Part shown: positions 1 to 64,000 of the stretch, piece after piece
Layout of the letters: every line of letters begins with the position of its first letter
Position numbering within the stretch: position 1 is the first letter of the stretch
Assembly: GCA_963695555.1 (NCBI GenBank)
Contig: CAVOGR010000002.1
Location: forward strand, 32,001 to 96,000
Length of the DNA stretch: 64,000 nucleotides
Source: an uncultured Gemmatimonadales bacterium
GTDB lineage: Bacteria > Gemmatimonadota > Gemmatimonadetes > Gemmatimonadales > GWC2-71-9
Reading direction: 5' to 3'
Position numbers and translations under genes: made by a program
Notes under the pieces: model-generated
The model's database searches: none
Told to the model about the DNA's origin: nothing
The model's input: only the letters and a program-made list of their open reading frames with translations

Positions 1-883
1 CCAGCGACCAGTCGCGCATGTGCTCGATGGCCTCGACCACCGCGCCGGGACGCTCCTCGTGGATGTGATGGCCGGCGCCACCGACCGTGTCGACTTGAAA
101 GGCGTGAAGCGTGCGGTGGAAGAGCGCGATCTCGCCGGCGGAGACCCCGCCTTCGTGCGGTGCCGTTCCCCTGAGCAGGAAGACGGGAGCCGGGATATCA
201 GCCAGATGATCCCGGAGGCGCTCCGGCTCGCGGGCCTTCCCCATCTGGATGTAGGCCAGGAGGGTTCCGTCCAGGTCGGCCGCGGTGCCGGCGGTGTAGC
301 CGGCGACCACCTCGTCGGTCACCCAGCTCGGATCGCCCGACGTTTCGATGAAGCCCTTCCGCATTTCCTTTCGGACGCGCTTGACGCCGCCGGCCCACTT
401 GATGAACGACACGAACCGAAGCGCCTTCTTGAAACCGGGTGTGGCGGCTTCCTCGGCGGGGCCGCCCTCGATTGAGAGCAGCGCTCCCACCGCGCTGGGC
501 CGGCGATACGCCAGGCGCAGTGCGATCGATGCGCCGAGCGAGTGGGCAACGACCAACGCGTCGGAGATACCGAGCGTGTCGAGCACTGCGGCGACGCGAT
601 CGGCCTGGGCGGTGAGGGAGTAGTCGGCCTTCTCGGGGCGCGACGAGTGACCGAAGCCGAGCGGCTCGATGACGATCGCCTGATACTCGTCCGATGGAAG
701 GAGCGCGATCACTTTGCGAAAGGCGTAGGCCGAGCCGGCCAGCCCCGGTATGAACACGACCGGCCGACCATGGCCCACCACCATGACATGGAGCGACTCG
801 GCCCGGGCGACGGTGACGTACCTACTCAGGGCGGAGTCGGGCGACGCCGAGGCACTGAGAGCGAGCATGAGGGCGAGCCACAT
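1..883 (-). CDS. Alpha/beta-fold hydrolase, 3' end runs off the window (not in the ORF track)
   Basis: Hand translation: MWLALMLALSASA...VVFIPGLAGS...VIEPLGFGHS...VVAHSLGASIAL (nucleophile elbow)...GAGHHIHEERP. GGAGGA SD at 891-896; frame open to base 2. Confidence 0.88.
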   Translation of the reverse strand, partial: MWLALMLALSASASPDSALSRYVTVARAESLHVMVVGHGRPVVFIPGLAGSAYAFRKVIALLPSDEYQAIVIEPLGFGHSSRPEKADYSLTAQADRVAAVLDTLGISDALVVAHSLGASIALRLAYRRPSAVGALLSIEGGPAEEAATPGFKKALRFVSFIKWAGGVKRVRKEMRKGFIETSGDPSWVTDEVVAGYTAGTAADLDGTLLAYIQMGKAREPERLRDHLADIPAPVFLLRGTAPHEGGVSAGEIALFHRTLHAFQVDTVGGAGHHIHEERPGAVVEAIEHMRDWSL

Positions 884-912
884 GACGTGATCCTCCGTGA
901 GGGTCCACCGCC

Positions 913-945
913 ACGTTCGCCGCGCGGGGTCAAGTCACGATCAAG
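913..945 (-). promoter_or_regulatory. Putative SARP-activated promoter of the hydrolase gene
   Basis: Minus strand TTGATCG-N4-TTGACCC-N8-GAACGT, same geometry as at 2278-2310 and 7706-7738. Confidence 0.65.
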
Positions 946-1007
946 CCGCGCGAGGCTCGGTGTCCCCGCGCGGCTTGGTTACGCCGTCTCCGAGTGTGGT
1001 CACTTCA

Positions 1008-2219
1008 CTACGGCGTGCATTGCACCTCCATGTCGTACCCGGTGGACGACCCCGGCCCGACCTTGAGCACCACCTTCATTCTGCCGCGGAATGGGCCCGA
1101 CGGCGGCACCTCGATCTGCAGCACCACGCTCGACACCGAGGACAGGTGGTCGTTCAGGCGGGCATGGTCGTTCTGGTTGATCACGGCCGTGTACGTCTCT
1201 GCCAGCGGCGTCGGTGGGCTGGTGCTGGGATCCACCGGCGTCAGGTCGAGCTGCCCGTGGGCGCGGAACATGGTCAGGTAGTTCCCGCCTTGGGTCACGA
1301 TGGTCCGTTGGGTAAGTTCGATCGGACCGGTCACATACAGGTACTGGAACGCGTCACCCGAGCAGAACGGCTTCGGAATCACCTGATCGAACTGGATGGT
1401 GTATTCCTGGGTCGTGACGCCGGGCGTCGGCGTGCTTTGGCCGGTCACGAATAGGACGGTGGCCTGCCCATCGGTCAGGATCGGCACGGGATCGGTGGTA
1501 CTCGGCGGGCCACCGACCAGCGCCTTCAGCTCGTCCGGCAATCCGTTGTAAATCATGGCCGGAATCTCACGCCACGGCGCCGGGTTGATGGGCGGCGTCA
1601 ACGTGAGCGGCCCACCCGGATCGAGCAGGCCCGACCGCAGAAAGTCGATGACCACCAGCTGCTCGGCCAACTCCCAGTGGATGACCTGGTGCTCGTGTGT
1701 GCCGGGAATCAGCAGTTCGAAGTGCGCGTTCGCGACCGTGATGCTCCCCATGTCGAACAACCGAACGTGGAATCGCAGTGGATCATAGGCACCGCACTCG
1801 AGCTGTACCGCGCTGCCTTCCCACCCATGCGGCTCGGCGTAGGCGCCCTGCATCGTGCCGCCCAAGGCATCGGTCCAAGTGCAGTTGAATGGGAACGCGT
1901 CCGGAAGACCGAACATGGTCCGGTTCCCGTCGAGTCCCATCAGGGCCGAACGCAGTTGCTGTGGATTCGCCTGGCCGCTGAAGATCAGGTTCACCGGGTC
2001 GTCCGGCGTCGCGAGGTTCGAGCTGGTGAACGGCCAGAAGGTGAGCGACTCTCCGCCCACGTCGACCGTCACCAGCGGCGCAGGCGCCTGCGCATCGTTG
2101 GTTTTCGCCGAGAGTTCGGACACGGGGCCGACCGGATCCGACCCATCGTTGCAGCCAACGATGAGGACCAGGGAAAGTGCGGCTGCGACAATGCCCCCAG
2201 TCATGCGGCATGACAACAT
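1008..2219 (-). CDS. Hypothetical lipoprotein (403 aa)
   Basis: Long ORF, AGGAGG SD, hydrophobic signal ending in lipobox-like LIVG-C; no family recognised. Confidence 0.8.
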   Translation of the reverse strand: MLSCRMTGGIVAAALSLVLIVGCNDGSDPVGPVSELSAKTNDAQAPAPLVTVDVGGESLTFWPFTSSNLATPDDPVNLIFSGQANPQQLRSALMGLDGNRTMFGLPDAFPFNCTWTDALGGTMQGAYAEPHGWEGSAVQLECGAYDPLRFHVRLFDMGSITVANAHFELLIPGTHEHQVIHWELAEQLVVIDFLRSGLLDPGGPLTLTPPINPAPWREIPAMIYNGLPDELKALVGGPPSTTDPVPILTDGQATVLFVTGQSTPTPGVTTQEYTIQFDQVIPKPFCSGDAFQYLYVTGPIELTQRTIVTQGGNYLTMFRAHGQLDLTPVDPSTSPPTPLAETYTAVINQNDHARLNDHLSSVSSVVLQIEVPPSGPFRGRMKVVLKVGPGSSTGYDMEVQCTP

Positions 2220-2277
2220 GATGACCTCCTGGTGAGGGAAGAGCCTCGATCTCTCTCTAGGAGGCCGAGGCTCTGGG

Positions 2278-2310
2278 ATGCTAGGACCAGGGGGTCAAGC
2301 GGGGGTCAAG
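2278..2310 (-). promoter_or_regulatory. Putative SARP-activated promoter of the 403-aa lipoprotein gene
   Basis: Minus strand TTGACCC-N4-TTGACCC-N8-TAGCAT. Confidence 0.7.
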
Positions 2311-2382
2311 CGGGGGGCTATTGGCTATTGGCTGAATAAGGGAGTAGGGAGTGGGGAGTAGGGAGTAGGATTTTGTGCTCGA

Positions 2383-2585
2383 TATCATCCCGAGCGTAGC
2401 GAGGGATTTCCTCAGCCGTTCTTCTCGCCCTCCGGCCGCGAGTCCGCGGCTTAAGCCGCGGCTCCGCTACTGTCGCTAAAGCGACGTACTGCTTTCTTCC
2501 TCCCAACTTTCCGTCTTTCCGCCTTGTCGCCTTCCCGGCATGCGTTAAAGAGATCCCTCGGGCGCTTCGCACCCTCGGGATGACA
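2383..2585. repeat. Bipartite palindromic REP/MITE-like element, copy 1 (longer interior)
   Basis: Left arm TCATCCCGAGCGTAGCGAGGGAT, right arm GAGATCCCTCGGGCGCTTCGCACCCTCGGGATGACA; internal palindrome CCGCGGCTTAAGCCGCGG at 2444-2461. Confidence 0.85.
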
Positions 2586-2604
2586 CTCCGGGGTAACCCG
2601 GCCC

Positions 2605-2657
2605 TCCTTACTCCTTACTCCTTACTCCTTACTCCCTACTCCTTACTCCTCACTCCC
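2605..2657. repeat. Heptamer tandem repeat (TACTCCT/TACTCCC)n overlapping the SARP gene stop
   Basis: About 7 tandem units visible directly. Confidence 0.9.
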
Positions 2658-4564
2658 TTCACAGCATCCATCACCCGCTCCCGCCCTCCCGCCGTAATCA
2701 TGTCGCGAGCCACCACCTCACGCATGATCCGGGCGACGAACACGTAGCCGCGCGATTCGAAGCTGAGCCAGCGCTGCCACTCGAGCTGATCGAGTGCCGC
2801 GTTTACCTGCTCCTCGGGGAAGCCGGTGGCGGTGGCCAGCATTTCGGGCGACGGGCGCTCGTCGAGGATAGCGGCTGCGGCCAAGACCTGCTGCGCGTCC
2901 GCACTCAGGCGATTGAAGCCGATTCGGATCGCGGCGACGATGGTGTCGGGCAGGCCGCCGGGTGCGGTCTCGGACAGAGTGTGAAGCGGCGCGGGCCAGG
3001 CACCGGCCTGGGAATCGAGATCGAACCCGGAGGCGATGGCGTGGAGCAGCTCGACCGCGAGGAGCGGGTAGCCCGCGGAGTCGGCCACTAGGCGGCGCGC
3101 GAGGCGCGCGGTTTCCTGCTCGGCGTAACTCGGGATGGCCCAGTGTGCCAGTTGCGCGAGTGCTTTCTCCGAAAGCGCGCCGAGGGTGAGGCACACGCCC
3201 GGCACGTCGCGCCCGAGTCGGGAGCGGAGGTCGTCCAGCTCGTCACGGCCCTCACGGGTATTCGCGGTCAGGATGAGAAGCAGCGGCGTCGCGGCCAGGT
3301 CACGCAGCAAGGCAAGTACGGCGGAGAAGCTATCGTGATCCAGCCAGTGGGCGTTGTCGATCATGACCACGACCGGTTGTTCCACGAGCGCCGCCTGGAA
3401 CACTTCGCCAATGGCCTGCCCGACCGGCTCGGGCGCGATGCCCTTCACCGCCTGGGCGTACTGGTCCTGCCACTCAGCGAGGTGCTGGGTGAAGCTCGCC
3501 AACGCGGCCGGCGGCGAGCCCGCGACACCCGCGATGTCGAGCAACCCGCCGCGCGCCAGACCGTACACACCGCTCCACTCGCGCGACCGATCGGCCTCGA
3601 CCGCCCGCAGTGCCACCACGGCGGCACCATCCAGCCGCGCTCGATCGAGCAGCTCGTCGGCCAGCCTGGTCTTCCCGGTGCCCGAGTCCCCCAGAATCAC
3701 CACGGCATGTGCCTCGCCGCGTGCGGCACATGCGTCCCAAGCCCCGACGATCGATCCCAACTCCTGTTCCCGTCCCACGAGCGGCGCGCGGCGGCTCTCA
3801 GCCAGATTCTTCGCCGCGTCGGACCGCGTGGCCGACGATGCGAGACCCAGCGACCGATCCTGCCGAATCCGTTCGGCGAGCTGAGCGGTGGCCTGTTCGG
3901 GCTTGGACTCGAGTTCCTGCACCAGCCGGTTGGCCAACGCGTCGTAGCGCTCCAACGCGGTTGCCCGATTGCCCGACAGCGAGAGACAGCGCATCACCGC
4001 CCGAAGCGCCGTCTCCGACCACGGGTCGAGCACAGTGGCCCGCTCGGCGCGCTGAGTCGCGTCGCTCACGTGACCGCCAGCCAAGAGTTCGTCGGTGTAC
4101 TCCGCCAAGACCTCGACGCCGCGGCGGCGCCAGGTGCCACGTTCCGCCGTGAGCCAGTCTTCGAATTCGGACGCGTCGTCAATTCCGAATCCTTCGAGGA
4201 AATTCCCGCCGACCATGTCGCCCGCACGCACAGTGTCACCCGCTGCTGCAGCTTGCTCGAATTGATCGACATCGAGCTCGACCGCATCGTCCGCCAACTC
4301 GACCGTATCACTCTCGGTCGTGATGTTCTTCTCGCCGATGATCTGACGCAGCGCGCGCAGCGCTTCGTTCAATGAGTGGCGTGCGGCCTTCTCGTCCTTA
4401 TCGGCCCAGAGCAGACCGATCAGGTGCTGGCGGCTCCGCCGGCGATGCGGCGAACGGGCCAGGTAGATGAGCAACGCCAGGTTCTTCCGCCACAGGAGCT
4501 CGGCGGGGGCCGGCTGGCCGTCGACCCGCACCTCGACCGGGCCCAGCGTCCGGCAGGTGATCAT
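2636..4564 (-). CDS. SARP-family transcriptional activator (wHTH + BTAD + AAA/NB ATPase), AfsR-like
   Basis: ITCRTLGPVEV...LLIYLA...LLWAD...SLNEALRALR...LDVDQFE...FLEGF...FEDWLTAER...DPWSE (BTAD); Walker A GDSGTGKT, Walker B VMIDNAHW. ATG at 4564 overlaps the kinase stop (ATGA). Confidence 0.88.
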   Translation of the reverse strand: MITCRTLGPVEVRVDGQPAPAELLWRKNLALLIYLARSPHRRRSRQHLIGLLWADKDEKAARHSLNEALRALRQIIGEKNITTESDTVELADDAVELDVDQFEQAAAAGDTVRAGDMVGGNFLEGFGIDDASEFEDWLTAERGTWRRRGVEVLAEYTDELLAGGHVSDATQRAERATVLDPWSETALRAVMRCLSLSGNRATALERYDALANRLVQELESKPEQATAQLAERIRQDRSLGLASSATRSDAAKNLAESRRAPLVGREQELGSIVGAWDACAARGEAHAVVILGDSGTGKTRLADELLDRARLDGAAVVALRAVEADRSREWSGVYGLARGGLLDIAGVAGSPPAALASFTQHLAEWQDQYAQAVKGIAPEPVGQAIGEVFQAALVEQPVVVMIDNAHWLDHDSFSAVLALLRDLAATPLLLILTANTREGRDELDDLRSRLGRDVPGVCLTLGALSEKALAQLAHWAIPSYAEQETARLARRLVADSAGYPLLAVELLHAIASGFDLDSQAGAWPAPLHTLSETAPGGLPDTIVAAIRIGFNRLSADAQQVLAAAAILDERPSPEMLATATGFPEEQVNAALDQLEWQRWLSFESRGYVFVARIMREVVARDMITAGGRERVMDAVKGVRSKE

Positions 4565-7371
4565 GTGGGACACTCCCGAGCAAGCTCCGCCGCATGGTCG
4601 CGGAGCGGCGCCACCTGGGGCTCCGGGTTGGTCCAGATCTCGAGTAGGCGCCGCACCATTTGGCAGGCCCGCTCCCCGTTTCCCAGTTGACGCAGCACCC
4701 GGCTCCGGTCGAGCCGCGCGTAGGTGCCGACCGCCCAGTCGATTTCGGCCGCTTGCGCCTCACCCGCGAGCCATCCGGCGAAGTCCGAGTTTTCGTACCA
4801 GAGCCACTCCTTTTCCGCCTCCTCGAGTCGACCGACCTGTTCGTACCAGAGGGCACGATGGCGATGGAGCACGGCGCGGGCGAACGGATCGGCCATTCGG
4901 TCGGCGGAATCGGAGGCGAACAGTGGTTGCGACAATTCCAGAGCACCCGCGTGATCTCCCGTCAACGCGTGACGCATGGCTTCCAGGAAGGTGACCAGTC
5001 GCAGTGATGCCGCGTTCCGACCAGCATGCTGTCCGGCTCGGGCGTGCCAGGCGCCGAGCCTCGCCGCATCGTTCCTGGTGTATGCGTCGATTCCCAGTGC
5101 CCATGCCGCCCGGACGCCGCGATGCCCATCCAAGGCCAGCGCTTCCAGTACTTGGCGACCTTTGACCGCCTCCACTTCAGGTAGGGTGCCGGCGCCGAGC
5201 GCCAGCAGCAGCACGCGCCACTCATGAGCTTGGAGGCGGGCCTCGTCGGTGGGCGACAGGCTGAGCGCGGAATCGAGATGCGCGAGGCCGGCGCCAGGAC
5301 GTCCCAGGGCGATCGACGCCAGCCCCTGGCCGGTATGACCACTGGCGTGTTGAAGCGGCGGGGCACCGGGAACATCGGCCAACCACTTCCCGAGCTGGAG
5401 TTGGGCGTTCGGGATATCGAACGACAGTCCCATGCGCACGACCCGTGATACATCGGCAACGAAACTCGTTTCAGAATTTGCCAGGAGCGTTGGCTCCAGG
5501 GCCGCTGCCGAGTCGGGAGCAAAGCGGTAGAGATAGGCGAGCCCCAGCTGTCGCCCGACGTCGAGCTCTCCGCCCGGCTGCGTGCCGATCGAGTCACGTT
5601 GCGCCACGACCCGCGCGGCTTCGTCCCGGCGGCCGAGGCGGATGTACGCCCATGCAACCTGATTGAGCACCGGCCCGAAGCGCGGATTCAATGCTCGCGC
5701 CGCTTCCATCGTGTTGAGGGCGTGTTCCAGCTGCAATCCCGAGAGCGGGCCGCGATGAAACAGCTCGTTCCCGTACACGAACTTGGCGTAGAAGTCGTGC
5801 GGATAGAGCGAGTCGGCCCGGGCGTAGATTGCCCTCCGTCGCGCCAGATCGGGCTCCAACTGGGCCGTGATCAGGAGCGTGTCCAGGGGGCCAAAGTCGG
5901 CTTTGTGCGCCGTGTACACCTGGGCCAAGTCGATGTCGGTTGGGATCCGCTGCCACCGCCGCGTGTCGGCCAGGCGCCAGGCGGCCTGGGCGAAGGTCGA
6001 ATCGATGGCCAGCGCTGCCTCGAAGTGATTCCCTGCCACCGCCCACGCATCGCGTCCGAAGGCAATCTGCCCATTGAGGAATTGGCTGATGGCCCGGAAG
6101 TCCTTGGTCGCAAGGCTCGGGATCTCACGATACAACGACACCCAGAGAGGAAAGACCCGCCGCACCAGGTCCAATCCAATCGAGTCCGGGAGCACAGCCC
6201 ACGCGGTTTCCTTGGCGCGGTGCGGCGGCAGCATGGTGCGATTGCCGTCGACATCGAGGACGTACATCTCGACCACCAGCTCGTCGCCCTGGCGGATGAG
6301 TTGCCCTTCGGTTCGGTTGCGTGCCCGGGTCGAGTCACGCTGGGCCAACTCGATTTGCGGCAGGCCCCGGAGCTTGAAGTGGAGCGCCTCAGCGAACTCC
6401 AGCCCAAGGTTCGGGTCGACGCCTCCAGCAACGGCCAGCGGTGGAATCGCGAGATCCGGCAACGCGGCGGCCGGAGCGCCACCACAGCGCGGCCACCATT
6501 GGAATAGCCGGCAGAGTGGCGCCGGAGGAACCAACAGGAGCAACGCGGCGACCGCGATCAGGGCCAGCACTCCGGCGGGCCGAAGGATCGAGCGGTGCCG
6601 GATCCGGTCGAGCGCCTTCCGGAATTCAATCGCGTCGGCCCAGCGGCTATCGGGTGACCGCGCGAGCGCGCGTTTGAGCAACGTGGCGACGCGGAGCGGA
6701 ACGCCTCGCCAATCGGCATCGGCCGCGGGGACGTCTCGATTCCATCGCCGGCCGGAGCAGGCCTCGTAGAGCACCATGCCCAGCGAGTAGAGATCGCTCC
6801 GGGGCGACACCTCGCCGGTCGATTGTTCCGGCGCCATGTAGGCCGGGGTGCCCACAAAATGACCCGCTTTGGTCAGCGTGGTATCGCTCGACGTGCGGGC
6901 GATGCCGAAATCGCCGAGCAAGGCGCGGTCCTTCATCAGGAAGATGTTGGCGGGCTTGACGTCGCGGTGCACCGTGCCGAGTTGATGGACCGCCTCGAGC
7001 GCACTCAGGAGCTGGACACCGAGCGACGCGACATCGGGAACCGACAACGGACCGCGCTCGAGCCTCGCGGCGAGCGACTCGCCCTCGATCAGGTCCATCA
7101 CGTAATAGTGGAGACCCGCCACTACGCCGGCTTGATGGATGGCGATGATATTGGGGTGGCTCAGGGTGGCGAGGAGCCGGGCCTCGCGGAGAAACCGTTC
7201 CGCGGCCACGGCGGTCGCCATCTCCGGCCGCAGGACCTTGATGGCCACCCGGCGGTCGAGGGTGGGATCATGGGCGACAAATACGATCCCCATTCCCCCG
7301 GATGCGAGTTCGCTTTCGACCTCGTAGTGGGGTCGGAGCGCCACGCGCACCCGTTCCAGCAGCAGGCTCAT
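4561..7371 (-). CDS. Hanks-type Ser/Thr protein kinase with TM helix and C-terminal TPR-like helical region
   Basis: SGGMGIV, VAIK, HRDVKPAN, DFG, GTPAYMAPE, SDLYSLG motifs; hydrophobic GVLALIAVAALLLLV segment. Confidence 0.93.
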   Translation of the reverse strand: MSLLLERVRVALRPHYEVESELASGGMGIVFVAHDPTLDRRVAIKVLRPEMATAVAAERFLREARLLATLSHPNIIAIHQAGVVAGLHYYVMDLIEGESLAARLERGPLSVPDVASLGVQLLSALEAVHQLGTVHRDVKPANIFLMKDRALLGDFGIARTSSDTTLTKAGHFVGTPAYMAPEQSTGEVSPRSDLYSLGMVLYEACSGRRWNRDVPAADADWRGVPLRVATLLKRALARSPDSRWADAIEFRKALDRIRHRSILRPAGVLALIAVAALLLLVPPAPLCRLFQWWPRCGGAPAAALPDLAIPPLAVAGGVDPNLGLEFAEALHFKLRGLPQIELAQRDSTRARNRTEGQLIRQGDELVVEMYVLDVDGNRTMLPPHRAKETAWAVLPDSIGLDLVRRVFPLWVSLYREIPSLATKDFRAISQFLNGQIAFGRDAWAVAGNHFEAALAIDSTFAQAAWRLADTRRWQRIPTDIDLAQVYTAHKADFGPLDTLLITAQLEPDLARRRAIYARADSLYPHDFYAKFVYGNELFHRGPLSGLQLEHALNTMEAARALNPRFGPVLNQVAWAYIRLGRRDEAARVVAQRDSIGTQPGGELDVGRQLGLAYLYRFAPDSAAALEPTLLANSETSFVADVSRVVRMGLSFDIPNAQLQLGKWLADVPGAPPLQHASGHTGQGLASIALGRPGAGLAHLDSALSLSPTDEARLQAHEWRVLLLALGAGTLPEVEAVKGRQVLEALALDGHRGVRAAWALGIDAYTRNDAARLGAWHARAGQHAGRNAASLRLVTFLEAMRHALTGDHAGALELSQPLFASDSADRMADPFARAVLHRHRALWYEQVGRLEEAEKEWLWYENSDFAGWLAGEAQAAEIDWAVGTYARLDRSRVLRQLGNGERACQMVRRLLEIWTNPEPQVAPLRDHAAELARECPT

Positions 7372-7388
7372 TTTTGCGCCTCGCTGGA

Positions 7389-7427
7389 ATGGTGCGGCTT
7401 CCCGGGAAGAAGGTCAAGCGGGAATCA
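7389..7427 (-). promoter_or_regulatory. Putative sigma70 promoter of the kinase-SARP operon
   Basis: TTGACC-N17-CACCAT; a degenerate CTGA copy lies 11 bp upstream of the TTGA. Confidence 0.5.
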
Positions 7428-7483
7428 GCGGTTCGGCGGTTCGGCGGTTCGGCGGTTCGGCGGTTCGGCGGTTCGGCGGTTCG
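7428..7483. repeat. Octamer tandem repeat (GCGGTTCG)x7
   Basis: Seven perfect units; a degenerate relative occurs near 38614-38637. Confidence 0.95.
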
Positions 7484-7517
7484 AAGGTCGCTCACTGCAA
7501 CGTCACGCGCCACATGC

Positions 7518-7636
7518 TGTCATCCCGAGCGCAGCGAGGGATCTCCTCGGCTGCTACACGAACGCGGCCTTGGTCCGCGACTCTCCGGGCATGCGTTCAT
7601 GAGATCCCTCGGGCGCTTCGCACCCTCGGGATGACA
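7518..7636. repeat. Bipartite palindromic REP/MITE-like element, copy 2
   Basis: TGTCATCCCGAGCGCAGCGAGGGATCTC ... GAGATCCCTCGGGCGCTTCGCACCCTCGGGATGACA; terminal inverted repeat TGTCATCCCGAG/CTCGGGATGACA. Confidence 0.9.
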
Positions 7637-7705
7637 ATCCGGAGGTTATCAGCCTCCTCACTCCTCCACTCACCACTCCTTACTCCTTACTCCTCACTCC
7701 TATCC

Positions 7706-7738
7706 CTTGACCCCCCCTTGACCCCCGCCGGCCACCGT
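7706..7738 (+). promoter_or_regulatory. Putative SARP-activated promoter of the small lipoprotein gene
   Basis: TTGACCC-N4-TTGACCC-N8-CACCGT. Confidence 0.7.
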
Positions 7739-7768
7739 TCCCTTGGAACCTGAACCGGGGGAACCACC

Positions 7769-8137
7769 ATGCGTGCCAAACAAATCCTGTCCCTGATCGT
7801 GATGGCCTCGTATCTGGCCGGCTGCACCACCTGGCGGGTTCAGCCCGTCACGCCGAAGCAGCTGGTAGAGACCAAGCGGCCCGCCAAGGTGCGGGTGCTC
7901 ACCACCCAGGATCAGCAGCTGGTGTTCCATCAGCCATTCGTCCGCGACGATTCCCTCATGGGATACGTCGAGGGCGAGGCGACCCGAATCCCGCTCGACC
8001 AGATCGTGCGGGTGGAAAAGCGGCAAACCGACGGGACCAAGACCGCCCTGGTCGGCCTGTGGATTGCGGCACTTGTTGTGGGGGGTGTGATCGTGGTCCA
8101 CAACTCCGACTATATGGGCGGCAGTGCTACCTGGTGA
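7769..8137 (+). CDS. Small hypothetical lipoprotein with C-terminal TM helix
   Basis: Lipobox LAG-C; C-terminal KTALVGLWIAALVVGGVIVV. Confidence 0.8.
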   Translation: MRAKQILSLIVMASYLAGCTTWRVQPVTPKQLVETKRPAKVRVLTTQDQQLVFHQPFVRDDSLMGYVEGEATRIPLDQIVRVEKRQTDGTKTALVGLWIAALVVGGVIVVHNSDYMGGSATW

Positions 8138-8280
8138 AACCAGGGTCAATAGGCACTCGCGTACGGAGGCCGGAGGGATTGTTCCATAACGCGTGGAACC
8201 GGCAGTTGCTCAATCTGCCCGCAGCTCCGGAGGCCCGGCCGGGCAACTGGCCGTCAGTGATATCGCAGGCGGCATGAGCT

Positions 8281-8390
8281 GGGGAGTGAGGAGTAAATAG
8301 TAAGGAGTAAGGAGTAAGTAAGGAAAGCCAGAAATGACTCCCGACTCCCTACTCCCCACTCCCTACTCCCTACTCCTCACTCCTCACTCC
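8281..8390. repeat. Inverted pair of heptamer arrays (GGAGTAA...TACTCCC) between convergent genes
   Basis: Purine-rich array then pyrimidine-rich array, visible directly. Confidence 0.85.
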
Positions 8391-9176
8391 GTCGGCGCCA
8401 CCTCGTCCACATACGACCGATCCACGTAGCCCTCGGTCCGGCCATCGACGATGACGCGGTACCATCCGTCCGCCAGCGAGTCGACCAGCACCCGCTCGCC
8501 GGGGCGGAGGGTACGTACGGTAGCCGCAATACCGCTCCGTCCTTCACGCAGGTTGACCCAGGTCCTGGCATACCGTTCGAGTGGCGTGCCCGCGGGAAGT
8601 GCCGCGGCAGGTGGGGTGACCGAGGGGAGGCTGTCTCGCGCGGCAGCGGCGGGGAACGGCTCTGGCGTGGACGCGACGGCTGGTACGGCGTCACGCCGAA
8701 CCGGTGGCGGGGTTTCGGGAGTGGTGTCGATCGCTTGAACCCGGGGTTGGGTTACCGACCGCGATGGAGTGCTTGGTGCCGTATCGACCCGCCGGGCCGG
8801 CGGCGGCGCGGGCGGCTCGCGCGCGGGAGCCGTCTCGGGTGTCACAACCGCTTGCGTCTCTTGGGCCGGTGCCTGGGTCGCGCTCGCCGAATCGTCGGGG
8901 GTGGGACCGGGCTCGAGCCCCTCGCCACTGGCAGCCGCCGTTACTGGCGCAGTCGCGGCGCTCGAGCGGTCGCGACCCGGTAGGTGCAGTACGATCAGCG
9001 CGCCCACCGCAATCAGGGCGACCACGACCATCAGCACCCGCACCGGCGTGCCCAGCTCCGGGCCCGGAAATGGCCTGCCGACGAATGCCGGGCGTGAAGA
9101 TGAGCCCGCATGCAGGGCATCGGGACGCGGAGCTCTCGGCTCGCTGGCCACAGGACGGACAGTCGAGAAAGGCCAT
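8384..9176 (-). pseudogene. Zn-ribbon + TM + Pro/Ala linker + bacterial SH3 protein, one frameshift near 9060-9090 (possibly an assembly error)
   Basis: MAFLDCPSCG...CPACG is in one frame (ORF 8691-9176). TM and SH3 (YARTWVNLREG...DSLADGWYRV...GYV) are in another (8384-9151). Intact paralogue at 10140-10754. Confidence 0.8.
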
Positions 9177-9328
9177 GATGAGTCTGAATATCGATTCGCC
9201 GGTTGGCCTGGGGCAACGGGTGGGTTGCGGGAGGAGTTCAGACTACTGGTGAGGGCTATTGGCTATTGGCTGGCCCGCGCAGAGACTAATAGCGAATAGC
9301 CAATGACAAATAGCCTCTTCCCCTCCCT

Positions 9329-10018
9329 TCATGCCTTTCCCCCTCGTCCCAACCACCCTCTCACCTTGTGCTTTACCCCCTCGAACGGAATCCGATCGAT
9401 CGGGTCGGCGTCCTTCTCTTTGATCTTGATGTCGGCCACGAACGAATCGCCGTGGAACCAGATGTTGATCACCGGCGCCACGCTGCGTTTGGCTCGGCTC
9501 CGGCTGTGCTTGACCGAGCTCATCACACCATGAACTTCGTGTTCGATCTTGACGTCGAGCGGCACGGTGATCTTGATCTCGGCAATATAGGCTGAAATCT
9601 CGAGGTCCACGTCTTCAGTCAGGAATTTCGCCTCCCGGAAGTCCAGCTGCAGGCTCCCGAAGATTGCGAGGCATTTAATGGTCGGCGGAACGGTCCACGG
9701 CCCGGCCCGCTGCGCCGACCCGAACACGGCAGTGATCCGGAGCGGCTCGTCCGAGACGGCCAGGGCATCGGCCGATGTGTAGTCGGGATACGCCTCGAGT
9801 TCGTACTGCTCCCCGCGTGCCAGGACAGGCATGGGTTCGACGGGCGTGAGCCCCATCAAGTCGGCCACGATGGCCTCGATCATGGCGGCATTGGTGGCCT
9901 CTTGCACCAATCCAAACCGCGCCTCGAACGCCTCCACCGACAAGTCACCACGGGCCTGCGCCTGACACAAGAGCTCGATGGCCTGAGTGCGGGCGAGGGC
10001 GTGGGCGTTTGAGTGCAT
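9329..10018 (-). CDS. DUF1707 (SHOCT-like) + LiaF-C-like cell-envelope stress protein
   Basis: RTQAIELLCQAQARGDLSVEAFEAR (DUF1707 pattern); AVFGSAQRAGPW...AIFGSLQLDFREA...IKITVP. Confidence 0.75.
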   Translation of the reverse strand: MHSNAHALARTQAIELLCQAQARGDLSVEAFEARFGLVQEATNAAMIEAIVADLMGLTPVEPMPVLARGEQYELEAYPDYTSADALAVSDEPLRITAVFGSAQRAGPWTVPPTIKCLAIFGSLQLDFREAKFLTEDVDLEISAYIAEIKITVPLDVKIEHEVHGVMSSVKHSRSRAKRSVAPVINIWFHGDSFVADIKIKEKDADPIDRIPFEGVKHKVRGWLGRGGKA

Positions 10019-10042
10019 AGGGAATCTGGAAGTTATGAGAAG

Positions 10043-10110
10043 CTATTGGCTATTGGCTATTGGACCTGTGCAAATCGAGCTAATAGCTAATAGCTAATAG
10101 CCAATAGCAA
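10043..10110. repeat. Second heptamer family (TATTGGC / GCTAATA) as an inverted pair
   Basis: Also at 2318-2332, 9256-9315, 10836-10850 and 35212-35260. Confidence 0.85.
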
Positions 10111-10139
10111 TCAGTCCTTAGCCATCCCGCCTGGCAACC

Positions 10140-10754
10140 TCACGGCGCCCTCACCACCAGATTCGACCGGTGCGCATAGCCGACCGGTTCCCCGCCGATC
10201 GAGACGCGGTACCAGCCTTGGTCGAGCGAATCGACCAGCACGGCATCACCGGGCTCGAGCACCCGAACGGTGGGGGCGTCCCGACCGCGGTCCCGGCGCA
10301 CGTTGACCCAGGTACTGGCGTAGCGCCGCGACTGTTGGCCGGTGGGAGTGGCGGCGAGCGGCGGTAGAACCGGGGCCGGGGCCGCTACCGCCGGCGTGGT
10401 GTCGGCCACCGGACCCTGTGGCTGACTGTCTTGCCCGATCTGCCCGACGGCTGCCGTATCAGGGAGGGCGGTCTCGACCGGCTGCTGACGCTCGGTCGCA
10501 GGCGGCGGCGCGATCGCCACCCCCGACTCCACACCCGCGCTCGACGAGCCGCGCCAGCTCTGGAACGCCACCACCGCGGCGGCCAGGGCCACCAGGGCCA
10601 GGGCCACAACCAGCGCCGGCCGCACCATCCTGGCCCGGGGCGGCGGGATACTCAGCTTGAGCTGCTGCGGCGGGAACTGGTAACCGCAATGCGGGCATTG
10701 CGTCGCGATGCTCAGCATCGTCTTGCCGCATTCCGGGCAATCCATGTAGGCCAT
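10140..10754 (-). CDS. Zn-ribbon + TM + bacterial SH3 domain protein
   Basis: CPECG...CPHCG, hydrophobic helix, YASTWVNVRRD...DSLDQGWYRV...GYAH. Confidence 0.85.
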   Translation of the reverse strand: MAYMDCPECGKTMLSIATQCPHCGYQFPPQQLKLSIPPPRARMVRPALVVALALVALAAAVVAFQSWRGSSSAGVESGVAIAPPPATERQQPVETALPDTAAVGQIGQDSQPQGPVADTTPAVAAPAPVLPPLAATPTGQQSRRYASTWVNVRRDRGRDAPTVRVLEPGDAVLVDSLDQGWYRVSIGGEPVGYAHRSNLVVRAP

Positions 10755-10854
10755 GATAGGTCGGAATATCGATTCGGCGGACGGCTCGGGGCAACAGGTG
10801 AGTTGCAGGGAAGGGATCGCTGAAGGGCTGCCTGCTATTAGCTATTGGCTACTT

Positions 10855-10920
10855 GAGGGAGTAGGGAGCAGGGAGTAGGGAGTCGGATTGCTCCTCACTC
10901 CTTACTCCTTACCCCCTACT
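10855..10920. repeat. Inverted pair of heptamer arrays (GGGAGTA...TACTCCT)
   Basis: Directly visible; could fold as a long hairpin downstream of the S9 peptidase. Confidence 0.8.
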
Positions 10921-10949
10921 GCCGAACTTCCCGCCTTCCCGTCTCTTTG

Positions 10950-12995
10950 TCAGGGCACCAACCGACATCCCTCCACTTTCTCGCCCTGCGCCCCGCAGAT
11001 CACCCCGCGCAGGAAGTCGAACTGGACCTGATAGTACTCCATCAGGTTCTCGAGACCCTTGATCCCGTGGCCTTGGCCCTCAAATTCGACGTAGGTGACC
11101 GGCTTATCCAATTCCACGGCCTTGTCGTTGAATTGGCGGCTCTCGCTCACCCCCACGCGGTTGTCGTTCGAGCCGTGGGTCAGGAGGAGCGGTGCCTGAA
11201 GTAAGTCGACGTGGGCGAGTGGCGAGCGATCGAGCAGTTTGTCACGCTCAGTCTTGGGGTCGCCCGCCTCGAGGATAATCCAGTCGGGAATATTGGTGGC
11301 GTCGTAGAACGTCACGATGCTCGAGAATCCGGCGTGACTCAGGCCAAAACCGAATGGGTACGACTCGCCCCGACCGTTGGTTTCCGGCGGGAAGGTGAGT
11401 GCCCGCATAGTGGCGTAGCCGCCGTGCGACCCGCCGGCGACCCCGATCTGATTCGGCGCTAGGCCCAACTTCCGCTCCAGAAACCGTGCGCCATAGAAGA
11501 GATCGATGATCTCGTCGCCGCCCAGGTCGCGGTCGTTGAGCGCCATGAACTCCTTGCCGAACCCCGAGTTGCCGCGCACCGCAGGCGACAGCCAGCTGAT
11601 CCCCGCCTCGCAGTAAATGTTCTGGCGGGTCGAGTAACTATTCCCTCCCCCGTAGAACGATGTGATCACCGCCAGACGCTCGGCTGGATTGGAGCGCGGT
11701 TGCTTCGGTGTCATGAGGTAGGAGTGCAGCTGGCGCGGGGCCCCGGTCTTGGGATCGATATCGAACGTGGGATACTCGATCCGCTCGACGTTGCACTGCT
11801 CGATCGCACGGGCGATGGGCTCCGGGAGCCGAATCTTGGGCTCGAGAGTCCAGACGGGTTTGCCCTTCTCGATCGCGATCCACATCTCCTCGGCGCGAAA
11901 CGGTGATGCCGCCGAGGCCAGCGAGATGATGAAGTGGTTCTTGTCATCGAAGCCGATGACGCCGATGTTGGCGTTGAACGTCTTCTGGCCCAGGACCTTG
12001 CCCGTCTCCGGATCGATCACCTGCATCACATTCTCGTGTGGCCGGTCGAGCGTCTGCAGGATGAGTTTCCGTCCATCGATGTCCAACAGCGTATGCCAGG
12101 CCTGTTCCTCGACCGTTGAGACCTGCCGTGACGATTGTTGGGCGAGATCATAGACATAGAGATTGGCGTAACCGGTTTCATCGGACACGTAGTAGAACCG
12201 GTCATTGTCGAGCCACCCCTTCTCGTAGGAACCCAGCGCATAGCGCTCGATTCCGTCAGGCAGCAGCATCTCGAGCTTGGGTTCCGAGGCCGTGAGGTCC
12301 AGATAGGCCAGGTTGCCCTGCTTTCGGTGGCCATTCCGGTTGAGCTTGAGGACCACGCCGCTTCCGTCAGGCCGGAAGTTGACACTGGTCCACACCATGC
12401 GGTACTCGGCGCCTTCTTCGCACAGTACCTCGCGATTGAGACCGCTGGCAGGATCGAGCAGGGTCAGGCAATTGCGATATGGCTCGGTCGTGCCGTAGCG
12501 CGCGATGTAACCGATGGTCTTCTTGCCCTTCGAGAAGCCCCAGCCGTAGATGTAGGGCACCCAGGTCAGCCGCTCGAGCGATCCGTCCGCGAGCGACATC
12601 CGGTAGAGGTTGATCACCTCGTCGTTCTTCTCGTCGCCCAGCAGGATCATGTTGCCGCGAAGTGAGTCGTAGCGGGTGCCCCAGAAATTCCGGGTGGACC
12701 AATCGATGTCGTGAAGCCGCCGACCCGCCTCCGGATTCACTTGGCCCGACCCGCGCCCCACCGTGAGCGGCTGGACCATGAGGAAGTTGCCCTCGGGGGT
12801 GGTGTGGAAGTAGAACAGCCGGCCGGCCTCGAAATCCGCGTCCCAGCCACTGTAAGGAAAACCTTGGAAATACGGCTCGAGGTTGATGGTCCGGCCCAAA
12901 AGACTCACAGTGTACTTGGCCGCGTCCTGGGCCGGGAGTTGCGTGGGCGAGAGAATCCAGCCGACGAAGGCAATGAGGATCAGTCGTTTCAACAT
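10950..12995 (-). CDS. Secreted S9 (prolyl oligopeptidase/acylaminoacyl peptidase) family serine peptidase
   Basis: Signal peptide MLKRLILIAFVG..., beta-propeller-like N-part, GGSHGG nucleophile, HGSNDNRV Asp, EGQGHG His. Confidence 0.9.
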   Translation of the reverse strand: MLKRLILIAFVGWILSPTQLPAQDAAKYTVSLLGRTINLEPYFQGFPYSGWDADFEAGRLFYFHTTPEGNFLMVQPLTVGRGSGQVNPEAGRRLHDIDWSTRNFWGTRYDSLRGNMILLGDEKNDEVINLYRMSLADGSLERLTWVPYIYGWGFSKGKKTIGYIARYGTTEPYRNCLTLLDPASGLNREVLCEEGAEYRMVWTSVNFRPDGSGVVLKLNRNGHRKQGNLAYLDLTASEPKLEMLLPDGIERYALGSYEKGWLDNDRFYYVSDETGYANLYVYDLAQQSSRQVSTVEEQAWHTLLDIDGRKLILQTLDRPHENVMQVIDPETGKVLGQKTFNANIGVIGFDDKNHFIISLASAASPFRAEEMWIAIEKGKPVWTLEPKIRLPEPIARAIEQCNVERIEYPTFDIDPKTGAPRQLHSYLMTPKQPRSNPAERLAVITSFYGGGNSYSTRQNIYCEAGISWLSPAVRGNSGFGKEFMALNDRDLGGDEIIDLFYGARFLERKLGLAPNQIGVAGGSHGGYATMRALTFPPETNGRGESYPFGFGLSHAGFSSIVTFYDATNIPDWIILEAGDPKTERDKLLDRSPLAHVDLLQAPLLLTHGSNDNRVGVSESRQFNDKAVELDKPVTYVEFEGQGHGIKGLENLMEYYQVQFDFLRGVICGAQGEKVEGCRLVP

Positions 12996-13211
12996 GGCGA
13001 GCACCTGGTTTTGGTGGCCCAAGACAGCGAGTATGGGAAACGCGAGCTCGACATCGAGCGCCGAGTCGACCTATTGTCTCCCATCGAGCATGAGAGTGTG
13101 ATGAAGGATCTCTGAAGCCTTATCTTGCCCCCCGCGCCCACAGAGTCTATCGATTAGGTGCGTCGGTGGAGGACAAGTACCAATGGAGACCCGAGGCATG
13201 CTGAGGCGTTC

Positions 13212-14486
13212 ATGACCCAATCCTCGACATCGGTGGCGATTGTGGGTGGCGGGCTGGCGGGGCTCTGTGCCGCACGCCGGCTCACGGACATGGGGGTGAC
13301 GTGCTCCATCATCGAGGCGAGCGACAGGGTTGGAGGCAGGGTGGCCACCGATACAGTCGACGGATTCCTGCTCGACCGGGGCTTCCAGGTGTTCCTGACC
13401 TCCTATCCAGAGGCCCGCCAGGTCCTGGATTACGAAGGACTCGAGCTGCACGAATTTCTCTCCGGCAGCCTGGTCCGTTGGAGCAGCCGGATGTACCCCG
13501 TGGCCGATCCCTGGCGGCAGCCGCTCGAAGGGATGAAATCGCTGTTCACACCCGTCATGCGGCTCGGCGACGCGACGAAGCTCGCCCGGCTTCGCCAGGA
13601 CGCGCTCGAGCGGAGCCGGGCAGGCGCCGCGGCCGAGCCGGACGAATCGACGCTGCGCTACCTCAGGCGCCTTGGCCTCTCGACGGAAGTGATCGAACGG
13701 TTCTTCCGGCCCTTCTTTAGCGGGGTATTCCTCGATCCGGAACTGGCGACATCGCGGTCGCTGTTCGACTTCGTGTTTGCCATGTTTGCGACCGGCCACG
13801 CGACGCTCCCCGCGGCTGGAATGGGTGCTATCCCAGAGCAACTTCATGCCGGCCTCCCGCCCGACACGGTTCGCACCGGCTCGCGGGTGCGCAGTGTGCG
13901 CCCGGGCATCGTGGAGTTGGCGTCGGGCGAGGAGATCCGAGCTGCGTCGATCATCCTCGCGACCGATGCCGCGCAGGCGGCGGCGCTCTCGCCCATTCGC
14001 CCGAGGGTGGCCTGGCACGGGTGTACCACGAGCTACTTTGCTGCCGACAAGGCCCCGCTCACCGACCCGATCTTAGTGCTGAACGGCGACGGCCCCGCGA
14101 GCGGGCCAGTAAACCATCTCGCCGTGCCGAGCAACGTCGCCGCGTCTTATGCACCGGCGGGAGCCGCGTTGATCTCGGCGACCATTCTGGGTGTGCCGGC
14201 TGCAGAGGACTTGAGTCTCGAAGAACAGGTGCGGCAGCAGCTGACCGGATGGTTCGGGCCTGCGGTCCGTTCCTGGCGGCATCTTCGAACCGACCGGATT
14301 GCACATGCGCTTCCCACGTACAGTCTGAGCCGGGCGCCCAACAATGGCGCCGCCGAACGGCTGGATGAGACCGTGTTTGCCTGCGGCGACTATCTAGAGA
14401 ATCCCTCGATCAACGGCGCCATGCTCTCAGGCCGCCGCGCCGCCGACCGGGTGCTCGCGACGCTCGGCGTGGCAGTCACGGATTAG
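13212..14486 (+). CDS. FAD-dependent oxidoreductase (flavin amine oxidase/HemY-like)
   Basis: VAIVGGGLAGL...EASDRVGGRV...DRGFQV; C-terminal ACGDY...SINGAMLSGRRAA. Confidence 0.88.
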   Translation: MTQSSTSVAIVGGGLAGLCAARRLTDMGVTCSIIEASDRVGGRVATDTVDGFLLDRGFQVFLTSYPEARQVLDYEGLELHEFLSGSLVRWSSRMYPVADPWRQPLEGMKSLFTPVMRLGDATKLARLRQDALERSRAGAAAEPDESTLRYLRRLGLSTEVIERFFRPFFSGVFLDPELATSRSLFDFVFAMFATGHATLPAAGMGAIPEQLHAGLPPDTVRTGSRVRSVRPGIVELASGEEIRAASIILATDAAQAAALSPIRPRVAWHGCTTSYFAADKAPLTDPILVLNGDGPASGPVNHLAVPSNVAASYAPAGAALISATILGVPAAEDLSLEEQVRQQLTGWFGPAVRSWRHLRTDRIAHALPTYSLSRAPNNGAAERLDETVFACGDYLENPSINGAMLSGRRAADRVLATLGVAVTD

Positions 14487-14494
14487 CACTTTCC

Positions 14495-15376
14495 ATGGGC
14501 TCGTCGCCCGTTGCCGTTTCACGCGGCGGAAGGAATGTCGACTTGAATGACCATCGGATCTATCGTGTGACGTCCATCGGGCGGCCGCTCGACCCGAGCT
14601 ATCGCACCAACCTGGCCGTGTTGGTGCTGATGCCCGTGGCCGCTCTTGTTGCCGCCCTGGCGGCGGCGATCCGCGGGGATGGATTCGGAGCAATCGCGGC
14701 ACAGGCCCTGGTGGGTCCTGCTGCGGCATTCGGCGCCTGGGCATTGGCGCGTGAGCTGGCGCCGGACGACAACCCCGCCGCCTTCGTCAGCATGGCGCTG
14801 GCCTTTGCGGCGTCGCTCACCGTCGCCTCGCCGAGCCTGCTGCTCCTGTTCACCACGCTGGGTATGGTGCGGATCGTGAACCGGACGGTGGGGCCGCCCG
14901 CCCGCCTGACCGATTCCCTGGTAGTGCTCGGCCTGATCCTGGCGACGGCCTGGATCATCCGGAGTCCCGTGCTGCCGGTGGTCGGGGCGGTCGCGTTTGC
15001 GCTCGACGCATCGCTCGAAGACGGAACGCGTCGCCAGCTCGCATTCGCCATGCTGGCCTTGGTCGGTGCGGCAGTGGCGCTTGGTGTGGTGGACACCGCG
15101 ACTGAAAGCCACACGCTTCCCGTCGCGACCGGTGTCCTGATTGGGATCGTGAGCGTGGGGTTCGGCATCGCCATCGCGCGGACCCGCCGGGTGAGTTCCG
15201 TGGCCGACATGACCGGCCAGCCGTTGTCGGTGAATCGTGTCCGGGCCGGAATGTTCATCGCACTACTCGTCGCGGTCCAGGCGGTGTTGCTGGGAACGGA
15301 AGGCCTCGAGCTATCGGCCCTCGTCTGGGCCACGCTGGCAGGGGTGGCGATTGGGGGAGTAGGGAGTAGGGAGTAG
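14495..15376 (+). CDS. Hypothetical integral membrane protein (start uncertain)
   Basis: Many hydrophobic helices, WALARELAPDD motif; follows the oxidoreductase by 8 bp. Confidence 0.75.
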   Translation: MGSSPVAVSRGGRNVDLNDHRIYRVTSIGRPLDPSYRTNLAVLVLMPVAALVAALAAAIRGDGFGAIAAQALVGPAAAFGAWALARELAPDDNPAAFVSMALAFAASLTVASPSLLLLFTTLGMVRIVNRTVGPPARLTDSLVVLGLILATAWIIRSPVLPVVGAVAFALDASLEDGTRRQLAFAMLALVGAAVALGVVDTATESHTLPVATGVLIGIVSVGFGIAIARTRRVSSVADMTGQPLSVNRVRAGMFIALLVAVQAVLLGTEGLELSALVWATLAGVAIGGVGSRE

Positions 15377-15460
15377 GGAGTTGAGGGAGAGGACTAAGCG
15401 TAGGCACTGGGAGATTGGTGAGCTCCCTCTCCGACTCCCTTCTCCCTTCTCCCTACTCCC
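15355..15460. repeat. Heptamer arrays at a convergent gene junction
   Basis: (GGGAGTA)n followed by degenerate (TACTCCC)n. Confidence 0.8.
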
Positions 15461-15903
15461 TATTTCAAACCCACCACCGTCACGCCAGGGTTCCCGCGGC
15501 CCAGGTCCCGGTCGCTCTCGAGCTTGGGAAACTGCTTGACGATGGCGCTGCTCTTGGTGAAGTGCTCGCCTGCCACGTAACTCCGGACCAAGCCCTTCCG
15601 CTCGAGCTCGGGCAAGACGCGACGTACCGCATCGCGGAGGCTCCCGCCCTTCCCGCTCGAACCGTAGCCGTGAATCACCTTGAGCACCTTCACGCCTTGC
15701 CGGCGCGCGGTCTCGATGCGCCGCTGGAGCTTGGCGAGTGCCTCGGCGACGGTGGGGTGGCCGGTCTCGAGATTCACGGTTTGCAGCCACTTTCCGCGTT
15801 TGGCAGCACCGCTAAACGGGACCGAGGAGCCGCAGAACGGGCAGGTGCTCGTGTCGTCTTCGAGCGGGTTGCCGCAAGTAGGACAGAGAGGGCTGGAGGT
15901 CAT
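15460..15903 (-). CDS. Smr domain protein with N-terminal Zn ribbon
   Basis: CPTCG...CPFCG; VNLETGHPTVAEAL...LKVIHGYGSSGKGGSLR...GNPGVTVV. Confidence 0.88.
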   Translation of the reverse strand: MTSSPLCPTCGNPLEDDTSTCPFCGSSVPFSGAAKRGKWLQTVNLETGHPTVAEALAKLQRRIETARRQGVKVLKVIHGYGSSGKGGSLRDAVRRVLPELERKGLVRSYVAGEHFTKSSAIVKQFPKLESDRDLGRGNPGVTVVGLK

Positions 15904-15988
15904 GGGCGAATACACATCAATGACAGAAAGTGAGGAGTGAGGAGGCGCACCAATCGCTTCTCATAGCCCAATTCCACCTTCCCCGTTC

Positions 15989-16109
15989 CGTCATCCCGAG
16001 CGAAGCGAGGGATCTCTTCAACGGTTTCCCGGTCGCAGTCTAGGCCTAAGCGATCTTCCGGATATGCGTCAATGAGATCCCTCGGGCGCTGCGCACCCTC
16101 GGGATGACA
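15989..16109. repeat. Bipartite palindromic REP/MITE-like element, copy 3
   Basis: GTCATCCCGAGCGAAGCGAGGGATCTC ... GAGATCCCTCGGGCGCTGCGCACCCTCGGGATGACA. Confidence 0.9.
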
Positions 16110-16167
16110 GCTCCGAGCTTACCGACTACTCCTTACCCCTTACCCCTTACCCCTTACTCCTCACTCT

Positions 16168-17268
16168 CTACTGAAACTGCAGATTCCGCTCGAAGTCGCC
16201 GGGGCTGGTCGCGGCGGCCATCGCGGTCTTCTGGGAGATGTGGTCTTTCTTGAACAGCTCCATCAGGTGCTGATCGAAGGTCTGCATCCCGTACTGTTCG
16301 CGACCCTCCTCGAGATAGTCCTTGATCTCGGAGGTCTTTTCCTGGTTGGCGATACAGTCGGCGATGGTGGGCGTGTTCCGGAGGATCTCGACCGCCACGA
16401 CCCGGCCCTGGCCGTCCTTCCGCGGCAGCAGGCGCTGGGAGATCACCGCCTTCAGCGTCTCCGCCAGCCTGAGTCGGGTAGGCTTCTGCTCGGCGGCGTC
16501 GAACACGCTCACCAGCCGGGTGATGGTCTTGATCGCATCGGTGGTGTGCACCGTGCTGAAGACCAGATGTCCCGTCTCCGCCGCCTTGAGCGCCACATCG
16601 ATGGTGGCCCGGTCGCGCATCTCGCCGACCATAATGATGTCGGGATCCTGCCGAAGGGCCGCCCGTAGTGCATCCGCAAAGGTGCTGGTATCGGTACCGA
16701 GCTCGCGCTGAATGATGATGCTCTTCTGGTCCTTGTGGAGAAACTCGATCGGATCCTCGATGGTGACGACCTTGCCAGCTCGATTCTGATTGACGTAGCC
16801 CACCATCGCGGCCAGGGTCGATGACTTGCCGCTTCCCGTCACACCGGTCAGCAATACCAGACCGCGATCTTCCATCGAGATCTTCTCGAGCACCGGCGGG
16901 AGGCCGAGCTGCTCGAAGTCCGGCACCCCGACGGGGATGTTGCGCAATACGACAGCCAACGAACCCCGCTGGCTGCAGATATTCACTCTGAATCGGCCGC
17001 AATCTTGGAGCGAGTACGAGCAATCGAGGTCTTTGAGATCGTGGAGTACGCCATCGATGGAATCCGGTGTCGCCTTCTTCGCCGCCAGGAGGATGTGCCT
17101 GGAAATGGCCTCGGTGTCTTGCGGGGTCAAGCCTTCGGTCCCGGTGACGGGAACCATCTGCCCCCGAACGCGGAGCCGATACGGCCCGCCCGCCCCAACG
17201 TGGACATCCGAGGCATTCACCTCGATGGCCTTCTTGAGGATGGCGTCAAAGGTCCCGATAGTCGTCAT
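16168..17268 (-). CDS. pilT: PilT/PilU-family type IV pilus retraction ATPase
   Basis: ASDVH, RFRVN, GVTGSGKSST, TIEDPIE, QDPDIIMVGEMRD, AAETGHLVFSTVHT, GMQTFDQ. Lacks the canonical AIRNLIRE, so likely a paralogue. Confidence 0.9.
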   Translation of the reverse strand: MTTIGTFDAILKKAIEVNASDVHVGAGGPYRLRVRGQMVPVTGTEGLTPQDTEAISRHILLAAKKATPDSIDGVLHDLKDLDCSYSLQDCGRFRVNICSQRGSLAVVLRNIPVGVPDFEQLGLPPVLEKISMEDRGLVLLTGVTGSGKSSTLAAMVGYVNQNRAGKVVTIEDPIEFLHKDQKSIIIQRELGTDTSTFADALRAALRQDPDIIMVGEMRDRATIDVALKAAETGHLVFSTVHTTDAIKTITRLVSVFDAAEQKPTRLRLAETLKAVISQRLLPRKDGQGRVVAVEILRNTPTIADCIANQEKTSEIKDYLEEGREQYGMQTFDQHLMELFKKDHISQKTAMAAATSPGDFERNLQFQ

Positions 17269-17371
17269 TGGTGTTCCAGGTCAGGAATGTGCGGCGTTCA
17301 GACTAGGGAATACCCTAGCAACCAGGCGACCTTCGGCTCGGTAACTCGAATCGACAGGCGCGTATCCAACG

Positions 17372-17400
17372 CAAAGGGCGGGCCGTTTGGCCCGCCCTAA
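17372..17400 (-). terminator. Intrinsic terminator after rpsU
   Basis: AGGGCGGGCC-AAAC-GGCCCGCCCT followed by TTGCGTT on the minus strand. Confidence 0.8.
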
Positions 17401-17412
17401 CGAGTCGGATAC

Positions 17413-17613
17413 TCAGGCGATGCGCGGCCTGGGCTTCTTCCGCTTCCGCCGCTGGGCGGCCGCGGCCTTCAACCGTCGGGCCGTGCTCGGTTTGACGTGG
17501 TGCCGTCGCTGGCGGACTTCCTTCAGGATCCCGGACCGCTGGACCTTGCGTCGAAAGGCCTTGATGGCCTGTTCGATGCCGCCGTTTTCGGAGAGGGTGA
17601 CCTCTATCATCAT
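17413..17613 (-). CDS. rpsU: 30S ribosomal protein bS21
   Basis: IEQAIKAFRRKVQRSGILKEVRQRRHHVKPS...RRLKAAAAQRRKRK pattern, 66 aa. Confidence 0.92.
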   Translation of the reverse strand: MMIEVTLSENGGIEQAIKAFRRKVQRSGILKEVRQRRHHVKPSTARRLKAAAAQRRKRKKPRPRIA

Positions 17614-17733
17614 GCGCCTCGGATTGCGGTTTGCTTGAGGTGCCGACAGACAGAGAGGGCCGGCGCGAACGCCAGCCCTCTCGAGGTGTCGTCGGTGCTC
17701 CGCGCCTTTGAACGGCGCAGGAGTCGCTGAAGA

Positions 17734-17762
17734 AAGGTAACCGGGTGGTCGGGGGCCGACAA
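17734..17762 (-). promoter_or_regulatory. Putative sigma70 promoter for rpsU
   Basis: TTGTCG-N17-TACCTT. Confidence 0.5.
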
Positions 17763-17774
17763 CCGAGGGCCGCC

Positions 17775-17895
17775 CCTCTCACTCCTTACTCCTTACTGCT
17801 CACGACCTTACTTCCCTTCTTCCCGCCTTCCCGCCTTCCCCCTACTCCCTACTCCCTACTCCCTACTCCCTCCTCCCTCCTCCCTGCTCCCTACC
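17775..17895. repeat. Pyrimidine-rich heptamer/octamer arrays downstream of the glucan operon
   Basis: (TACTCCC)n and CTTCCCGC units. Confidence 0.85.
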
Positions 17896-19786
17896 CCCCC
17901 AACACCACCAACGCCTCGCCCAGCGCCACCGGCCACCGCGGCGTGTACGACTCGCCCTGCACGGTCTTGTCGAAGCCGCGCTCGGACTTGGCCACGGTCG
18001 CGATGGCAAAGACCCAGAGATCGGGTGTCGGCACACAATCGAGCTGGAGCTCACGAGCCAGCGAAATTTCCGGCGCGAAGAACGCATCGGGCGGGAACGC
18101 GCTCGGATCCCAACGATAGCTCACGGAGAGACGTCCGGCATGATCGAACCGGAGCCGCTTCTCGATCAGCCCGGGGGCGGCCTCGGTTGTCGGTCGGAGC
18201 ACGATGTTGATGCCCTGGTCCTTGTGCTCGACACTCGCACGAAACACGGCTCGGGCCCAACTGACTACCGGCTCGTACCGACCCCGCTCATAGGCTTCGA
18301 GCGAGAGACCGGCCGGCAATACCCGGTCCACGAACAGCGCCCGAGTGTCCGTGTCGACGGGCGCCAACTCGGCCGGCTCGATACTCGCCGCGCCGTCCGA
18401 CGGCGCGACGGGAGCGGCGAGCTGGAGATAGGCCTCGCGACGCCGGGTCAGCACATCGGCATAGTTGATGCCGGTCTCGAACAGGGTGTATTCCTCCACA
18501 ACGCCGCCTCGGTCCGGGCTCACGACGGCGCTGAACCTGGCCGAATGGACCAGGATCTCCTCATGTCCGTCGGCGTCGAAGTCGGCCATGTCATGGGCCA
18601 GCGGATCGTCGGCACGTAATTCGGCTTCGGCCAGCGCAAGGTTGTGCCATACCGCGGCACGGAGATGCGGCAAGTAGAGCCCGCCAAAGACGCCATGCCA
18701 GTAGGCATCGTTGCATTGCGCGCGGCCGATGGCACGGCGCGCGTCGGGCGGATCACCCCGCCAGCGACACAGTGCCGACAACGCCATCATCTTCTTGTGC
18801 ATCCGATTGGCTTCGGCATACTTGGCCAGGAAGTTCCGCCAGTGCGCTCCCCGAACGAGGGCGCCGTCGGCACCCTCCAGACGTTCCTTGCCAAGATCGT
18901 GCTCCAGCCGGGCCAGTCGAACGGCCGCGGTGGGCGGCAGGGCCCAGCCTTCCATCTCACGGTATGACGCGGTCGGCAGGTAGGCGATCCCGGCGCTCGG
19001 CACCTCCTTCAACGCCTGCGCGAAGGTGGTCAGTTGTACCTCGCCGCGCGCAGCCATCCCACCCATCACGTCCAGGAACTGATCGAGCCACCCCCGCTCG
19101 TACACCCATTCCCTGGTGCCGGGCCAGCCACCGAACTTCTCGCCATCGTCGGCCAGGACGGCCAGCCGGTGACCAGCGTCCCGGAGTTCACGCAGGTATC
19201 CCGCTGTTTCTTCCGGTGGACGAAACGGCACCAGATACCGCAGCCGCTCGTCAATCGGGAACAGGGTGACGCGCTTGCCGTCGCTCTCGGTGGTCCAGGG
19301 CGTGTGAATCTGATGGCGCTCGAACCCGCTCACCAGAAAATGGTGATCGTCCACCAACACGAACCGCACCCCGGCCTCGGCGAGGTCGGCCGGCAGGTCC
19401 GGCTCCCATACGCGCTCGGTGAGCCAGAGCCCGGTGGCCGTGACGCCGAACCGCCGCTCGATGGCCTCTCGCATCCACTGAATCTGCTCGATCCGGTCCG
19501 CTCGTGGTAACGCCGCCAGGATGGGCTCGTAGAACCCGGCGAGCAGCAGTTCCACCCGCCCATCCGAAACCAGTCTGCCGACCAGATCGAGGAATCCGTC
19601 GCTGTGTTGCTCGAGCCATTCGAGCAACGGCCCCGAGATGTGGAGGGTGACGGGGAGGAAGTCGCGTTCCGAGACCCGCTGGAGAAATGGGAGGTACGCC
19701 TGATCGACATGATCCCGAAACACGTGATCGAAATTGCCGGTGGGCTGATGGAGGTGGACGCCGAAGGCGAAGCGAATGGGATCCAC
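17891..19786 (-). CDS. GH57 alpha-amylase/4-alpha-glucanotransferase (DUF1925/DUF1926 type)
   Basis: GTG start, FGVHLHQP, GLWLTERVWEP (nucleophile Glu), ADDGEKFGGWP (acid/base Asp), AQCNDAYWHGVFGGLYLPHLR. Confidence 0.9.
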   Translation of the reverse strand: MDPIRFAFGVHLHQPTGNFDHVFRDHVDQAYLPFLQRVSERDFLPVTLHISGPLLEWLEQHSDGFLDLVGRLVSDGRVELLLAGFYEPILAALPRADRIEQIQWMREAIERRFGVTATGLWLTERVWEPDLPADLAEAGVRFVLVDDHHFLVSGFERHQIHTPWTTESDGKRVTLFPIDERLRYLVPFRPPEETAGYLRELRDAGHRLAVLADDGEKFGGWPGTREWVYERGWLDQFLDVMGGMAARGEVQLTTFAQALKEVPSAGIAYLPTASYREMEGWALPPTAAVRLARLEHDLGKERLEGADGALVRGAHWRNFLAKYAEANRMHKKMMALSALCRWRGDPPDARRAIGRAQCNDAYWHGVFGGLYLPHLRAAVWHNLALAEAELRADDPLAHDMADFDADGHEEILVHSARFSAVVSPDRGGVVEEYTLFETGINYADVLTRRREAYLQLAAPVAPSDGAASIEPAELAPVDTDTRALFVDRVLPAGLSLEAYERGRYEPVVSWARAVFRASVEHKDQGINIVLRPTTEAAPGLIEKRLRFDHAGRLSVSYRWDPSAFPPDAFFAPEISLARELQLDCVPTPDLWVFAIATVAKSERGFDKTVQGESYTPRWPVALGEALVVLGG

Positions 19787-19791
19787 GCCGG

Positions 19792-21813
19792 CTATTCCTG
19801 GCTGAAGCCGAGCCGGTGGGCGAACGGCCCAGCGACACGCCTCGCATCGGCGGTCAGCTTGCTCCACGCCCGGGCGAATCGGGTCTGCGCGTCGAATGGA
19901 ATCTTGACCCGGCAGAGTTCGAGCAGATCGAGCAGGCCGGTGGCCCGCTCGATATCGTCCGCCACGGTGGCTTCCCGGATACGCTCCGCAGCCGCCACCA
20001 GCGCGTGACGCACCACCCCCTCGAATCTGGCATCGCCGCGCGCCACCACCGCCTGCTCCTCCGCCATGAGCCACCGTTCTGCCAAGGCCGCACGACGGGC
20101 GCTGGCCACCACTGCGCGATGGTGCTCGGTCAGGTCCGACATCGTCAGGTGGAACCGCGCTCTGTCCGCGGCCTCCACGGTGGCGGAGATCTCCGCGGCG
20201 CTGGCCGCGCCGAGCGAGACGGTGTACTCAGCCCGCCGTCCGGTTGGGCAGTGGACCACGGACACCGTGGCGCCATTGATGTCCGTCCGATACGCCGGGA
20301 CGCCACAGTGCCGCGGATCGCTGCCGGCATCATTGGCCGCCCAGCAACCGGCCGCCACCCGGACCGCGGCAGGCACCGTGGGCTTCACTTGTGCCAGATA
20401 GATATCGCGCGCCGTGCCCAGCGCCGCATCGTTGCTTGGCGCGTTTGCCAACTGCAAGAGGAACTCCTGTTCCAATCGCTCAACGTGGGGCGGGCCGGCC
20501 AGCTCGATGCCGTGCGCCGCGTAGCGCAGTACCTGGCGCGGCTCGATCCTGCCGATGTCATCGAAGAACCAACCGCACGACGTGAACATCCGGAGCGCGT
20601 CCTGCTCCATCTCCAGCAGCTCGAGTGCCCGCACGCACCGCTCGTCGCTGGGCTCCTTGAGCACACCGGCGATGAACTCGTGCCGATCGACCCGGTCGCT
20701 CACCACTTGGCCAAATGCATCGCGCACCGTCCAGGGCTCAGCGAACAATCCGGCCGCTTCGCGCTCGTAGACCTGGTGGAGTTCGCCCGCCAGCCAGTCC
20801 ACCGCTTGCCTGAGCGGAGCCCGCCAGCGCTGTTGCGAGCTATCGGTCGGCACCATCTTGCAGCCGCAGTCCGACCGCCAGCGCTCGATCCCGTGCGAAC
20901 AGCTCCACGAGCTGGGCGACACCAACTGGACGTCCTCGGTGGGTGGATGGCGCGCGAGGAACGAGGCGAAGTTCTCGATCTGCACGTTCGGGCGTCGGCC
21001 GAGCCGCTCGAGCACAGCCGCCAGTGCCATCTCCCCGAAGGCATGATGGTGGCCGTAGGTCTCGCCGTCGGTCGCAACACTCACCAGGTCCGGCCCAAGC
21101 GGATCCGGGCCGGGCACCATACGCTCGGCCCAGGCCTCGGCGTTGTGCAGCAGCGACCCGAAGCCGATCTCGTGCGAGATCGAGCCGAAGTACACGAAGA
21201 CTGCCAGCTCGCGTCCACCGGACGTGCGATACCGGCCCGGCAATCCCCCCGCCGGCGGCTGGACGACCTGATGGGGACCGAGCACGGTGAACCGGATCCC
21301 CTCGGCCGCGAGGACATCCAGCGTCTCGTGATCCACCGCCGTCTCTGGCAGCCACATTCCCGTCGGCTCCCGACCGAAGCGGCGGCGGAAATTCTCCATG
21401 CCCCAGCGTACCTCAGTGACCTTGTCGCGCCGCGAGCTGAGCGGCAAGATGGTGTGATGGTACGGCATGGCGATGGCATTGCCGTGCCCGCCCAGCCGCT
21501 CGGCGCTCCGTCGATCGGCACCGAGTATCGCGTGGTACGTGTCGTGCGCTTCCCGCTCCAGCCACTCCATGAGTGTCGGACCCACATTGAAACTGATCCA
21601 GTCGAGCGTGTTCACGATTCGGGCGATGCGTCCGTCGCCTCCGGCAACGCGAGCCGCCACCACCGCCCGGTAGCACTCTCGTTCGATGCGCTGATTCCAG
21701 TCGTGAAACGGCGCCGCCGACGGTTCCGACTCCACCTCGTCCAGCCAGGGATCTTCCCGCGGCGGCTGGTAGAAGTGACCGTGGATGACGACCGAGCGAG
21801 GATGAGCGCTCAT
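19792..21813 (-). CDS. GH57-family DUF3536 glycoside hydrolase
   Basis: IHGHFYQPPREDPW, PFHDWNQRI..ECY, GMWLPETAVD, ATDGETYGHH, SWSCSHGIERW, MFTSCGWFFDD. Confidence 0.92.
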   Translation of the reverse strand: MSAHPRSVVIHGHFYQPPREDPWLDEVESEPSAAPFHDWNQRIERECYRAVVAARVAGGDGRIARIVNTLDWISFNVGPTLMEWLEREAHDTYHAILGADRRSAERLGGHGNAIAMPYHHTILPLSSRRDKVTEVRWGMENFRRRFGREPTGMWLPETAVDHETLDVLAAEGIRFTVLGPHQVVQPPAGGLPGRYRTSGGRELAVFVYFGSISHEIGFGSLLHNAEAWAERMVPGPDPLGPDLVSVATDGETYGHHHAFGEMALAAVLERLGRRPNVQIENFASFLARHPPTEDVQLVSPSSWSCSHGIERWRSDCGCKMVPTDSSQQRWRAPLRQAVDWLAGELHQVYEREAAGLFAEPWTVRDAFGQVVSDRVDRHEFIAGVLKEPSDERCVRALELLEMEQDALRMFTSCGWFFDDIGRIEPRQVLRYAAHGIELAGPPHVERLEQEFLLQLANAPSNDAALGTARDIYLAQVKPTVPAAVRVAAGCWAANDAGSDPRHCGVPAYRTDINGATVSVVHCPTGRRAEYTVSLGAASAAEISATVEAADRARFHLTMSDLTEHHRAVVASARRAALAERWLMAEEQAVVARGDARFEGVVRHALVAAAERIREATVADDIERATGLLDLLELCRVKIPFDAQTRFARAWSKLTADARRVAGPFAHRLGFSQE

Positions 21814-21833
21814 GAAGTGCGGGTGGGAGTCGG

Positions 21834-23549
21834 CTAGCCGGCGCGCGCCGGTCGCGCTATGAGGGCCCGCTCGACCGCGGGCAGGATATCCGGAAAGAGA
21901 TGGTCGCGCTGGGACAGCGTCGCGGCGGACTGCCGCGCCGCCTCGCATACCGAGGCCGGTGCGTCGGGGGCCAACGCTTGGATGAGACGGGTCGCGTCGT
22001 CGACGTGGAGATTGAATCGATCCGCCCCATAGTTCGCCACCGCGCCGGTCGAGATGATAAACGGCCAGTCGGACGACTGTGCCAGCACCAGCTGGCGGGC
22101 GGCCTGCGCCACGATGGGCCGGAGCGCCTCCGAGGCGAGCGCGCGAGGGACCGCGTCCCAGAAGGCGTCTTCCAGCGGCCAGAGACGCTGCCACATCCAG
22201 CGCGTACCGTCGTTCAGCCACATACTGTTGTCGCCATTGGCACCCCACGACCCCGCCGCGAGCCGGATGACATTGGTCGGCGGATGCTCGGCCAAGTGGC
22301 CGGACGCCGTGACGGGCCGGACCTCCGCGCGGCCGGCCAGGCGGCTGAACAGGGCGGCCACGAAATCGACTCCCTCGTACCACCAGTGACCGAAGAGCTC
22401 GGTATCGAACGGTGCCACGACGACGGCATCGTCCGCACCAGCTTGCGCGGCAGCGATGCCGGAGAGCAGCTGGGCAAAGTGGTCGGCGTGACTTCCCACG
22501 CGCTCGATGGCGCGAACCGGATCGTACGGACGCTTGTCGCCGAGGTCGACGTTGGGGCCGCTCACCCGCCAGAACTTGAGCCCGCCGGGCCAGCGGATCT
22601 TGTGGAAATCGAGATACCACTCGTCACCCGGATAGCCTTGTTGGCGACTCCACACCTGGAGCGACGAGCGAGGATCGCGCACCAGGCAGATGGCGGACGG
22701 CCCCCGTTTGGTCGAGGCCGCACGGTACGCCCGATAGGGCGACCGTTCGACTTCCGAGACTCGCGCGCTCGGGATGTCATGCCGCTCGGCATCGAACCGC
22801 TCGACGCCGAGCGGCACATCGGCATACGTGCCGAGGGCGTCGCCGGCATGGGCCAGGTGGGCGTCGGTAAAGAAATAGCGGAAGCCGGCCCATTCGAGGT
22901 GGGCTTCGATGCCGGCCCTGGTGCCGGGGTGCGGCGCCTCGGGCAGCGGGGCCCATCGGCCGCGCGGCCGGTAGCCACATTCCGGGAGCCAGCACCCGGC
23001 CGGGTCGCGACCGAACAGCCGGCGGTGCTCCGCATACCCCAGACCCAGCTGGAGCCGGATGCTTTCGTCGCGGGCAAGCAGCGGGAGGAACCCGTGCGTG
23101 GCGGCGGAGCTGACGATTTCGATCATACCCCGGCGCTCCAGATCGCCGAACGCGCCGACGAGGTCGCCGTTCACGTCATGGAACAGATCGCGCAGCCGCT
23201 CGAATCGAGAACGCCAGTAGCCCACCAGGGGTTGGAGATGCGCATCGCCCGTCGTGGCAAGCGAGGCAGGCGCCTCGTCACAGGCCGCGAGCCGCTGGGT
23301 AAAGAATTCCTCCAGTTCCTCCACGAACAGGGGGCTGGTAAGCTGGTTCGCCAGCACCGGGGTGATGCCGATCGTGAGCGGCACCGCCGTGCCCTGCGCA
23401 TCGAGCGCGCGCAGATTTTCCAGGAGCGGCAGGTAGGTATCGACTGCGGCCTCGGTCAGCCAATCACTGCCGTGGGGCCACCGACCGTGGTTCAGCACAT
23501 ACGGCAGGTGGCTGTGGAGCATGAGGATGAAATTCATATTGTCCGTCAC
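21834..23549 (-). CDS. GH57 1,4-alpha-glucan branching enzyme (DUF1957)
   Basis: LHSHLPYV, ATHGFLPL, GCWLPECGY, PFDTELFGHWWYEG, AQSSDWPF. Start is GTG overlapping the glgA stop, or ATG at 23537. Confidence 0.92.
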   Translation of the reverse strand: MTDNMNFILMLHSHLPYVLNHGRWPHGSDWLTEAAVDTYLPLLENLRALDAQGTAVPLTIGITPVLANQLTSPLFVEELEEFFTQRLAACDEAPASLATTGDAHLQPLVGYWRSRFERLRDLFHDVNGDLVGAFGDLERRGMIEIVSSAATHGFLPLLARDESIRLQLGLGYAEHRRLFGRDPAGCWLPECGYRPRGRWAPLPEAPHPGTRAGIEAHLEWAGFRYFFTDAHLAHAGDALGTYADVPLGVERFDAERHDIPSARVSEVERSPYRAYRAASTKRGPSAICLVRDPRSSLQVWSRQQGYPGDEWYLDFHKIRWPGGLKFWRVSGPNVDLGDKRPYDPVRAIERVGSHADHFAQLLSGIAAAQAGADDAVVVAPFDTELFGHWWYEGVDFVAALFSRLAGRAEVRPVTASGHLAEHPPTNVIRLAAGSWGANGDNSMWLNDGTRWMWQRLWPLEDAFWDAVPRALASEALRPIVAQAARQLVLAQSSDWPFIISTGAVANYGADRFNLHVDDATRLIQALAPDAPASVCEAARQSAATLSQRDHLFPDILPAVERALIARPARAG

Positions 23550-25105
23550 CCTTCTACGCTGCGTAATGCCAGGGCCCGTTGATACACCTCGGCGTAGGCC
23601 GCGGCGGGCCGATCCCATCCGAATTCCTGGCGCATGGCCCTCCGCATGTGATCGCCCCACGCCGCCTGATCCGCGTAGTGCGCCACCGCACGCCCGGCCG
23701 CGACATCCAGGTCTTGTGGCAGGTAGTCGTCGAACAGGAACCCGGTGACGCCATCCTCGATGGTGTCGGCCAGGCCACCCACGCGTCGTGCGACGGGGAT
23801 GGCACCGTAGTGCTGCGCTCGCATTTGCGTGAGCCCGCAGGGTTCGTACAGCGAGGGCATGAGCAGCATGTCGGCGCCGGCAATGAGTCGGTGCTCCATC
23901 GGCTCGTTGAAGTCCGTTTCGACCGCCACCCGCTCGGGCATGGCCTGGGCGAGTTGCCGGAGCGCGGTCTCGTAGCGTGCTTCGCCCTCTCCCAAAAACA
24001 CGAACTGCGCGTCGAGCGACGCGAGGGCGCTGCCTTCCAGGATCAAATCCAGTCCCTTCTGGGTGACCAGCCGGGCGGTCATGCCGAAGATCGGCGTCCG
24101 CGGACTGACCGGGAGGTTGAGCTCTCGCTGGAGCGCCGCCTTGCACTCGACCTTACCGGACAGGTCGTGTTCCGAATAGCGGGCCGCGATTTCGGGATCG
24201 TGCTCCGGGTCCCAGGCGCTGGTGTCGATCCCATTGATGATGCCGACCAACCGGGTCTTGAGGCCGATGAACGTGTCGTGCAGGCCGAATCCGCCGGAGG
24301 CTGTCCTCAGCTCGTGCGCGTGGGTCGGGCTCACCGTCACGGCCATCTCCGAGAATGCCAGGCCGCCCTTGAGCCAGTTGACCTTGCCGTACCATTCCAG
24401 CTGCTGCCAGTTGTAGAGCGACTCAGGGAGCCCAACCAGCGCCAGCGACTCGAACGGGAAGTGCCCCTGGAAGCCGGCGTTGTGCACCGACAACACGCAT
24501 GCCACGCCATTGTAGAAGGCATCGCCGGCGTAGCCGGTGCGGAGATAGACCGGTGCGAGCGCCGTGTGCCAGTCGTGCGCGTGGATCACCAGCGGCGCCT
24601 TGCCAAACTCCGGCAGGCATTCGATCACCGCCCGCGCGAAGAAGGCGAACCGCTGGGGGTTGTCGGGATAGTCCCCATCGGCCCCGCCGTAGATGCCGGG
24701 CCGGTCGAAGTAGTCGGGGTGGTCGATGAAATAGACGTGCGGAGCGCCACGCTTGTGCGGCAGCCGCCAGAGCCGGCCAACCTCGCGGCGGGGGCCGATT
24801 TGGATCGCAAACGGATCGCCGACCGGCACCAGCCGGCCGGCCGCTCCGCGCGCCGAATGATGGAGCGGTAAGACCACCGAACACGGAATGCCGTGGCTGG
24901 CCTGATAGGTTGCAAGGCCGCGGACCGCCTCGGCCAAGCCGCCGGTCCGAGCAAATGGCCAGTACTCCGCCACCACGTGCACCACGCCCGGCGGGCGGGG
25001 CGGTTTTTTGCGGGCGGTGGTTTTCTGGGCGATTGTCTTCTGGGCGGTGGTCTTCCGGGCGGTGGTCTTCCGGGCGCGGCGTGGGTTAGCCGGTTGGCGG
25101 GTCAT
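23546..25105 (-). CDS. glgA: Glycogen/starch synthase (GT5)
   Basis: AEYWPFARTGGLAE, HAHDWHT, HNAGFQG, INGID, RLVTQKG, PSLYEPCGLTQM, VGGLADT. Confidence 0.95.
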   Translation of the reverse strand: MTRQPANPRRARKTTARKTTAQKTIAQKTTARKKPPRPPGVVHVVAEYWPFARTGGLAEAVRGLATYQASHGIPCSVVLPLHHSARGAAGRLVPVGDPFAIQIGPRREVGRLWRLPHKRGAPHVYFIDHPDYFDRPGIYGGADGDYPDNPQRFAFFARAVIECLPEFGKAPLVIHAHDWHTALAPVYLRTGYAGDAFYNGVACVLSVHNAGFQGHFPFESLALVGLPESLYNWQQLEWYGKVNWLKGGLAFSEMAVTVSPTHAHELRTASGGFGLHDTFIGLKTRLVGIINGIDTSAWDPEHDPEIAARYSEHDLSGKVECKAALQRELNLPVSPRTPIFGMTARLVTQKGLDLILEGSALASLDAQFVFLGEGEARYETALRQLAQAMPERVAVETDFNEPMEHRLIAGADMLLMPSLYEPCGLTQMRAQHYGAIPVARRVGGLADTIEDGVTGFLFDDYLPQDLDVAAGRAVAHYADQAAWGDHMRRAMRQEFGWDRPAAAYAEVYQRALALRSVEG

Positions 25106-27239
25106 CGGTCGGCCATCCCTTCTCGAGCGCAGGCGCGTAGTAATCGCCTGCGTACTGTTCGAGCATGCGGCGCGCGGTAAAGTGTCGGGTGGAGGTCCAC
25201 ATGGCCTGTTTCATCCGGGCAATCCACTGGCGTGGGATGCCCCGGTCACCGCGCTCATAGAAGAGCGGCACGACTTGCTCCTCTAATAATGTATACAGCT
25301 GCTCGGCAGCGGCCGCATCCTGGTCCTCGTTGTCGGGAGCCGCGGTGATGGTCCAGCCGTTGAGTCCGGTCTGTCCCTCGGCCCACCAGCCGTCATCGGT
25401 GCTGAGCTGGGGCACGCCGTTCAAGGCCGCCTTCATGCCACTCGTGCCAGAGGCTTCGTACGGAACGCGAGGGGTGTTGAGCCACAGGTCGACGCCCTGA
25501 ACCAACCGGTGTGCCATGTGCAGCTCGTAATCCTCGAGGAAAGCGATCCGCCCCTCGAAGCGGCGGTCGCGAGTCGCCGCGGACACCAGTTGGAGCATGC
25601 CCTTGCCGACCTCGTCGGCGGGATGGGCCTTGCCGGCGAAGATCAACTGGACCGGCCGCTGCGGATTCAACAGCAACCGGCGGAGGCGCTCCGGGTCGCG
25701 AAACAGGAGGCCGGCCCGCTTGTAGCCCGCGAATCGACGCGCGAACCCGATGGTCATGGCGCCGCCGTGCAGCAGCGTGCCCGCGCCGATCAAATGGGCC
25801 GCATCCTGCCAGCGATCGCGCCAACGGATCCGGGCCTCGTCGCGGATGAAATCCATGAGCGACGCCTTGAGTACCGAATGCACTTCCCACAATTCTTTGT
25901 CATCGAGCGATAGGATCTGATCGAGGCGATCCGGATCCTCGGCCGTTTCCCAATCGGGGCCCAGGTGTCGGTCGAGCAGTTCCTTGATCCGATGTGACAT
26001 CCAGGTATTGAGGTGGACGCCGTTGGTCACGTACTTGATCGGGACTTTCGCCTCGGCCCGGCCGGGCCACAGCATCTCCCACATGCGGCGGGACACGGCC
26101 CCGTGAACCCGGGACACGCCCACCACCCGGCCCGACAGCCGGATGGCCACGGCCGTCATGTGAAAGCGTTGATGGTCGAGGCCGGGATGGTGACCCAGCT
26201 GATCGAGCGTCGCCTGATCGACTCCGAAACTCTCCAGGTACCCACCCATCACCTGATGGAACAGCTCGCTGGAGAAGATGTCGTGGCCCGCCGGAACCGG
26301 GGTGTGGGTGGTGAAAAGGCTCCGGCCTCGAACTTCGCGGATGGCATCCGGCAGCGCAGATCCGGCCTGCACCAGCTCCCTCACACGTTCGAGCAACATG
26401 AAGGCCGCGTGTCCCTCATTGGCGTGCCAGGCGCTGGGGTCGATTCCGAGCGCACGCAACACCCGCACGCCACCAATGCCGAGGATGGCTTCCTGCCGGA
26501 GCCTGAGTTCGGGACCTCCAGCGTAGAGGTTGTGCGACAGGGGTCGGTCTTCGGGGTCGTTGCCGTCGACGTCGGTATCGAGCAGGTAGAGCGGCACCCG
26601 CCCCACCTGCATCTTCCAGGCGCCGAGGTGGACCGTGCGGCCTGATATCAGGAGGCTCGCGAGCTGGGGTTGACCGTCGGCGTTCAGTACTCGGGTAAGT
26701 GGCGTCACCGTAGGATCGAACTGCTCTGGCACGTCTTCCTGCCAGCCGTCCAGCCGAATGCGCTGGTCGAAATACCCACGGGTGTACAGGAGACCGATAC
26801 CCACGAGCGGCACGCCGAGGTCCGAGGCGGCCTTGCAGTGGTCGCCGGCCAAGACACCGAGGCCGCCCGAGTAGATGGCCACCGAATTGTGGAGCGCGAA
26901 TTCGGCGCAGAAATACGCGATCGGCTTCCCGGCTAAGTCTGGGTACTGCTCGGAAAACCACCCGCCGTCGGATTCGGTCGAGGCGGTGAAGTCCTGCATG
27001 GTCGAATCGAACAGTTGCAGAAAATCCGGGTTGCGGGCGCAGGTCTCGAGGCGCCTGGGTTCCACCCGCTGCAACAGCGCGATCGGATTGTGCCGGGTGT
27101 CGTGCCAGAGCGGCCCATCGATGGCCCGGAACAGCATCCGGGCATCCCGGTTCCAGCTCCAGAACAGGTTGGCGGCAAGCGCGGCCAGCCCGGCGAGGCG
27201 CTCGGGGAGCGGCTGAAACGGGCCCGGATTATCGGTCAT
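25086..27239 (-). CDS. glgP: Alpha-glucan phosphorylase (GT35)
   Basis: NLFWSW, AYFCAEF, YSGGLGVLAGDH, NEGHAAF, FTTHTPVPAGHD, FARRFAGYKR, EASGTSGMK (PLP lysine). Confidence 0.96.
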   Translation of the reverse strand: MTDNPGPFQPLPERLAGLAALAANLFWSWNRDARMLFRAIDGPLWHDTRHNPIALLQRVEPRRLETCARNPDFLQLFDSTMQDFTASTESDGGWFSEQYPDLAGKPIAYFCAEFALHNSVAIYSGGLGVLAGDHCKAASDLGVPLVGIGLLYTRGYFDQRIRLDGWQEDVPEQFDPTVTPLTRVLNADGQPQLASLLISGRTVHLGAWKMQVGRVPLYLLDTDVDGNDPEDRPLSHNLYAGGPELRLRQEAILGIGGVRVLRALGIDPSAWHANEGHAAFMLLERVRELVQAGSALPDAIREVRGRSLFTTHTPVPAGHDIFSSELFHQVMGGYLESFGVDQATLDQLGHHPGLDHQRFHMTAVAIRLSGRVVGVSRVHGAVSRRMWEMLWPGRAEAKVPIKYVTNGVHLNTWMSHRIKELLDRHLGPDWETAEDPDRLDQILSLDDKELWEVHSVLKASLMDFIRDEARIRWRDRWQDAAHLIGAGTLLHGGAMTIGFARRFAGYKRAGLLFRDPERLRRLLLNPQRPVQLIFAGKAHPADEVGKGMLQLVSAATRDRRFEGRIAFLEDYELHMAHRLVQGVDLWLNTPRVPYEASGTSGMKAALNGVPQLSTDDGWWAEGQTGLNGWTITAAPDNEDQDAAAAEQLYTLLEEQVVPLFYERGDRGIPRQWIARMKQAMWTSTRHFTARRMLEQYAGDYYAPALEKGWPTDDPPTG

Positions 27240-27435
27240 CGGGTCTGGGCAATGGAGTCATGCGGCCTATAAGAAAACACTGAGCGGACTGGTTGACTAG
27301 CCTGGCCAGATGCCCGGAGGACGGACGGGAGTCATCGAGGCCTCTGGAGTGCCCGATCTCGCCCTGCCGCAATGCACTGAGGCCCGGCGTCTCCGCCGGG
27401 CCTCGCACAGTGCCCTCGAACCGACTTCTCCAGGG

Positions 27436-27996
27436 CTACGGGAGAAGCACGGTATCGATGATGTGGATGACGCCGTTCTGTGCTGCGATATCGGTCGTCA
27501 CGATTTGGGCATCGTTGATGAATGCTCCCAAGGCCGTCACGGAAATCGCCGCAAAGCTCTTGTTCAGCATCCGGATCTGACTGGACGACACGACGCTGGC
27601 CGCGAAGCGGCGGCCTGGCGCCACGTGGTACAACAGGATGTCGGTCAGGGCGTCCGTCGGCAGCGAGCCGATGCTGGTGGCATCGAGCCCGAGCTTGGCG
27701 AACGCCGCATCCGTGGGCGCGAACACGGTGAACTGTCGATTGACATCCAGCGTCTCCACCAAGTCGGCCGCGACGAGCGCCGCGATCAGCGTCGAGAACT
27801 CGCCACTCTGCTGATTCACCGCCAGGGCGATGTCGACGATGCTCTCGCCCTGTGGCCCAACGCCGTTGGGACTGCCACCGCGCGCGGTCTGGGTCTCAGG
27901 AGCGGCCACTTCGGTGGGCGATTCCATGTCCGAGCATGCCGTGGCCACCAGGGCCACGGACAGGACCATCGAGAGGTGCAACGCCTTCCGGATCAT
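27436..27996 (-). CDS. Fasciclin (FAS1) domain lipoprotein
   Basis: Lipobox ATA-C; FSTLIAAL, FTVFAPTDAAF, ILLYHV, NGVIHIIDTVLLP. Confidence 0.94.
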   Translation of the reverse strand: MIRKALHLSMVLSVALVATACSDMESPTEVAAPETQTARGGSPNGVGPQGESIVDIALAVNQQSGEFSTLIAALVAADLVETLDVNRQFTVFAPTDAAFAKLGLDATSIGSLPTDALTDILLYHVAPGRRFAASVVSSSQIRMLNKSFAAISVTALGAFINDAQIVTTDIAAQNGVIHIIDTVLLP

Positions 27997-28041
27997 CTTG
28001 GGTGCCTCCTATAAGTGTTCGAAGCGAGTTGTACAGCCCAC

Positions 28042-28098
28042 ACGTTACCACCCAGTTTGTGGTTTGTCAATAGTTTGTCTAACTATAAAGTTGGACAA
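28042..28098 (-). promoter_or_regulatory. Sigma70 promoter with overlapping 11-bp direct repeats (CarH/LitR-like operator candidate)
   Basis: TTGACA-N17-TAACGT; TAGTTAGACAA/ACTATTGACAA tandem repeats; inverted repeat TTGTCTAACT-N4-AGTTGGACAA. Confidence 0.6.
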
Positions 28099-28287
28099 TA
28101 GCTAGACCGACAACTGAGCGGCGGTAGGATCCAACGCCAGCCTGGCACCTAAGTGCTTGTATGATATGTGATTATGGGACTGCCGGTGGGCAGGCCTGGG
28201 CGTCGGGCCGACCGGGAGCACCGGGCGACTCGCCGACAACCATCCCGGCCTTCGCACCTGCCGAGCGGCTGCTCTAGCTGTCTGGCC

Positions 28288-30835
28288 CTACTCCTCCCGC
28301 TCTGCCGCCAAGACCTCCGGTGTCAGCGGCTGTTGGCCGGCCCGGAGCGCCTCGATCCAGGCCTCGCGCCTGGCCTTCCGGTCGGCCTCGGACGTCGCCG
28401 CCACGAAGGCCTCGAGGTCCTGAATGGCGCCCTCAGTGTTGCCGGTGAGGGCGCGCACGATGCCACGGCTGTCCTTGATGTTCGCGTTGTCGGGTGCCAA
28501 CGCCACCGCCCGGTCACAGGCGGACACTACCTCCGCCGCCGAGTTCCAGAGCCCACCCCAATAACAGAGCGTGTTCCAGGCCGGCGCGGTGATCACGAGC
28601 TTCGCACTCCGGCGCTGAGCGGCTGTGTACCGGGACACCGCGTCCGCCACACTGCCCGAGCGCACCAGCTCCTGGCCTTCGCGAACCAGCGACAGGGCCT
28701 CGGTGTATTCAGCACCAGGCCAGAGCTGGATCAATTGCGCCTCCTCCAGATTGGTCAGGTACTGGAGCACGGCCTCCGCCGTGACCGTGCCGTAGTAACT
28801 CTCCCCCGCCTCCCGCGCTTCGGCCGCCACGAAGCGGGCAATGTCGAGTCCACTTCGCCTGCCGTCGACCGCGTTCATGGCCTCGAAGCGCATGAGCGAG
28901 CGGATGCCAGGCACGAAAGTGACGCGCCCTCGTTGGCGGAGAAACTCCGCCGGCCCCGCGACGAGCGCTGGCGTGAGCTCGGCCAGCCGCTCCTCGGCCG
29001 CCGAGCGATTGGCCGGCGGCACCTGTCGCTTGCCTGTCAGCTGCCGATACACCAACCCGACTTCACGGAGGGCCTGCGCCTCGCGCCGGTCGAGCTCCTG
29101 GAGGAACGGGTCGGTGAAGCGCGCCGCGCTTGGATCGACCTGCTCGAGCGAGGCGAGTGCCAGCCGCTCCCGCTGGGTCGCGTACCATACCTGATCCACG
29201 GCCTGCCGGTATGCCGCGTCTCTGTCGGATGCGCCCGCAATCCACGACAGTGCGAGCCGAACGTTTCGGCCCAAGCGCTCGAACCCGCGGCCGGCGGTGG
29301 CCGCGCCCAGCGCCGGCACCGATCCGCTGTCAGCGGAGGCCATGATGTAGGCCATGAGTCCCACCGCGGCCGCGCTCCGGCCGAGTTGGGTGCGATCGAT
29401 GTTCCAGAGATCGTCGTCGCTCGAGTGGATGTAGCGGTCGGGCATGTTGGTGAAGGTGACGCCCGGCACACCGATCGGCGCCTCGATGAACGTCATGTGA
29501 TCGGTGCTGGTGTGGTTGAAGATCATCTCGGCGTTGTAGCGGTGCCGCGTGCCGAGGTGGGCCAGGTGGGCTTGGATAGAGCGGGATACCGCCCTCGGCT
29601 GCGCCAGCTCGACGTGTTGGCCGCCACCATGTACTCGATCACCGACTCGACCACGTCGTTGAAGAAGTGGAACCGCGTCGCCGGCAGCCGCGTGACGTTC
29701 TGCTTCCGCATCACGTCCTGGGCCTGGTTGGCGCCCACCATGTCCTGATTGACGTTCACCCACATAGTGCGGTGGGCGTCGGGATGGTCGGCGAAGTACT
29801 GCCGCTGGCTCGAGATTTCGGTGACCCACCAGAACCGGATGGTCCGCCGCGGGCGCGGCAGCACGCCGCTGGCGATGAGCCGGTTCAGCGCCCGGGCCAC
29901 CTCGAGCACGCTCGCCGAGCCGCTCGCGTCGTCGTTGGCCGAGGTGCCTTCCTCCTGGAGGTGTCCGGTGAGCACGATGTCCTGGCCGAGGGTGGGCTCG
30001 GTCCCGCGGATGAAGGCTTCGACCATCACCTGCCACGGCTCGCTGCCCTGTGTGGACGTCGAAGCCGCGTCGACCACCGCCCGTACCGTGATCGGCTCTG
30101 TGCGCCTGGGCGAGTCGGTTCGCTGAGTAGCGACCCCCTGACGCGAGCGAGAGGCCAAACGCGAAGGTCGGCTCGTGTCCGTCCGATCCTCGGCTGGGGA
30201 TGCTGATCCACCGCAGCTGGTCGGGGCGGGCGAACCCGGCTCCGCTGATGCCGACGTCGGATGCGAACGGGCTCGGATACCAGATGATGCCGAGCGCCCC
30301 GCGGTTCCACACCGCCTCGCGCATCGCCCCGTTCAGCGACCCGTAGGTCAGCACGATCTTCCCGGCGACGTCCTTGCCCTGGTAGTCCGCCGCATCGCCT
30401 GCGCCGAGGTCGATCAATTCGGCGGTGACGTCGGTCGGTCGGCTGTAGTCGGCCAGGTGCAGCACCGATTGGAGTGTCGAGGCGAGCCGTTCAGGCTCCG
30501 GCTCGACGATCCAAAGATCGGCGAACTTGGCGTTCCAGGGGATGGTGGTGCTGGCCTGCTTGATCAGCTGAACATCGCTCAGGCCGAATTCAGTTGCCTT
30601 CTCGGCCACGTACTCAGCAACGCTCCAGAGCCCATCCGACCCGCCACGCGGGCGATGGAATTGGGTCATGAACCGGATGTGCTCCGTAGGCGGCGTCACC
30701 CGAGATCTCTTGGCTGATGAGTTGGGTCTGAGCGGGATCGAGCAGCGAAAGATCCTGGGCCTGGGCTTCGCCTGTCATCAGACATCCGAGGATCCCCAAC
30801 CCGACCCACACCTGGAAGCTCCGGGGGTGTATCAT
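28288..30835 (-). pseudogene. Secreted M28-family peptidase with PA-like insert and C-terminal TPR, multiply frameshifted (probably sequencing errors)
   Basis: Signal peptide in ORF 30614-30835; DIVLTGHLQE...ANDDASG...RTIRFWWVTE...NVNQDMVG in ORF 29523-30158; TDHMTF, YIHSSDD and TPR (AWNTLCYWG...DSRGIVRAL) in ORF 28288-30699. Confidence 0.85.
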
Positions 30836-30894
30836 GGTGCCGCACTCCGATTGAGGCTGACTATGGGATGGTCACGAGACCAAGGTAGCATATC

Positions 30895-30968
30895 AGGGAG
30901 TAGGGAGTAGGGAGTAGGAGTTGGCCTAAAGACGCTTCCTGCCCCCTACTCCCCACTCCCTACTCCCG
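30895..30968. repeat. Inverted pair of heptamer arrays (GGGAGTA...TACTCCC)
   Basis: Directly visible between divergent genes. Confidence 0.85.
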
Positions 30969-31160
30969 AAATCACCGCAGCTTGCCAGACTCCCGAGGCG
31001 TCCGGGCCCCTGCAGGATCTTGCAAGGCACCTCTTAAGTCCTTGCCAGCATAAGCGTTCGTTCCTCCGGCACCCGTATTGCTGATTTCCACTCTTTGTCC
31101 CCGCTTGCGATTCCCGATAGAGGGCTCGCGCTCGTGGGTGCCACCACCGGAGGCTGGGCA

Positions 31161-31508
31161 ATGTCGAAACGGTTCATGCTGCTGAGAATCCTTCCCGGAG
31201 TGCTGCTCCTGGCTCTGGGGGCGACCCCGCTCATGGGGCAAGGGAAGTCGGGGAAGGGATTCGAGGTCTCGGACGATCGTGCGGTCACGGTGACGCGGGA
31301 AGTGCTCGTCAAGGACGGGTACAACGTGGTACGGGTCGAGCGGGTGGGTGAGACGCAGGTCGTCTACTACCGCCGCGGCAACATGGGCAAGGGCAAGGGC
31401 AAAGGCCCGCTCCAGAAGCTGGTCATCCGCCGCGTAGCCAACCGCATCGTGTTCGAGGACACGGCGCCGGACATCCTGGTGAACATCGAGCTCAAGTTGA
31501 GGCTCTGA
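31161..31508 (+). CDS. Small secreted hypothetical protein
   Basis: GGAGG SD; signal peptide MSKRFMLLRILPGVLLLALGA; YYRRGNMGKGKGKGP motif. Confidence 0.8.
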   Translation: MSKRFMLLRILPGVLLLALGATPLMGQGKSGKGFEVSDDRAVTVTREVLVKDGYNVVRVERVGETQVVYYRRGNMGKGKGKGPLQKLVIRRVANRIVFEDTAPDILVNIELKLRL

Positions 31509-31533
31509 CCTGACTATTCAGGAGGAACTCGTG

Positions 31534-31662
31534 ATGGTCTCCGGACAAGTCAACAAGAGCAGCACCAAGCGCGGCCGTGTTATGCTGATTCTCCTGGCGG
31601 CCCTGCTGACCGCCGTGACGCTCTACGGCTATTACTTGGGGAGGAGCATCGTGGGGTCCTAG
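31534..31662 (+). CDS. 42-aa single-TM small protein (not in the ORF track)
   Basis: AGGAGGA SD; MVSGQVNKSSTKRGRVMLILLAALLTAVTLYGYYLGRSIVGS*; followed by a terminator. Confidence 0.7.
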   Translation: MVSGQVNKSSTKRGRVMLILLAALLTAVTLYGYYLGRSIVGS

Positions 31663-31682
31663 GTGATGGTCCGTCTCACAAA

Positions 31683-31720
31683 GAAAGCCCCAGGCCCTGG
31701 ATCCGGGACCTGGGGCTTTC
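31683..31720. terminator. Bidirectional terminator hairpin
   Basis: GAAAGCCCCAGG...CCTGGGGCTTTC between convergent small ORFs. Confidence 0.8.
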
Positions 31721-31742
31721 GCATGAGTGAGACGCGGCGCCT

Positions 31743-31850
31743 CTACCCTTCCTCGCGCACGTCCTTATTCATGACGAGAATCAATCCGCCTGCGAACACG
31801 ATCGCAAACACCACGATACCCACGACCCCGACGAGTACCTCGATCTTCAT
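31743..31850 (-). CDS. 35-aa single-TM small protein
   Basis: AGGAGG SD; MKIEVLVGVVGIVVFAIVFAGGLILVMNKDVREEG*; ATGA overlap with the upstream ORF. Confidence 0.7.
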   Translation of the reverse strand: MKIEVLVGVVGIVVFAIVFAGGLILVMNKDVREEG

Positions 31851-32014
31851 CTCGGCCTCCTGGTGGCCGCGGCCAACGCAAGGATAGATGGCACCCAGAG
31901 ACCCACGAAGATGCCGGCGTCCTTTTCCACGAAGAACCACAGAACCACAGAGAACACAAATGAGATGAAGGCCGCAATGAGGAACAGGGTCAGTGGCCAG
32001 TCCGTGGTGCGCAT
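31847..32014 (-). CDS. 55-aa two-TM small membrane protein (not in the ORF track)
   Basis: GAGGA SD; MRTTDWPLTLFLIAAFISFVFSVVLWFFVEKDAGIFVGLWVPSILALAAATRRPR*. Confidence 0.75.
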   Translation of the reverse strand: MRTTDWPLTLFLIAAFISFVFSVVLWFFVEKDAGIFVGLWVPSILALAAATRRPR

Positions 32015-32085
32015 GGGTCCTCGCTATGTGTTCAACAGGTTAGTGGATAACACCCTAATGGAACCTATCAGGCAACTTGGAACTT

Positions 32086-32142
32086 CGTGTCTATGCATTG
32101 TTCAATATAATAACTTGACAGACGATTAACAATTGCTACTCT
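32086..32142. promoter_or_regulatory. AT-rich divergent control region with two inverted pairs of 11-bp repeats (CarH/LitR-like operator candidate)
   Basis: + strand TAACTTGACAG/ACGATTAACAA; - strand TGAACA/TAGACA 11 bp apart; TTGACA-N16-TACTCT with extended TGn. Confidence 0.6.
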
Positions 32143-32228
32143 TCTTGCTGGACGCAGCGTTGACACTGCCGGAGCAACCCTAGCCGGACCACCGTGCGGA
32201 GTCCTGTTCAGAGAGGGAGGTACAGTCG

Positions 32229-32726
32229 GTGACCACAGCCTGCCGCGCCACGCCCGGTCTGGGGCAGGAGTCGGTCTGGGACTATCCCCGACCACCCCGG
32301 TTGGAAGACTTCGATGGTCACGTCGAGGTTGTCTTCCACGGAGTCACGATCGCAGAAACCAAATCGGCCAAGCGGGTGCTGGAGACGAGCCATCCTCCGG
32401 TCTTCTACCTACCCCACCCGGACATCCGACTGGACTACGTGCACCCCCAAGGCCGCACCTCTTGGTGCGAGTGGAAGGGTGAGGCCCGCTACTTCGACGT
32501 GCGCATTGGTGACCTCGTCGCGACGGCTGCAGCCTGGGCCTACCCCCACCCCAAGGCACCGTTCACCGCACTGAAGGATCATCTAGGCTTCTACCCCGCG
32601 CTCATGGACGCCTGTCTGATCAACGGAGAGCGAGTCACGCCACAGCCGGGTGGCTTCTATGGCGGGTGGATTACACCCAACATCGTCGGGCCGTTCAAGG
32701 GAACGCCCGGAAGCCACTCCTGGTAA
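32229..32726 (+). CDS. DUF427 family protein
   Basis: ESVWDYPRPP, RVLETSHPPVFY, SWCEWKG, AAWAYP, QPGGFYGGWIT, GPFKG. Confidence 0.92.
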   Translation: MTTACRATPGLGQESVWDYPRPPRLEDFDGHVEVVFHGVTIAETKSAKRVLETSHPPVFYLPHPDIRLDYVHPQGRTSWCEWKGEARYFDVRIGDLVATAAAWAYPHPKAPFTALKDHLGFYPALMDACLINGERVTPQPGGFYGGWITPNIVGPFKGTPGSHSW

Positions 32727-32743
32727 CCGGCACGGGAGACGCG

Positions 32744-33493
32744 ATGCAAACTGACACCCATACTCCCGCCACGTTTCTCGTGGTCGGTGCGACGGGGGGC
32801 ATCGGGTCGGCACTAGCGCGGACACTGGTCGCGCGCGGCCATCGCGTGACGGTAGCAGGCCGGACGGCGGCGGCCGTTGAGGCCCTGGCCGCCGAGATCG
32901 GTGCCTATCCTCTGGTGTTCGATGCCACCGATGCCGCGGCGGTGGACGCGGGCGTGCGAGCCGCCAAGCAGCATTTCGGCACTCTAGACGGCATCGCCAA
33001 CTGCGTCGGCTCGGTTTTACTCAAGCCCGCCCACCTCACGAAACCCGAGGAGTGGGCCCACACCCTGACGACCAACCTGGGCTCGGCGTTCGCAGTCGTG
33101 CAGGCCGCCGGCCGTACGCTCAGGGAAGGGGGTGGTTCGGTTGTGCTGGTCGCGACCGCCGCGGCACGAATCGGCTTGCCCAACCACGAGGCGATCGCAG
33201 CAGCCAAAGGAGGGGTGATCGCGCTTACCCGATCGGCCGCTGCCACGTACGCGCCTGCGGGAATCCGATTCAACGCCGTGGCCCCCGGATTGGTGAAGAC
33301 CGGGGCAACCGAACGCATCTGGAGCAACCCCGCGAGCGCCAAGACATCGGCCGGAATGCATCCGTTGGGGCGGTTTGGTGAGCCAGTGGAGATTGCGACC
33401 GCTATCACCTGGTTGCTGGAACCCGCACAGGGCTGGATCACCGGTCAAGTCATCGGTGTGGATGGCGGGCTGGCGGACTTAAAGCTCCGATAG
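32744..33493 (+). CDS. Short-chain dehydrogenase/reductase with atypical active site
   Basis: VVGATGGIG, NAVAPGLVKT, HPLGRFG, ITGQVIGVDGG; HEAIAAAK where YxxxK is expected. Confidence 0.9.
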   Translation: MQTDTHTPATFLVVGATGGIGSALARTLVARGHRVTVAGRTAAAVEALAAEIGAYPLVFDATDAAAVDAGVRAAKQHFGTLDGIANCVGSVLLKPAHLTKPEEWAHTLTTNLGSAFAVVQAAGRTLREGGGSVVLVATAAARIGLPNHEAIAAAKGGVIALTRSAAATYAPAGIRFNAVAPGLVKTGATERIWSNPASAKTSAGMHPLGRFGEPVEIATAITWLLEPAQGWITGQVIGVDGGLADLKLR

Positions 33494-33613
33494 GATTGGC
33501 CCGCGTGGTTGCGTTCCATACGCCAGGAGTCACACGCCATTCCTAAGTCAGCGGTCCCACGTCTTGCTATTGAAGACGTGGGACCCTGGTCTACTCACCT
33601 TCCCCCTACCTCC

Positions 33614-34552
33614 TTAACTCCTTACTCCTCCCTTCATCCCCTTCGGATCCCACGTCTTGGCATGCGGCTGGTAGGTGGTCTTCTCGGCCCAACCCTCGCG
33701 GCGGATCCATTCTTCGAGCAAGGTCAGCGAGACCTCCGGAAAGGTCCGGCCAAGTGCCGGAATGTCGGCCTGGTAGCCCTGCTGATTGAACCACTTGTAC
33801 ATGAGTGCCACGTCCGGGCCGGCGCCGACCCGGAGCAGGAGGAGGGGAATCCGGGTGAATTTGACCGGCCGGCCCATGACCCGGCCGAACGTGGCGGCGA
33901 CTTCGAGGTTGGTCACCTCATCGCCCGCGATCTCGTAGGCCTGGCCCAGCATCTCGTCGCCGCGTTCGAACACGGCCGCGGCGAACGCCCCGATGTCATC
34001 CACGGCAATCAGTTGATAGGGCTTGTCCGCGCGCACCCCGTCGACCAGGCGACCCTTGAGGATCCCCTTCTCGACCTGGGCCATGTAGTAGTTCTCCATA
34101 AACGAGACCGGGCGGAGGATCGTCGCCGGCAGGTTCAGCTTCCGGATGTACTGCTCCAGCACCCACTTGGTCTCGAAATGGGGAACGCCCGAACTTCGCT
34201 CGGCGCCACCCACCGATGAGTACACAAAATGCTTTACCCGGGCCTGCTTGGCCGCTTCCGCCAGCGTCCGGCCCTGGCGGACTTCACCGTCCAGGCCCGC
34301 AGTCCACCATTCCTGCACACTGAAGACGCCGTACGCACCATCGACGGCCCGCGCAACTGAGGTGGGGTCGTCGAGGTCTCCGCGGACAACTTCCGCCCCT
34401 CTCCCGGCCAGCGCGCGCGCGGCCGGCGTGTCGGGGTTTCGGGTCAAGGCCCGGACCGGCCAGCCACGCTCGAGCAGACGGCGCGCCGTGGCGCCGCCCT
34501 GCCGACCGGTGGCGCCGGTGACCAGCACCGGGCCTCGGGGTTGATGCGACAA
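33614..34552 (-). CDS. NmrA/HSCARG family NAD(P)-binding protein
   Basis: VLVTGATGRQGG, HFVYSSV, GVPHFETK, RPVSFMEN; TTG start with AGGAG SD. Confidence 0.9.
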   Translation of the reverse strand: MSHQPRGPVLVTGATGRQGGATARRLLERGWPVRALTRNPDTPAARALAGRGAEVVRGDLDDPTSVARAVDGAYGVFSVQEWWTAGLDGEVRQGRTLAEAAKQARVKHFVYSSVGGAERSSGVPHFETKWVLEQYIRKLNLPATILRPVSFMENYYMAQVEKGILKGRLVDGVRADKPYQLIAVDDIGAFAAAVFERGDEMLGQAYEIAGDEVTNLEVAATFGRVMGRPVKFTRIPLLLLRVGAGPDVALMYKWFNQQGYQADIPALGRTFPEVSLTLLEEWIRREGWAEKTTYQPHAKTWDPKGMKGGVRS

Positions 34553-34697
34553 TCAGACTCCTAGTGTCATGCAGGATTGGCACCTGAGAAGGGTGCAGGG
34601 AGCAGGCATATAGGAAGGGGGATGAGTCGGAACGGCACAGCATTCCCTGCCTTCCCCCCTCCCTACTCCCTACTCCCTACTCCCTACTTTCCCCACC

Positions 34698-35186
34698 TTA
34701 CATCGCCGGTGCCGGCGCATCGGTGTTCCAGATGTCGCTGATGCAGAGCCACGAGCCGTCGGCCTGCCGCTCGTAGATCGCATGCCACTTCCCGACCTGC
34801 TTCGTCAGCTGGCCCTCGGCCGGGCCGAGGTCGAAGGTGTAGGAGCCTCGCGCGTAGGCCAGATTCCCCTGGCCGTCGATCAGCTGGGGCATGAGCGTGA
34901 GCTTGGTGACCGCCGGCAGGGTTTCGGCAGATGCCAGGATACCGTCTTTCCCTTGATACATGGGTTGGTTGGGCGGCATCCGAACCGCATCGTCGGCGTA
35001 GTACGTGATGTAGGTAGCCCAGTCCTGGGCGGTCACGGTCGCGCCGTAGTTGTCCACCATGCCGCGGATGGCTGCCATGTCTTGCTCGCTCAGCGCGGCC
35101 GGCGCGGCCGGAGCCTCGGCGGGCGGCTGGCAGGCGGCTACGGTCAGCCCGAGGGCAAGGGTAACGAGGAGACTGCGCGGGGACAT
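34698..35186 (-). CDS. NTF2-like (DUF4440/YybH) lipoprotein
   Basis: Lipobox VAA-C; YADDAVRMPPN, LAYARGSY, ERQADGSW; AGGAGG SD. Confidence 0.85.
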   Translation of the reverse strand: MSPRSLLVTLALGLTVAACQPPAEAPAAPAALSEQDMAAIRGMVDNYGATVTAQDWATYITYYADDAVRMPPNQPMYQGKDGILASAETLPAVTKLTLMPQLIDGQGNLAYARGSYTFDLGPAEGQLTKQVGKWHAIYERQADGSWLCISDIWNTDAPAPAM

Positions 35187-35211
35187 AGGAACCTCCTGGA
35201 GGGTTACGGGT

Positions 35212-35405
35212 ATTACCTATTACCTATTACCTATTGGCTATTGGCTATTGGCTATTGGCTGGGCGCAATCTACCCGGGGGTGCCGATTCCGCCACCGCCG
35301 AGAGCAACTCATAGGGTTACCGGAATCGACTCCTTACTCGTCACTCCCCGCGTCCTACACCCTATACCCTACTCCCTACTCCCTACTCCCTACTCCCTAC
35401 TCCCC
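35212..35405. repeat. Mixed heptamer arrays (TATTACC/TATTGGC then TACTCCC)
   Basis: Units change from TATTACC to TATTGGC within one array. Confidence 0.88.
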
Positions 35406-35409
35406 TCTT

Positions 35410-35817
35410 CTACGCCATCCACCCCGCAAGCTTATACCCCGCCCCCGCCACGACGGCCGTCAGCACGAATCCCCACACCATGTCGACCACGGCCACGATC
35501 GGCGGGAAGCCCCTGAGCGTCGCCAGGTTGGTCAGGTCGTAGGTGGCGTAGGCGATCAGGCCGAACAGCCCGCCGAGCAGCACGGCGTACCGGAAGGACG
35601 CACGCTCGAGCGCGGGGAGGACGGCAAACAAGAGAACGCCGCCCACAAAGATCAGATAGAACAGGAGTGCAGCACCCCAGCGCACATCGGGACGCAGCAG
35701 GTCTCCGAGATGCCGCTGGTAGAAGCCCTTGGCCAGGACGCCCAACCACACCATGTCGATGGCCAGGAAAACGACGAGGGTTGCGAAGTAGAGCTTGACG
35801 AACGCGGCGATGGTCAT
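35410..35817 (-). CDS. DUF2177 family membrane protein
   Basis: IDMVWLG, AALLFYLIF, YATYDLTNLATL, VDMVWG. Confidence 0.92.
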   Translation of the reverse strand: MTIAAFVKLYFATLVVFLAIDMVWLGVLAKGFYQRHLGDLLRPDVRWGAALLFYLIFVGGVLLFAVLPALERASFRYAVLLGGLFGLIAYATYDLTNLATLRGFPPIVAVVDMVWGFVLTAVVAGAGYKLAGWMA

Positions 35818-35949
35818 TGGGCACCCTCGGTGGAATAGGGGTCGGACAACGTCATGCTGGCTCTGGCAGCGAATGCCTTACCGTGCGCCACATGCAAAGC
35901 GCGCGCACGACCGGGGGGCCGAACGCGCGCCTGTGACCTGCTCGCCGAG

Positions 35950-37521
35950 TTAGCGCGCGGCGACCTTGAGTTGCGTCAGGGTCTCCGGCGCCACGTTCGC
36001 CTCGGTGGACTTGAGGTAGGCATGCGGGTCGTGCATGATCGCGCCCTCGGGGAGGTAGCGATAGAGCGGCCCCAATTCGGACTCGATCCGATTCTGATAG
36101 AACGTGGGCAGCTGATCGGAGTCTCCATCCATGAATCGGCGCACGGTCATGTCGCTCTGCAGCATCTGCCGAATCCCGGTGTGGTAGCGAATCCGACCGT
36201 TCCCTTCGGACGACAGGGCCCGTACCAGGTTCATCCAGCGCGACGTGAACGCCTTGGTCGCAACGAAGCGCCGCGCGTTGGCTCGGGCGGTGAAGGAATA
36301 CTTGGTCACATCGACCACGTGATCGTAGAATTCCGGCCACTTGTAGTGGAGCGGCCGCACGTTCATCGCATGGTTGTTGTTGAGGAATATGAACGGGAAC
36401 GGCACGATCCTGCCGGCCCGCTGGTATTCGAGATTGAGCGGCGCCGCTCGACCGAACGCGGACAGGAGCGAGTACGCCGGGAACGCGCCCGGCGCCAGGT
36501 CGAGGAAGCGCTTGGTGAGCTCGAACGGCTCGGCGCCCTCATCCGAATCCATCCCCATCACGAAGTTGGTCTGCACGTACGGGATGTACCGAAGGACCAT
36601 GTTGATGTGCTCGGCGACTTGGGTGACCTTCTCCATCCCGGTGCGCCGGGTCTTCGACTTGTTCCCGAGGTCGTACCATGACTCGATCCCCGGCAACATG
36701 GCGCCGAACCCGTTCTTCTTGAGCCGTGCCAGATGAGGCTCGGAGAGGAGCGAGAGGCTGCTCTCCGCCACGTGCCGCATGCGGCCCGGCGGAACGGCGG
36801 CCTCGATCGCTTCCATGTAGTCGTCGAATCGCACCCCGAAATTCGGATCGTGCCAGCCCACGATGGGGCGCTTGAACTTGGTCAGGAGAAACCGCAGATC
36901 GGCCTGCAGTTGCTCGAAGCCGAGGGGCTGATAAGGCACCGTGGAGTCGATGCAGAAGCTGCAGGTGTAAGGGCAACCGAGGCTGCCGATCATCGGGACG
37001 ATCTTGATGGTCGGGGCTTTCTTGAGCGTCGCGTCGACAAACTTCCAGCGCTCCTCGAGCCCAGGCAGTTCGGCCGGCTGGTTTGGAGCGGATAGCCAGC
37101 GACCATAGGGGCGGTGCGGTGCATGATCTCGCAGCACCTCATCGACCGTGGCCTTGTCGGTGAAGCCCAGCACGTAATCGAAGTACTTCCGTGCGTCCTC
37201 CGGATAGCACCGCGCGTGCGGGCCACCAAGCACGGTGACGGCGCCGCGTTGCCGGAACAGATTGCTCAGGGCGTATGCCAGGAACGCCGATTGCGTGAAA
37301 GCACCGATGAACACCAGGTCGAGATCGGATGGCAGCTCGGACACCAGGTCTTCCATGCCGGTGTAACAGACAAAATGGACCTCGGCCCCGGCCTCTTCGC
37401 ACCACACGCCGAGCACCTGGGGCATGATGCTCGCCAGGTTTGCGTTCATCACGCGGCCATACAGCGATGGATTGGGGCTTTTCGTGACCAGGTCGATGAT
37501 GCCGACGCGAAGCTGCTTCAT
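35950..37521 (-). CDS. Cobalamin-binding-domain radical SAM enzyme
   Basis: VLGGPHA (B12-binding-type region), GCPYTCSFC (CxxxCxxC), PGIES, NFVMGMDSD. Confidence 0.88.
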   Translation of the reverse strand: MKQLRVGIIDLVTKSPNPSLYGRVMNANLASIMPQVLGVWCEEAGAEVHFVCYTGMEDLVSELPSDLDLVFIGAFTQSAFLAYALSNLFRQRGAVTVLGGPHARCYPEDARKYFDYVLGFTDKATVDEVLRDHAPHRPYGRWLSAPNQPAELPGLEERWKFVDATLKKAPTIKIVPMIGSLGCPYTCSFCIDSTVPYQPLGFEQLQADLRFLLTKFKRPIVGWHDPNFGVRFDDYMEAIEAAVPPGRMRHVAESSLSLLSEPHLARLKKNGFGAMLPGIESWYDLGNKSKTRRTGMEKVTQVAEHINMVLRYIPYVQTNFVMGMDSDEGAEPFELTKRFLDLAPGAFPAYSLLSAFGRAAPLNLEYQRAGRIVPFPFIFLNNNHAMNVRPLHYKWPEFYDHVVDVTKYSFTARANARRFVATKAFTSRWMNLVRALSSEGNGRIRYHTGIRQMLQSDMTVRRFMDGDSDQLPTFYQNRIESELGPLYRYLPEGAIMHDPHAYLKSTEANVAPETLTQLKVAAR

Positions 37522-37742
37522 GACGCCTTTCTATGGAAAAAGGTGAGCGGCGCACCTTGCGTGCGTCACCACACCCATCCACACGATGTTCCAGCGAGCA
37601 TTGGGACGGCGAATCCCTGCTCTGCAGGGCGCCGGGAGAGCGGTACAGCTCCTCAGGATCGGAAGGTCTCGAAAGATAAGGCTCGCTGCGGTACCCGGCT
37701 AGTCTGGTCACGCGGAGGTCACAAAAGAGCACATGGCCGGCA

Positions 37743-38582
37743 CTACTGCTCGAGCGTCTCCTTCAAGAAGGCGACGGTGCGGGCCCATGCCTCCTGGCTG
37801 GCCCGAAGGTTGGCTCCGTTACGCTCCTGCTGAGCCCGCAGGAATCCGTGGCCGGCTCCGTCGTAAGTAATTGCCTCATAGGATTTTCCGAGGCTCACCA
37901 TCGATTGTCTGGTAGGGGCGATATCGGCGTTGACCCGGGCATCATCACCGCCGTAGTTGCCCAGCACCCGGGCATTGACTCGGGCCAGCGCTTCCGGGCC
38001 GGGTGAGCTCCCGTAGTACACCACCGCAGCCCGGAGATCCGAGTAAGTGGTCGCGAAATTGAAGCTCCGCCGGCCGCCCCAACAGAAGCCGATGCTTCCG
38101 ACGCGGCTGGTGGCCGCAGGCAGCGAGGTGCCGTAGATCGCGGCGGCACCGAGGCGCCGCGCAACCTCATCATTCTCCAGGCCCCGGATCAGCCGGACCG
38201 CACCCTGACGGTCGACAGACTCGCTGCCGCCGCCATCCGGTCCCTTGCCGCTCAAGAGGTCGGGCGCCACGGCGACGAACCCTTCCGCGGCGAGTTGGTC
38301 AGCGACGCCACGGACCCAATCGGTGTGGCCATAGATCTCGTGGATCACGATGACGACGGGTGCAGGGTCGGGCCGTTCCGGGTAGACCACCCACGCCGTC
38401 ACGCTATCACCGCTCCCGGCATCGTACTTTACCCATTCACCATGCCGGGGCGAGGCATCGAGCCTCGTCGTGGCGCCCGCCTCATCGGCGGGAAGTTGAA
38501 TCTGTGCCGCGCTCGGAGTTGGCGCCGCGATGAGTCCCAGTGTGGCGACGAAGGCGGCGAAGGATTTCAGGAAGCGTAGCAT
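37743..38582 (-). CDS. Dienelactone hydrolase family protein, secreted
   Basis: VIHEIYG, APDLL, GFCWGG, YDGAGHGF; signal peptide. Confidence 0.92.
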   Translation of the reverse strand: MLRFLKSFAAFVATLGLIAAPTPSAAQIQLPADEAGATTRLDASPRHGEWVKYDAGSGDSVTAWVVYPERPDPAPVVIVIHEIYGHTDWVRGVADQLAAEGFVAVAPDLLSGKGPDGGGSESVDRQGAVRLIRGLENDEVARRLGAAAIYGTSLPAATSRVGSIGFCWGGRRSFNFATTYSDLRAAVVYYGSSPGPEALARVNARVLGNYGGDDARVNADIAPTRQSMVSLGKSYEAITYDGAGHGFLRAQQERNGANLRASQEAWARTVAFLKETLEQ

Positions 38583-38691
38583 GTTTGGTTCCGGTTAAAG
38601 GCTCGTGGCTATGGGCGGATCGGCGGTTCGACGGTTCGTTAGAAGTTTCGTGCACCGAATCGCCCAACCGCTGAGTCCTACTTCCCACTCC

Positions 38692-39693
38692 CTACTCCCT
38701 GCTCCCTACTCCCGTCTCGAGCACCGCCGCCCCCCTGACCCGGCCGGCCCTGAGCTTCTCCAGCGCCTGCTGGGCCGCGGAAAGCGGATACGGTTCCGTC
38801 TCCGTGCGAACAGGTATCTCGGGAGCGAGCGCCAGGAACTCCTCGCCGTCCCGACGAGTCAGATTGGCCACCGACCGCACCACACGCTCGCCCCAGAGGA
38901 TTTCGTAGGGAAAGGACGGAATGGCGCTCATGTGGATTCCCGCGCAGACGACGGTGCCGCCCTTGGCCACAGCGCGTAACGCTGCCGGGACGAGCCCACC
39001 GACCGGCGCAAACAAGATCGCGGCATCGAGCGGCTCGGGCGGCAGCGTGTCGGAACCGCCGGCCCATTCGGCACCCAGCTCCCCGGCAAACCGCTGAGCT
39101 TCGATATCTCCCGGCCGGGTGAACGCGAAGACACGGCGTCCCTGGTGCCGTGCCACCTGGGCCACGATGTGCGCCGCCGCACCGAAGCCGTAGAGTCCCA
39201 GCCGCTCCGCATCGCCGGCCGCGACCAGCGACCGATACCCGATCAAGCCGGCACAGAGAAGCGGCGCCGCCTCGACATCGGAAAGTCCCTCCGCTATCGG
39301 GAAGCAAAACCGCTCGTCCGCCACGGTGAACTCCGCGTACCCGCCATCGACGTGGTAGCCGGTAAACCGCGCGGCGTCACAGAGGTTCTCACGGCCGGTC
39401 TCACAGTAGCGGCAGTTGCCGCAGGTCCCGCCAAGCCACGGAACGCCTACCCGCTGTCCTACGGCAAAGCGCTCCACACCCGCCCCGACATCCGCGACCC
39501 GACCCACGATCTCGTGGCCGAGGACCAACGGGAGCTTGGGCTCGCCGAGGTCGCCGTCGAGTACATGAAGATCGGTGCGACAGACGCCGCACGCGTGGAC
39601 CTCGATCAGGGCCTCATGGGGGCCCGGCTCCGGCCGGGGCACCTCGGCCTCACGCAACGGGCGCCCCGGTCCGTCGAACAGCATGGCGCGCAT
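38692..39693 (-). CDS. Zinc-dependent alcohol dehydrogenase family protein
   Basis: CGVCRTDLH, GHEIVG, CGNCRYC..ENLC, APLLCAG, GLYGFGAAA. Confidence 0.94.
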   Translation of the reverse strand: MRAMLFDGPGRPLREAEVPRPEPGPHEALIEVHACGVCRTDLHVLDGDLGEPKLPLVLGHEIVGRVADVGAGVERFAVGQRVGVPWLGGTCGNCRYCETGRENLCDAARFTGYHVDGGYAEFTVADERFCFPIAEGLSDVEAAPLLCAGLIGYRSLVAAGDAERLGLYGFGAAAHIVAQVARHQGRRVFAFTRPGDIEAQRFAGELGAEWAGGSDTLPPEPLDAAILFAPVGGLVPAALRAVAKGGTVVCAGIHMSAIPSFPYEILWGERVVRSVANLTRRDGEEFLALAPEIPVRTETEPYPLSAAQQALEKLRAGRVRGAAVLETGVGSRE

Positions 39694-39833
39694 GGTTTGA
39701 AGATGGGGAGGCAGCTGGAAGTCGGAAAGGCGCAAGGCGGAAAGGCAGGAAGGACTGACGGCGGTTGGGCGGTTGGGCGGTCCGAGGTCTTGTTCCCGCG
39801 ACTATCGAACCGCCGACCCGCCGAATCTAGCCC

Positions 39834-40520
39834 CTACTCATGCTTCTCATTGTGCTCCATCTCATGCTCCTGTGCCTTGTCATGATCCATGTCATGATCC
39901 TTCTCATGGTCCATGGCATGATGGCCGGGGAAGTTCGCATCATGCATGACCTCTTCGGCCTGCATCACGTGCCGCTCGGTGTGGTACGCCAGGAAGGCGA
40001 GCCATTGCTCCCCATCCATCATGCCGAAGGCAGGGTGCGGCAACACGTGACCGTGCACGTCGGCGTCACTCTTGGCGAACTCGACGATGGCCTTCCGGTT
40101 GGCTTCGAAGGCCTCGCGCCAGGCCGCCGGGGTCGTCCAGCGGCCGGATGGTGTGACCTGCGCGGGCGCTTGGAACTTGGCACTCCGGTCGCGCATGATG
40201 GCCGCGATCTGGGTGACAGGCATCTGGGCCTTCTCAGAGAGACTGGTCGTTGATTCGTTGAAGGGACCCTTCAACGCCTCTACGATGCCCTGTTCCGTGA
40301 CCAGGATGTGCTCGGCCACCTCGCCGAGGGACCAGCGATCGGGGGCCGGCTTCCAGTTCCACTCATCAGCGGTGTGATGCTCGCTCATATGCATGAGCTT
40401 CATGGTGGTCATCTTCAACGATTCGAGGATCGGCTCCCGCTCGGCCGGGGTGAGGGCCTGGCCGTGAAGCAGTGCAGGCACCAGGGCCAGCACAACGGTC
40501 GAGAGAATGCGTCTCATCAT
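39834..40520 (-). CDS. Secreted DinB-family protein with His/Met-rich tail
   Basis: WKPAPDRWSLGEVAEHI, HPAFG, YHTERH; signal peptide. Confidence 0.88.
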   Translation of the reverse strand: MMRRILSTVVLALVPALLHGQALTPAEREPILESLKMTTMKLMHMSEHHTADEWNWKPAPDRWSLGEVAEHILVTEQGIVEALKGPFNESTTSLSEKAQMPVTQIAAIMRDRSAKFQAPAQVTPSGRWTTPAAWREAFEANRKAIVEFAKSDADVHGHVLPHPAFGMMDGEQWLAFLAYHTERHVMQAEEVMHDANFPGHHAMDHEKDHDMDHDKAQEHEMEHNEKHE

Positions 40521-40692
40521 GTGGTCAACCTCTACAAAAGGGTTTGTCGGTAACAGAGAAAAATACCCAGTCGGTCGGCTCCGTGATAGGAACACCTACG
40601 AAGAGAGGACGCCCGGGTTTCCAATCGGGGCAACGCCCGCATGGCCGCCAGCGCTGACCCCGTTAGAATACGGACGCCCACTGGGAGAGATT

Positions 40693-43011
40693 GTGATTCG
40701 ACTGCTTGGATGGACGGTTGTGATATTCGAAGCGCTGGGGGGCGGCTCCTTGTACGCGCAGGATACCCTACCCCCGGGACCGAGCGGCGCCATCGAGGTC
40801 GAGGTGCGGCGGGCCTCCACCCGCCTGGCCCTGGCCGATGCAACGGTGCGGCTCGACGGTACCCCGTCGATCTCGATTACCGATGCTGCCGGACGCGCCG
40901 TGCTCCGGAACATCGCCCCAGGCATCTACGCGCTCCGGGTAACTGCCATCGGCTTCCGCCCCTTCGCGGTGTCGGACGTGGTGGTGAGCAGCGGCAAGAC
41001 GCACACCGTGACGGTCGAGCTCTGGCCCAGCCCGATCGAGGTGGACGAACTGACCGCGGCGGCCTATTTCCAACCGGCGCCGGATGCAACCGGACGGACC
41101 GACGTCTTCGGCGCCGAGGAGGCTCGTCGCGCACCGGGAGTCCAGGAAGATGTGGTGCGAGCGGTAGCGCTCTTCCCAGGCGTCGCCGTGACGACCGCGG
41201 GGCGGAACGATCTCGTGGTTCGCGGCGGCGCGCCATTCGAGAATCTCTTCCTCATCGACAACATCGAAGTACCCAACATCAACCACTTCGGCTCCCAAGG
41301 CTCCACCGGCGGGCCATTGTCCCTCATCAACATCGACTTCGTCCGATCGGTCAGTTTCTCCAGCGGGGGCTTCGGCGCGCAATACGGCGACCGGACCTCG
41401 GCCGTCACCAACATCTCCTTACGCGATGGAAGCCGGGAGCGGGTGTCCGGAGAGCTCAACCTATCGGCCACCGGATTTGGCCTGATCGGCGAGGGGCCGC
41501 TCGGGCGGAACGGATCGTTCCTGCTCAGCGCCCGACGCAGCTATCTGGATCTGATCTTCAAGGCGGCGGGCTTCAGCTTCGTGCCCGCCTATTGGGACTT
41601 CCAACTGAAGGCCACCCGGCGCATGGGACAGAACGGCACCCTGTCGTTTCTCACCATCGGCGCCCTCAACGACATCAGCTTCGTCAACGACGACGCCGAG
41701 GATCGCTTCGACAACAGCAGGATCCTGGCGCCGGAGCAGCGGCAATACTTCTCGGGGCTCACCTACCAACAGGCCTTCGCGCGCGGCTACCTGGCCCTCA
41801 CACTGGGCCGCACCTTCACCCGTTTCCGGACGGTCCAGCGCGACTCGCTCGATCCGCCGCAGGTCGTGTTCCGGAGTTTCTCCACCGAGGGAGAGAACAG
41901 TCTCCGCGCCGACCTGACGCTCGAGCTGACGCCGCGCCTCACCATAGCGTTCGGCAACGTGGCCAAGTACGCGAGCGCCCTGGATTACGACATCATTCTG
42001 CCCGGCGAGTTGCGCCGCGATGATGTCGGTGCACCGCGGCCGCTTCGGGTCGACACCAGTTTCACCGCATTCCGGAACGCCACCTATGCCCAGGGCACCT
42101 GGCGGCAGAACCGCTGGACCGTAACGGCGGGCCTACGAGCCGATTACTACGATTTCCTGCGCGGCTCCTTCCGCCTCGCCGAGCGGATGGGGGTGGCGTA
42201 CCGAGTGGGACGCAACTCCGAGCTCAGGCTGAACCGTGGCCGGTACTATCAGGCTCCGTCCTACATTTGGTTGCTCGGCGATCCTCGAAACATCGAGACC
42301 CTCGAGCCCATCCGTGCGACCCACCTCGGGCTGGGCTTCGAGCAGTTGCTCCGAGCGGATCTCAGGTTCCAAATCGAGGGATACCACAAGACCTACCGCG
42401 ACTACCCGGCCCGGACATTCCGGCCTCAAGCCGTGTTGGCTCCGTCCGGATTCGAAGATGTGACCAACGACATTCCTTTTGGACTCGAGCCGCTGGTGAG
42501 CCAGGGAACCGGCCGCGCCTTCGGCGTCGAGGCGCTGCTCCAGAAACGGTTGAGCGACATCCCCCTCTACGGACTGGTGAGCCTGAGCCTGGGGCGCTCG
42601 GAGTTCGAGGGTCTGGATGGGGTCGAGCGGCCCGGCGCATTCGACACCCGGTTCATCGGGACGGTACTCGCAGGCTATCGCTTCAACCCACGGTGGGAGT
42701 TGAGCGGCAAGTTCCGGGTGGCCAGCGGGCAGCCGACCACCCCGTTCATTACGTCCGGGCCGCTCGCGGGGAGCCTCGATTTCTCGCGCTATAACGCCGG
42801 GCCGCGGCTTCCCGCCTTTCACGCCCTCGACATCCGGGTGGATCGCCGATGGAGCTTCCGCTCCTGGCAGCTGGTGGTCTACCTGGACGTGCAGAACGTC
42901 TATGGGCGCACCAACGTTTCGCAGATTCGGTGGAACGCGCAGGAGCAGCGGGTGGAAGACGACGAAGCGCTGGGAATTCTGCCCAGTATCGGTGTCAACA
43001 TCGAGTTCTAG
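40693..43011 (+). CDS. TonB-dependent outer-membrane receptor (start approximate)
   Basis: Carboxypeptidase-regulatory-like N-domain, plug motifs DLVVRGG..ENLFLID, GGFGAQYG; C-terminal GVNIEF. Confidence 0.9.
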   Translation: MIRLLGWTVVIFEALGGGSLYAQDTLPPGPSGAIEVEVRRASTRLALADATVRLDGTPSISITDAAGRAVLRNIAPGIYALRVTAIGFRPFAVSDVVVSSGKTHTVTVELWPSPIEVDELTAAAYFQPAPDATGRTDVFGAEEARRAPGVQEDVVRAVALFPGVAVTTAGRNDLVVRGGAPFENLFLIDNIEVPNINHFGSQGSTGGPLSLINIDFVRSVSFSSGGFGAQYGDRTSAVTNISLRDGSRERVSGELNLSATGFGLIGEGPLGRNGSFLLSARRSYLDLIFKAAGFSFVPAYWDFQLKATRRMGQNGTLSFLTIGALNDISFVNDDAEDRFDNSRILAPEQRQYFSGLTYQQAFARGYLALTLGRTFTRFRTVQRDSLDPPQVVFRSFSTEGENSLRADLTLELTPRLTIAFGNVAKYASALDYDIILPGELRRDDVGAPRPLRVDTSFTAFRNATYAQGTWRQNRWTVTAGLRADYYDFLRGSFRLAERMGVAYRVGRNSELRLNRGRYYQAPSYIWLLGDPRNIETLEPIRATHLGLGFEQLLRADLRFQIEGYHKTYRDYPARTFRPQAVLAPSGFEDVTNDIPFGLEPLVSQGTGRAFGVEALLQKRLSDIPLYGLVSLSLGRSEFEGLDGVERPGAFDTRFIGTVLAGYRFNPRWELSGKFRVASGQPTTPFITSGPLAGSLDFSRYNAGPRLPAFHALDIRVDRRWSFRSWQLVVYLDVQNVYGRTNVSQIRWNAQEQRVEDDEALGILPSIGVNIEF

Positions 43012-43106
43012 GCCCCAGGTTCCCGACCTTGAACCGTGGCCGTAATGTGGGGTAGTATATCTGGCTCGATACGGTCTTACTCCAGCAGAGCGGTTCTTCT
43101 CGAGCT

Positions 43107-44054
43107 ATGTCTCAACCAATTCTGTCCCTCGACGGCGTGAGCAAGCACTTCGGCCCGGTGGCCGCGGTGGACCAGGTCAGTTTCGCCGTCGACCGGGGCC
43201 AGGTCGTGGGGTTCCTGGGGCCAAACGGGGCCGGGAAGTCCACCACCATGCGGATGATCACCCAGTTCATCGAGCCCGATCAGGGCCAGATCCAGTTCGA
43301 CGGCCAGCCGCTGTTCGAGGCCGGCCGTGAAGCCAAGCGCCGGATCGGTTATCTGCCGGAGAACAACCCGCTCTACACCGAGATGCTGGTCACGGAATAC
43401 CTCGACTTCGTCGCCGGGCTCCGAGCGATTCCTCGGGCGGAGCGGCTGGGCGAGGTGGACCGGGTCGTCGCGGCGACGGCCATCGAAGAGGTGTTCTACC
43501 GGCCGATCGGCGATCTGTCCAAGGGATTCAAGCAGCGGGTCGGGCTGGCGCAGGCCATCCTGCACCGACCGGACCTCCTGGTGCTCGATGAGCCGACCGA
43601 AGGGCTGGACCCGAACCAGCGGGTCGAGATCCGGCACCTCATCAGCCACCTCGGCAAAGACCGGACGGTCATCCTCTCGACCCACGTATTGCAGGAAGTG
43701 CAGCATACGTGCTCACGCCTCCTGATCATCAACCGCGGACAGATCGTGGCCGACGGCCCGGTCGAGCAGCTGGTCGCGAGCGCCAAGGGCCTGGTCCAGA
43801 TTGCGGTCGAGGTGAAGGGCAGCGGCGTCGCCGAGGCGCTCGAGAAGCTGGACGGGGTCACCCGCGTCGAGGCCGCGCCGGGCGCGGACGGGAGGACCGC
43901 CGTCACCGTCACGGCCGAGGGCAGCAAGGATGTCCGGCCGGCCATCTTCGGCCTGGCTCGCGACAAGCAATGGGCGCTCTATGAACTACACCAGGAAAGC
44001 GGCAGCCTGGAAGATCTCTTCCGTGAGCTGACGGCGGGACCGACGAAACCATGA
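43107..44054 (+). CDS. ABC transporter ATP-binding protein (GldA-like)
   Basis: GPNGAGKST, LSKGFKQRVGLA, LVLDEPT, STH. Confidence 0.94.
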   Translation: MSQPILSLDGVSKHFGPVAAVDQVSFAVDRGQVVGFLGPNGAGKSTTMRMITQFIEPDQGQIQFDGQPLFEAGREAKRRIGYLPENNPLYTEMLVTEYLDFVAGLRAIPRAERLGEVDRVVAATAIEEVFYRPIGDLSKGFKQRVGLAQAILHRPDLLVLDEPTEGLDPNQRVEIRHLISHLGKDRTVILSTHVLQEVQHTCSRLLIINRGQIVADGPVEQLVASAKGLVQIAVEVKGSGVAEALEKLDGVTRVEAAPGADGRTAVTVTAEGSKDVRPAIFGLARDKQWALYELHQESGSLEDLFRELTAGPTKP

Positions 44055-46291
44055 AGCGCATCTGGGTCATCGCGGCGCGGGAACTCCGCGCACTCCTCGA
44101 TCACCCGACCGGGTACATCCTGATCCTGGTGTTCCTCGGCGTGAACAACTTCCTGTTCTTCCGTCAGGTGTTCGTGTCGGGCGTCGCCTCGATCCGGCCA
44201 ATGCTGGATCTCATGCCCTGGCTCCTGCTCTTCCTGGTGCCGGCGGTGACCATGCGCGCCTTGGCCGAAGACACCCGAACAGGCACGCTCGAAGTGGTAC
44301 TGGCCCAGCCAGTGTCGGATTGGGAGCTGCTGCTCGGGAAGTACTTCGGCAGCGTCATGTTTCTCTGGATCGCGCTCGGCCTCACCCTGCTGGTGCCGGT
44401 CGGTCTGTCCTTCGGCGCCGACCTTCCGGCGGGAGTCATCGTCGCCCAATACGTGGGCGCCGCTCTCCTGGTTGCCGGGCTCGCCGGTGTAGGCATCTGG
44501 GCGTCCAGCCTGACCCGGAATCAGATCACCGCCTTCATTGTCGGCGTCGGCGTCATGTTCGTCCTGATCCTGGTCGGACTCGATCCCCTGCTCGTCGGTC
44601 TGCCGCCTGCCCTGGGCCTCGTGGCCGCCCGCCTCGGCGTCTTGGCCCATTTCGCCAACATCGGCCGGGGCGTCATCGACCTCCGCGACGTGATCTACTT
44701 CGTCTCGCTCGGCGCCGTCTTCATCACGCTCGCCTACGGCACGCTGGTCGGCCGCCGGCTGAGCGCCAAGGGGGAAGCCCGGAGGCGCTTGCGCATGGGC
44801 GTGCCCGTCCTGGTTGGGGCGGCAATCGTGGTGAACCTGCTCGGGAGCTACATCGGCGGCCGGCTCGACCTCACGCCTGGAAAGGCGTACACGCTCACGC
44901 GGACCACCAAGAACCTGGTCCGCAACCTGGATGACTTTGTGACGGTCAAGCTCTTCGTCTCGCAGGAGCTTCCGCCCCAAGTCGCCCTGGTGAAGCGCGA
45001 CATCGACGATCTGCTCCGTGACCTGCGCGGCGCGAGCGGCGGCAATCTCCGCGTGGTAGAACTGCACCCCGGTGACGACCCCGATGTGCGCGCGTCCGCC
45101 CGGGCACTCGGCATCCCCGCCGTGCAATTCAATGTGTTCGGGGAGTCGCGGCTGCAGATCCAGGAAGGGTACATGGGCATCGCGGTCGAACACGCGGGCA
45201 GAACGGAGACGATCCCATTTGTGCGCCGAAGCGACGACCTCGAATATCGGCTCGCCACCGCCATCCAGTCGCTGGCGCATGGGGACGAGCAATCCGTCAT
45301 CGGGCTCGTGACCAGTGCGCGCGGCCAGGTGGGCCAGCCCCTCTACCAGGCGCTGCAGCAGGAGTTGAGTAAGACCTATCAGGTCCGGCCGCTGTCCTTC
45401 CCGGCGCCGGGATTGCCGGAGGACGACATCAAGGTGCTGGTCCTCGCGGGGCATCCGGATTCCCTGCCCGCCGACCAGATGGAGCGGCTCGAGGCCTTCT
45501 TCGATCGGGGAGGGAGCGCCCTGGTGATGGCCAGTGCCATGCAGATGGATCCGTCGCAGCAGATGGTGGCGACGGAGCGGTCGGTTCCCTGGAACCGGGT
45601 AATCGCGCCGTTCGGCGTGGCGGTTCAGGCGGACATGGTGTACGACCTGCTGAGCAATGAGCCCGTCTCTCTGCCGACCCAGTTCGGGCGTGTGCTCACG
45701 GCCTATCCGTATTGGGTGCGTGCCGCCAGCACTGGCTCCTCCATTGTGAACGAACAGGCGCAGTCCCTCTTTCTGCCCTGGACCAGCTCCATCGATACCA
45801 CGGGCGCGGCGCCGGGCACGGTGACTCCCTTGTTCGTGTCCAGCCAAGCAGGCGGGGTCCAGACCCAGCAAGTCCTCTTGATGCCGCAGCAACAGTTCCC
45901 GCAAACCAACCTGGCCACCCGGGTCCTGGCCGTCATGGTCGACCCGAACGCTGTGGGCGATCAGGCTTCGACCGGCGGGCGGGGACGGCTCATCGTGGTC
46001 GGGAACTCCGAGTTCGTGGCGGATGACCAGCTCCGCTCCGCTCCCGAGAATCTGACATTCGTGCTGAATGCGATCGATTGGCTGTCCCAGGACGAGTCCC
46101 TGATCGCCATCCGCTCGAAGGACCGTACGCCGCCACCATTGGTACTGACCGAGGGCAAGCGGAACGCGGTGAAGTATGCCAATCTCATCGCATTGCCGAT
46201 CGTCGTGATCCTCGCTGCGATCGTGCGACTGCTCGGACGACGCCGCATGACCCGCCGCACCTACCGGCGCGGGGAACAGGAGCCGGCATGA
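44051..46291 (+). CDS. ABC-2 permease fused to GldG-type auxiliary domain (GldF-GldG-like)
   Basis: PAVTMRALAED..GTLE..GKY, RGVIDLRD, RLDLT..YTL, EYRLATAI, NAIDWLSQDESLIAIRSK; ATGA overlap. Confidence 0.88.
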   Translation: MKRIWVIAARELRALLDHPTGYILILVFLGVNNFLFFRQVFVSGVASIRPMLDLMPWLLLFLVPAVTMRALAEDTRTGTLEVVLAQPVSDWELLLGKYFGSVMFLWIALGLTLLVPVGLSFGADLPAGVIVAQYVGAALLVAGLAGVGIWASSLTRNQITAFIVGVGVMFVLILVGLDPLLVGLPPALGLVAARLGVLAHFANIGRGVIDLRDVIYFVSLGAVFITLAYGTLVGRRLSAKGEARRRLRMGVPVLVGAAIVVNLLGSYIGGRLDLTPGKAYTLTRTTKNLVRNLDDFVTVKLFVSQELPPQVALVKRDIDDLLRDLRGASGGNLRVVELHPGDDPDVRASARALGIPAVQFNVFGESRLQIQEGYMGIAVEHAGRTETIPFVRRSDDLEYRLATAIQSLAHGDEQSVIGLVTSARGQVGQPLYQALQQELSKTYQVRPLSFPAPGLPEDDIKVLVLAGHPDSLPADQMERLEAFFDRGGSALVMASAMQMDPSQQMVATERSVPWNRVIAPFGVAVQADMVYDLLSNEPVSLPTQFGRVLTAYPYWVRAASTGSSIVNEQAQSLFLPWTSSIDTTGAAPGTVTPLFVSSQAGGVQTQQVLLMPQQQFPQTNLATRVLAVMVDPNAVGDQASTGGRGRLIVVGNSEFVADDQLRSAPENLTFVLNAIDWLSQDESLIAIRSKDRTPPPLVLTEGKRNAVKYANLIALPIVVILAAIVRLLGRRRMTRRTYRRGEQEPA

Positions 46292-47202
46292 GTACGTCCT
46301 TTCTGAAGCGGGCCGGCCTGGTGCTGCTCGCCCTCCTGCTTCTGTGGGGAATTCTGGCCCTGCTCCGCCGGGGCACGAGCGAGGACATCGCGGGCTTCGT
46401 CCTGCCGAGCTTCGACTCGGCCGCCTTGAATCGGATCACCATCACCACCGAGACCGATACCATCTCCCTCGTGCGGGCCCAGGGAAACGACTGGGAGGCC
46501 AACGGGCTACCCGCCGCGAGCCCGGCCGTAAACGATCTGTACAATGCCGTGTTCGACAGCACCACCGCGGCGCGGAGCGAACTCGCGGCGCGGAGCACGG
46601 CATCCCATGCACGCATGGGAGTGGAGGGGCTGGGCAAGTCGCACATGCTGTTCATGGCCGGCACCGATACGATCGCCGACCTGCGGGTGGGCAATCCCAC
46701 CGAGACCGGCCGTGGGGCCTTCGTGCGCCTGGGCGATGCACCCGAGGTGTACCGGGTGACGACCGACCTGGCCCGGCTTGGCTCGCAGCCGGTCGATCAT
46801 TGGCGCGACAAGCAGATCGTGGCCATTACGCCGGAGCAGGTCGATAACGTCACGGTCTCGTGGCCGGGCCGACGGTATGCGTTGACCCGGTCCGATGGCA
46901 TCTGGACCGTCGATGGCGCTGCCACCGATAGCACGGCCGTGGCGACCATGCTTCGGGGATACGCCAACCTCGAGGCCACGGGCTTCCCGACCGCCGATGA
47001 ACTCGATACCATCGACTTCTCGAGCCCGGACGGACGCATCGTCTTGCGCGGTATGGGCGGCGACACGCTGGCGGCATTGGAATTCGATTCCACCGCCGCT
47101 GGAATCTGGACCCGACGCGCCTCGGGCGGCCCCGTGTTCGAGTTGGCCGCGTGGTACGGCGCCCGGTTGGCGCCAGACAAGAGGGTGCTGACCGGTCGGT
47201 AA
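46288..47202 (+). CDS. DUF4340 domain protein
   Basis: N-terminal TM, VYRV...HWRDKQI; usual position after GldG-like genes; ATGA overlap. Confidence 0.8.
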   Translation: MSTSFLKRAGLVLLALLLLWGILALLRRGTSEDIAGFVLPSFDSAALNRITITTETDTISLVRAQGNDWEANGLPAASPAVNDLYNAVFDSTTAARSELAARSTASHARMGVEGLGKSHMLFMAGTDTIADLRVGNPTETGRGAFVRLGDAPEVYRVTTDLARLGSQPVDHWRDKQIVAITPEQVDNVTVSWPGRRYALTRSDGIWTVDGAATDSTAVATMLRGYANLEATGFPTADELDTIDFSSPDGRIVLRGMGGDTLAALEFDSTAAGIWTRRASGGPVFELAAWYGARLAPDKRVLTGR

Positions 47203-47288
47203 GCAGCTCATGACAAATCACCGGTCGATCAACGGGCGCTGACTCTAGCGCCTGTCACCCTACTCCCGACTCCCGACTCCCTACTCCC

Positions 47289-48641
47289 TTGTCCGTCTCC
47301 TACGCCCGTCGGCTCGGCCTCTTCTCGGGGACCATGATGGTGGTCGGCGGGATCATCGGGGCTGGGATCTTCCTCAACCCGGCGATCGTGGCGCAGCGGG
47401 TCGGCACCCCCGGCCTGACGCTTTCGGTCTGGGTGCTGGGCGGAGCGGTGGCGCTGATCGGGGCGTTCTGCTTTGGCGAGTTGGGTGACCGGCTCCCGAA
47501 GGCCGGCGGCGGCTATGTGTATCTGCGCGACGCCTTCGGACCGTTGCCCGCGTTCCTCTATGCCTGGGCTCTCCTGCTCGTCATCGCGACCGGAGCAATC
47601 GCCGCGGTTGCCGTTACGTTCGCCAACTATGCCATCGCACTCACGGGAGCACCCGAACGACTCGGGGTGCCTGTGGCCATTGGGGCCATCGTGCTGTTGT
47701 CGGCCGTCAACTACCTGGGGGTCAAGCCGGGGGCCGTCACCCAGAACGTCTTTACCGTGCTCAAGCTCGTGGCCATCGCCGGCTTGGTCGCGACAGGCCT
47801 CGCCTTCGCCGGCGCGGGGCCGGCCGAGCCCATGGCGGCCCTCGAACCGCCACACGGTTTTCTCGCCGTCGGCATCGCCGTGGCGTCGGCCCTGAGCCCG
47901 GTGCTCTTCGCGTACGGGGGCTGGCAGCAAACCAACTACATCGCGGAGGAGATCATCGATGTACGGCGCAACTTGCCGCGAGCGCTCGTGCTGGGCGTCG
48001 TCATCGTGGTCGTGTCGTACCTCCTAGTCAACGTGACCTACCTGAAGGCACTCTCGGCGCCGGGCCTCGCCGCAAGCAACGCCCCCGCCGCCGACGCCAT
48101 GGGCACCCTCTTTGGCGTCACCGGGGCGCGGCTCATTTCCGCCGGCATTGCCATCTCGACGTTTGGATTCCTGAACCTCGTTATTCTGGTGACGCCGCGG
48201 GTCTACCAGACCATGGCGAGCGACGGCCTCTTCTTTCCCGGGATCGCGCGGCTCCATCCGAAGCATCGGACGCCCACCGCCGCCATCACCTTCCAGGCCG
48301 CGTGGGCCATCCTGCTCACGGTGAGCGGGACCTATGGTGCCCTGCTGGACTACGTCGTGTTCGGTGATTGGATCTTCTTTGGACTGACGGTCGCCACTCT
48401 GTTCGTCTACCGCCGGCGCGATCGGGCAAGCGGCGCCGATCCGGCACCGGCCGGCCGGTTCCGAGTGCCGGGCTACCCGGTCACTCCCCTTCTCTTCGTG
48501 CTGGCAGCGGGGTATGTCGTGGCGGGCTCGATCGGCACCAACCCATCGAACGCGGCACGAGGTGCCGCCCTCCTGGCGCTGGGGGTGCCGGTGTTCTACT
48601 TCTGGCAGAAGAGATCACAGAAAGCGAGTCGCACAGCCTGA
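47289..48641 (+). CDS. APC-family amino acid permease
   Basis: RRLGLFSG..IIGAGIF, ELGDRLPKAGGGY, FAYGGW, PRVYQTMASDGLF. Confidence 0.93.
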   Translation: MSVSYARRLGLFSGTMMVVGGIIGAGIFLNPAIVAQRVGTPGLTLSVWVLGGAVALIGAFCFGELGDRLPKAGGGYVYLRDAFGPLPAFLYAWALLLVIATGAIAAVAVTFANYAIALTGAPERLGVPVAIGAIVLLSAVNYLGVKPGAVTQNVFTVLKLVAIAGLVATGLAFAGAGPAEPMAALEPPHGFLAVGIAVASALSPVLFAYGGWQQTNYIAEEIIDVRRNLPRALVLGVVIVVVSYLLVNVTYLKALSAPGLAASNAPAADAMGTLFGVTGARLISAGIAISTFGFLNLVILVTPRVYQTMASDGLFFPGIARLHPKHRTPTAAITFQAAWAILLTVSGTYGALLDYVVFGDWIFFGLTVATLFVYRRRDRASGADPAPAGRFRVPGYPVTPLLFVLAAGYVVAGSIGTNPSNAARGAALLALGVPVFYFWQKRSQKASRTA

Positions 48642-48691
48642 CCTACCGCCAACCGTCCACTCCTCACTTCTTACTTCTTACTTCTTCCTCC

Positions 48692-51600
48692 TTACTCCTT
48701 CCTCTTCACTTCCAACAACCACCCCTTCCCCGGTTCGACCGGGATCGCCTGATCGATGTCGAAGCTCCGGGCTTCCTGGAACCCTTCGACCGCGGGTGCG
48801 CTGATGCTCGCCGCTCGTGGGTCGATGCCCAACGCATCCCAATCGATTTGGAGTCGGACCTGGACCGGCGACTCGGCCCAACTGGCCAACGCCACGAGTG
48901 CAGCACCGTCCTTGAGGTAGGCCGTCGCGAGCAGGTCTTCCCGTCCGGTTCGCACCGGGCGATCCGGCACCCAGTAACCCACCATGCGGGTGCTCTGTAT
49001 GCCGAACGCGTCCCAGAGCTTCCAGAGCGGCCGCGGGTCGCCGGCCCACGGCAGCCGGCTGGTCATGCCGTAGACCATGCCGCGCCACGGGTTGCCGCCG
49101 TCCTGGAGCATCTCTCCCATCAGTCCAAAGGGGATGCCGGACATTTCCACCAGCCAGAACTCCGGGGGCGCGTCGTAGTCGAAGTACTCGCCGAACCAGA
49201 GCCGGTTGATAAACGGAAAGTGCTCCAGGTAGAGGTTGGCGCTGTTGGCGAAGCCGTCGCGCTCGTTGAACTGGTTGGCCGAGTGGAGGTCGATGAGGGC
49301 GCCCGGGCGATTCCGGTCGAGGACCTTCCGAACTCGTTTCATAATCGAGCGATCGAACGCCACGTCATCGATGTAGAGTCCGTCGATGCCGACGTTTCTG
49401 ACCAGCCAGTTCAATCCCTCGACATAGTAATTGTGCCAGCGTGAGATCCCGGTGTTGACGATGGCGGCGTCCTTGATCCGCGGCACGTGCCACGCCGCGA
49501 TGTAGTTGCCGTCCAGATGTTCCTGCAGCCAGGAAAACCCGCCGCCCTCGCCGGGAGAGAACACCTCGTCACCCAGGCTCTTCAAGGCGAACAGCTCAGG
49601 CGCCTTGTTGGTCAGCTCGCGAACGGTGTAGTAGATCTTGACCTTCATCCCGCGCGCATGGGCGTCGTCGATATAGGCCTTCATCTCCGCGGGGCGAAGG
49701 AAGGGGTAGTTGATCCACGGGTTGATCTCGGTCGCGTGATGCACGTTGATCGTGTTGGCACCCGTGAGCGCCACACTGTCGAGTGGCTCGAATGCATGGA
49801 AGTACCGGGTGGCCCATTGCGCAGGCGTATCGATCGGCTTGAAGGGTGTCAACAAGAGCAGGAAGTCGTAGCGTTGCACCTCGCCGGCGCGGAACGTCCG
49901 CGGCCCGCTGTAGCAGGTGACCAGGTAGGTGTCCTCGTCCCGGTCGCGGAAGCGGCACCCACCGCGGCCGCCATTGTGCCAGGACGCCGGCATCACCAGC
50001 GGCTTCGACAGGTAGAAGTTGGTGTTGAGCGGACGCGAGTACTTGTCGTCCTTGAGCCGAAACTGAAGCCCGGCGTTCACGTCGCCGATCCAGGCCCCGT
50101 CCTGGTTGTGCTGCACCTGCCAGGTCCAATCGAACGTGGCTGGGGCGAAGCCTCCCTTGAGACCCATGCCCATGGCGTACCGTGCCACGTCTTTCCGGAT
50201 GGGGATCTCGAGCCGGATGTCGCGCACGCTGGTTTCGACGGCACTCTGGAGCGCCACGGTAAACTCGATGTTGCCATCGAATTCCATTTCGGCGTGGAGA
50301 TCCATCACTACCGGCCCGGCCTTGCTCTTCGACTCCCAGGCGGCGGCGCCCTCGGCCTGCTTCACGAACACGATGGGACTGCCCTCCCAGGGAATCGGGC
50401 GACCGTCCTGGCCTTCGATCACCAGGGCCACGGGACCTCGCAGCAGGTCCCGCCCACGGTCGACCAGTCGCGTCATCTCGGGGGCGAAGAAGCTGGTGAT
50501 TTGGACGGGCAGGCCGTGCAAGCCGAGGGTCACCTTGCGTCCCAGGACGGACACGGTGCCGCCCCGGACCTCGACCTTGGTGTACGGCGGCACGAGCCCG
50601 TCGTCCTCGGCCAAGCGAGAGTCGAGCCAGCGCAATCGAGCGAGCCGCCAGGGTTCGTCGTCGCCCGAGCTGTGCAGCAAGAAGCGGGTCACGTCGATCT
50701 CGAGATCGACGGTGGTTTTCGCCAGTCCCACCGGCGCGACGGTCAGTTGGCCGCGGTACAGCCCGGCCGCCGCGGAATCGGGTATGCGGACGCCGCACCA
50801 GAGCGGTTGCACCGTGCCCAGGTCGACCGTGACCCGCTTAGTGAAGGGCCTGCCCCGCCAGTCGACCCCTCCCAGGTTGATACACCGGAAGGCCGAGGCT
50901 GGAATCACGTAGCCGGCGCGTGACGTGGTGAGATCGCCGAATTCAACCCGCACATCATCGATGCGCTGCCGCGCGGCGTAGATGCCGAGTTGGAACGGGT
51001 AGAATTCCCCTCGCTGTGCCGTGCCTTGAAACGGAAGCCCGGCCTCCGTCTGCGTCCATTTGTGGGGCAGGTCGCCGTGCATCCGGATCGGCAGCGAGCG
51101 ATCCTCCGGAAACACGAGGTAGGGCGTGTCGGGATACCGTGCCACGAGCGCCTGCATCTCCGTCCTGGTCGCGATTACTTCCATCGGGTAGAAGCTGTTG
51201 AACTCATCCACTGATTGGAGCTCGACGACCTGCCCGCGGGGAAACTCGCTGAGCCGGTCTCTCACGGCAGACGGTACCACGAGCCCGTGACGCTCGAGCC
51301 AGCTGGAGTCGGCCGGCACTGCAGGGGGCGGATAGGTGATCTTCGGGTAGTTCGATCGGACGGTGCCCGTGTAGGGCAGGTAGTAGACATAGTACTGGCC
51401 TGGCGCGATCACGGGCTGGAACACGAGGTCGCCATATTCGCGATTGATCGCGATGCGGGCGACGTTCCGGATCCGCGCACCGCTTCCCGCGTCGACAATG
51501 ATGATGTTCTTCTTTTCCGGCTCGAGGTCCCGGCGACGCCACGGAATGCGCACCCAGACGGCATCGACGTCGTTTGTGACGCGGACCACCGCCCGGTGGT

Positions 51601-51712
51601 TGCCGAACGAATCGGGCTCCCACGTGCCGGTGCCGTAGCTGGGAACCTGAGCGACTGCGATACCGGAGAGCGTCGCCAGAGCGAAGGCGGCAGTGAGTAT
51701 GAGACGTTTCAT
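48692..51712 (-). CDS. Secreted putative glycoside hydrolase (DUF6067-type)
   Basis: Signal peptide, GNHRAVVRV..PWRRRD, HHATEINPWINYPF, DGLYIDD, LWFGE. Confidence 0.72.
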   Translation of the reverse strand: MKRLILTAAFALATLSGIAVAQVPSYGTGTWEPDSFGNHRAVVRVTNDVDAVWVRIPWRRRDLEPEKKNIIIVDAGSGARIRNVARIAINREYGDLVFQPVIAPGQYYVYYLPYTGTVRSNYPKITYPPPAVPADSSWLERHGLVVPSAVRDRLSEFPRGQVVELQSVDEFNSFYPMEVIATRTEMQALVARYPDTPYLVFPEDRSLPIRMHGDLPHKWTQTEAGLPFQGTAQRGEFYPFQLGIYAARQRIDDVRVEFGDLTTSRAGYVIPASAFRCINLGGVDWRGRPFTKRVTVDLGTVQPLWCGVRIPDSAAAGLYRGQLTVAPVGLAKTTVDLEIDVTRFLLHSSGDDEPWRLARLRWLDSRLAEDDGLVPPYTKVEVRGGTVSVLGRKVTLGLHGLPVQITSFFAPEMTRLVDRGRDLLRGPVALVIEGQDGRPIPWEGSPIVFVKQAEGAAAWESKSKAGPVVMDLHAEMEFDGNIEFTVALQSAVETSVRDIRLEIPIRKDVARYAMGMGLKGGFAPATFDWTWQVQHNQDGAWIGDVNAGLQFRLKDDKYSRPLNTNFYLSKPLVMPASWHNGGRGGCRFRDRDEDTYLVTCYSGPRTFRAGEVQRYDFLLLLTPFKPIDTPAQWATRYFHAFEPLDSVALTGANTINVHHATEINPWINYPFLRPAEMKAYIDDAHARGMKVKIYYTVRELTNKAPELFALKSLGDEVFSPGEGGGFSWLQEHLDGNYIAAWHVPRIKDAAIVNTGISRWHNYYVEGLNWLVRNVGIDGLYIDDVAFDRSIMKRVRKVLDRNRPGALIDLHSANQFNERDGFANSANLYLEHFPFINRLWFGEYFDYDAPPEFWLVEMSGIPFGLMGEMLQDGGNPWRGMVYGMTSRLPWAGDPRPLWKLWDAFGIQSTRMVGYWVPDRPVRTGREDLLATAYLKDGAALVALASWAESPVQVRLQIDWDALGIDPRAASISAPAVEGFQEARSFDIDQAIPVEPGKGWLLEVKRKE

Positions 51713-51749
51713 GGCAGGATCGAATCTCGTGTGAATAAAAGGAAATTGG

Positions 51750-53672
51750 CTACGGTGTCCGGCCGCGTCTCAACCGCTCGATCATGAGTTCGTGCGCGAC
51801 GCCGACAAAACTCTGTTCGCTCACCAACCCGACGAGCTTCCCGTGGGAGACGACCGGGAGGGCGGAGACTCGCTTGGCGCTCATGAGCTCGATGGCCTCG
51901 ATCGTCGGCATGTCCGGTGGAACAGTAATGGGATCTGCGTACATGATCTCCCGCACCGCCATGGTGCCTTCGTTGGGAATGCCGCCCTCGGCCAAGAGCC
52001 GAATCAGGAGCCGGTACGAGACGATCCCAACCAACTGATGGTCATGGTCTTCCACCAGCACATGTCGGAGTTGCTTCCGATCCATGACGAAGGCGACCCG
52101 ATCAACCAGTTCGTCTTCGCTGACGGTGAAGAGATCGGTGTCCATGAACTGCTCGATGCGGGCGTAGGCCTCTTCCCAGCCGGCCGACTCATCCAGGCGG
52201 GCCAACGGCCATTCGTGGACCGGCGCCCGCGTCTCCTGACGGGCCACGGTTGCGGCCGTAAGCGCCGCGAGGTGCTCGGCCGTGTTGCCCTTTCCGCTCA
52301 TCGCGGCCAGCGACTCCAACAGCCAGCTGGCACCGACCCGCCGGCTTGCGACCCGCGCGTCGATGACGCCGAGGTAGCGGTCGATGTCCGACGAGTCGAC
52401 CGCAACCGACTCGAGGCCCGCACGCGCCAGCGGCAAGAGCTGGGAGAGGATCAACTCGGGCGCGGTCACCATCTGCCCATCGATCCAATTGAAACCGGCC
52501 TTGAGTCCCAACCGACCGGCCGCCACGAAATTCGCTTTGGCATCCGAGAAATCCAGCCGGTGGGAAATGTCCCCGAGTTCTTCAGTGGCGCCCAGCATGA
52601 GCCCGGCCCAAAAGGCGGCGTTGGCCACTTCATCGAGCACCGAGGGACCTGCGGGCAGCAGTCGGCACTCGATCCTCAGGTGGGCATGGCCGTTTCCGAT
52701 GCCGTAACAGGCGCGGTTCCAGGTGTAGACCGTGCTATTGTGGAGACGCAGTGCCTGGAGCTCGGGCGCTCGCCCCGCGTCGATCTCGCGCATGGAGTCT
52801 TGGGTGACCGGCGTGGCCATGAGAACCGGGAATCGGGCGACGTCCTCCTGGAACACCTCGAGCACGCTCTCCTTGACCCATCGCTCCCCGAAGCGCACCC
52901 GTGGGCTGAGTTCGCGGGCGTGTACGCTCGCTCGCCGGGTATCGATGGACTGCCGGAAGAGGGCGATCCGCGTCTCCATCCAGAGCCGCCGCCCGAAGAG
53001 CAGCGGCGAATTCACCGCCGCGGCCAACACCGGCGCCGCAATCGCCTGGGCCATGTTGTAGAACCGGGCGAATTCCTCGGCGCTGACCTGGAGGTGGATC
53101 TGGAAGCTGGTATTGCAGGCTTCGAGCATGACGTTGTCGTGCTCGACGTGTAATTCGTCGGCGCCCTCGACATGGAGATGGAGCGGTCCGCCGCGGAGTC
53201 GGCACGTGGCGTCATTGAGCGCTTGGTACCGGGGCCGCGGGCTCATGTTGTCCAGTCGCAGATCGGACTTGGACAGGGTCGGCAGAATGCCGGTCAGGAC
53301 GACCTTGGCATGAGCCTCGTGGGCGGCAGCGCCAAGCATGGCGAGCAGCGAATCGAGCTCATGTTCCATCGCCCCGAAACACCCGCCCGCGAGGGGGGAG
53401 GGGCTGAGATTCGTCTCCAGATTGAACCGCGCCAGCTCGGTCGTGAAGCGCGGGTCATTCAGGGTCTCCAGTATCTCCAAAGCGACCGGCGCGGGCTTCC
53501 AGGCACGGTCGACCAGAAAGACTTCCTGCTCCGCCCCGATCCGACGTTGTCCCGATTCGATCATGCCAAGCGACAGCAAGCGTTCGAGCGCGTTGAGGTC
53601 GCTCAGGAGATGCCGCGTGAATTTCCGGATAGCCTCGGGGGAAAGATCCGGCTGAACGTCCTGCTGGCCCAC
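51750..53672 (-). CDS. Glutamate-cysteine ligase (GCS2) family protein with C-terminal CBS pair
   Basis: RIGAEQE, ELARFNLE, EACNTSFQIHLQV, NSPLLFG, HLRIECR; CBS tandem at the C-terminus. Confidence 0.88.
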   Translation of the reverse strand: MGQQDVQPDLSPEAIRKFTRHLLSDLNALERLLSLGMIESGQRRIGAEQEVFLVDRAWKPAPVALEILETLNDPRFTTELARFNLETNLSPSPLAGGCFGAMEHELDSLLAMLGAAAHEAHAKVVLTGILPTLSKSDLRLDNMSPRPRYQALNDATCRLRGGPLHLHVEGADELHVEHDNVMLEACNTSFQIHLQVSAEEFARFYNMAQAIAAPVLAAAVNSPLLFGRRLWMETRIALFRQSIDTRRASVHARELSPRVRFGERWVKESVLEVFQEDVARFPVLMATPVTQDSMREIDAGRAPELQALRLHNSTVYTWNRACYGIGNGHAHLRIECRLLPAGPSVLDEVANAAFWAGLMLGATEELGDISHRLDFSDAKANFVAAGRLGLKAGFNWIDGQMVTAPELILSQLLPLARAGLESVAVDSSDIDRYLGVIDARVASRRVGASWLLESLAAMSGKGNTAEHLAALTAATVARQETRAPVHEWPLARLDESAGWEEAYARIEQFMDTDLFTVSEDELVDRVAFVMDRKQLRHVLVEDHDHQLVGIVSYRLLIRLLAEGGIPNEGTMAVREIMYADPITVPPDMPTIEAIELMSAKRVSALPVVSHGKLVGLVSEQSFVGVAHELMIERLRRGRTP

Positions 53673-53829
53673 AAGCCACCTCCTTCGTCAGGGGAAGGTG
53701 GCTCGGAGCCGGGCAGTGCGCCAGGGATGGCGCGAGCGAAAACGGCAAAGCCTCGGCGTCGGAATCCGAACGCGAGGCCTTGTGTGTGGGACGACCGCCT
53801 ATCGGCGATTCGGTCTGGTCAGGACCAGC

Positions 53830-54051
53830 TCAGTAGCACTCGTCGCAACAGGCCATGCAAAGCCCGGGCGTGTCACAGTGTTCGGCCGATAGGGTTTCGC
53901 CGCAGCGGACACACAGCATGCCATCGGGTTCGCGCGCAATCTCCGACACGCCGGACGCATCGGGTGCATCGAACGGGTACCCGCAGCCGGGGCAGGCCGT
54001 GGCCATATGTGAAATCGTGCGGGCGCACTCAGGACATTGAACGAGGGTCAT
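53830..54051 (-). CDS. Small Cys-rich zinc-ribbon protein (73 aa)
   Basis: GGAG SD; MTLVQCPECARTISHMATACPGCG...CVRC...CMACCDECY. Confidence 0.7.
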   Translation of the reverse strand: MTLVQCPECARTISHMATACPGCGYPFDAPDASGVSEIAREPDGMLCVRCGETLSAEHCDTPGLCMACCDECY

Positions 54052-54220
54052 AGCGATCTCCGCTTGGGCTTCCGAAGCTGAGCCTGCAAGACTCGCGCCT
54101 TGGGTGCAGAATGCGAAGTCCACGATGAAGGTGACATGAGGATACTCGGAGGATCCCTTCAATCTCGGCCGATTCCCTGGAACTGGCGCCCGGTCCAGCG
54201 ACCACCGCGCCACGAAGACC

Positions 54221-54814
54221 TCACCGCCAGCCCACCCGCCGAGCCCATTCTTCCTGCCGCCGCCGCCACTGGCCGAGGTCTGCCGGCGGGCCCGGCCCCT
54301 CCCTGAGGGTCTCCGCCTCCACCCTGCGGATCTCCTCAGCCAGCGGCGGGAGGTCCACATCGCGCCGCAGCTGGTCCACAGCGCGAGCATTCTCGAGCGG
54401 CCCCGGGCTCAACCGTCCGGCCTCGTCCCAGTCCAAACAGGTGCCGTAGCGCTGGGGCCGCCCTTCATTGAAGCGGATTCTGTCTTCCAGGCAGGCGGCG
54501 TGCTGGGCGGGGGCCTCCCCGCGGGCGACGGCTTCACGGAGGAGCGTCAGACACTTCCGTTGAAACGCGGGCAGGCTGATCGCGTGCTGGGCAATGATCC
54601 ACGCCGCTCGGCAGCCTTCGGACCCGACCGTCGACCGCTCGGGCCACCCCTCCGCTGCGAGGATCGTCTCCAGCTGGGCGGCATTGTCGAGATGCACCTG
54701 CTCCATTGCCGGGGCGTAGCCGCCGAACAACACCCCGTCTTTCGCGAGGCGTGCCCTGGTTTCTTGGTCACGGCGTTCTAGGCGGAGGAGTTCTAGAGTA
54801 AGATCGGATCGCAT
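54221..54814 (-). CDS. DUF6624 family protein
   Basis: GWP..VG..AAWIIAQH, LEDRIR..GRPQRYGT, VDQLRRDVDLPPL. Confidence 0.85.
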   Translation of the reverse strand: MRSDLTLELLRLERRDQETRARLAKDGVLFGGYAPAMEQVHLDNAAQLETILAAEGWPERSTVGSEGCRAAWIIAQHAISLPAFQRKCLTLLREAVARGEAPAQHAACLEDRIRFNEGRPQRYGTCLDWDEAGRLSPGPLENARAVDQLRRDVDLPPLAEEIRRVEAETLREGPGPPADLGQWRRRQEEWARRVGWR

Positions 54815-54898
54815 CGACCCTCGTTTGTGGCAATTCAGGCTCGGGTGTTAGCTTAGCGCCCCAAGGCGTCAATCCACAATCGTTCTCACGGAGCGGCC

Positions 54899-55762
54899 AT
54901 GATTCTAGTCACTGGATCGACCGGCACAATCGGTGGCGAGCTGCTGAGGCTCCTCGGCGAGCAGGACATCCCCTGTCGGGCTCTGGTGCGAACACCTAAC
55001 AAGGCCGAAGGCATGCGAGCGCGCCGAATCGAGGTCGTTGTCGGCGACTTCCAGGACCCGGCAAGCCTCGATCGAGCACTCGAAGGGATCTCGAGCCTCT
55101 TTCTCTTGAGCGCCGCCCACGAACGCCAGGCCGAACTGCAGCTCAACGCGATCGCGGCCGCCAGGCGCGCCGGCGTAGGGTACCTCGTCAAGGTGTCGGT
55201 GATCGGCGCCGCCCCCGATGCACCGATCAAGTTGGGGCGGGACCATGCAGCCGTCGAGCAGGGAATCCTCGACACCGGAATCACCGCGGCCATTCTCCGG
55301 CCTCATTCGTTCATGCAGAACATGCTTGGGTCGGCACCACTCATTACGCAACGTGGCGAGTTCTACGGCTCGACCGGCGATGCCAAGGCCCCGCTGATCG
55401 ACGCCCGCGACGTGGCGGCGGCGGCGGCCACGTTCCTGAGCCAACCCAGCGCTCGGACCGTGTCGCACACCTTGACGGGACCGGAAGTCATCTCGAACGA
55501 TGACATCGCGCACATCCTCGGCGACGTGATGGGGAAGCCGGTTCGGTATGTCGACATTCCCGGCGAGCAACTCAAGGCCGGGATGGTGGCCACCGGGATG
55601 CCCGACTGGTTGGCGACCGATCTCATGACCCTGAACGAGATGTGGGCCAGGGGCGTGGGACTGGAAGTCAGCAAGGCCGTCCCGAGCATAACCGGGCGGC
55701 CGGGCCGGACGTTCCAGGAGTTTGCGCGGGATTACGCGGCGGCGTTCCGGGGCGCGACGTAG
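54899..55762 (+). CDS. NmrA-like / atypical SDR NAD(P)H-binding oxidoreductase
   Basis: ILVTGSTGTIG, LRPHSFMQN, IDARDVA, LTGPE, ITGRPGRTF. Confidence 0.9.
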   Translation: MILVTGSTGTIGGELLRLLGEQDIPCRALVRTPNKAEGMRARRIEVVVGDFQDPASLDRALEGISSLFLLSAAHERQAELQLNAIAAARRAGVGYLVKVSVIGAAPDAPIKLGRDHAAVEQGILDTGITAAILRPHSFMQNMLGSAPLITQRGEFYGSTGDAKAPLIDARDVAAAAATFLSQPSARTVSHTLTGPEVISNDDIAHILGDVMGKPVRYVDIPGEQLKAGMVATGMPDWLATDLMTLNEMWARGVGLEVSKAVPSITGRPGRTFQEFARDYAAAFRGAT

Positions 55763-55769
55763 AAACGGT

Positions 55770-56654
55770 TCAAAGCTGCCGCGCCAGTGCGACCAGGTCG
55801 GCGGTCGTGCCCGAAGTGACGAAGGCGATCGTCCCGTTTCGGTCGATCAGGTAGACCATCCGGGTGTGCACCACGTCTCCCGTGGTCTCGTCCCTGGCCC
55901 GGGTCACGTTCCAGTGATCGAGCACTCCTTCGACTTGGTCGATGGTCCCGCTCAGCACGTGACCGCGGGCTCCGAGCTCCCACTGCTCGGCCAGCGCGGG
56001 CAGGCGGGTCGGCACGTCGCGCCACGGATCGAGTGTCACGACAAGAGCCACCGGATCGAGGTCCAATACCTCGTCGCACGCCCGAAGCACGTCGCGCACC
56101 ACGACCGGGCACACCGTTTCACAATGGCCGAACGCAAAGGTCACGAAGACCGGCCGGCCACGAAAAAGCTCGAGCGAGACGTCGTGACCGTACTGATCCA
56201 CCAGGCGTAGGCTCGGTGCGGCCCGATCGAGTCGGGGCGGAAGCGACGCAACAGCCTCGGACGCGACAGGAGGGTCGTCGAATGCGCCCTCTGCGGCCGA
56301 GGCATTCAGCACCCGTAGCGTGGCAGCGGTGAATCCGGCACCGAGCAAGAGCCCGAGCGCCCCCAACGCGATCCGCCCACCGAGCCACCCGCTCAGGCTC
56401 CTCACTCCGCCCTCCAGCGCCTCGCCCCAGAGGGCGAACAACACGCCGAACATGATGGTGGGTTGAAGTACGAGCGCGACCCACCCGGCGGCGTCGGGTA
56501 GGCCACCGGGGGCCGCTCCGAAGCAGACTTCCCGCGTGCGGGCGAGCCAGGTGGCGCTTGCCGTCGCGGGCCAAAGGGCCAGGGCCCACCAGACCACGGT
56601 GATGCCGATGAGGCAGGTGGCCGCCGCAAGCGCGGCGGCCTCACGCGACCGCAT
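55770..56654 (-). CDS. SCO1/SenC copper chaperone with extended N-terminal membrane domain
   Basis: FGHCETVCP (CxxxC), VVHTRMVYLID; three N-terminal hydrophobic segments. Confidence 0.9.
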   Translation of the reverse strand: MRSREAAALAAATCLIGITVVWWALALWPATASATWLARTREVCFGAAPGGLPDAAGWVALVLQPTIMFGVLFALWGEALEGGVRSLSGWLGGRIALGALGLLLGAGFTAATLRVLNASAAEGAFDDPPVASEAVASLPPRLDRAAPSLRLVDQYGHDVSLELFRGRPVFVTFAFGHCETVCPVVVRDVLRACDEVLDLDPVALVVTLDPWRDVPTRLPALAEQWELGARGHVLSGTIDQVEGVLDHWNVTRARDETTGDVVHTRMVYLIDRNGTIAFVTSGTTADLVALARQL

Positions 56655-56660
56655 GTACCC

Positions 56661-58355
56661 TCATCCGATCTTCCACAGGAAGGACAGGAGCTTCCAATTC
56701 ACGAAGTAGTACACCACGAACGCCGCGAGGAACACGAAGACCAGCACCATCGTCCCGCGTGAGGCGAGCAATGCGCCGCCGGCCGCGTCGCCTGCCGGCA
56801 GGGCACTCGGCGGATTCAGGATACCCGGCGGAAGCCCCCGGGTGGAACCTGCTTCCAGCTTCTTGCCGAAGAACACCGACCACACGGTCACCAGGATGAA
56901 GATCCCGCCACCTAGCGCGGCTAGGAGGCCGCCGATGGCCATGATGCCGATCAGGAGGTCGACCGCCGGAGAGAATTGGATGTCGAACGGCGCCTGGGCG
57001 AAGCTGATGTCCCAGTGCCGCCGCGGCACGCCGAAGGTGCCCGCGAAGGTCATGCAGATCGAAAAGATGAACATGCCGATGGCGAAGAGATACGGCTGGA
57101 TCTTGGCCAACGGCCAAAACGCGACCTCTTTTCGGAACACCAACGGAATCACGTAGTACGTCAGCCCCATGAAGGCGAGGGCCGTCCCGCTCACCACCGT
57201 GGCGTGGAAGTGGCCCGGAATGCGGAGGGTGTTGTGGGCGATGATGTTGATTTGCTCCGTGCCGAACGTGACGCCGGTGATGCCGCCGACAAATCCGAAC
57301 ACCACGACGGAGAACACCAAGGCACTGAACCCCGGATCGCCCCAGGGTGCTTTCCGGAGCCACTCGAATAAACCTTTGGTGAGCCCGCGCACCCGTTGCC
57401 CCAGTTCGATTCCTGCGGGGACGGTAAAGCCGTGGATCATGCTGGCGAGCACGGCCAGGTACATGGCATAGCTCGTGTTCCACACCTTCCAGGCTGGGCC
57501 CATGCCGGGATCGACCAGGAGGTGGTGCGCCGACGCCATGGAAATGAAGAGCACGTAGAGCACGAAGGCCGTGCGGCTGATCTTCTCGTTGATGACGACC
57601 GAGCCCACCGTCAACGCGCCCAGGAGGTACCACACCGACACCATGGCCGCCATGTTGATCTGCTGCGACGAGTGGCCCAGGCCCCACCAGACCAGCCGGT
57701 AGATCTGGGGATCCATATCCATCCAACCCATCGACCAGAAGAAGGTCGGGATGTAAGCCGCGGCCCCGTGCCCCAACGTGATGACCGCAATGATGGCCGC
57801 GGTCGTGGCACCGAAGGTGATGAGCGGCATCGAACCCTCGTAGGTCTTTTCCCGCTTCGCTACCACCAGCGTGCCGAAGAAGATGCCCACAACCAGCAAG
57901 GCACCGACCGCGAAGAGAATGACACCCAGGTAGAACAGCGGATCGGCCCGGAGCGGCACGTACGAGGTGAACAGGACGTCCGCCTTCCCCGCAATCATCA
58001 TCCACTCTACCATGACGGTTCCCAGCACCATGAGGCCGAAGGAAAACCATGCCAGCCGTGGAGCTGGGACGCGGCTGTTCAGAAGTACCGCGCTCGCGAA
58101 GTAGAGGATGGCCATCTCGAAGAACAGGATGAAGAAGATCAACATGTTCATCCCGTGAATGGTCAGCACGCGGTAGAACCACGTGGCGTCCAGTAGATGG
58201 ACCGCCTGCCACCGCGTCAGGAGGACGAGAATGGCCGCAATGCCACCGATCAGGAGCGTGACGGTGCCGGCGACCGCGTTGGCCTTGATGAGCGCGTCCG
58301 CCTGTGCGTGCACCTTGAGTCCCGTCGTGGGACAGACTCGGAAGTTCGAGTTCAT
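56661..58355 (-). CDS. Heme-copper oxidoreductase subunit I, B-family-derived, probable eNOR-type nitric oxide reductase
   Basis: All six His present (IHG, GH, AHH, HFH), but helix VI reads WWGLGHSSQQIN instead of GHPxVY. Confidence 0.85.
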   Translation of the reverse strand: MNSNFRVCPTTGLKVHAQADALIKANAVAGTVTLLIGGIAAILVLLTRWQAVHLLDATWFYRVLTIHGMNMLIFFILFFEMAILYFASAVLLNSRVPAPRLAWFSFGLMVLGTVMVEWMMIAGKADVLFTSYVPLRADPLFYLGVILFAVGALLVVGIFFGTLVVAKREKTYEGSMPLITFGATTAAIIAVITLGHGAAAYIPTFFWSMGWMDMDPQIYRLVWWGLGHSSQQINMAAMVSVWYLLGALTVGSVVINEKISRTAFVLYVLFISMASAHHLLVDPGMGPAWKVWNTSYAMYLAVLASMIHGFTVPAGIELGQRVRGLTKGLFEWLRKAPWGDPGFSALVFSVVVFGFVGGITGVTFGTEQINIIAHNTLRIPGHFHATVVSGTALAFMGLTYYVIPLVFRKEVAFWPLAKIQPYLFAIGMFIFSICMTFAGTFGVPRRHWDISFAQAPFDIQFSPAVDLLIGIMAIGGLLAALGGGIFILVTVWSVFFGKKLEAGSTRGLPPGILNPPSALPAGDAAGGALLASRGTMVLVFVFLAAFVVYYFVNWKLLSFLWKIG

Positions 58356-58936
58356 TGGACGCCCTCCTCAGCGACAGCCTCGGTGTTCAGCGCCGTGGTT
58401 GGCCCGTCGACCACCACGACCTTGCCGAGCATCAGGTGGTGGCCGATGCCGCAGAACTCGTTGCAGATGATGCGGAAATCGCCGGCCTCGGTCGGGGTGA
58501 CGCGCAGGCCGTAGTCGTAGCCGGGAACGATCTGGAAATTGATGTTCAACGGATAGAGACTGAACCCGTGATTCACGTCGAGCGACGAGATGTGCAGGGT
58601 GTATTGCACGTCCTTCTGGAGACGCAAGACCGGACGCCAGCTATACATCGACGCCGAGAGATAGATGTCGCTCCCAGGGGGAGGTTCGACGACCGGAATG
58701 CCTTGCTCGGTCCCGACCTGATACGTGCGGATGAACTCTTCCGTGCGGGCGCGGAACGCCTCCGGCTCCACCCGGCTCCGGATGCCGGACGGATTCTGTC
58801 CGCCGCGAACGTGCCACAGGGGCATCATGGCGAACAGCACCATGCACCAGACGAAAGCCACGATTACCCAAAGGCGCTCGGTCTTGTGCGCGGGCTTCCA
58901 CCAGATCCCCTTGGGGGATTGGACGCCTGTATTCAT
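58352..58936 (-). CDS. CuA-containing subunit II
   Basis: DVNHGF...CNEFCGIGHHLM CuA motif, one N-terminal TM; ATGA overlap with subunit I. Confidence 0.93.
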   Translation of the reverse strand: MNTGVQSPKGIWWKPAHKTERLWVIVAFVWCMVLFAMMPLWHVRGGQNPSGIRSRVEPEAFRARTEEFIRTYQVGTEQGIPVVEPPPGSDIYLSASMYSWRPVLRLQKDVQYTLHISSLDVNHGFSLYPLNINFQIVPGYDYGLRVTPTEAGDFRIICNEFCGIGHHLMLGKVVVVDGPTTALNTEAVAEEGVQ

Positions 58937-58952
58937 CGGTGTGCTCCGCCGC

Positions 58953-59126
58953 TCAGGGGAGGGTGGCCTTCGGGAGGGATGCGATCTCCCACAGGCCCCA
59001 CAGGGTGTAGAACAGGAGCATGACGACGATTCCGGCTACTAAGAGCAGGAACGGGTTGTCGTACAGCCGCTGGCCCAACGGAACTTCGGTCCCCGCGTCC
59101 GTCGTCCTTTCGTGATCATCCGCCAT
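58953..59126 (-). CDS. 57-aa single-TM protein, probable small accessory subunit (not in the ORF track)
   Basis: AGGAGG SD; MADDHERTTDAGTEVPLGQRLYDNPFLLLVAGIVVMLLFYTLWGLWEIASLPKATLP*. Confidence 0.8.
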   Translation of the reverse strand: MADDHERTTDAGTEVPLGQRLYDNPFLLLVAGIVVMLLFYTLWGLWEIASLPKATLP

Positions 59127-59138
59127 CGTGCGCCTCCT

Positions 59139-59564
59139 CTAGGGTGTCCGGCCAGCCACACGAACTGGCTGCCCAACCACTTCGGCCACCGTGGTGTCTC
59201 GTACGAACCGGGCGACCTCCTCGCCCAACCGGCTCCAGCGCGAATGCACCGCGCAGGCCCGTTCATCCGAACATTCCGCCCGTCCCAACAGGCAGCGCCG
59301 GCGGGCGTCGACCGACTCGAATACCGAGACCACGTCCAGCAACGAGACTTCCTCGGCGGGCCGGCTGAGCTCGAAACCGCCGTGCTTTCCGCGGGATGAC
59401 TTGACCACACCGGCCCGAGCCATCGCGTGCATGATTTTCGACAGGTAGTTGGCGGGCACACCGATGGCCCCGGCAATCTCGGCGACCGGCTCGGGGCCGC
59501 TGCCCCAGCGCTTCGCCAAGTGGAACACCGCGCTGAGGGCGTATTCCGAGGTTCCAGAAAACAT
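59139..59564 (-). CDS. Rrf2-family transcriptional regulator with three Cys (Fe-S type)
   Basis: SEYALSAVFHLA, YLSKIM..L/M..G.V.S.RG..GGFEL, CLLGRAECSDERACAVH. Confidence 0.92.
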   Translation of the reverse strand: MFSGTSEYALSAVFHLAKRWGSGPEPVAEIAGAIGVPANYLSKIMHAMARAGVVKSSRGKHGGFELSRPAEEVSLLDVVSVFESVDARRRCLLGRAECSDERACAVHSRWSRLGEEVARFVRDTTVAEVVGQPVRVAGRTP

Positions 59565-59599
59565 CGTGGCGGGCTTCCCCCTGGACTTGGGCTTCTGGC

Positions 59600-59657
59600 T
59601 AATTACGATATTGACATGAGACAAGCATATTATGCATCCCGCGCGGGGTGAGTGCAA
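59600..59657 (-). promoter_or_regulatory. Promoter of the rrf2-oxidase operon with overlapping imperfect palindrome
   Basis: TTGCAC-N17-CATAAT; GATGCATAATATGCTTG dyad over the -10. Confidence 0.55.
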
Positions 59658-59702
59658 GATTGACCGCCTCGCCCAACCCCCGAACCCCTCGGCAGGAGGC
59701 CC

Positions 59703-61277
59703 ATGAGATCCTGGGGTAAGCGGCTCGAAGGGGCGGCATTTCGGGTCCTGTCCCGGGCCGACGCCTTCATGAACCGGCTCTACACCTGGCGCTTCAATCC
59801 GCTCTATCACAGCGGGGCGCTGGTGGTGGTGCTGTTCATCGCGGTGACTGTGACCGGGATCTATCTGCTTTTTTTCTATCGGGTTAGCGCGCCATACCAG
59901 TCGATTGCCAGGCTCCAGGACCAGGTCTGGTTGGGACGCTGGATTCGTTCGTTCCACCGCTATGCCTCCGACGCGGCGGTGGTTGCGGCCTTGGTTCACG
60001 CCTTCCGGGTATTCGCCCAAGGTCGCAGCTGGGGGCCCCGCACCCTGGCCTGGGTCAGTGGGGTGGCCCTGCTCTCCGTTACCCTGATCTGCGGCTGGAC
60101 CGGCTACGTCATGGTTTGGGACGAACAGGGCCTGGTCCTGGCCCGGGAGGGCGCCCGGTTCCTCGATGCCCTCCCCTTGTTCTCGGAGCCCATCAGCCGG
60201 GCATTCGTGGGCGACCGGCTGATCCCGAACGCGTTCTTCTTTCTGAATCTCTTCCTGCACGTCGCACTTCCGATCGGGATCGGCGTCGTGCTGTGGCTCC
60301 ACGTCTCGCGCGTGGCCAGAGCCGCGCTCCTGCCACCGCGCGCCCTGAGCTGGGCGGTCCTGGGCCTGCTGCTCGGACTCTCGGTCCTCTGGCCCGCCGC
60401 CCTCGGACCGGCGGCCGACTTGTTTCGATTGCCGCAACGAGCGCCGTTCGATCTGTTCTACTCAGGCTGGCTCCCGCTCACCAGGAATCTGTCGGCCGGT
60501 CTGGTCTGGCTCGTGGGTGGCACACTCGCCGCGATCTTCGTGGCCACCCCATGGTGGATCGGCGGCCGCAGCCGACGCGTCGAGTCGATGCAGCCCTCCT
60601 TCGTGGTCCAGCGGCTCTGCGATGCCTGCCGAACGTGCTATCTGGATTGCCCCTACGAAGCGATCGACATGGTGGCGCGTACTGACGGGCGCCCCGGTCT
60701 CGTCGCCCGCGTCGATCCGGCGCTCTGCGTCAGCTGCGGTATTTGCGCCGGGTCGTGCGCCCCGATGGGGGTCGGGCCCCCAAAGCGAACGGGCCGATAC
60801 CAGGTCGCCGCCGTCGAGCAGTTCATCGCCGACCACACGCTCGGCTCGGACGACGTCGTGATCATTGGCTGTTCCTTCGGCGCCGGGAACGTCACTCGAG
60901 GGACAACGTTCGACGGTGCATGTATCTTTCCGGTCGACTGCGCCGGGAGCATGCATACCTCGGTGGTGGAGTACCTGGTGCGGTCAGGCGTGGGTGGGGT
61001 GTTGATCGTATCTTGCCCCCCACGCGATTGCTGGCATCGCGAAGGCCCCAAGTGGCTGGAACAGCGGCTCTATCACGGTAGAGAGGCCGAGCTCAAGGAG
61101 CGGGTCGACCGGCGGCGCATCAGGCTGGCGCACGCCGGGCTCGCGGAACCATACCTCGTTCGGCAGGTGTTGGCTGAGTTCCGCCGTGAGCTGGCCGCGC
61201 TCGAAGTGGCCAGCGCGGAAGAGGATATCGCGCTGAGTATCGAGTGCGCGGCACCGGTAGAAGAGGTCGAGTCGTGA
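59703..61277 (+). CDS. Fusion: cytochrome b/b6-like + 2x[4Fe-4S] ferredoxin + MvhD/FlpD-like [2Fe-2S] domain
   Basis: RSFHRYASD..LVHAFRVF, WTGYVMVWD, FLHV..WLHV (4 heme His); CDACRTCYLDCP and CVSCGICAGSC; GC...VDCAG...GVLIVSCPPRDCWH. Confidence 0.88.
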   Translation: MRSWGKRLEGAAFRVLSRADAFMNRLYTWRFNPLYHSGALVVVLFIAVTVTGIYLLFFYRVSAPYQSIARLQDQVWLGRWIRSFHRYASDAAVVAALVHAFRVFAQGRSWGPRTLAWVSGVALLSVTLICGWTGYVMVWDEQGLVLAREGARFLDALPLFSEPISRAFVGDRLIPNAFFFLNLFLHVALPIGIGVVLWLHVSRVARAALLPPRALSWAVLGLLLGLSVLWPAALGPAADLFRLPQRAPFDLFYSGWLPLTRNLSAGLVWLVGGTLAAIFVATPWWIGGRSRRVESMQPSFVVQRLCDACRTCYLDCPYEAIDMVARTDGRPGLVARVDPALCVSCGICAGSCAPMGVGPPKRTGRYQVAAVEQFIADHTLGSDDVVIIGCSFGAGNVTRGTTFDGACIFPVDCAGSMHTSVVEYLVRSGVGGVLIVSCPPRDCWHREGPKWLEQRLYHGREAELKERVDRRRIRLAHAGLAEPYLVRQVLAEFRRELAALEVASAEEDIALSIECAAPVEEVES

Positions 61278-61822
61278 TGGGACGCCCCGTGGTAATGGCG
61301 CTTGGAGCCGTCCTCGCGGTGGGCGGTATGATGGCACTGGGTGCGTTGTCCCAGATTCCGTACCAACCCGAGGAGGCGACGCACGCCGTGATTCGGCTCG
61401 CCTGGCGGGCCCGGGGCGTCGCGGTCAAGGAGTGCCGCACGATGACGCCGGAAGAGCTCGAGAAGGTGGCCGTTCATATGCGGCGGACCGAAGTGTGCGA
61501 AGGGCGGACCCTGCCCTATCAGCTCCGCGCGGTAGTTGACGGCGATGTCCGGGTCGATGAAGCCGTCGAGGCAGGCGGCGCCCGTGGCGACCGGCCGCTC
61601 TTCGTGCTCCACGATCTTCCGGTGGCCCCAGGCTCGCACCAAGTGGAGGTCTCATTTACTCGCGAGAGAGCGCCCGCAGAGGCTACGGACAGTACGGAGG
61701 TCACCCCGGCCAGACTGGAACTCGACCGATCGATCGAGGTGGTATCGGGGCAGGTCGTGCTCGTGACCTACGACCCGGATACCAAAACCATGATCGTTCA
61801 GGACGCGCCCGCGACTCGTTGA
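61277..61822 (+). CDS. Membrane-anchored hypothetical protein coupled to the cytochrome b fusion
   Basis: TGATG overlap; N-terminal hydrophobic helix; KECR..PEELEKVAVHMRRTEVCEG. Confidence 0.8.
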   Translation: MGRPVVMALGAVLAVGGMMALGALSQIPYQPEEATHAVIRLAWRARGVAVKECRTMTPEELEKVAVHMRRTEVCEGRTLPYQLRAVVDGDVRVDEAVEAGGARGDRPLFVLHDLPVAPGSHQVEVSFTRERAPAEATDSTEVTPARLELDRSIEVVSGQVVLVTYDPDTKTMIVQDAPATR

Positions 61823-61865
61823 TTGCTGGCGTGCCCCCGACAGGCAAATCCCTTGGAGGCAGCAC

Positions 61866-63188
61866 ATGCCGCTACGCGTGATCATCCTCGGCGCAGCAGG
61901 CCGGGACTTCCATAACTTCAACGTCCATTTTCGAGACAATCCTGCCTACGACGTGGTTGCCTTCACTGCCACCCAGATTCCCAACATCAGCGGGCGCCGC
62001 TACCCACCCGAACTCGCGGGAGACCAATATCCCAAGGGCATACCGATCGAGCCCGAGGACGACCTCGAGAGCCTGATCCGAAGCCGCGATGTCAACGTGG
62101 TGGTCTTCGCCTACAGCGATGTGTCCCATGACTACGTGATGCACTTGGGCTCCCGGGCCCTGGCGGCCGGCGCCGACTACCTCCTGCTCGGACCCAAGCA
62201 CACCATGCTGAGTTCGCGGGTTCCGGTGGTGGCCATTTGCGCGGCGCGCACGGGATCGGGCAAGAGCCAAACCAGCCGCTATGTGGCAGCCATCTTGAGC
62301 GGCTGGGGGAAACGGGTCGTGGTGATTCGTCATCCGATGCCGTACGGAGACTTGGTCAAACAGGCGGTCCAGCGCTTCGCGAACTACGACGATCTCGAGC
62401 AACACGATGTAACCATCGAAGAACGCGAGGAATACGAGCCGCACATCGCGGCGGGCCGGGTGGTCTACGCCGGTGTCGATTACCAGAAGATCCTGGAACA
62501 GGCCGAACGGGAAGCCGACGTCATCATCTGGGACGGCGGCAACAACGACCTGCCGTTCTACCGACCGACCTTCCATATCGTCGTCGTCGATCCGCACCGC
62601 CCAGGCCACTCGGCCGAGTACCATCCCGGCGAGACCAACGTTCGGATGGCCGACTGCATCATCATCAACAAGATGGACACCGCGGCCCCGGAGCAGGTGC
62701 AGGCCGTGCGAGAGACCGTCACCAATCTCAATGCCCGGGCCACGATCGTCGAGGCCGACAGCCCCATTACCGTGGAGGGCGCCGAACAGATCCGGGGCAA
62801 GAGGGTCTTGGTGGTCGAAGACGGCCCGACCCTCACCCACGGCGGCATGGCATTCGGCGCGGGATGGGTGGCGGCCAAACAGCATGGCGCAGCCGCGGTC
62901 ATCGACCCCAGGCCCTATGCCGTGGGCTCGATTGCCCGGACCTTCGAGGCCTATCCCACCACCGGCGCGGTCCTTCCGGCCATGGGCTATGGCGACCAGC
63001 AGACCGAGGAATTGGAGCAGACCATCAATGACTCCCCAGCCGACCTCGTGATCATCGGCACCCCGATCGACCTGCGGCGCATCGTGAACATCACGAAGCC
63101 ATCGGTCCGGGTGCGCTACGAACTCGCCGAGCGGGGGGAACCCAAGCTCGAGGGATATCTGCGCGAAGCAATTAACCGTAAGTCGTAA
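61866..63188 (+). CDS. COG2403 P-loop NTPase (annotated cyclic 2,3-diphosphoglycerate synthetase-like; arginine synthetase ArcE homologue)
   Basis: GAAGRDFHNFN, VAFTATQIP, RTGSGKS, RHPMPYG, TIEEREEYEPH, WDGGNND, EDGPTLTHG, PAMGY. Confidence 0.85.
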   Translation: MPLRVIILGAAGRDFHNFNVHFRDNPAYDVVAFTATQIPNISGRRYPPELAGDQYPKGIPIEPEDDLESLIRSRDVNVVVFAYSDVSHDYVMHLGSRALAAGADYLLLGPKHTMLSSRVPVVAICAARTGSGKSQTSRYVAAILSGWGKRVVVIRHPMPYGDLVKQAVQRFANYDDLEQHDVTIEEREEYEPHIAAGRVVYAGVDYQKILEQAEREADVIIWDGGNNDLPFYRPTFHIVVVDPHRPGHSAEYHPGETNVRMADCIIINKMDTAAPEQVQAVRETVTNLNARATIVEADSPITVEGAEQIRGKRVLVVEDGPTLTHGGMAFGAGWVAAKQHGAAAVIDPRPYAVGSIARTFEAYPTTGAVLPAMGYGDQQTEELEQTINDSPADLVIIGTPIDLRRIVNITKPSVRVRYELAERGEPKLEGYLREAINRKS

Positions 63189-63200
63189 GTCCAGGGACGG

Positions 63201-63240
63201 AAGAGCCCTCGGACGCCGTTTCACCGTCCGAGGGCCTTTC
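63201..63240. terminator. Terminator hairpin between convergent genes
   Basis: GCCCTCGGACG...CGTCCGAGGGC followed by CTTT. Confidence 0.75.
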
Positions 63241-63244
63241 CATC

Positions 63245-63281
63245 CCTACTCCCTACTCACTGCTCCCTACTCCCTGCTCCT
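63245..63281. repeat. Heptamer array (CCCTACT)n
   Basis: About 5 degenerate units. Confidence 0.85.
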
Positions 63282-64000
63282 CAGCTATCATCCTCGATCT
63301 TGATATCGAGCGCATTCAGTACCATCGGCGGCCCGGCGCTCACCAGGGCGGCGTGGCCTTCGGCCCGGACCAGGCGCTGCGCCTGAACCGCCGCGTCGGT
63401 CGCCTGAAGTGACAGGAGATCCCCCAGCGGATCGATCAACTGATCCGTCGCCACCTGCACGACGGTCCCGTTAGCGAGGGTGAGGGTGCGGCCGGCGACG
63501 TCGACGCTCGCGACCCGGTCCTGGAATTCGAGCGCACCGGGCAAGTTGTCATCTTCGTCCTCGACTTCGAACTCCACTTCCTTGGCCGTGATGGTGAGCG
63601 GGTTGGTACCGGTCACGTCCCCCTCCCCTTCGGCTTCGACGATGAGTCCGTTCGCCAGCGCTGCTGCAACCTCACCAAGCGATCCGAGCTCGTCGCTATC
63701 ATCCGCGTCGTCGATCTCGGTGCCGCTGACGATCTCGATGACCGTGCCGTCGGTCAGGGTGAACGACGATCCGTTCACGGCCGCTACGATACCCTCGAAA
63801 TCTCGCTCGGAATTGTCGTCATCGACCTCGGATTCCAATTCTGTCACGCCGCCGCTCACGTTGAGCTCGACGCCCATGCCAAGGACCGTGAGGATCGCGT
63901 CGGGCGGCGGGCTCGCGTTGGATGCGAAGTTATCGCCATCGACGTTGATCTCGATCTTCTGGTCGTCGGCCTCGTCGTCCAGCTCCAGCTCGCTCGCGAT
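63281..64000 (-). CDS. Acidic beta-rich repeat-domain (DUF5666-like) protein, 5' end outside the window
   Basis: Frame open to 64000; repeated FEG.V..V....FTL.DGT.I...V.AEG modules. Confidence 0.7.
   Translation of the reverse strand: MASELELDDEADDQKIEINVDGDNFASNASPPPDAILTVLGMGVELNVSGGVTELESEVDDDNSERDFEGIVAAVNGSSFTLTDGTVIEIVSGTEIDDADDSDELGSLGEVAAALANGLIVEAEGEGDVTGTNPLTITAKEVEFEVEDEDDNLPGALEFQDRVASVDVAGRTLTLANGTVVQVATDQLIDPLGDLLSLQATDAAVQAQRLVRAEGHAALVSAGPPMVLNALDIKIEDDS

Follow-up and report, generated by a model that had tools for sequence, protein, structure and literature searches.

A kinase–SARP gene pair and its candidate envelope-gene promoter boxes in uncultured Gemmatimonadales

Introduction

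The regulator AfsR of Streptomyces coelicolor (PDB 8HVR, 8K60) is a SARP-STAND protein that recognises the afs box, a repeat with an 11-bp period placed 8 bp from the -10 element, which at afsS reads CACTGT (PMC10936776). Phosphorylation barely activates AfsR in vitro and counteracts ATP (PMC10936776). According to a recent preprint, removal of the His/Asp latch leads to autoactivity (bioRxiv 10.64898/2026.09.02.748808). The afsK gene lies two genes from afsR, and AfsK is one of several kinases.

In Mycobacterium tuberculosis, the membrane Hanks kinase PknH, which has an extracellular domain, phosphorylates a Thr of the SARP EmbR and so turns cell-envelope genes on (PMC4601284; PDB 2FEZ). EmbR, which lacks a STAND module, docks via an FHA domain. 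The medium SARPs CdaR, CpkO and FdmR1 are about 600 aa long, combine a SARP domain with an NB-ARC NTPase without any C-terminal sensor, and serve antibiotic clusters (PMC10972967). In the literature covered on Gemmatimonadota SARP/BTAD and STAND proteins, kinases and binding motifs (subscription papers lay outside this coverage), no kinase–SARP system is described, and no paper ties a Gemmatimonadales Ser/Thr kinase to a substrate or regulon.

Here we describe a kinase–SARP gene pair, recognisable by sequence in many uncultured Gemmatimonadales, from a 64,000-nt stretch of one such genome (the window). The features considered are as follows.

1..883, minus strand: gene for an alpha/beta hydrolase, 308 aa, running past the window edge, behind box 1
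913..946, minus strand: promoter box 1, gcTTGATCG-tgac-TTGACCC, 8 bp, GAACGT; ahead of the hydrolase gene
1008..2219, minus strand: predicted lipoprotein, 403 aa, LIVGC lipobox, without Pfam family (from sequence)
2278..2311, minus strand: promoter box 2, gcTTGACCC-ccgc-TTGACCC, 8 bp, TAGCAT; upstream of the 403-aa lipoprotein gene
2636..4564, minus strand: SARP-STAND regulator, 642 aa, with wHTH, BTAD, AAA_16 NTPase, flexible loop and WHD, no sensor (domain search and alignment)
4561..7371, minus strand: Hanks-type Ser/Thr kinase, 936 aa, one TM helix and a predicted external domain (motif, domain and fold searches)
7389..7417, minus strand: likely kinase–SARP operon promoter, ordinary sigma70-type, TTGACC-17-CACCAT; not an activator box
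7705..7738, plus strand: promoter box 3, ccTTGACCC-cccc-TTGACCC, 8 bp, CACCGT; upstream of the 122-aa lipoprotein gene
7769..8137, plus strand: predicted lipoprotein, 122 aa, YLAGC lipobox, C-terminal hydrophobic helix, without Pfam family (from sequence)

Results

The regulator has the domain order of a SARP, an OmpR-type wHTH (helix SLNEALR) followed by BTAD, with BTAD scoring over the cut-off (E 1e-15) and Trans_reg_C under it (E 9e-5). Its profile matches EmbR and AfsR, its fold matches the AfsR SARP domain (Foldseek TM 0.72 on target), and its proposed target promoters have direct repeats of 11-bp period placed 8 bp upstream of the -10. The base-contacting residues differ from those of AfsR: T88 corresponds to E67, and R92 to A71, which is mostly V in relatives. 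The NTPase is of the AAA_16 type (Pfam E 6e-19), with no NB-ARC match at E<=0.01. A fold search returned a STAND-like NTPase with Apaf-1 as the top match; Walker A (residues 292-299), Walker B (D403-N404), helical and winged-helix domains are all found. Walker B reads DN here and DD in 109/120 relatives, the second acid being Asn in 5/120. The Walker A residue T299 is the equivalent of AfsR T337, which is phosphorylated.

Unlike AfsR, with its arm and TPR sensor domains and its F/Y-HD latch, the local protein ends at residue 642 directly after the WHD and has no C-terminal sensor. In a search that admitted lengths of up to 1124 aa, none of its best 120 relatives is longer than 690 aa. All of these 120 have Ala at the latch column of the WHD (Ala611; local motif F-V-A). 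The ten members of a 750-aa sister class all have His at this column, which the alignment suggests is equivalent to the latch His. The flexible loop (523-536) retains T529 and S/T533 in 120/120 of the same relatives. The same Thr and the loss of the His are also seen in 13/13 proteins of a sister class of about 700 aa, whose genes rarely have a kinase as neighbour, so T529 may be structural.

Judged by its sequence, the protein is not an AfsR: it has neither sensor nor HD latch, and its NTPase is AAA_16. The preliminary description had proposed an AfsK/AfsR-like system outside Actinobacteria; this stands for the SARP-type boxes and the conserved kinase–SARP pair, and falls for the AfsR class. 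PknH/EmbR is the nearer analogue, with a proposed chain of membrane kinase, SARP and envelope genes of the same kind. EmbR is also the best single-sequence PDB match of the local SARP, although the alignment stops short of the EmbR FHA domain, and a domain search gave no FHA match on the local SARP, which has a STAND module instead. The medium SARPs share its approximate length and domain content, but here the NTPase is AAA_16, the regulon is dispersed and envelope-directed, and a receptor kinase is coupled.

The kinase carries the VAIK, HRDxKPxN, DFG and APE motifs, as do nearly all of 37 paired kinases, and a single TM helix (about 268-286) with basic residues on the kinase side. Its predicted external domain is an alpha/beta part plus TPR superhelix with conserved cysteines, which differs from PknH; a fold search of this domain returned generic TPR superhelices only, from which no ligand can be named. 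The NCBIfam AfsK model scores 98.9, far below its cut-off of 1300.

The stop of the kinase gene and the start of the SARP gene overlap by 4 bp (ATGA, 4564-4561), bearing out the earlier view of a coupled pair. A kinase directly adjoins upstream in 40/72 SARP orthologues and in 0/33 longer SARPs, and lies within 1.5 kb in 52/72 and 1/33, respectively; none is found in 20/72 orthologue loci. One subgroup has a different kinase as neighbour, whose catalytic domain is not followed by a TM helix. The genome contains 45 Ser/Thr kinase matches, and 33 of its 34 other kinases included in a quick tree split from the paired kinases on a branch with SH-aLRT 97, indicating that the paired kinase is a dedicated lineage; in the AfsR system, by comparison, the kinase is neither adjacent nor the only one. 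Kinase and SARP trees correlate (Mantel rho 0.51, shuffled maximum 0.44), but as shared ancestry produces such a correlation, it does not count in favour of co-evolution.

From this gene context, the kinase probably controls the SARP. The odds are roughly even that it does so by phosphorylation, with T529/T533 as the best candidate sites and Walker A T299 next, in place of the sensor and the ADP-latch His; conservation is the basis for this proposal. Alternatively, the SARP could read the boxes and not be a kinase substrate, being constitutive or gated by nucleotide or sequestration, with the kinase co-transcribed or directed at other targets. This is an unlikely reading, yet one of some weight: the latch-less AfsR is autoactive according to the preprint cited above, phosphorylation activates AfsR little (PMC10936776), the 700-aa class keeps T529 with a kinase seldom adjoining, and 17/71 SARP genomes have no member of the paired-kinase lineage (E<=1e-60). 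It is opposed by the exact 4-bp overlap maintained across two families and many genera, by the rarity of the kinase lineage without the SARP (family genomes carrying it also have the SARP in 54/56 cases), and by the kinase often found upstream (the 52/72 loci above) where the lineage itself is absent.

Within the window, TTGA-N7-TTGACCC has exactly three matches (927-944 and 2292-2309 on the minus strand, 7707-7724 on the plus strand), compared to a mean of 0.00 and a maximum of 0 in 100 shuffles. The hexamers GAACGT (918-913), TAGCAT (2283-2278) and CACCGT (7733-7738) each begin exactly 8 bp past the second heptamer. Boxes 1, 2 and 3 lie 29, 58 and 30 nt from the start codon of the downstream gene, in its sense in all three cases. 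The places and spacings given in the preliminary description, with heptamers 11 bp apart, are thus matched. In full, the box unit is cTTGA-N6-cTTGA-N11-xAxxxT; like the afs box, it has a TT-x-A core and two repeats of 11 bp, followed after 8 bp by a weak -10. Neither the three boxed promoters nor the kinase promoter were picked up by a consensus promoter scan. Among metatranscriptomes, half of the words occur in one run and small shares in four; the four runs compared with the sequence consist of contigs with flat cover over genes and intergenic DNA, and so are uninformative on start sites and expression.

A degenerate box had also been suggested at the kinase -35, hinting at autoregulation. 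This does not hold: the spacing is the 17 bp of sigma70, the activator position is without a hexamer, and the upstream repeat lacks conservation. Among 36 relatives, a similar -35/-10 pattern is seen in 17 and a direct repeat in two, and none of the 36 paired kinases examined has an activator box upstream.

All three targets have counterparts behind boxes elsewhere. The orthologous hydrolase gene is preceded by a box in loci L002, L004, L005, L055 and L102; here it is followed, beyond the window, by genes for an SDR/epimerase, PAP2_3, a second SDR and an Rce1-like CPBP protease. Related loci contain nine homologues of the 403-aa lipoprotein behind a box and eight of the 122-aa lipoprotein, which furthermore has a paralogue behind the same box on contig C7. 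In the ESM Atlas, both lipoproteins fall in hypothetical Gemmatimonadota clusters only, the small one with a weak RimP-SH3-like lead (0.81).

The genome as a whole contains 12 cTTGA boxes, mostly upstream of secreted or envelope genes. CTTGA-N6-CTTGA repeats have the hexamer at a single spacing in 12/17 cases genome-wide (binomial p about 3e-15), and among TTGA-N7-TTGA repeats A..T occurs at the box spacing in 16/41, compared to 0-2 at nine other spacings tested. The box at C2:25243 has the hexamer CACTGT, identical to the afsS -10. A near-miss (hexamer TAACTC) lies 16 bp left of the window, upstream of an SDR gene. The three-promoter regulon proposed earlier is therefore too small. The proposed target types (lipoproteins and a hydrolase, not an antibiotic cluster) are upheld, while the local extent is not, as the boxes are spread over the genome and one precedes a small biosynthetic cluster. 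Target classes comprise lipoproteins, glycine-zipper secreted proteins, SDR, PAP2, hydrolase and CPBP protease; the AfsR system differs in its targets, which here are mostly envelope genes.

Fixed patterns were used for the scan; an iterative repeat-only matrix drifted into a second, TTCAY class. Within the family, the CTTGA box occurs in 69/71 genomes with the SARP orthologue and 9/43 without, a contrast whose significance is overstated because the -1 C was chosen after looking at loci from partly the same genomes and related genomes are not independent. The remaining TTGA boxes are indifferent to the SARP (mean 4.8 per genome with the orthologue, 5.1 without) and likely belong to paralogous SARPs. 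In 11/12 genera having both states, boxes are more numerous with the orthologue; the twelfth is an exception because of G145, where the SARP orthologue is in pieces. Where loci are rearranged and SARP identity is about 50%, boxes still accompany the homologous target genes. Genomes G195 and G219 have the orthologue without a strict box, and G107 (5 boxes), G163 (2) and G006 (3) have boxes where the queries used found no orthologue. This profile supports assignment of the boxes to the local SARP, as first proposed. The loose TTGA box was rejected as a marker for this SARP, being too broad (mean 9.6 vs 5.6 per genome).

TTCACG boxes of equal geometry adjoin the gene of another SARP class (helix ASLRQ), and differences of one or two bases seem to keep the paralogous SARPs separate (cTTGA, gTTGA, TTCACG, TTGC/TTGT). 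A single-residue code, E67 for TTGA and T for TTCA, was discarded as Thr-type 1100-aa SARPs have TTGA boxes too. It is improbable that the boxes belong to a shared SARP language, read by a paralogue (such as the 1113-aa SARP-STAND-TPR protein on contig C7) or by several SARPs to which the local one merely contributes. Loose TTGA boxes do occur in 114/114 family genomes, orthologue-less ones included, the approximately 1100-aa class has them upstream of its own genes, and the few genomes with cTTGA boxes and no detected orthologue would also fit. In the boxes before the 1100-aa genes, however, the -1 base is G or T and not C, and 34/43 orthologue-less genomes are without cTTGA boxes while other TTGA boxes persist there.

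OmpR-family proteins likewise bind 11-bp-period direct repeats near the -35. Together with the weak match of the SARP wHTH profile to PhoB and ToxR and the OmpR-like gene in the genome, this leaves a slight chance that an OmpR/PhoB-type response regulator, or an alternative sigma factor, reads the boxes in place of the SARP. Against this, box presence follows the SARP within genera, boxes cluster beside SARP genes, and their sequence shifts with SARP class; the 8-bp spacer is also the published SARP spacing (PMC10936776). Chance repeats or ordinary -35 elements are rejected in spite of the likeness of TTGAC to the sigma70 -35 and of one of the 16 loose matches lying inside a coding region, where it recurs across the family, by the 9- or 20-bp (not 17-bp) spacing of repeats to hexamer, its single value in 12/17 repeats, and 919 family matches compared to 37 for a reversed control.

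Discussion

The kinase and SARP genes likely form a two-component-like system. We favour, with fair though far from full confidence, a path from kinase to sensor-less SARP to cTTGA boxes to about a dozen envelope genes. In this scheme, a signal from outside would work through the predicted external TPR domain of the kinase, and the kinase would phosphorylate the SARP and turn it either on or off; the SARP would bind the cTTGA repeats and switch on its targets. By analogy with AfsR, two protomers side by side on the repeats, replacing the -35, very probably recruit sigma70-RNA polymerase to the weak -10. The output, going by the targets, would be envelope and membrane-lipid remodelling.

The external TPR receptor kinase would thus stand in for the lost SARP sensor. 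More tentatively, the protein may be a lineage-wide 'split STAND receptor', in which the sensor of an NLR-like transcription factor has moved outside onto a dedicated kinase, the latch His has been dropped and the invariant phospho-Thr loop serves as the switch. We consider this possible, at somewhat less than even odds. If true, it would be a third way of gating a STAND protein.

The pair also bears on a question from AfsR research, how phosphorylation affects a SARP-STAND protein: here the natural loss of both TPR sensor and HD latch leaves a two-residue candidate switch. The sequence-readable boxes and paralogous SARPs form a natural specificity series, and the boxes offer a means of assigning uncharacterised lipoproteins to an envelope regulon. 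Gemmatimonadales genomes have dozens of Ser/Thr kinases, and with this pair the whole path from an external sensor to named promoters can be put to the test. If the split-receptor reading is true, a one-kinase-one-regulator Ser/Thr two-component system would run an envelope-stress regulon in the Gemmatimonadales.

Direct-repeat promoter boxes in the window and genome

The window carries three copies of TTGA-N7-TTGACCC, with none found in shuffled sequence. As claimed in the preliminary description, each has an xAxxxT hexamer 8 bp further on, oriented like the gene that starts 29–58 nt beyond it. The box-led genes encode an alpha/beta hydrolase and two proteins predicted to be lipoproteins, neither of which has a Pfam family. 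Between them are located a kinase of 936 aa and a wHTH-BTAD-AAA_16 protein of 642 aa (the SARP), with the kinase stop and SARP start overlapping as ATGA.

Features of the window (coordinates, strand, description)
913–945, minus: box
2278–2310, minus: box
2636–4564, minus: SARP
4561–7371, minus: kinase
7706–7738, plus: box
8132–8149, minus: TTGACCC-N4-TTCACCA where the small lipoprotein gene ends, antisense and lacking a hexamer 8 bp on; unlikely to be a promoter of the box class
2383–2585, 7518–7636 and about 15989–16110: REP-like palindrome pairs flanking the kinase-SARP operon on both sides, with an identical 36-mer at 2550 and 7601, 17–20 copies of each palindrome in the genome, and adjoining low-complexity heptamer runs (ctccttA, ggcggtt)
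8384–9151 and 10140–10754, both minus: a pair of similar single-pass, proline-rich proteins, each with an SH3_3 domain at the C-terminus and one also carrying a zinc ribbon; a DUF1707/LiaF-like gene lies between them

PMC10936776 describes SARP promoters as repeats of 11-bp period with the 3' repeat 8 bp from the -10 (CACTGT in afsS) and conserved T at -38 and -27. Assuming that the -10 starts at -12, these positions place the second AfsR repeat 15 nt before the -10, a distance equal to that seen here. The box geometry is thus that of SARP promoters, as had been proposed from Streptomyces. The degenerate copy at the kinase -35, previously read as a hint of autoregulation, is in fact part of a normal sigma70 layout (TTGACC, 17 bp, CACCAT). 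Among the kinase upstream regions of 36 relatives, a similar layout is present in 17 and a direct repeat in two, with an activator box in none. Autoregulation of the kinase-SARP operon thus finds no support.

In the 3.57 Mb assembly of the window's own genome (87% complete), there are 41 TTGA-N7-TTGA repeats, 16 of them with the hexamer at the box spacing, compared to 0–2 at nine other spacings, and one of these 16 loose matches falls within a coding region. When C is required before each TTGA (the strict box, cTTGA-N6-cTTGA plus hexamer), the fraction rises to 12/17 (p about 3e-15). The box is a genome-wide element, and the suggested regulon of three promoters stands as regards those three boxes but not as a limit.

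Targets of the 12 strict boxes
The three window genes and a paralogue of the small lipoprotein
Four secreted, mutually related proteins whose helices are glycine-rich (one with a weak glycine-zipper match)
A short predicted lipoprotein
A gene without assigned function preceding a PEMT-PAP2-LGT fusion
A PPTase, first gene of a small biosynthetic cluster
One box too close to a contig end for target assignment

Boxes precede lipoprotein and hydrolase genes as anticipated, with one other heading the biosynthetic cluster. This cluster (L143:3447–12244, contig C2, 7–16 kb left of the window) lies behind a cTTGA box and contains PPTase, SDR, ACP/B12-binding, HAD-like phosphatase with B12 radical SAM, methyltransferase and carbamoyltransferase genes. 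A near-miss box (hexamer TAACTC) is located 16 bp left of the window, followed by SDR, PAP2_3, SDR and CPBP genes. Of 73 boxes matching a slightly relaxed pattern in 112 related loci, 67 have a Shine-Dalgarno-led gene within 200 nt, 38 of these at 20–32 nt. Among the recurring targets there are nine homologues of the 403-aa lipoprotein, eight of the small lipoprotein, seven each of SDR and an EEP-family lipoprotein, and four of the hydrolase.

Probable assignment of the box to the SARP

A survey of 250 genomes of the order finds the loose box (TTGA-N7-TTGA plus hexamer) in 114/114 genomes of the window's own family (919 sites vs 37 for the reversed pattern) and in family f3 (71 vs 2), with no excess over control in family f2 (135 vs 88). 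The mean per genome is 9.6 with this SARP and 5.6 without; the presence of the loose box where the SARP is missing initially counted against assigning it to this protein. However, inspected loci show cTTGA at boxes near this SARP class and (g/t)TTGA before genes of a ~1100-aa class. The strict box occurs in 69/71 family genomes with an orthologue (E<=1e-99) and 9/43 without, whereas non-C boxes are indifferent to it (4.8 vs 5.1, with and without), and of the 12 genera that include genomes of both kinds, 11 have more strict boxes where the orthologue is present. No p-value is attached to this profile, because the C was picked after viewing loci from some of the same genomes and related genomes are non-independent. 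In the largest exception (G145) the orthologue gene is in pieces; three others (G107, G163, G006) carry strict boxes with no orthologue found by the queries used, and two genomes (G195, G219) have the gene and no strict box. The original assignment thus holds once the C is added, and genome comparison strongly supports the SARP acting via the box.

The SARP recognition helix aligns to that of AfsR, with the base-contacting T88 and R92 replaced by E67 and A71. This is in line with the different core, which would need such a change. A third SARP class (helix ASLRQ, ~750 aa) has TTCACG boxes of equal geometry in 8/10 loci.

Other box and SARP classes (C, contigs of the window's genome; L, related loci)
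C5:240139 plus, C5:240968 plus, C1:730152 plus, C12:62521 minus: examples of a second box class, TTCAY-N6-TTCAY with a 9-bp spacer to an A..T hexamer (11/36 such repeats, p about 6e-9), often ahead of secreted proteins; candidate readers are another SARP (C7:138350 or C7:272882) or an OmpR-type regulator
L127:5925 minus, L122:5924 minus, L129:3731 plus: ~750-aa class with helix ASLRQAL and a retained latch His; divergent TTCACG boxes lead related peptides of 50–56 aa, with a kinase gene nearby on the opposite strand; possibly peptide-precursor loci
C7:577993 plus (L148), L126, L133, L159, L171, L172, L184: ~1100-aa SARP-STAND-TPR genes; a (g/t)TTGA box lies shortly before the gene itself or one next to it, suggesting autoregulation in this class
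L107, L110, L113, L115, L116, L141: 700-aa sister class, which has likewise lost the latch His and retains T529; TTGC/TTGT boxes of equal geometry before lipoprotein genes, adjacent kinase usually absent
C7:138350–141310, plus (L153): 986-codon SARP fused to a TPR region weakly resembling the external part of the kinase (28% over 185 aa, E 9e-8); a possible one-component counterpart

A kinase paired with a SARP outside the AfsR class

Relatives at 47–91% identity (12 loci) are labelled Gemmatimonadales in 11 cases and Gemmatimonadota in the remaining one, and in a phylum sample the SARP is confined to families f1, f3, f5 and f6 (69/201 genomes). Pairing was assessed in 100 stretches (60 orthologue loci from a spread of genera and 40 around weaker matches) plus 12 earlier loci, minus three duplicates. 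For SARPs of 600–660 aa the upstream kinase adjoins in 40/72, with the same overlap in almost all, and lies within 1.5 kb in 52/72; the 33 longer SARPs have none adjoining and one within 1.5 kb. In the paired kinases the catalytic motifs are intact, and a single TM helix is preceded by basic residues. The modelled C-terminal region, an alpha/beta domain and TPR superhelix with conserved cysteines (pLDDT 89), is consistent with an external location.

A quick tree splits 33 of 34 other kinases of the genome from the paired kinases (SH-aLRT 97), with one long-branch join. The SARP is present in 54/56 family genomes with the paired-kinase lineage, and the lineage in 54/71 SARP genomes, counts that may include misses since only four candidates were scored per genome. 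One subgroup has a different kinase upstream. Gene context thus gives moderate support for the kinase being a dedicated SARP partner.

Structural matches of the SARP model (pLDDT 87.6) are to STAND NTPases and to the SARP domain of AfsR. The chain ends after the winged-helix domain, and the top 120 relatives are all 690 aa or shorter. The winged helix reads F-V-A (Ala611, 120/120) vs F/C-x-H in sister classes (His in 10/10 of the 750-aa class). In AfsR this position belongs to a His/Asp latch whose loss is shown to be autoactivating in a 2026 preprint (10.64898/2026.09.02.748808). Walker B has Asn in the window's protein where 109/120 relatives have Asp. The protein is a SARP, outside the AfsR class. 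It is similar in size to medium SARPs (PMC10972967) but scores AAA_16 rather than NB-ARC.

W523 is kept in the family, as are T529 and S/T533 (each 120/120), within a loop (523–536) modelled at low confidence. This conserved yet flexible threonine loop looks like a putative phosphorylation switch, although T529 is also kept (13/13) in the 700-aa sister class lacking an adjacent kinase. Any assignment of the phosphosite and the sign of control is weakly supported.

The proposal of an AfsK/AfsR-like system outside Actinobacteria is retained as a kinase-SARP pair in Gemmatimonadota but not as AfsR-class membership. The AfsK analogy is loose, because phosphorylation hardly activates AfsR in vitro (PMC10936776). 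The logic is closer to that of PknH/EmbR, although EmbR uses an FHA domain (PMC4601284). No description of this kinase-SARP system was found in the literature searched. Most likely, the receptor kinase would take the place of the missing sensor and control the SARP through threonine phosphorylation, with the SARP switching on envelope and membrane-lipid genes as AfsR does afsS.

Follow-up and report, generated by a model that had tools for sequence, protein, structure and literature searches.

A probable eNOR-type nitric oxide reductase operon in a Gemmatimonadales bacterium and its divergent cytochrome b/FeS gene pair

An uncultured Gemmatimonadales bacterium carries an operon that resembles one for a cytochrome oxidase, and the question is whether its product reduces oxygen or nitric oxide. 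The operon was analyzed within a window, which is a stretch of 64,000 nucleotides from this genome. A sequence-only reading had proposed an eNOR-type NO reductase encoded with four further ORFs; all five are found where it had put them, on the minus strand. They code for a Rrf2-family regulator (141 aa, 59139..59564), a 57-aa single-helix membrane protein (58953..59126), subunit II with one membrane helix and a CuA domain (58352..58936), subunit I (564 aa, 56661..58355) and a SCO copper chaperone (55770..56654). The successive gaps are 12, 16, -4 and 6 nt. Two genes diverge from the operon on the plus strand. One codes for a fusion of a di-haem cytochrome b with a 2x[4Fe-4S] ferredoxin and an MvhD/FlpD-like domain (59703..61277). 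The start of the other overlaps the stop of the first, and it codes for a 181-aa membrane-anchored beta-sandwich protein, the partner of the cytochrome b (61277..61822). The coordinates of the sequence-only reading leave this pair out. A plasmid locus from Defluviimonas, a culturable host, has the same set of seven genes, and Magnetospirillum and Turneriella are further culturable carriers of it.

Subunit I belongs to the haem-copper superfamily and is derived from the B family. It was aligned with its counterparts from 75 of 80 related loci (76 sequences in total; five sequences shorter than 500 aa were left out). The six metal-binding His (67, 228, 277, 278, 382, 384) are invariant in all 76. 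From the alignment to Thermus ba3, we take His67 and His384 to be the ligands of the low-spin haem and His382 that of the high-spin haem. His228, His277 and His278 are presumably the active-site metal ligands. In the HMMER alignment to the same ba3, Gln232 falls on the cross-link Tyr: the motif is GHSSQQIN (residues 227-234; 57654..57677, running from nt 57677 to 57654 on the minus strand), as compared to GHPIVYF in ba3. The six His and the exchange of Tyr for Gln, on which the NO reductase reading had been built, are thereby confirmed. GH-xx-QQIN occurs in 80/80 related loci, so that the motif is due neither to chance nor to a sequencing error. These loci were chosen with query-derived patterns and are hence the closest kin of the query.

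The eNOR from R. marinus is marked by Q245, Y256, S318, H321 and, in subunit II, E21 (PMC11214002 Dataset S1). All five eNOR residues of Murali et al. 2024 are matched in the window: Q232, Y243, S305 and H308 are each offset by 13 from the R. marinus numbering, and Glu20 of subunit II is the counterpart of the published channel-entry residue II-E21. Y243, S305 and H308 are K-channel-like residues, and the His is specific to eNOR. They are kept among the relatives (Q232, Y243 and H308 in 76/76 sequences, S305 in 75/76, II-E20 in 78/78). The cross-link Tyr on helix VI that characterizes A- and B-family O2 reductases is absent, its place being taken by Gln232. In a tree of 23 rows, from which nine near-redundant rows had been dropped and which holds no R. 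marinus eNOR, bNOR or sNOR references, 13 Gln-type rows are split from nine Tyr-type B rows and one A-family row with a support of 100/100. Isolate J028 has an ortholog of subunit I (L062) with 78% identity, and its genome is scored ENOR=1 in the available part of PMC11214002 (Dataset S8). The other NO reductase classes were considered and rejected. A bNOR or sNOR should have an Asn in place of the Tyr and a channel Thr, while Gln232 and His308 are found; neither the Glu of the nNOR site nor the His-to-Asp exchange of gNOR occurs. The Gln site, the channel residues, a subunit II with Glu and CuA, six His with His/His at the low-spin haem (eNORs have His/His or His/Lys there) and a separate clade are all present, and every sequence feature inspected agrees with the eNOR-type assignment. 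Judged by its sequence, subunit I is a member of the already known and common eNOR family.

The remaining operon genes are as described earlier, with a CuA subunit II, a 57-aa TM ORF, SCO and a Rrf2 protein with three Cys. The CuA ligands of subunit II (H123, C158, E160, C162, H166, M169) are invariant in 78/78 sequences. The 57-aa protein has one hydrophobic segment and a homolog in 76 of the 80 loci. It matches nothing in Pfam and NCBIfam; a comparison with the solved ba3 subunit IIa found nothing at E up to 10, and one with Pfam for subunit IIa gave no consistent match, short helices being hard to detect. From position and size we nevertheless consider it likely to be the counterpart of ba3 subunit IIa. 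SCO has the C178-x3-C182 motif and H263, as well as an N-terminal three-helix membrane domain with an invariant Cys44.

The Rrf2 regulator had been taken for an NO sensor, and this is not borne out. The protein has exactly three Cys (91, 98, 104), which together with His107 form an IscR-like Cys3-His107 set. This His is kept in 43/43 Rrf2 sequences. In contrast, Asp8, which is the fourth cluster ligand in NsrR, is not conserved: the window protein has Glu7, and Glu is found in 20 of 43 relatives. The protein scores 75.9 bits with the IscR profile (TIGR02010, cut-off 207.55) and 44.4 bits with that of NsrR (NF008240, cut-off 182). The comparison with solved structures gave 60 bits for IscR and 27 bits for NsrR. 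An identity as NsrR was rejected from the ligands (invariant His107, no conserved Asp8) and from these scores, although the protein may still respond to NO. The Rrf2 gene heads only 38 of 76 related operons, and the window protein is only 28% identical to the Rrf2 adjoining the eNOR on a Thermus plasmid.

A conserved AT-rich pseudo-palindrome lies between the divergent genes (59603..59623, plus strand). It is a candidate operator, or else may be a trace of overlapping promoters. A weak sigma-70-like promoter candidate, TTGCAC-17-CATAAT (59629..59657, minus strand), was picked by eye; it does not reach the threshold of a promoter scan that returned 0 sites. With a matrix for the motif, 30 matches above 11 bits were obtained genome-wide, the window site ranking second with 18.1 bits. 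Of these matches, 21 were checked. A genome-wide regulon of the motif was rejected: called genes contain 11 of the 21 checked matches, and not one of all 30 is upstream of nirS. By binding at this intergenic site, which the two divergent units share, the Rrf2 protein would likely repress both of them.

The cytochrome b/FeS pair tracks the enzyme more closely than Rrf2 does. The pair is found in 73 of the 80 eNOR loci, across many phyla, and the cytochrome b/FeS gene is present in 65 of the 69 genomes with eNOR in a phylum sample of 301. The remaining four genomes have an eNOR without the module, as have the Thermomicrobium and Thermus plasmid loci; the module is thus not obligatory. The haem ligands of the cytochrome b are H85, H99, H186 and H200. 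Its Qo-motif region is degenerate (F-D-L-F), with Asp in 66 of 69 sequences and Trp in 11 of 69. No Rieske gene adjoins the cytochrome b gene, and there is neither a FAD nor a NADH domain among the Pfam matches of the fusion. In the partner, C53, H67, M68 and C74 are conserved.

The cytochrome b domain and the partner are predicted to bind each other (ipSAE 0.88, as compared to 0.00 for the best control); the ipSAE mark is reached by 116 of 157 solved pairs and by two of 215 mismatched pairs. At least 98% of the contacts are shared between prediction runs, with a pLDDT of at least 80 for the partner, which reaches 93 when modelled alone. Foldseek found nothing similar to the partner model at E up to 0.001. 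The best structural match (Z 7.7, rmsd 3.5, 97 aligned) is to generic beta-sandwiches, and neither cupredoxin nor Rieske folds are among the matches listed, although the partner may still have such a fold. An Atlas search returned only unnamed clusters at scores of at least 0.9, and one FlpD-bearing cluster at 0.80. We think it likely that the cytochrome b/FeS protein and the partner make up an accessory complex of their own, dedicated to this system.

For the role of the pair, we give electron supply about an even chance; assembly or cofactor maturation is less probable, and some other role is unlikely. It is tempting to speculate that the commonest eNOR clade is the end of a dedicated Rieske-less wire, rather than a two-subunit enzyme fed by soluble cytochrome c. 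The cytochrome b with its three cytoplasmic FeS clusters would draw low-potential electrons from the cytoplasm across two haems. The tightly bound periplasmic beta-sandwich would cap the decayed Qo side and would face the CuA of eNOR with a Cys/His-Met site. We put this proposal forward tentatively and expect that it may well fail. If it holds, about a fifth of Gemmatimonadota genomes encode a new kind of NO-respiring module that conserves energy, and half of these genomes produce no NO of their own. The predicted complex of cytochrome b and partner offers a concrete target for work on how eNOR obtains its electrons in cells, and the pair would matter more than the annotation. In the mostly open-access literature covered, only a preprint on Ferrigenium discusses the module together with eNOR; supplementary gene-neighbourhood figures may already show the pair.

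The window genome is 87% complete. It also carries an A-family (GHPEVY) and a B-family (GHPLVY) oxidase, both separate from eNOR, and encodes CtaA and CtaB away from the operon. A search for nirS, nirK and nosZ, as had been suggested, gave a full-length NirS, which does not adjoin the operon. For NirK there is only a weak multicopper-oxidase match (56.6 bits, cut-off 296). NosZ was not found in this 87%-complete genome, where only CuA-domain cross-matches were obtained, and one of two congeners gave nothing. NapA over cut-off and NarG were likewise not found in the window genome. A search for NirDLGH-type haem d1 genes in the window genome gave nothing, and HemB was found neither there nor in a 98%-complete congener, which leaves the cofactor supply without an explanation. 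In this congener, nirS is in two pieces.

The enzyme is found in 69 of the 301 Gemmatimonadota genomes sampled. It is present in 7 of 8 genomes with NirS and in 14 of 31 with NirK over cut-off, as compared to 69 of 301 overall, but close kin among these genomes are not independent. Only 21 of the 69 eNOR genomes have NirS or an over-cut-off NirK, and 33 have neither NirS nor even a weak NirK-like match, several of these being assembled in 1-4 contigs. A tie of eNOR to the host's own denitrification is therefore not general. The family has been described and purified and is common, with 547 entries in the GTDB column of Table 1 in the part of PMC11214002 at hand, and Dataset S8 of that paper records it in Gemmatimonadota. 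No paper devoted to eNOR in this phylum was found in the mostly open-access literature covered.

The best explanation overall, and very probably the right one, is that the five-gene operon encodes an eNOR-type NO reductase. The enzyme likely turns NO into the greenhouse gas N2O, as its sequence suggests. By extension from the purified Rhodothermus enzyme and from haem-copper chemistry, electrons would enter at the SCO-loaded CuA and pass via the low-spin haem to the haem/metal centre. Without a Tyr radical, the four-electron reaction with O2 should not be possible, while the two-electron reaction with NO would be. Protons would come from the cytoplasm via a putative channel (II-E20, S305, H308, Y243, Q232), and the charge separation would conserve energy. 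Haem a would be supplied by CtaB and CtaA, whose genes lie outside the operon. NO would stem from the cell's own NirS or from neighbouring cells, and since a NosZ was not found, the N2O would leave the cell. In the available part of PMC11214002, purified R. marinus eNOR reduces NO but not O2. It is the only eNOR assayed for NO reduction in the literature covered, with a low turnover of 0.68 NO per s.

A third terminal oxidase, with another electron source replacing the cross-link Tyr, would fit the nearest solved structures (ba3 O2 reductases, E about 1e-45), the use of CuA and SCO, haem a in relatives and the cytochrome c oxidase names in databases. It is highly improbable given that the Tyr is absent, that intact A- and B-family oxidases already exist in the genome, and that the accessible part of PMC11214002 reports for eNORs neither O2 reduction by the purified enzyme nor a Tyr migrated to helix VII, which is a C-family trait. 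The enzyme is accompanied almost one-to-one by a module with cytoplasmic FeS clusters, and half of the genomes lack a nitrite reductase; this could also indicate that the subclade carries out another nitrogen-oxide or redox reaction, e.g. one driving reverse electron flow towards an acceptor in the cytoplasm. The available part of the Ferrigenium preprint proposes such a function, a quinol:NAD+ oxidoreductase supercomplex (bioRxiv 10.64898/2026.01.22.701106). We regard this as quite improbable: in its active site and channel, the enzyme has exactly the residues listed for R. marinus eNOR, which was assayed, and Pfam detects no FAD/NADH domain in the fusion.

A further alternative differs from the preferred one only in physiological role. 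With the same chemistry, the enzyme would mainly scavenge NO from neighbours or from chemical reactions under low oxygen, outside of a denitrification chain of its own. The 33 genomes devoid of NirS and NirK-like matches point in this direction, as do, in the window genome, the position of the operon away from nir genes, the negative search for nitrate reductases and the lack of a candidate-operator match above 11 bits upstream of nirS. However, this genome has a full-length NirS, eNOR is enriched in genomes with NirS or NirK (21 of 39, as compared to 69 of 301 in the sample), and conservation of the putative proton channel hints that energy is conserved. We give scavenging a serious chance, somewhat short of even.

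With NirS and eNOR, and with no NosZ found, the bacterium would be a net source of N2O, while annotation pipelines record a third cytochrome oxidase. The expectation that standard annotation misses the enzyme holds in so far as RefSeq names its homologs "cbb3-type" or "b(o/a)3-type cytochrome c oxidase subunit I". The eNOR family and misannotation of this kind have, however, already been published, so the value for annotation is small.

Among known systems, Thermus thermophilus ba3 and the genome's own ba3 (G000:C12) share with the window enzyme the fold, the six His, the K-channel Tyr/Ser, the CuA subunit II and, upstream of the latter, a small membrane gene. The window enzyme differs in that Tyr237 is replaced by Gln and Thr312 by His, and in that no Pro follows the first His; identity is about 29%, and the clades are separate. 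The B1 enzymes of the B family combine a Tyr at the site with a channel Thr (PMC11214002 Dataset S1). The bNOR, sNOR, nNOR and gNOR enzymes also lack the cross-link Tyr and have a cupredoxin subunit II. However, the residue at the site is Asn in bNOR and sNOR and Glu in nNOR, as compared to Gln in the window enzyme (residues from PMC11214002 Dataset S1), and these enzymes have Thr or Asn in the channel, where it has His. According to the part of PMC11214002 at hand, gNOR has lost one active-site His, while the window enzyme keeps all three. R. marinus DSM 4252 eNOR (Murali et al. 2024, PMC11214002), compared by its listed residues rather than its full sequence, agrees in the Gln at the Tyr site, in S/H/Y/II-E at identical spacing, in the CuA subunit II and in B-family ancestry; it differs with respect to ctaA/ctaB, which are not in the window operon.

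The regulator shares with IscR and NsrR the winged-helix Rrf2 fold and three C-terminal Cys, and its His107 aligns with that of IscR (cluster ligands from the available part of PMC5411485). It differs in scoring below both NCBIfam cut-offs and in its Cys spacing (6 and 5). The Rrf2 head and the divergent pair also set the window locus apart from the R. marinus eNOR; neither is mentioned in the available text of PMC11214002 or of its preprint. The PDWF-FeS cytochrome b clade, as presented in the accessible part of Kao and Hunte 2014 (PMC4122944), has the same fusion of cytochrome b, 4Fe-4S and MvhD-like domains and no Rieske protein, but the PDWF Qo motif has decayed in the window protein, with only Asp kept. 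The three organisms that Kao and Hunte name are listed with eNOR by Murali (PMC11214002), Alicycliphilus at the genus level. The eNOR operon of Ferrigenium straubiae also has cytochrome b/FeS genes, which the available part of the preprint calls unusual and possible Ferrigenium markers (bioRxiv 10.64898/2026.01.22.701106). In contrast, within the eNOR clade these genes are found in 73/80 loci from many phyla.

The genes for an apparent cytochrome oxidase follow one another on the minus strand in a head-to-tail arrangement. They code, in order, for an Rrf2 family regulator (59139-59564; Pfam Rrf2), a 57-aa ORF (58953-59126; no Pfam match), subunit II (58352-58936; COX2), subunit I (56661-58355; COX1) and SCO (55770-56654; SCO1-SenC), with spacings of 12, 16, -4 and 6 nt. 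The nearest named relatives are Gemmatimonadales genomes (98-99% identity), which makes it very likely that the host belongs to this order. Against the A-family model, for which the cut-off is 670.75, subunit I reaches only 63.7 bits, and ba3 oxidases are its closest solved structures. When aligned to these, GHSSQQI is opposite GHPIVYF, and thus Gln232 stands in place of the cross-link Tyr (GHSSQQIN is encoded by nt 57677-57654). The ba3 operon of this genome has a 46-aa membrane ORF at the position equivalent to that of the 57-aa ORF, the product of which is probably a counterpart of subunit IIa. Residues 1-115 of SCO form a three-helix N-terminal domain that has no Pfam match and contains an invariant Cys44 (67/67 sequences).

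The sequence-only reading had assigned this operon to a probable eNOR-type NO reductase, and this main deduction is right. The diagnostic residues of eNOR are Q245, S318, H321, Y256 and II-E21; the same positions have N/S/T/Y in bNOR, N/-/T/Y in sNOR, E in nNOR and Y/S/T/Y in B1 (PMC11214002, Dataset S1). Gln at the cross-link Tyr position also serves as the eNOR mark in PMC8756737. In the window, subunit I has Q232, S305, H308 and Y243, each numbered 13 below its counterpart from R. marinus, and the channel Glu of subunit II is II-E20. The window protein was aligned with those from 75 of 80 related loci (five of less than 500 aa were left out). No variation is seen at the six His, Q232, Y243 or H308 (76/76), and S305 is found in 75/76. 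A maximum-likelihood phylogeny (23 rows, 540 columns, LG+F+G4; no curated eNOR, bNOR or sNOR reference among them) places 13 Gln-type rows apart from the A-family row and from nine B rows of the Tyr type, with support of 100/100. The subunit I ortholog from the isolate J028 is 78% identical, and the score of J028 in Dataset S8 of PMC11214002 (ENOR=1) is an indirect control for the family placement. The first sheet of that dataset has ENOR=1 in 23 of 28 Gemmatimonadota rows, and the GTDB column of Table 1 gives a total of 547 eNORs. This kind of enzyme is already known and common. Purified eNOR from R. marinus reduces NO, at 0.68 per s, but not O2 (PMC11214002). The order of the genes, the ligands, the Gln in place of Tyr, the channel residues and the co-occurrence are directly observed, and the reaction is transferred from this one purified relative: NO would be converted to N2O via CuA, the low-spin haem and then the haem/metal centre, and O2 would not be reduced. 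Protons would be drawn from the cytoplasm, with energy being conserved.

The source assembly (87% complete) codes for two further haem-copper enzymes (one A-family, one B-family), both with an intact Tyr, and for CtaA and CtaB, both over cut-off. The sequence-only reading had also suggested a search for nirK, nirS and nosZ, of which only nirS was found. NirS is full-length, with two haem c motifs and 524 bits against solved NirS. Neither a NirK over cut-off nor a NosZ was found in the genome; the latter was not found in a 98%-complete congener either but is present in the other congener. Neither NapA over cut-off, nor NarG, nor NirDLGH-type genes were found in the genome. HemB was found neither there nor in the 98%-complete congener. 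The NirS has an additional N-terminal haem c domain and is encoded at G000:C7:363157-368582 (L094:11158-16583, minus strand), where genes for a TonB-dependent receptor and for an alginate-export-type porin lie upstream of it. A second strong haem d1-domain match was not found in this genome. It is possible that haem d1 or haem is taken up from outside. The nirS of the 98%-complete congener consists of two overlapping pieces (G023:C3:17220-18747), due to a frameshift or an assembly error.

Among 301 Gemmatimonadota genomes (one of them, the unpublished G157, counted only in denominators and the weak-hit tally), eNOR occurs in 69, NirS in 8 and NirK over cut-off in 31. NirS or NirK over cut-off accompanies eNOR in 21/69 genomes (36/69 when weak NirK-like matches are counted; neither in 33/69), compared to 18/232 genomes without eNOR. 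Thus, eNOR is enriched alongside NirS/NirK without tight coupling, in a sample where kin are not independent. Elsewhere in the source genome (G000:C1:562000-600000, L095-L096), there are two Rieske/cytochrome b clusters. One of them has several multihaem cytochromes, with as many as 21 CxxCH motifs, next to a gene set resembling that of a [NiFe]-hydrogenase; a number of genes appear to be in pieces, perhaps from long-read errors. The window also codes for a GCS2 (glutamate-cysteine ligase family) domain fused to two CBS domains (51750-53672, minus strand) and for a glycoside hydrolase family 123-like protein (48692-51712, minus strand; 1006 aa) with a signal-like N-terminus.

An accessory gene pair, beyond the operon coordinates of the sequence-only reading, is encoded on the plus strand, 138 bp from the operon. 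The first protein (59703-61277; 524 aa) is a cytochrome b-2x[4Fe-4S]-MvhD fusion; the gene for its 181-aa partner (61277-61822) overlaps by one base. In the fusion, four haem His, eight ferredoxin Cys and three MvhD-type Cys are invariant (69/69), a fourth MvhD-type Cys is found in 67/69, and the Qo motif retains Asp alone. Its cytochrome b has six helices by homology (five by hydropathy), and six would place the FeS domains in the cytoplasm. Fusion, SCO and partner occur in 73, 72 and 69 of the 80 related loci; all seven loci without the fusion are truncated by a contig end. The FeS part occurs in 67/301 genomes, 65 of which also have eNOR, and in 63/65 the listed coordinates put both on the same contig, at most a few kb apart. 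The four eNORs that lack a fusion belong to a distant clade (44-46% identity); the two fusions without eNOR are a broken relic and one on a contig ending inside subunit I. In the single-contig genome G127, a locus relic (L102:8360-10469) retains an intact partner gene and fragments of SCO and Rrf2, but both subunits I and II are missing, as is the cytochrome b domain.

The partner is predicted to fold into a membrane helix and a beta-sandwich (pLDDT 93), with no clear structural match among known structures. A predicted complex of cytochrome b residues 1-295 and the partner scores 0.88 (best control 0.00), which supports binding; the mark was reached by 116/157 solved and 2/215 mismatched pairs, counts only roughly valid for the alignments used. 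At least 98% of contacts are shared between runs, with partner pLDDT of at least 80. Predicted contacts map to helices B and E, the cd region and the ef loop with its decayed Qo motif. None of the conserved residues C53/H67/M68/C74 belongs to the confident contacts, which gives no evidence either way. The model bears on cytochrome b and partner only and says nothing on contact with eNOR.

The sequence-only reading had further proposed that the Rrf2 protein senses NO, which is unproven. Its C91, C98, C104 and H107 are invariant (43/43 sequences). IscR is ligated by three Cys and His107, whereas NsrR from S. coelicolor uses three Cys and Asp8, the latter salt-bridged to Arg12 (PMC5411485). Compared to solved structures, the protein scores 60 bits with IscR, with His107 aligned to that of IscR, and 27 with NsrR; it is below the cut-off of both NCBIfam models. 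By sequence, we consider it an uncharacterised Cys3-His Rrf2 protein; large uncharacterised clusters exist within this family (PMC9218516). The protein may still sense NO, because a Glu/Arg pair in many relatives (Glu at position 7 in 20/43, Arg at position 11 in 31/43) resembles Asp8/Arg12, and because Rrf2 and DUF542 follow the eNOR of a Thermus plasmid as a pair like nsrR-nsrS (PMC5748679), although that Rrf2 is only 28% identical to the one in the window.

An Rrf2 match occurs in 42/80 loci, and Rrf2 heads the operon in 38/76. A conserved pseudo-palindrome lies between the operon and the divergent pair, with 17-38 bits in 38/38 Rrf2-led loci. The matrix was trained on 36 of these 38; the held-out window scores 18 bits. 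Divergent loci without an adjacent Rrf2 reach at least 20 bits in 6/10; all other loci are below 16 (28/28). Overlapping promoters are a real alternative, because the pseudo-palindrome overlaps a likely -10 box in most loci. It is inverted and downstream of the promoter candidate in a few relatives and in the window itself, which would speak for an operator. By eye, TTGAC-N4-GACAA at about 59612-59625 overlaps it. Upstream of the 57-aa gene, loci without Rrf2 (L027, L029, L037, L038, L039, L045, L046, L053) have a box similar to ATGAC-N4-GTCAT or TTGAC-N4-ATCAA, also by eye, which we take to be FNR/DNR-like.

A second, distant Gemmatimonadota eNOR clade (L098:7589-10243, L099:8347-10913, L100:7432-10433, L101:1323-4021; 44-46% identity) has the motif GHG(S/T)QQIN. 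Downstream of its subunit I is a conserved membrane gene of 55-61 aa, and neither SCO nor the cytochrome b pair lies close by; after one copy comes an Rrf2 that is 44% identical to that of the window. The eNOR on Thermus thermophilus plasmid pHB5018d (L106:5193-14200), annotated as cbb3 oxidase, has Lys at the second low-spin haem position; its neighbours are a multicopper oxidase, cytochrome c, a radical SAM gene, Rrf2, DUF542 and YwiC. The cytochrome b/FeS/MvhD architecture has already been published under the name PDWF-FeS clade (PMC4122944), and a Ferrigenium preprint ties such genes to an eNOR operon, with a speculative role (bioRxiv 10.64898/2026.01.22.701106). The accessory pair is missing from the Thermomicrobium and Thermus plasmid eNOR loci. 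A Defluviimonas plasmid carries the same seven-gene set as the window, plus cyoE.

Follow-up and report, generated by a model that had tools for sequence, protein, structure and literature searches.

The window, by which we mean the whole stretch of 64,000 nucleotides of Gemmatimonadales DNA that was analysed, carries towards its end two divergent groups of genes. On the forward strand, the gene of a cytochrome b fusion protein is followed by that of a small membrane-anchored partner; on the reverse strand lie the genes of an Rrf2-family regulator, of subunits II and I of an eNOR-type NO reductase and of a copper chaperone (table 1).

Table 1. Genes, domains and control region at the locus (positions are those of the window)
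Feature	Position	Strand	Evidence
SCO1/SenC copper chaperone, last gene of the eNOR operon	55770..56654	-	Pfam SCO1-SenC 4.4e-22
eNOR-type haem-copper subunit I, GHSSQQ	56661..58355	-	Pfam COX1 3.7e-62
eNOR subunit II, complete CuA motif H123, C158, E160, C162, H166, M169	58352..58936	-	Pfam COX2; ligands invariant in 17 sequences
Rrf2-family regulator (NsrR/IscR-like)	59139..59567	-	Pfam Rrf2 1.5e-29; TIGR00738 above cut-off
Divergent control region, 135 bp, AT-rich palindrome-like motif about 59600-59640	59568..59702	.	Sequence
PDWF-FeS-type cytochrome b fusion: cytochrome b + 2x[4Fe-4S] + MvhD-like domain, 524 aa	59703..61277	+	ORF, Pfam, NCBIfam, AF2 model
Cytochrome b6-like four-helix, two-haem core; residues 32-212; His 85, 99, 186, 200	59796..60338	+	Pfam PF00033, PDB profile, invariant His
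Subunit-IV-like helices E and F; putative Qo-type ef-loop F249-D250-L251-F252 replaces PEWY	60339..60572	+	PDB sub-alignment, D250 conservation, Foldseek
Ferredoxin-like domain; two CxxCxxCxxxCP motifs; predicted 2x[4Fe-4S]; predicted cytoplasmic	60600..60770	+	Pfam Fer4_7, eight invariant Cys, PDB HdrA match
MvhD/FlpD-like domain; four conserved Cys; predicted [2Fe-2S]	60840..61202	+	Pfam FlpD, solved-MvhD match
Partner subunit: N-terminal TM helix + predicted periplasmic beta sandwich, without conserved cofactor ligands	61277..61822	+	TGATG overlap, AF2, HMM, alignment

The fourth residue after the His in the GHSSQQ motif of subunit I is a Gln, at the place of the cross-link Tyr. The subunit is 84% identical to the haem-copper protein (HCO) of HRbin33 (locus L022), a genome whose only NOR is eNOR (ENOR=1, NOR total 1; Murali et al. 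Dataset S8). Judged by its sequence, the neighbouring HCO is an eNOR on three grounds, namely the missing cross-link Tyr, the CuA-bearing subunit II and the classification of HRbin33, the equation of GHSSQQ with eNOR being the label of the earlier note on this DNA.

The ATG codons of the Rrf2 and fusion genes are separated by 135 bp, not by the 138 bp given previously. On visual inspection, motifs like ATCATGAT(A/G)(T/A)TATCATGA recur in the majority of 12 orthologous intergenic regions, and the AT-rich motif in this gap may be a putative Rrf2 operator. A sigma-70 promoter scan of 58900-62000 returned 0 sites, and the two terminator-like sites in that interval equal the chance expectation. We confirmed that none of the ORFs of 51.7-64 kb encodes a Rieske protein, a cytochrome c, a hydrogenase or HdrA; hydrogenase, formate dehydrogenase and HdrA genes are likewise lacking from the last 12 kb of the window and from the conserved neighbourhood in relatives. 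The four Rieske matches of the genome all lie on one contig (C1), where one of them adjoins other cytochrome b pieces. Since this genome encodes a Rieske protein and cytochrome b elsewhere, we rejected the view that the fusion stands in for an absent bc complex. We also rejected as a part of the module a 440-aa P-loop protein (61866-63188), which among Gemmatimonadota loci occurs only in the three closest (L006-L008). Metatranscriptome contigs at least 95% identical to the eNOR genes and the fusion were found in four estuary runs from four studies; those of one run (X1) cover all 30 bins and include a contig of 2,235 nt that spans 59272-61506, across the divergent promoter. These were not counted as evidence of expression: a contig is no proof of transcription, DNA may have been carried over and the divergent promoter is crossed.

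Architecture of the fusion protein and its partner

The fusion matches three Pfam families above their cut-offs: Cytochrome_B (PF00033; residues 32-202, 1e-15, 58.5 bits against a cut-off of 27.2), Fer4_7 (residues 306-352) and FlpD (PF02662; residues 407-500, 6.4e-11, 42.8 bits against 22.3). In profile comparisons with the PDB, the core matched cytochrome b6 (3.5e-32), and the ferredoxin-like domain matched the C-terminal ferredoxin domain of HdrA. Sub-alignments paired the E-F helix region with b6f subunit IV (9.5e-6), D250 standing opposite the Glu of PEWY, and the MvhD-like part with the solved MvhD chain 9sw2_D (1.1e-15), with whose Cys four invariant Cys of the fusion align; we take these four to be [2Fe-2S] ligands. 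Two NCBIfam models aligned far below their cut-offs, the HdrA2 C-terminus with residues 299-502 (NF040770, 1.5e-15) and SoxC with residues 31-211 (3.9e-19). The AF2 model (pLDDT 86.7, pTM 0.86) aligned with bc1 cytochrome b over 285-320 columns in Foldseek, and the Fe-S and MvhD domains, which come after the six TM helices, are predicted to lie on the cytoplasmic side, next to haem bH. Helices G/H are missing, as there is no PF00032 match, and Pfam detected no flavin or NAD(P)H domain in the fusion, nor did the conserved neighbours in relatives include one.

The bis-His haem ligands of helices B and D (H85, H99, H186 and H200), all eight ferredoxin Cys and the MvhD-like Cys C390, C413, C438 and C443 are invariant in two alignments, of 14 and of 43 homologues, that draw on four phyla; among 150 family representatives, the haem His and the ferredoxin Cys are kept in 148-150, and the MvhD Cys in 143, 146, 145 and 124. 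Together with the Pfam matches, these invariant residues bear out the proposal that one polypeptide joins cytochrome b, two [4Fe-4S] motifs and an MvhD/FlpD-like domain. The membrane part also contains helices E-F of subunit IV with a PEWY-like, putative Qo motif, a feature that the earlier note did not mention. A Qo-type motif on these helices would point to a quinol donor rather than only a cytoplasmic one. Its D250 is Asp in 144 of the 150 representatives, and the PEWY Trp position is Leu in the window and Trp in only 64 of them. The window motif reads FDLF; xDWF forms are the commonest (IDWF 11, LDWF 9, VDWF 6), and no form beginning with P (PDWF-like) is among the 25 commonest. Fused forms of 918-2620 aa did not turn up in a search that constitutes weak evidence.

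The stop codon of the fusion (61275-61277) overlaps the ATG of the partner (61277-61279) as TGATG, so that the stop/start arrangement behind the suggested coupling of the two genes is indeed seen. The partner has no Pfam or NCBIfam match; its AF2 model (pLDDT 91.8) consists of one TM helix and a beta sandwich of 10 strands. An HMM built from 16 stand-alone copies located the partner at the C-terminus of 106 of the 111 long family representatives and in none of the 39 short ones. Since most family members carry it as part of the cytochrome b polypeptide itself, the partner is, on this comparative evidence, a genuine subunit of that protein. Its Cys and His residues had been read as a C-x12-HM-x5-C motif; the actual spacing is C-x13-HM-x5-C, and a conserved metal site at this motif is not supported by an alignment of 21 sequences, in which Gly101 is the sole invariant residue and the Cys are missing from the Chloroflexi, Bacteroidota and Zetaproteobacteria forms. 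We rejected the motif as a metal site, its Cys and His being unconserved outside Gemmatimonadota and one alphaproteobacterium. Because the motif is unconserved and the two Cys sit on neighbouring strands of the AF2 model, they probably form a disulfide. Foldseek gave no PDB match to the partner fold at E<=1e-3. In a wide VIA-align comparison the best match (Z 7.5) was the HGSNAT lumenal sandwich, with generic sandwiches ranking next, none of them an informative relative, and no cupredoxin, Rieske or cytochrome fold was among the matches listed.

Association with eNOR across genomes

We judged the co-occurrence of the fusion and eNOR from four independent samples. Of the genome loci centred on the fusion, 73 (L006-L078) match it in tblastn, and 62 of them also contain an eNOR-like subunit I or II, spanning Gemmatimonadota, Bacteroidota, an alphaproteobacterium and a zetaproteobacterium; the other 11 are eight short or end-cut contigs and loci L065, L069 and L075. 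Among 301 Gemmatimonadota genomes, 65 contain both genes, against totals of 67 for the fusion and 69 for an eNOR-like subunit I (E<=1e-80); the two share one contig in 64 of these 65, at a distance of about 2.4-3.3 kb as read from the place tables. The fusion occurs in 4 of 201 Chitinophagaceae genomes, and subunit I in the same 4. Finally, among metagenome loci centred on eNOR (n=80), the fusion and the NorII-NorI pair are 0.3-2.1 kb apart in 53, and 2 have no fusion; as 25 have less than 4 kb of flank on one side, 53 of the 55 judgeable loci carry it. Co-occurrence and synteny with a GHSSQQ-type subunit I, which the earlier note had named as the check to make, speak strongly for a functional tie to eNOR.

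The gene order varies among clades. In Bacteroidota it is NorII-NorI-SCO-fusion, so that the fusion is within the eNOR operon, and the CuA subunit carries a fused cytochrome c domain. The fusion is also within the eNOR operon in Proteobacteria, with CtaB, CtaA and a COX1-like protein, and a zetaproteobacterial locus (L025) contains tandem paralogues of it; in Chloroflexi it is accompanied by CtaB, CtaA/DsbD_2 and a P-type Cu-ATPase. In the neighbourhoods of relatives, the fusion has no conserved cytoplasmic reductase gene as a companion. One genome (G127) shows the co-loss of fusion and eNOR: its decayed locus retains SCO fragments, residues 342-524 of the fusion, the partner and Rrf2 fragments, with neither NorI nor NorII. 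Exceptions exist on both sides. Four of the 69 Gemmatimonadota genomes, forming a 46-48% identical GHGTQQ subclade, have eNOR-like operons without the fusion, as do loci L142 and L143. Locus L075 (genome G305) has the fusion and partner among unrelated genes, and subunit I was not found in that genome at E<=1e-30.

These comparisons give strong support for a functional tie of the fusion and partner to eNOR. Because the two genes are beside eNOR in almost every genome checked, they probably serve it. A complex predicted from residues 1-295 of the fusion together with the partner, subunit II and two haems, in which subunit II was scored, obtained 0.01, a "no answer" that speaks neither for nor against binding.

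Possible roles of the module

The explanation that we favour, and for which the balance of arguments is about even, is that the fusion and its partner form a Rieske-less, bc-type, quinol-oxidising electron module dedicated to the neighbouring eNOR. The six TM helices would be those of cytochrome b6 together with helices E-F of subunit IV, holding two predicted b haems and a periplasm-facing Qo-like pocket with an invariant Asp at the PEWY position. A working quinol site on this side is argued from the conserved Qo Asp together with the P-side residues W139 and D140. After haem bH, a cytoplasmic chain of two [4Fe-4S] and one MvhD-type [2Fe-2S] clusters would follow, and a seventh helix, encoded by a separate gene in the window, would set a cofactor-less beta sandwich in the periplasm. 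Quinol oxidised at the Qo-like site would deliver electrons to the CuA subunit of eNOR (or its cytochrome c domain in Bacteroidota), the sandwich serving as a docking piece in place of the Rieske head, and the b haems and Fe-S chain would make up a second branch from the Qo-like site to a cytoplasmic redox partner. Both the module and eNOR would be co-regulated from the shared divergent promoter, probably by the Rrf2 protein. Several observations stand against such a supply module. There is no periplasmic redox cofactor to connect Qo to CuA, since no Rieske protein or cytochrome c is encoded here and the partner is without conserved ligands. The Qo pocket may be altered, given the Leu in the window and the scarcity of Trp at the PEWY position. 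As the genome has a separate Rieske gene beside cytochrome b pieces, there is no evident need for a route private to eNOR. The fusion is absent from some eNOR-like operons, and G305 has the fusion and partner without a detectable subunit I. Moreover, the fusion often lies among assembly genes (SCO, CtaB, CtaA, Cu-ATPase), so that a maturation role would fit equally well.

Electrons might instead run from the cytoplasm to the periplasm, from reduced ferredoxin, or from NAD(P)H via a flavoprotein docked on the MvhD-like domain, through the Fe-S chain and bH/bL to the CuA of eNOR; NO removal would then be independent of the quinol pool and the cytochrome c chain, and the Qo-like pocket would be vestigial or regulatory. 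We regard this as rather unlikely. The predicted position of the Fe-S and MvhD domains, cytoplasmic and beside haem bH, suits it, and Rrf2/NsrR-like co-regulation fits a detoxification role. The flavin modules of NOX/FRE-type haem-flavin reductases and of flavohaemoglobin oxidise NAD(P)H, and a flavin module on the present scaffold may by analogy do the same. Such modules are on record in the accessible parts of the sources, as a flavin oxidoreductase or FAD/NADH module in Alicycliphilus (PMC4122944) and Ferrigenium (bioRxiv 10.64898/2026.01.22.701106). Against a wire of this kind, neither the fusion nor its conserved neighbours contain a flavin or NAD(P)H domain, the search for forms longer than 917 aa was negative (weak evidence), no HdrA-like or hydrogenase partner is encoded nearby, and the near-universal Qo-motif Asp is hard to explain with an idle pocket. 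About as improbable, in our view, is that the module supplies reducing power for building eNOR and not for its turnover, either by reducing periplasmic Fe(III)/Cu(II) for insertion of FeB and CuA or by feeding the O2-dependent haem A(s) synthase. Its grouping with assembly genes in Bacteroidota, Proteobacteria and Chloroflexi argues for this role, as does the lack of a nearby SCO in the fusion-less eNOR-like operons L081, L082 and L142. The known maturation systems of CuA, haem a and FeB, however, depend on thiol-disulfide proteins, chaperones or AAA+ proteins and not on bc-type cytochromes, and no other haem-a oxidase operon with CtaA and SCO is known to include the fusion. A protein with seven helices, five cofactors and a conserved putative Qo-type site would also be a costly assembly aid, and the tandem paralogues of L025 look more like a dimeric respiratory subunit. 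The unusual haem As of eNOR and the presence of CtaA in many eNOR operons, both reported in the accessible part of Murali et al., are in turn consistent with maturation.

Two further schemes would use the cytoplasmic end of the chain. A Q-cycle-type bifurcation without Rieske protein, in which the CuA or fused cytochrome c of eNOR, held by the beta sandwich, would take the high-potential electron and the low-potential one would pass via bL, bH and three Fe-S clusters to cytoplasmic ferredoxin or NAD(P)+, seems to us distinctly improbable. Still less credible, and very unlikely, is a separate NO-stress function, co-regulated with eNOR and devoid of any physical or electron link to it, that would connect the quinol pool to a cytoplasmic acceptor much as Qmo/DsrMK do. 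The isolated fusion and partner of G305 and the cytoplasmic end of the cofactor chain are in line with it; the near-perfect tie of presence and loss to eNOR across phyla, the common operon in Bacteroidota and Proteobacteria, the decay of the locus where eNOR is gone (G127) and the lack of an accompanying conserved cytoplasmic reductase gene all speak against it.

Prior descriptions, significance and known systems

To call the module undescribed, as the earlier note did, is too strong. Cytochrome b proteins with 4Fe-4S and MvhD domains and no Rieske gene in the cluster were named the "PDWF-FeS" clade in 2014; the accessible part of that paper names three proteins and says nothing of a function, a link to eNOR or a partner domain (Kao and Hunte 2014, Genome Biol Evol, PMC4122944). 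Two of the three hosts, Turneriella parva and Alicycliphilus denitrificans (PMC4122944), the third being a Magnetospirillum, are scored ENOR=1 in the part of Murali et al. at hand (Dataset S6). As far as that source defines it, the window fusion agrees with the clade in architecture and in the lack of a Rieske gene in the cluster, and differs in its motif (FDLF versus PDWF) and in having the periplasmic domain as a separate gene. In a 2026 preprint, the eNOR operon of Ferrigenium straubiae comprises two cytochrome b-FeS genes, SCO and haem o synthase, and both cytochrome b-FeS proteins were detected with eNOR in the denitrifying proteome; the authors propose a supercomplex of these proteins with eNOR and, in the accessible text, call the genes "rather unusual", possible Ferrigenium markers, one of them having FAD and NADH domains (bioRxiv 10.64898/2026.01.22.701106). 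Their homology to the window fusion is suggested, within what that text gives, by the similar locus L025. Apart from this preprint, our full-text literature search found no paper on a general link between eNOR and cytochrome b-FeS proteins; the accessible part of a Gallionellaceae pangenome paper contains nothing on it, and the words "operon", "cytochrome b" and "ferredoxin" are absent from the text-readable supplements of Murali et al. The architecture was published in 2014 and has had no function assigned to it; the comparative evidence tying the fusion to eNOR makes this loose end testable.

eNOR was only recently recognised as a widespread, possibly energy-conserving source of N2O. Its assays, as quoted in the accessible part of Murali et al., used artificial donors, and the electron route in the cell is not stated there. 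The fusion, with five predicted cofactors, accompanies eNOR in at least four phyla and disappears together with it, which makes it an obvious candidate for the missing link of the quinone pool or the cytoplasm to eNOR. A Rieske-less Qo-type module, if true, would add a third way of oxidising quinol to those of bc1/b6f and alternative complex III, and would bear on the energy that aerobic or microoxic denitrifiers of soil, estuaries and wastewater gain from NO reduction. If bifurcation were true, the large energy release of NO reduction would power the making of low-potential reductant, an uphill and electrogenic process; this would be a new form of energy conservation in denitrification and would extend to many phyla the idea outlined for Ferrigenium in the accessible part of the preprint.

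Cytochrome b normally works with a Rieske protein. The fusion resembles cytochrome b of bc1 and PetB plus PetD of b6f in its four His, the WD motif that ends helix C, helices E-F with a putative PEWY-type loop and the fold, but it lacks a Rieske protein, cytochrome c1/f and helices G/H, has an Fe-S chain on the cytoplasm-facing Qi side and is encoded by a gene that appears tied to an NO reductase. MvhD normally bridges a hydrogenase or formate dehydrogenase to HdrA. With MvhD of Mvh-Hdr and the ferredoxin-MvhD C-terminus of HdrA2 the fusion shares the FlpD domain and its four Cys aligned with the solved MvhD; here, in contrast, a membrane cytochrome b of a non-methanogen carries the domain, with no hydrogenase, formate dehydrogenase or HdrA nearby. 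A membrane cytochrome b is paired with cytoplasmic Fe-S clusters also in Qmo and DsrMK, but the cytochromes of the Qmo, Dsr and Hdr systems (QmoC, DsrMK, HdrED-type) are of the NarI/HdrE type, not bc-type, and have sulfur or heterodisulfide enzymes as their partners. Like the fusion, SoxC of the Sulfolobus SoxABCD quinol oxidase is a cytochrome b homologue without a Rieske protein; its direct cooperation with a haem-copper oxidase would parallel the role proposed for the fusion, from which it differs in having no Fe-S domains.

Layout of the locus and domain structure of its proteins

ORF reading resolves the final 12 kb of the window into two divergent transcription units, one comprising the genes of eNOR (a nitric-oxide reductase of haem-copper type) and the other a cytochrome b fusion and its small partner. 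The start codons of the Rrf2 and fusion units are separated by 135 bp, which include an AT-rich, palindrome-like motif that recurs at orthologous loci and to which the Rrf2 protein probably binds. The partner ATG and the fusion stop codon share a TGATG overlap. The window lies in a Gemmatimonadales MAG, and locus L006, labelled likewise, is 99% identical to it.

Features of the locus and basis of their assignment (window coordinates)
Feature	Position	Strand	Basis
640-aa protein	51750-53672	-	glutamate-cysteine-ligase family 2 domain, two C-terminal CBS domains
SCO1/SenC chaperone	55770-56654	-	ORF, profile match
Haem-copper subunit I	56661-58355	-	ORF, profile match
CuA-type subunit II	58352-58936	-	ORF, profile match
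Rrf2-family regulator	59139-59567	-	ORF, profile match
Fusion, 524 aa	59703-61277	+	ORF, Pfam
Partner, 181 aa	ATG at 61277	+	ORF, no family match (Pfam, NCBIfam)
440-aa protein	61866-63188	+	weak CobW/HypB/UreG P-loop match (1.6e-5), no NCBIfam name

The 440-aa protein lies directly 3' of the partner and follows the module only in L006-L008, the three closest of the Gemmatimonadota loci; the 640-aa protein precedes the eNOR locus in its closest relatives as well (L006 and L008). The interval 55770-63188 is matched at 95-99% identity by contigs of four estuary metatranscriptome libraries (four studies), one run spanning all of it, which indicates the presence, not the transcription, of a close relative of the window's organism in those samples.

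Above Pfam cut-offs, the fusion contains a Cytochrome_B domain (residues 32-202), a 4Fe-4S dicluster domain (306-352), and an FlpD/MvhD domain (407-500), while NCBIfam gave sub-threshold matches only (ExtP, cytochrome b6, SoxC, and the HdrA2 C-terminus). The four histidines that ligate haem, the two ferredoxin-type CxxCxxCxxxCP motifs with their eight cysteines, and four cysteines of the MvhD-like domain are invariant in alignments of Gemmatimonadota, Bacteroidota, Chloroflexi, and Proteobacteria, and near-invariant across 150 representatives of 50%-identity clusters. Together with the TGATG overlap, these domains and ligands confirm the cytochrome b-ferredoxin-MvhD fusion and coupled partner noticed earlier. 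The AlphaFold model of the fusion is confident (pLDDT 86.7, pTM 0.86), and 285-320 columns of its membrane part superpose on whole bc1 cytochrome b. Residues 205-296 alone match b6f subunit IV at 9.5e-6 as a profile, and the family motif xD(W/L)(F/Y), FDLF in the window, aligns with PEWY of the quinol-oxidation (Qo) site, its invariant Asp250 falling on the catalytic Glu. The membrane part thus corresponds to cytochrome b6 extended by the E and F helices of subunit IV, with a Qo-like loop. Cytochrome b topology and a hydropathy run predict six helices, which would place the Fe-S and MvhD domains on the cytoplasmic side; MvhD chains of solved structure align with the MvhD-like part at 1.1e-15.

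The partner model has one TM helix and a 10-strand beta sandwich (pLDDT 91.8), and a structure search with it found no informative structural relative. Fusions of 649 aa in Bacteroidota and of 732 and 735 aa in Chloroflexi have one more TM helix at the C-terminus, plus a domain alignable with the partner. A partner HMM built solely from 16 stand-alone Gemmatimonadota copies was tried on the family representatives: of the 111 with at least 600 aa, 106 matched at the C-terminus (median E 6e-23), whereas all 39 shorter proteins gave no match. This makes the partner an integral domain of the family that became a separate gene in this lineage. Its cysteine motif, given in the earlier note as C-x12-HM-x5-C, has an x13 spacing and is not conserved, Gly101 being the sole invariant residue of the partner alignment; the cysteine pair is more simply read as a disulfide.

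Association of the fusion with eNOR

Subunit I of the window carries GHSSQQ, in which Gln takes the place of the cross-link Tyr, and subunit II has complete CuA ligands. The closely similar subunit I of HRbin33 (L022; 84% identity) belongs to a genome listed with a single NOR, an eNOR, in Dataset S8 of Murali et al. In a Terrimonas MAG (L029, 6521-7438), the Bacteroidota subunit II ends in a cytochrome c domain of class I (Pfam Cytochrom_C, 1.3e-9), indicating that the electron entry point varies among lineages having the same cytochrome b fusion.

Linkage of the fusion to GHSSQQ-type subunit I held in four samples. Subunit I or II of eNOR type was found at 62 of the 73 fusion-centred genome loci with a fusion match. 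The arrangement is divergent in Gemmatimonadota and a single NorII-NorI-SCO-fusion operon in Bacteroidota; the fusion also lies inside the eNOR operon in one alphaproteobacterium and one zetaproteobacterium (two tandem copies). Eight of the 11 loci without eNOR are short or end-cut contigs; the others are L065, whose genome has eNOR subunit I on another contig, L069, a 4.3-kb contig, and L075, for which none was found at the locus or elsewhere in the genome. In a sample of 301 Gemmatimonadota genomes, the fusion occurs in 67 and an eNOR-like subunit I in 69, with 65 genomes encoding the two together. One of the fusion-only genomes, G295, is a very fragmented assembly and the other, G127, contains a decayed locus (L083, G127:C1, about 9360-11470), in which NorI and NorII are absent, SCO is in three frame-shifted pieces, the fusion is reduced to its C-terminal 183 residues (342-524), Rrf2 persists as fragments, and the partner looks intact (39% identical). 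The four genomes with NorI only carry a divergent GHGTQQ subclade (subunit I 46-48% identical), with neither fusion nor SCO nearby. Two of its loci, L081 (G270:C1, 9432-12442) and L082 (G191:C3, 9743-12001; subunit I of the two 44-46% identical by tblastn), retain the CuA ligands, no cytochrome b fusion was found anywhere in their genomes, and L081 has an Rrf2 gene downstream. Fusion and eNOR subunit I occur in the same four of 201 Chitinophagaceae genomes. In 80 eNOR-centred metagenome loci, a sample biased to the query's relatives (53-83% identity to the window in subunit I), the fusion lies 0.3-2.1 kb away in 53, 25 are too short to judge, and two, L142 and L143, set among histidine and glutamine synthesis genes, are without it.

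At the zetaproteobacterial locus L025 (8321-13519), tandem fusion paralogues of 510 and 534 aa precede a 167-aa partner-like protein, with a 460-aa multi-helix protein (weak COX1 match, 5e-13) and then CtaA further 3'. This COX1-like protein recurs at several proteobacterial-type eNOR loci (e.g., L163, 2431-3717) and may be the 'eNOR scaffold protein' named in a 2026 Ferrigenium preprint (bioRxiv 10.64898/2026.01.22.701106).

Possible roles of the module

Beyond the anatomy, conserved ligands, fused partner, and co-occurrence and co-loss with eNOR, all established above, we infer that fusion and partner are a dedicated redox partner of eNOR. We favour, at even odds, a route in which quinol would be oxidized at the Qo-like site and electrons would pass to CuA, the b haems and Fe-S clusters forming a side branch toward the cytoplasm. 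Conservation of the Qo Asp and P-side residues across phyla supports quinol oxidation; against it stand the frequent loss of the PEWY Trp in the family and, as the main weakness, the lack of a periplasmic cofactor between the Qo-like pocket and CuA. Flavin-bearing relatives described in the literature speak for a wire carrying electrons from cytoplasm to periplasm, which we consider unlikely. Gene order with SCO, CtaA, and CtaB would suit a role in eNOR maturation, an improbable alternative, and mere co-regulation of a module with a separate function is very unlikely. The boldest reading, one of low probability, is a Rieske-less bifurcating module, in which NO reduction would drive transfer of the second electron to a cytoplasmic acceptor of low potential.

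Elsewhere, the window's genome has a CtaA gene, a match to cd1-type nitrite reductase (1.6e-109), and its own Rieske gene adjoining cytochrome b pieces, so that the module supplements a bc complex rather than replacing one. These pieces, 3' of the Rieske gene (G000:C1:569155-570107), comprise one match with an in-frame TGA and a next one in another frame, and may reflect a cytochrome b encoded in parts, a frameshift, or misassembly.

Relation to described cytochromes b

The earlier note proposed an undescribed electron-supply module for the NO reductase, a reading supported in part: the tie to eNOR stands, through co-occurrence and co-loss, but the architecture had already been described. The sections consulted of Kao and Hunte (2014; PMC4122944) report cytochromes b with 4Fe-4S and MvhD domains in Magnetospirillum magneticum and Turneriella parva as the PDWF-FeS clade, the Rieske protein being absent from the cluster, and give no function. 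Turneriella parva and Alicycliphilus denitrificans are scored ENOR=1 in Dataset S6 of Murali et al. (2024), in whose available text and searchable supplements we found no mention of this cytochrome b; Magnetospirillum magneticum did not appear among the entries covered. As far as its consulted portions go, the Ferrigenium preprint describes two cytochrome b-FeS genes in the eNOR operon, termed unusual, records the encoded proteins in the proteome of denitrifying cells, and suggests a supercomplex coupling NO reduction to NAD+ reduction; a full-text literature search found no more general eNOR/cytochrome b-FeS account beyond it. The eNOR tie of the PDWF-FeS-type family is barely published and merits a bench test, and the window's fusion is a new, split member of this family already named in print.
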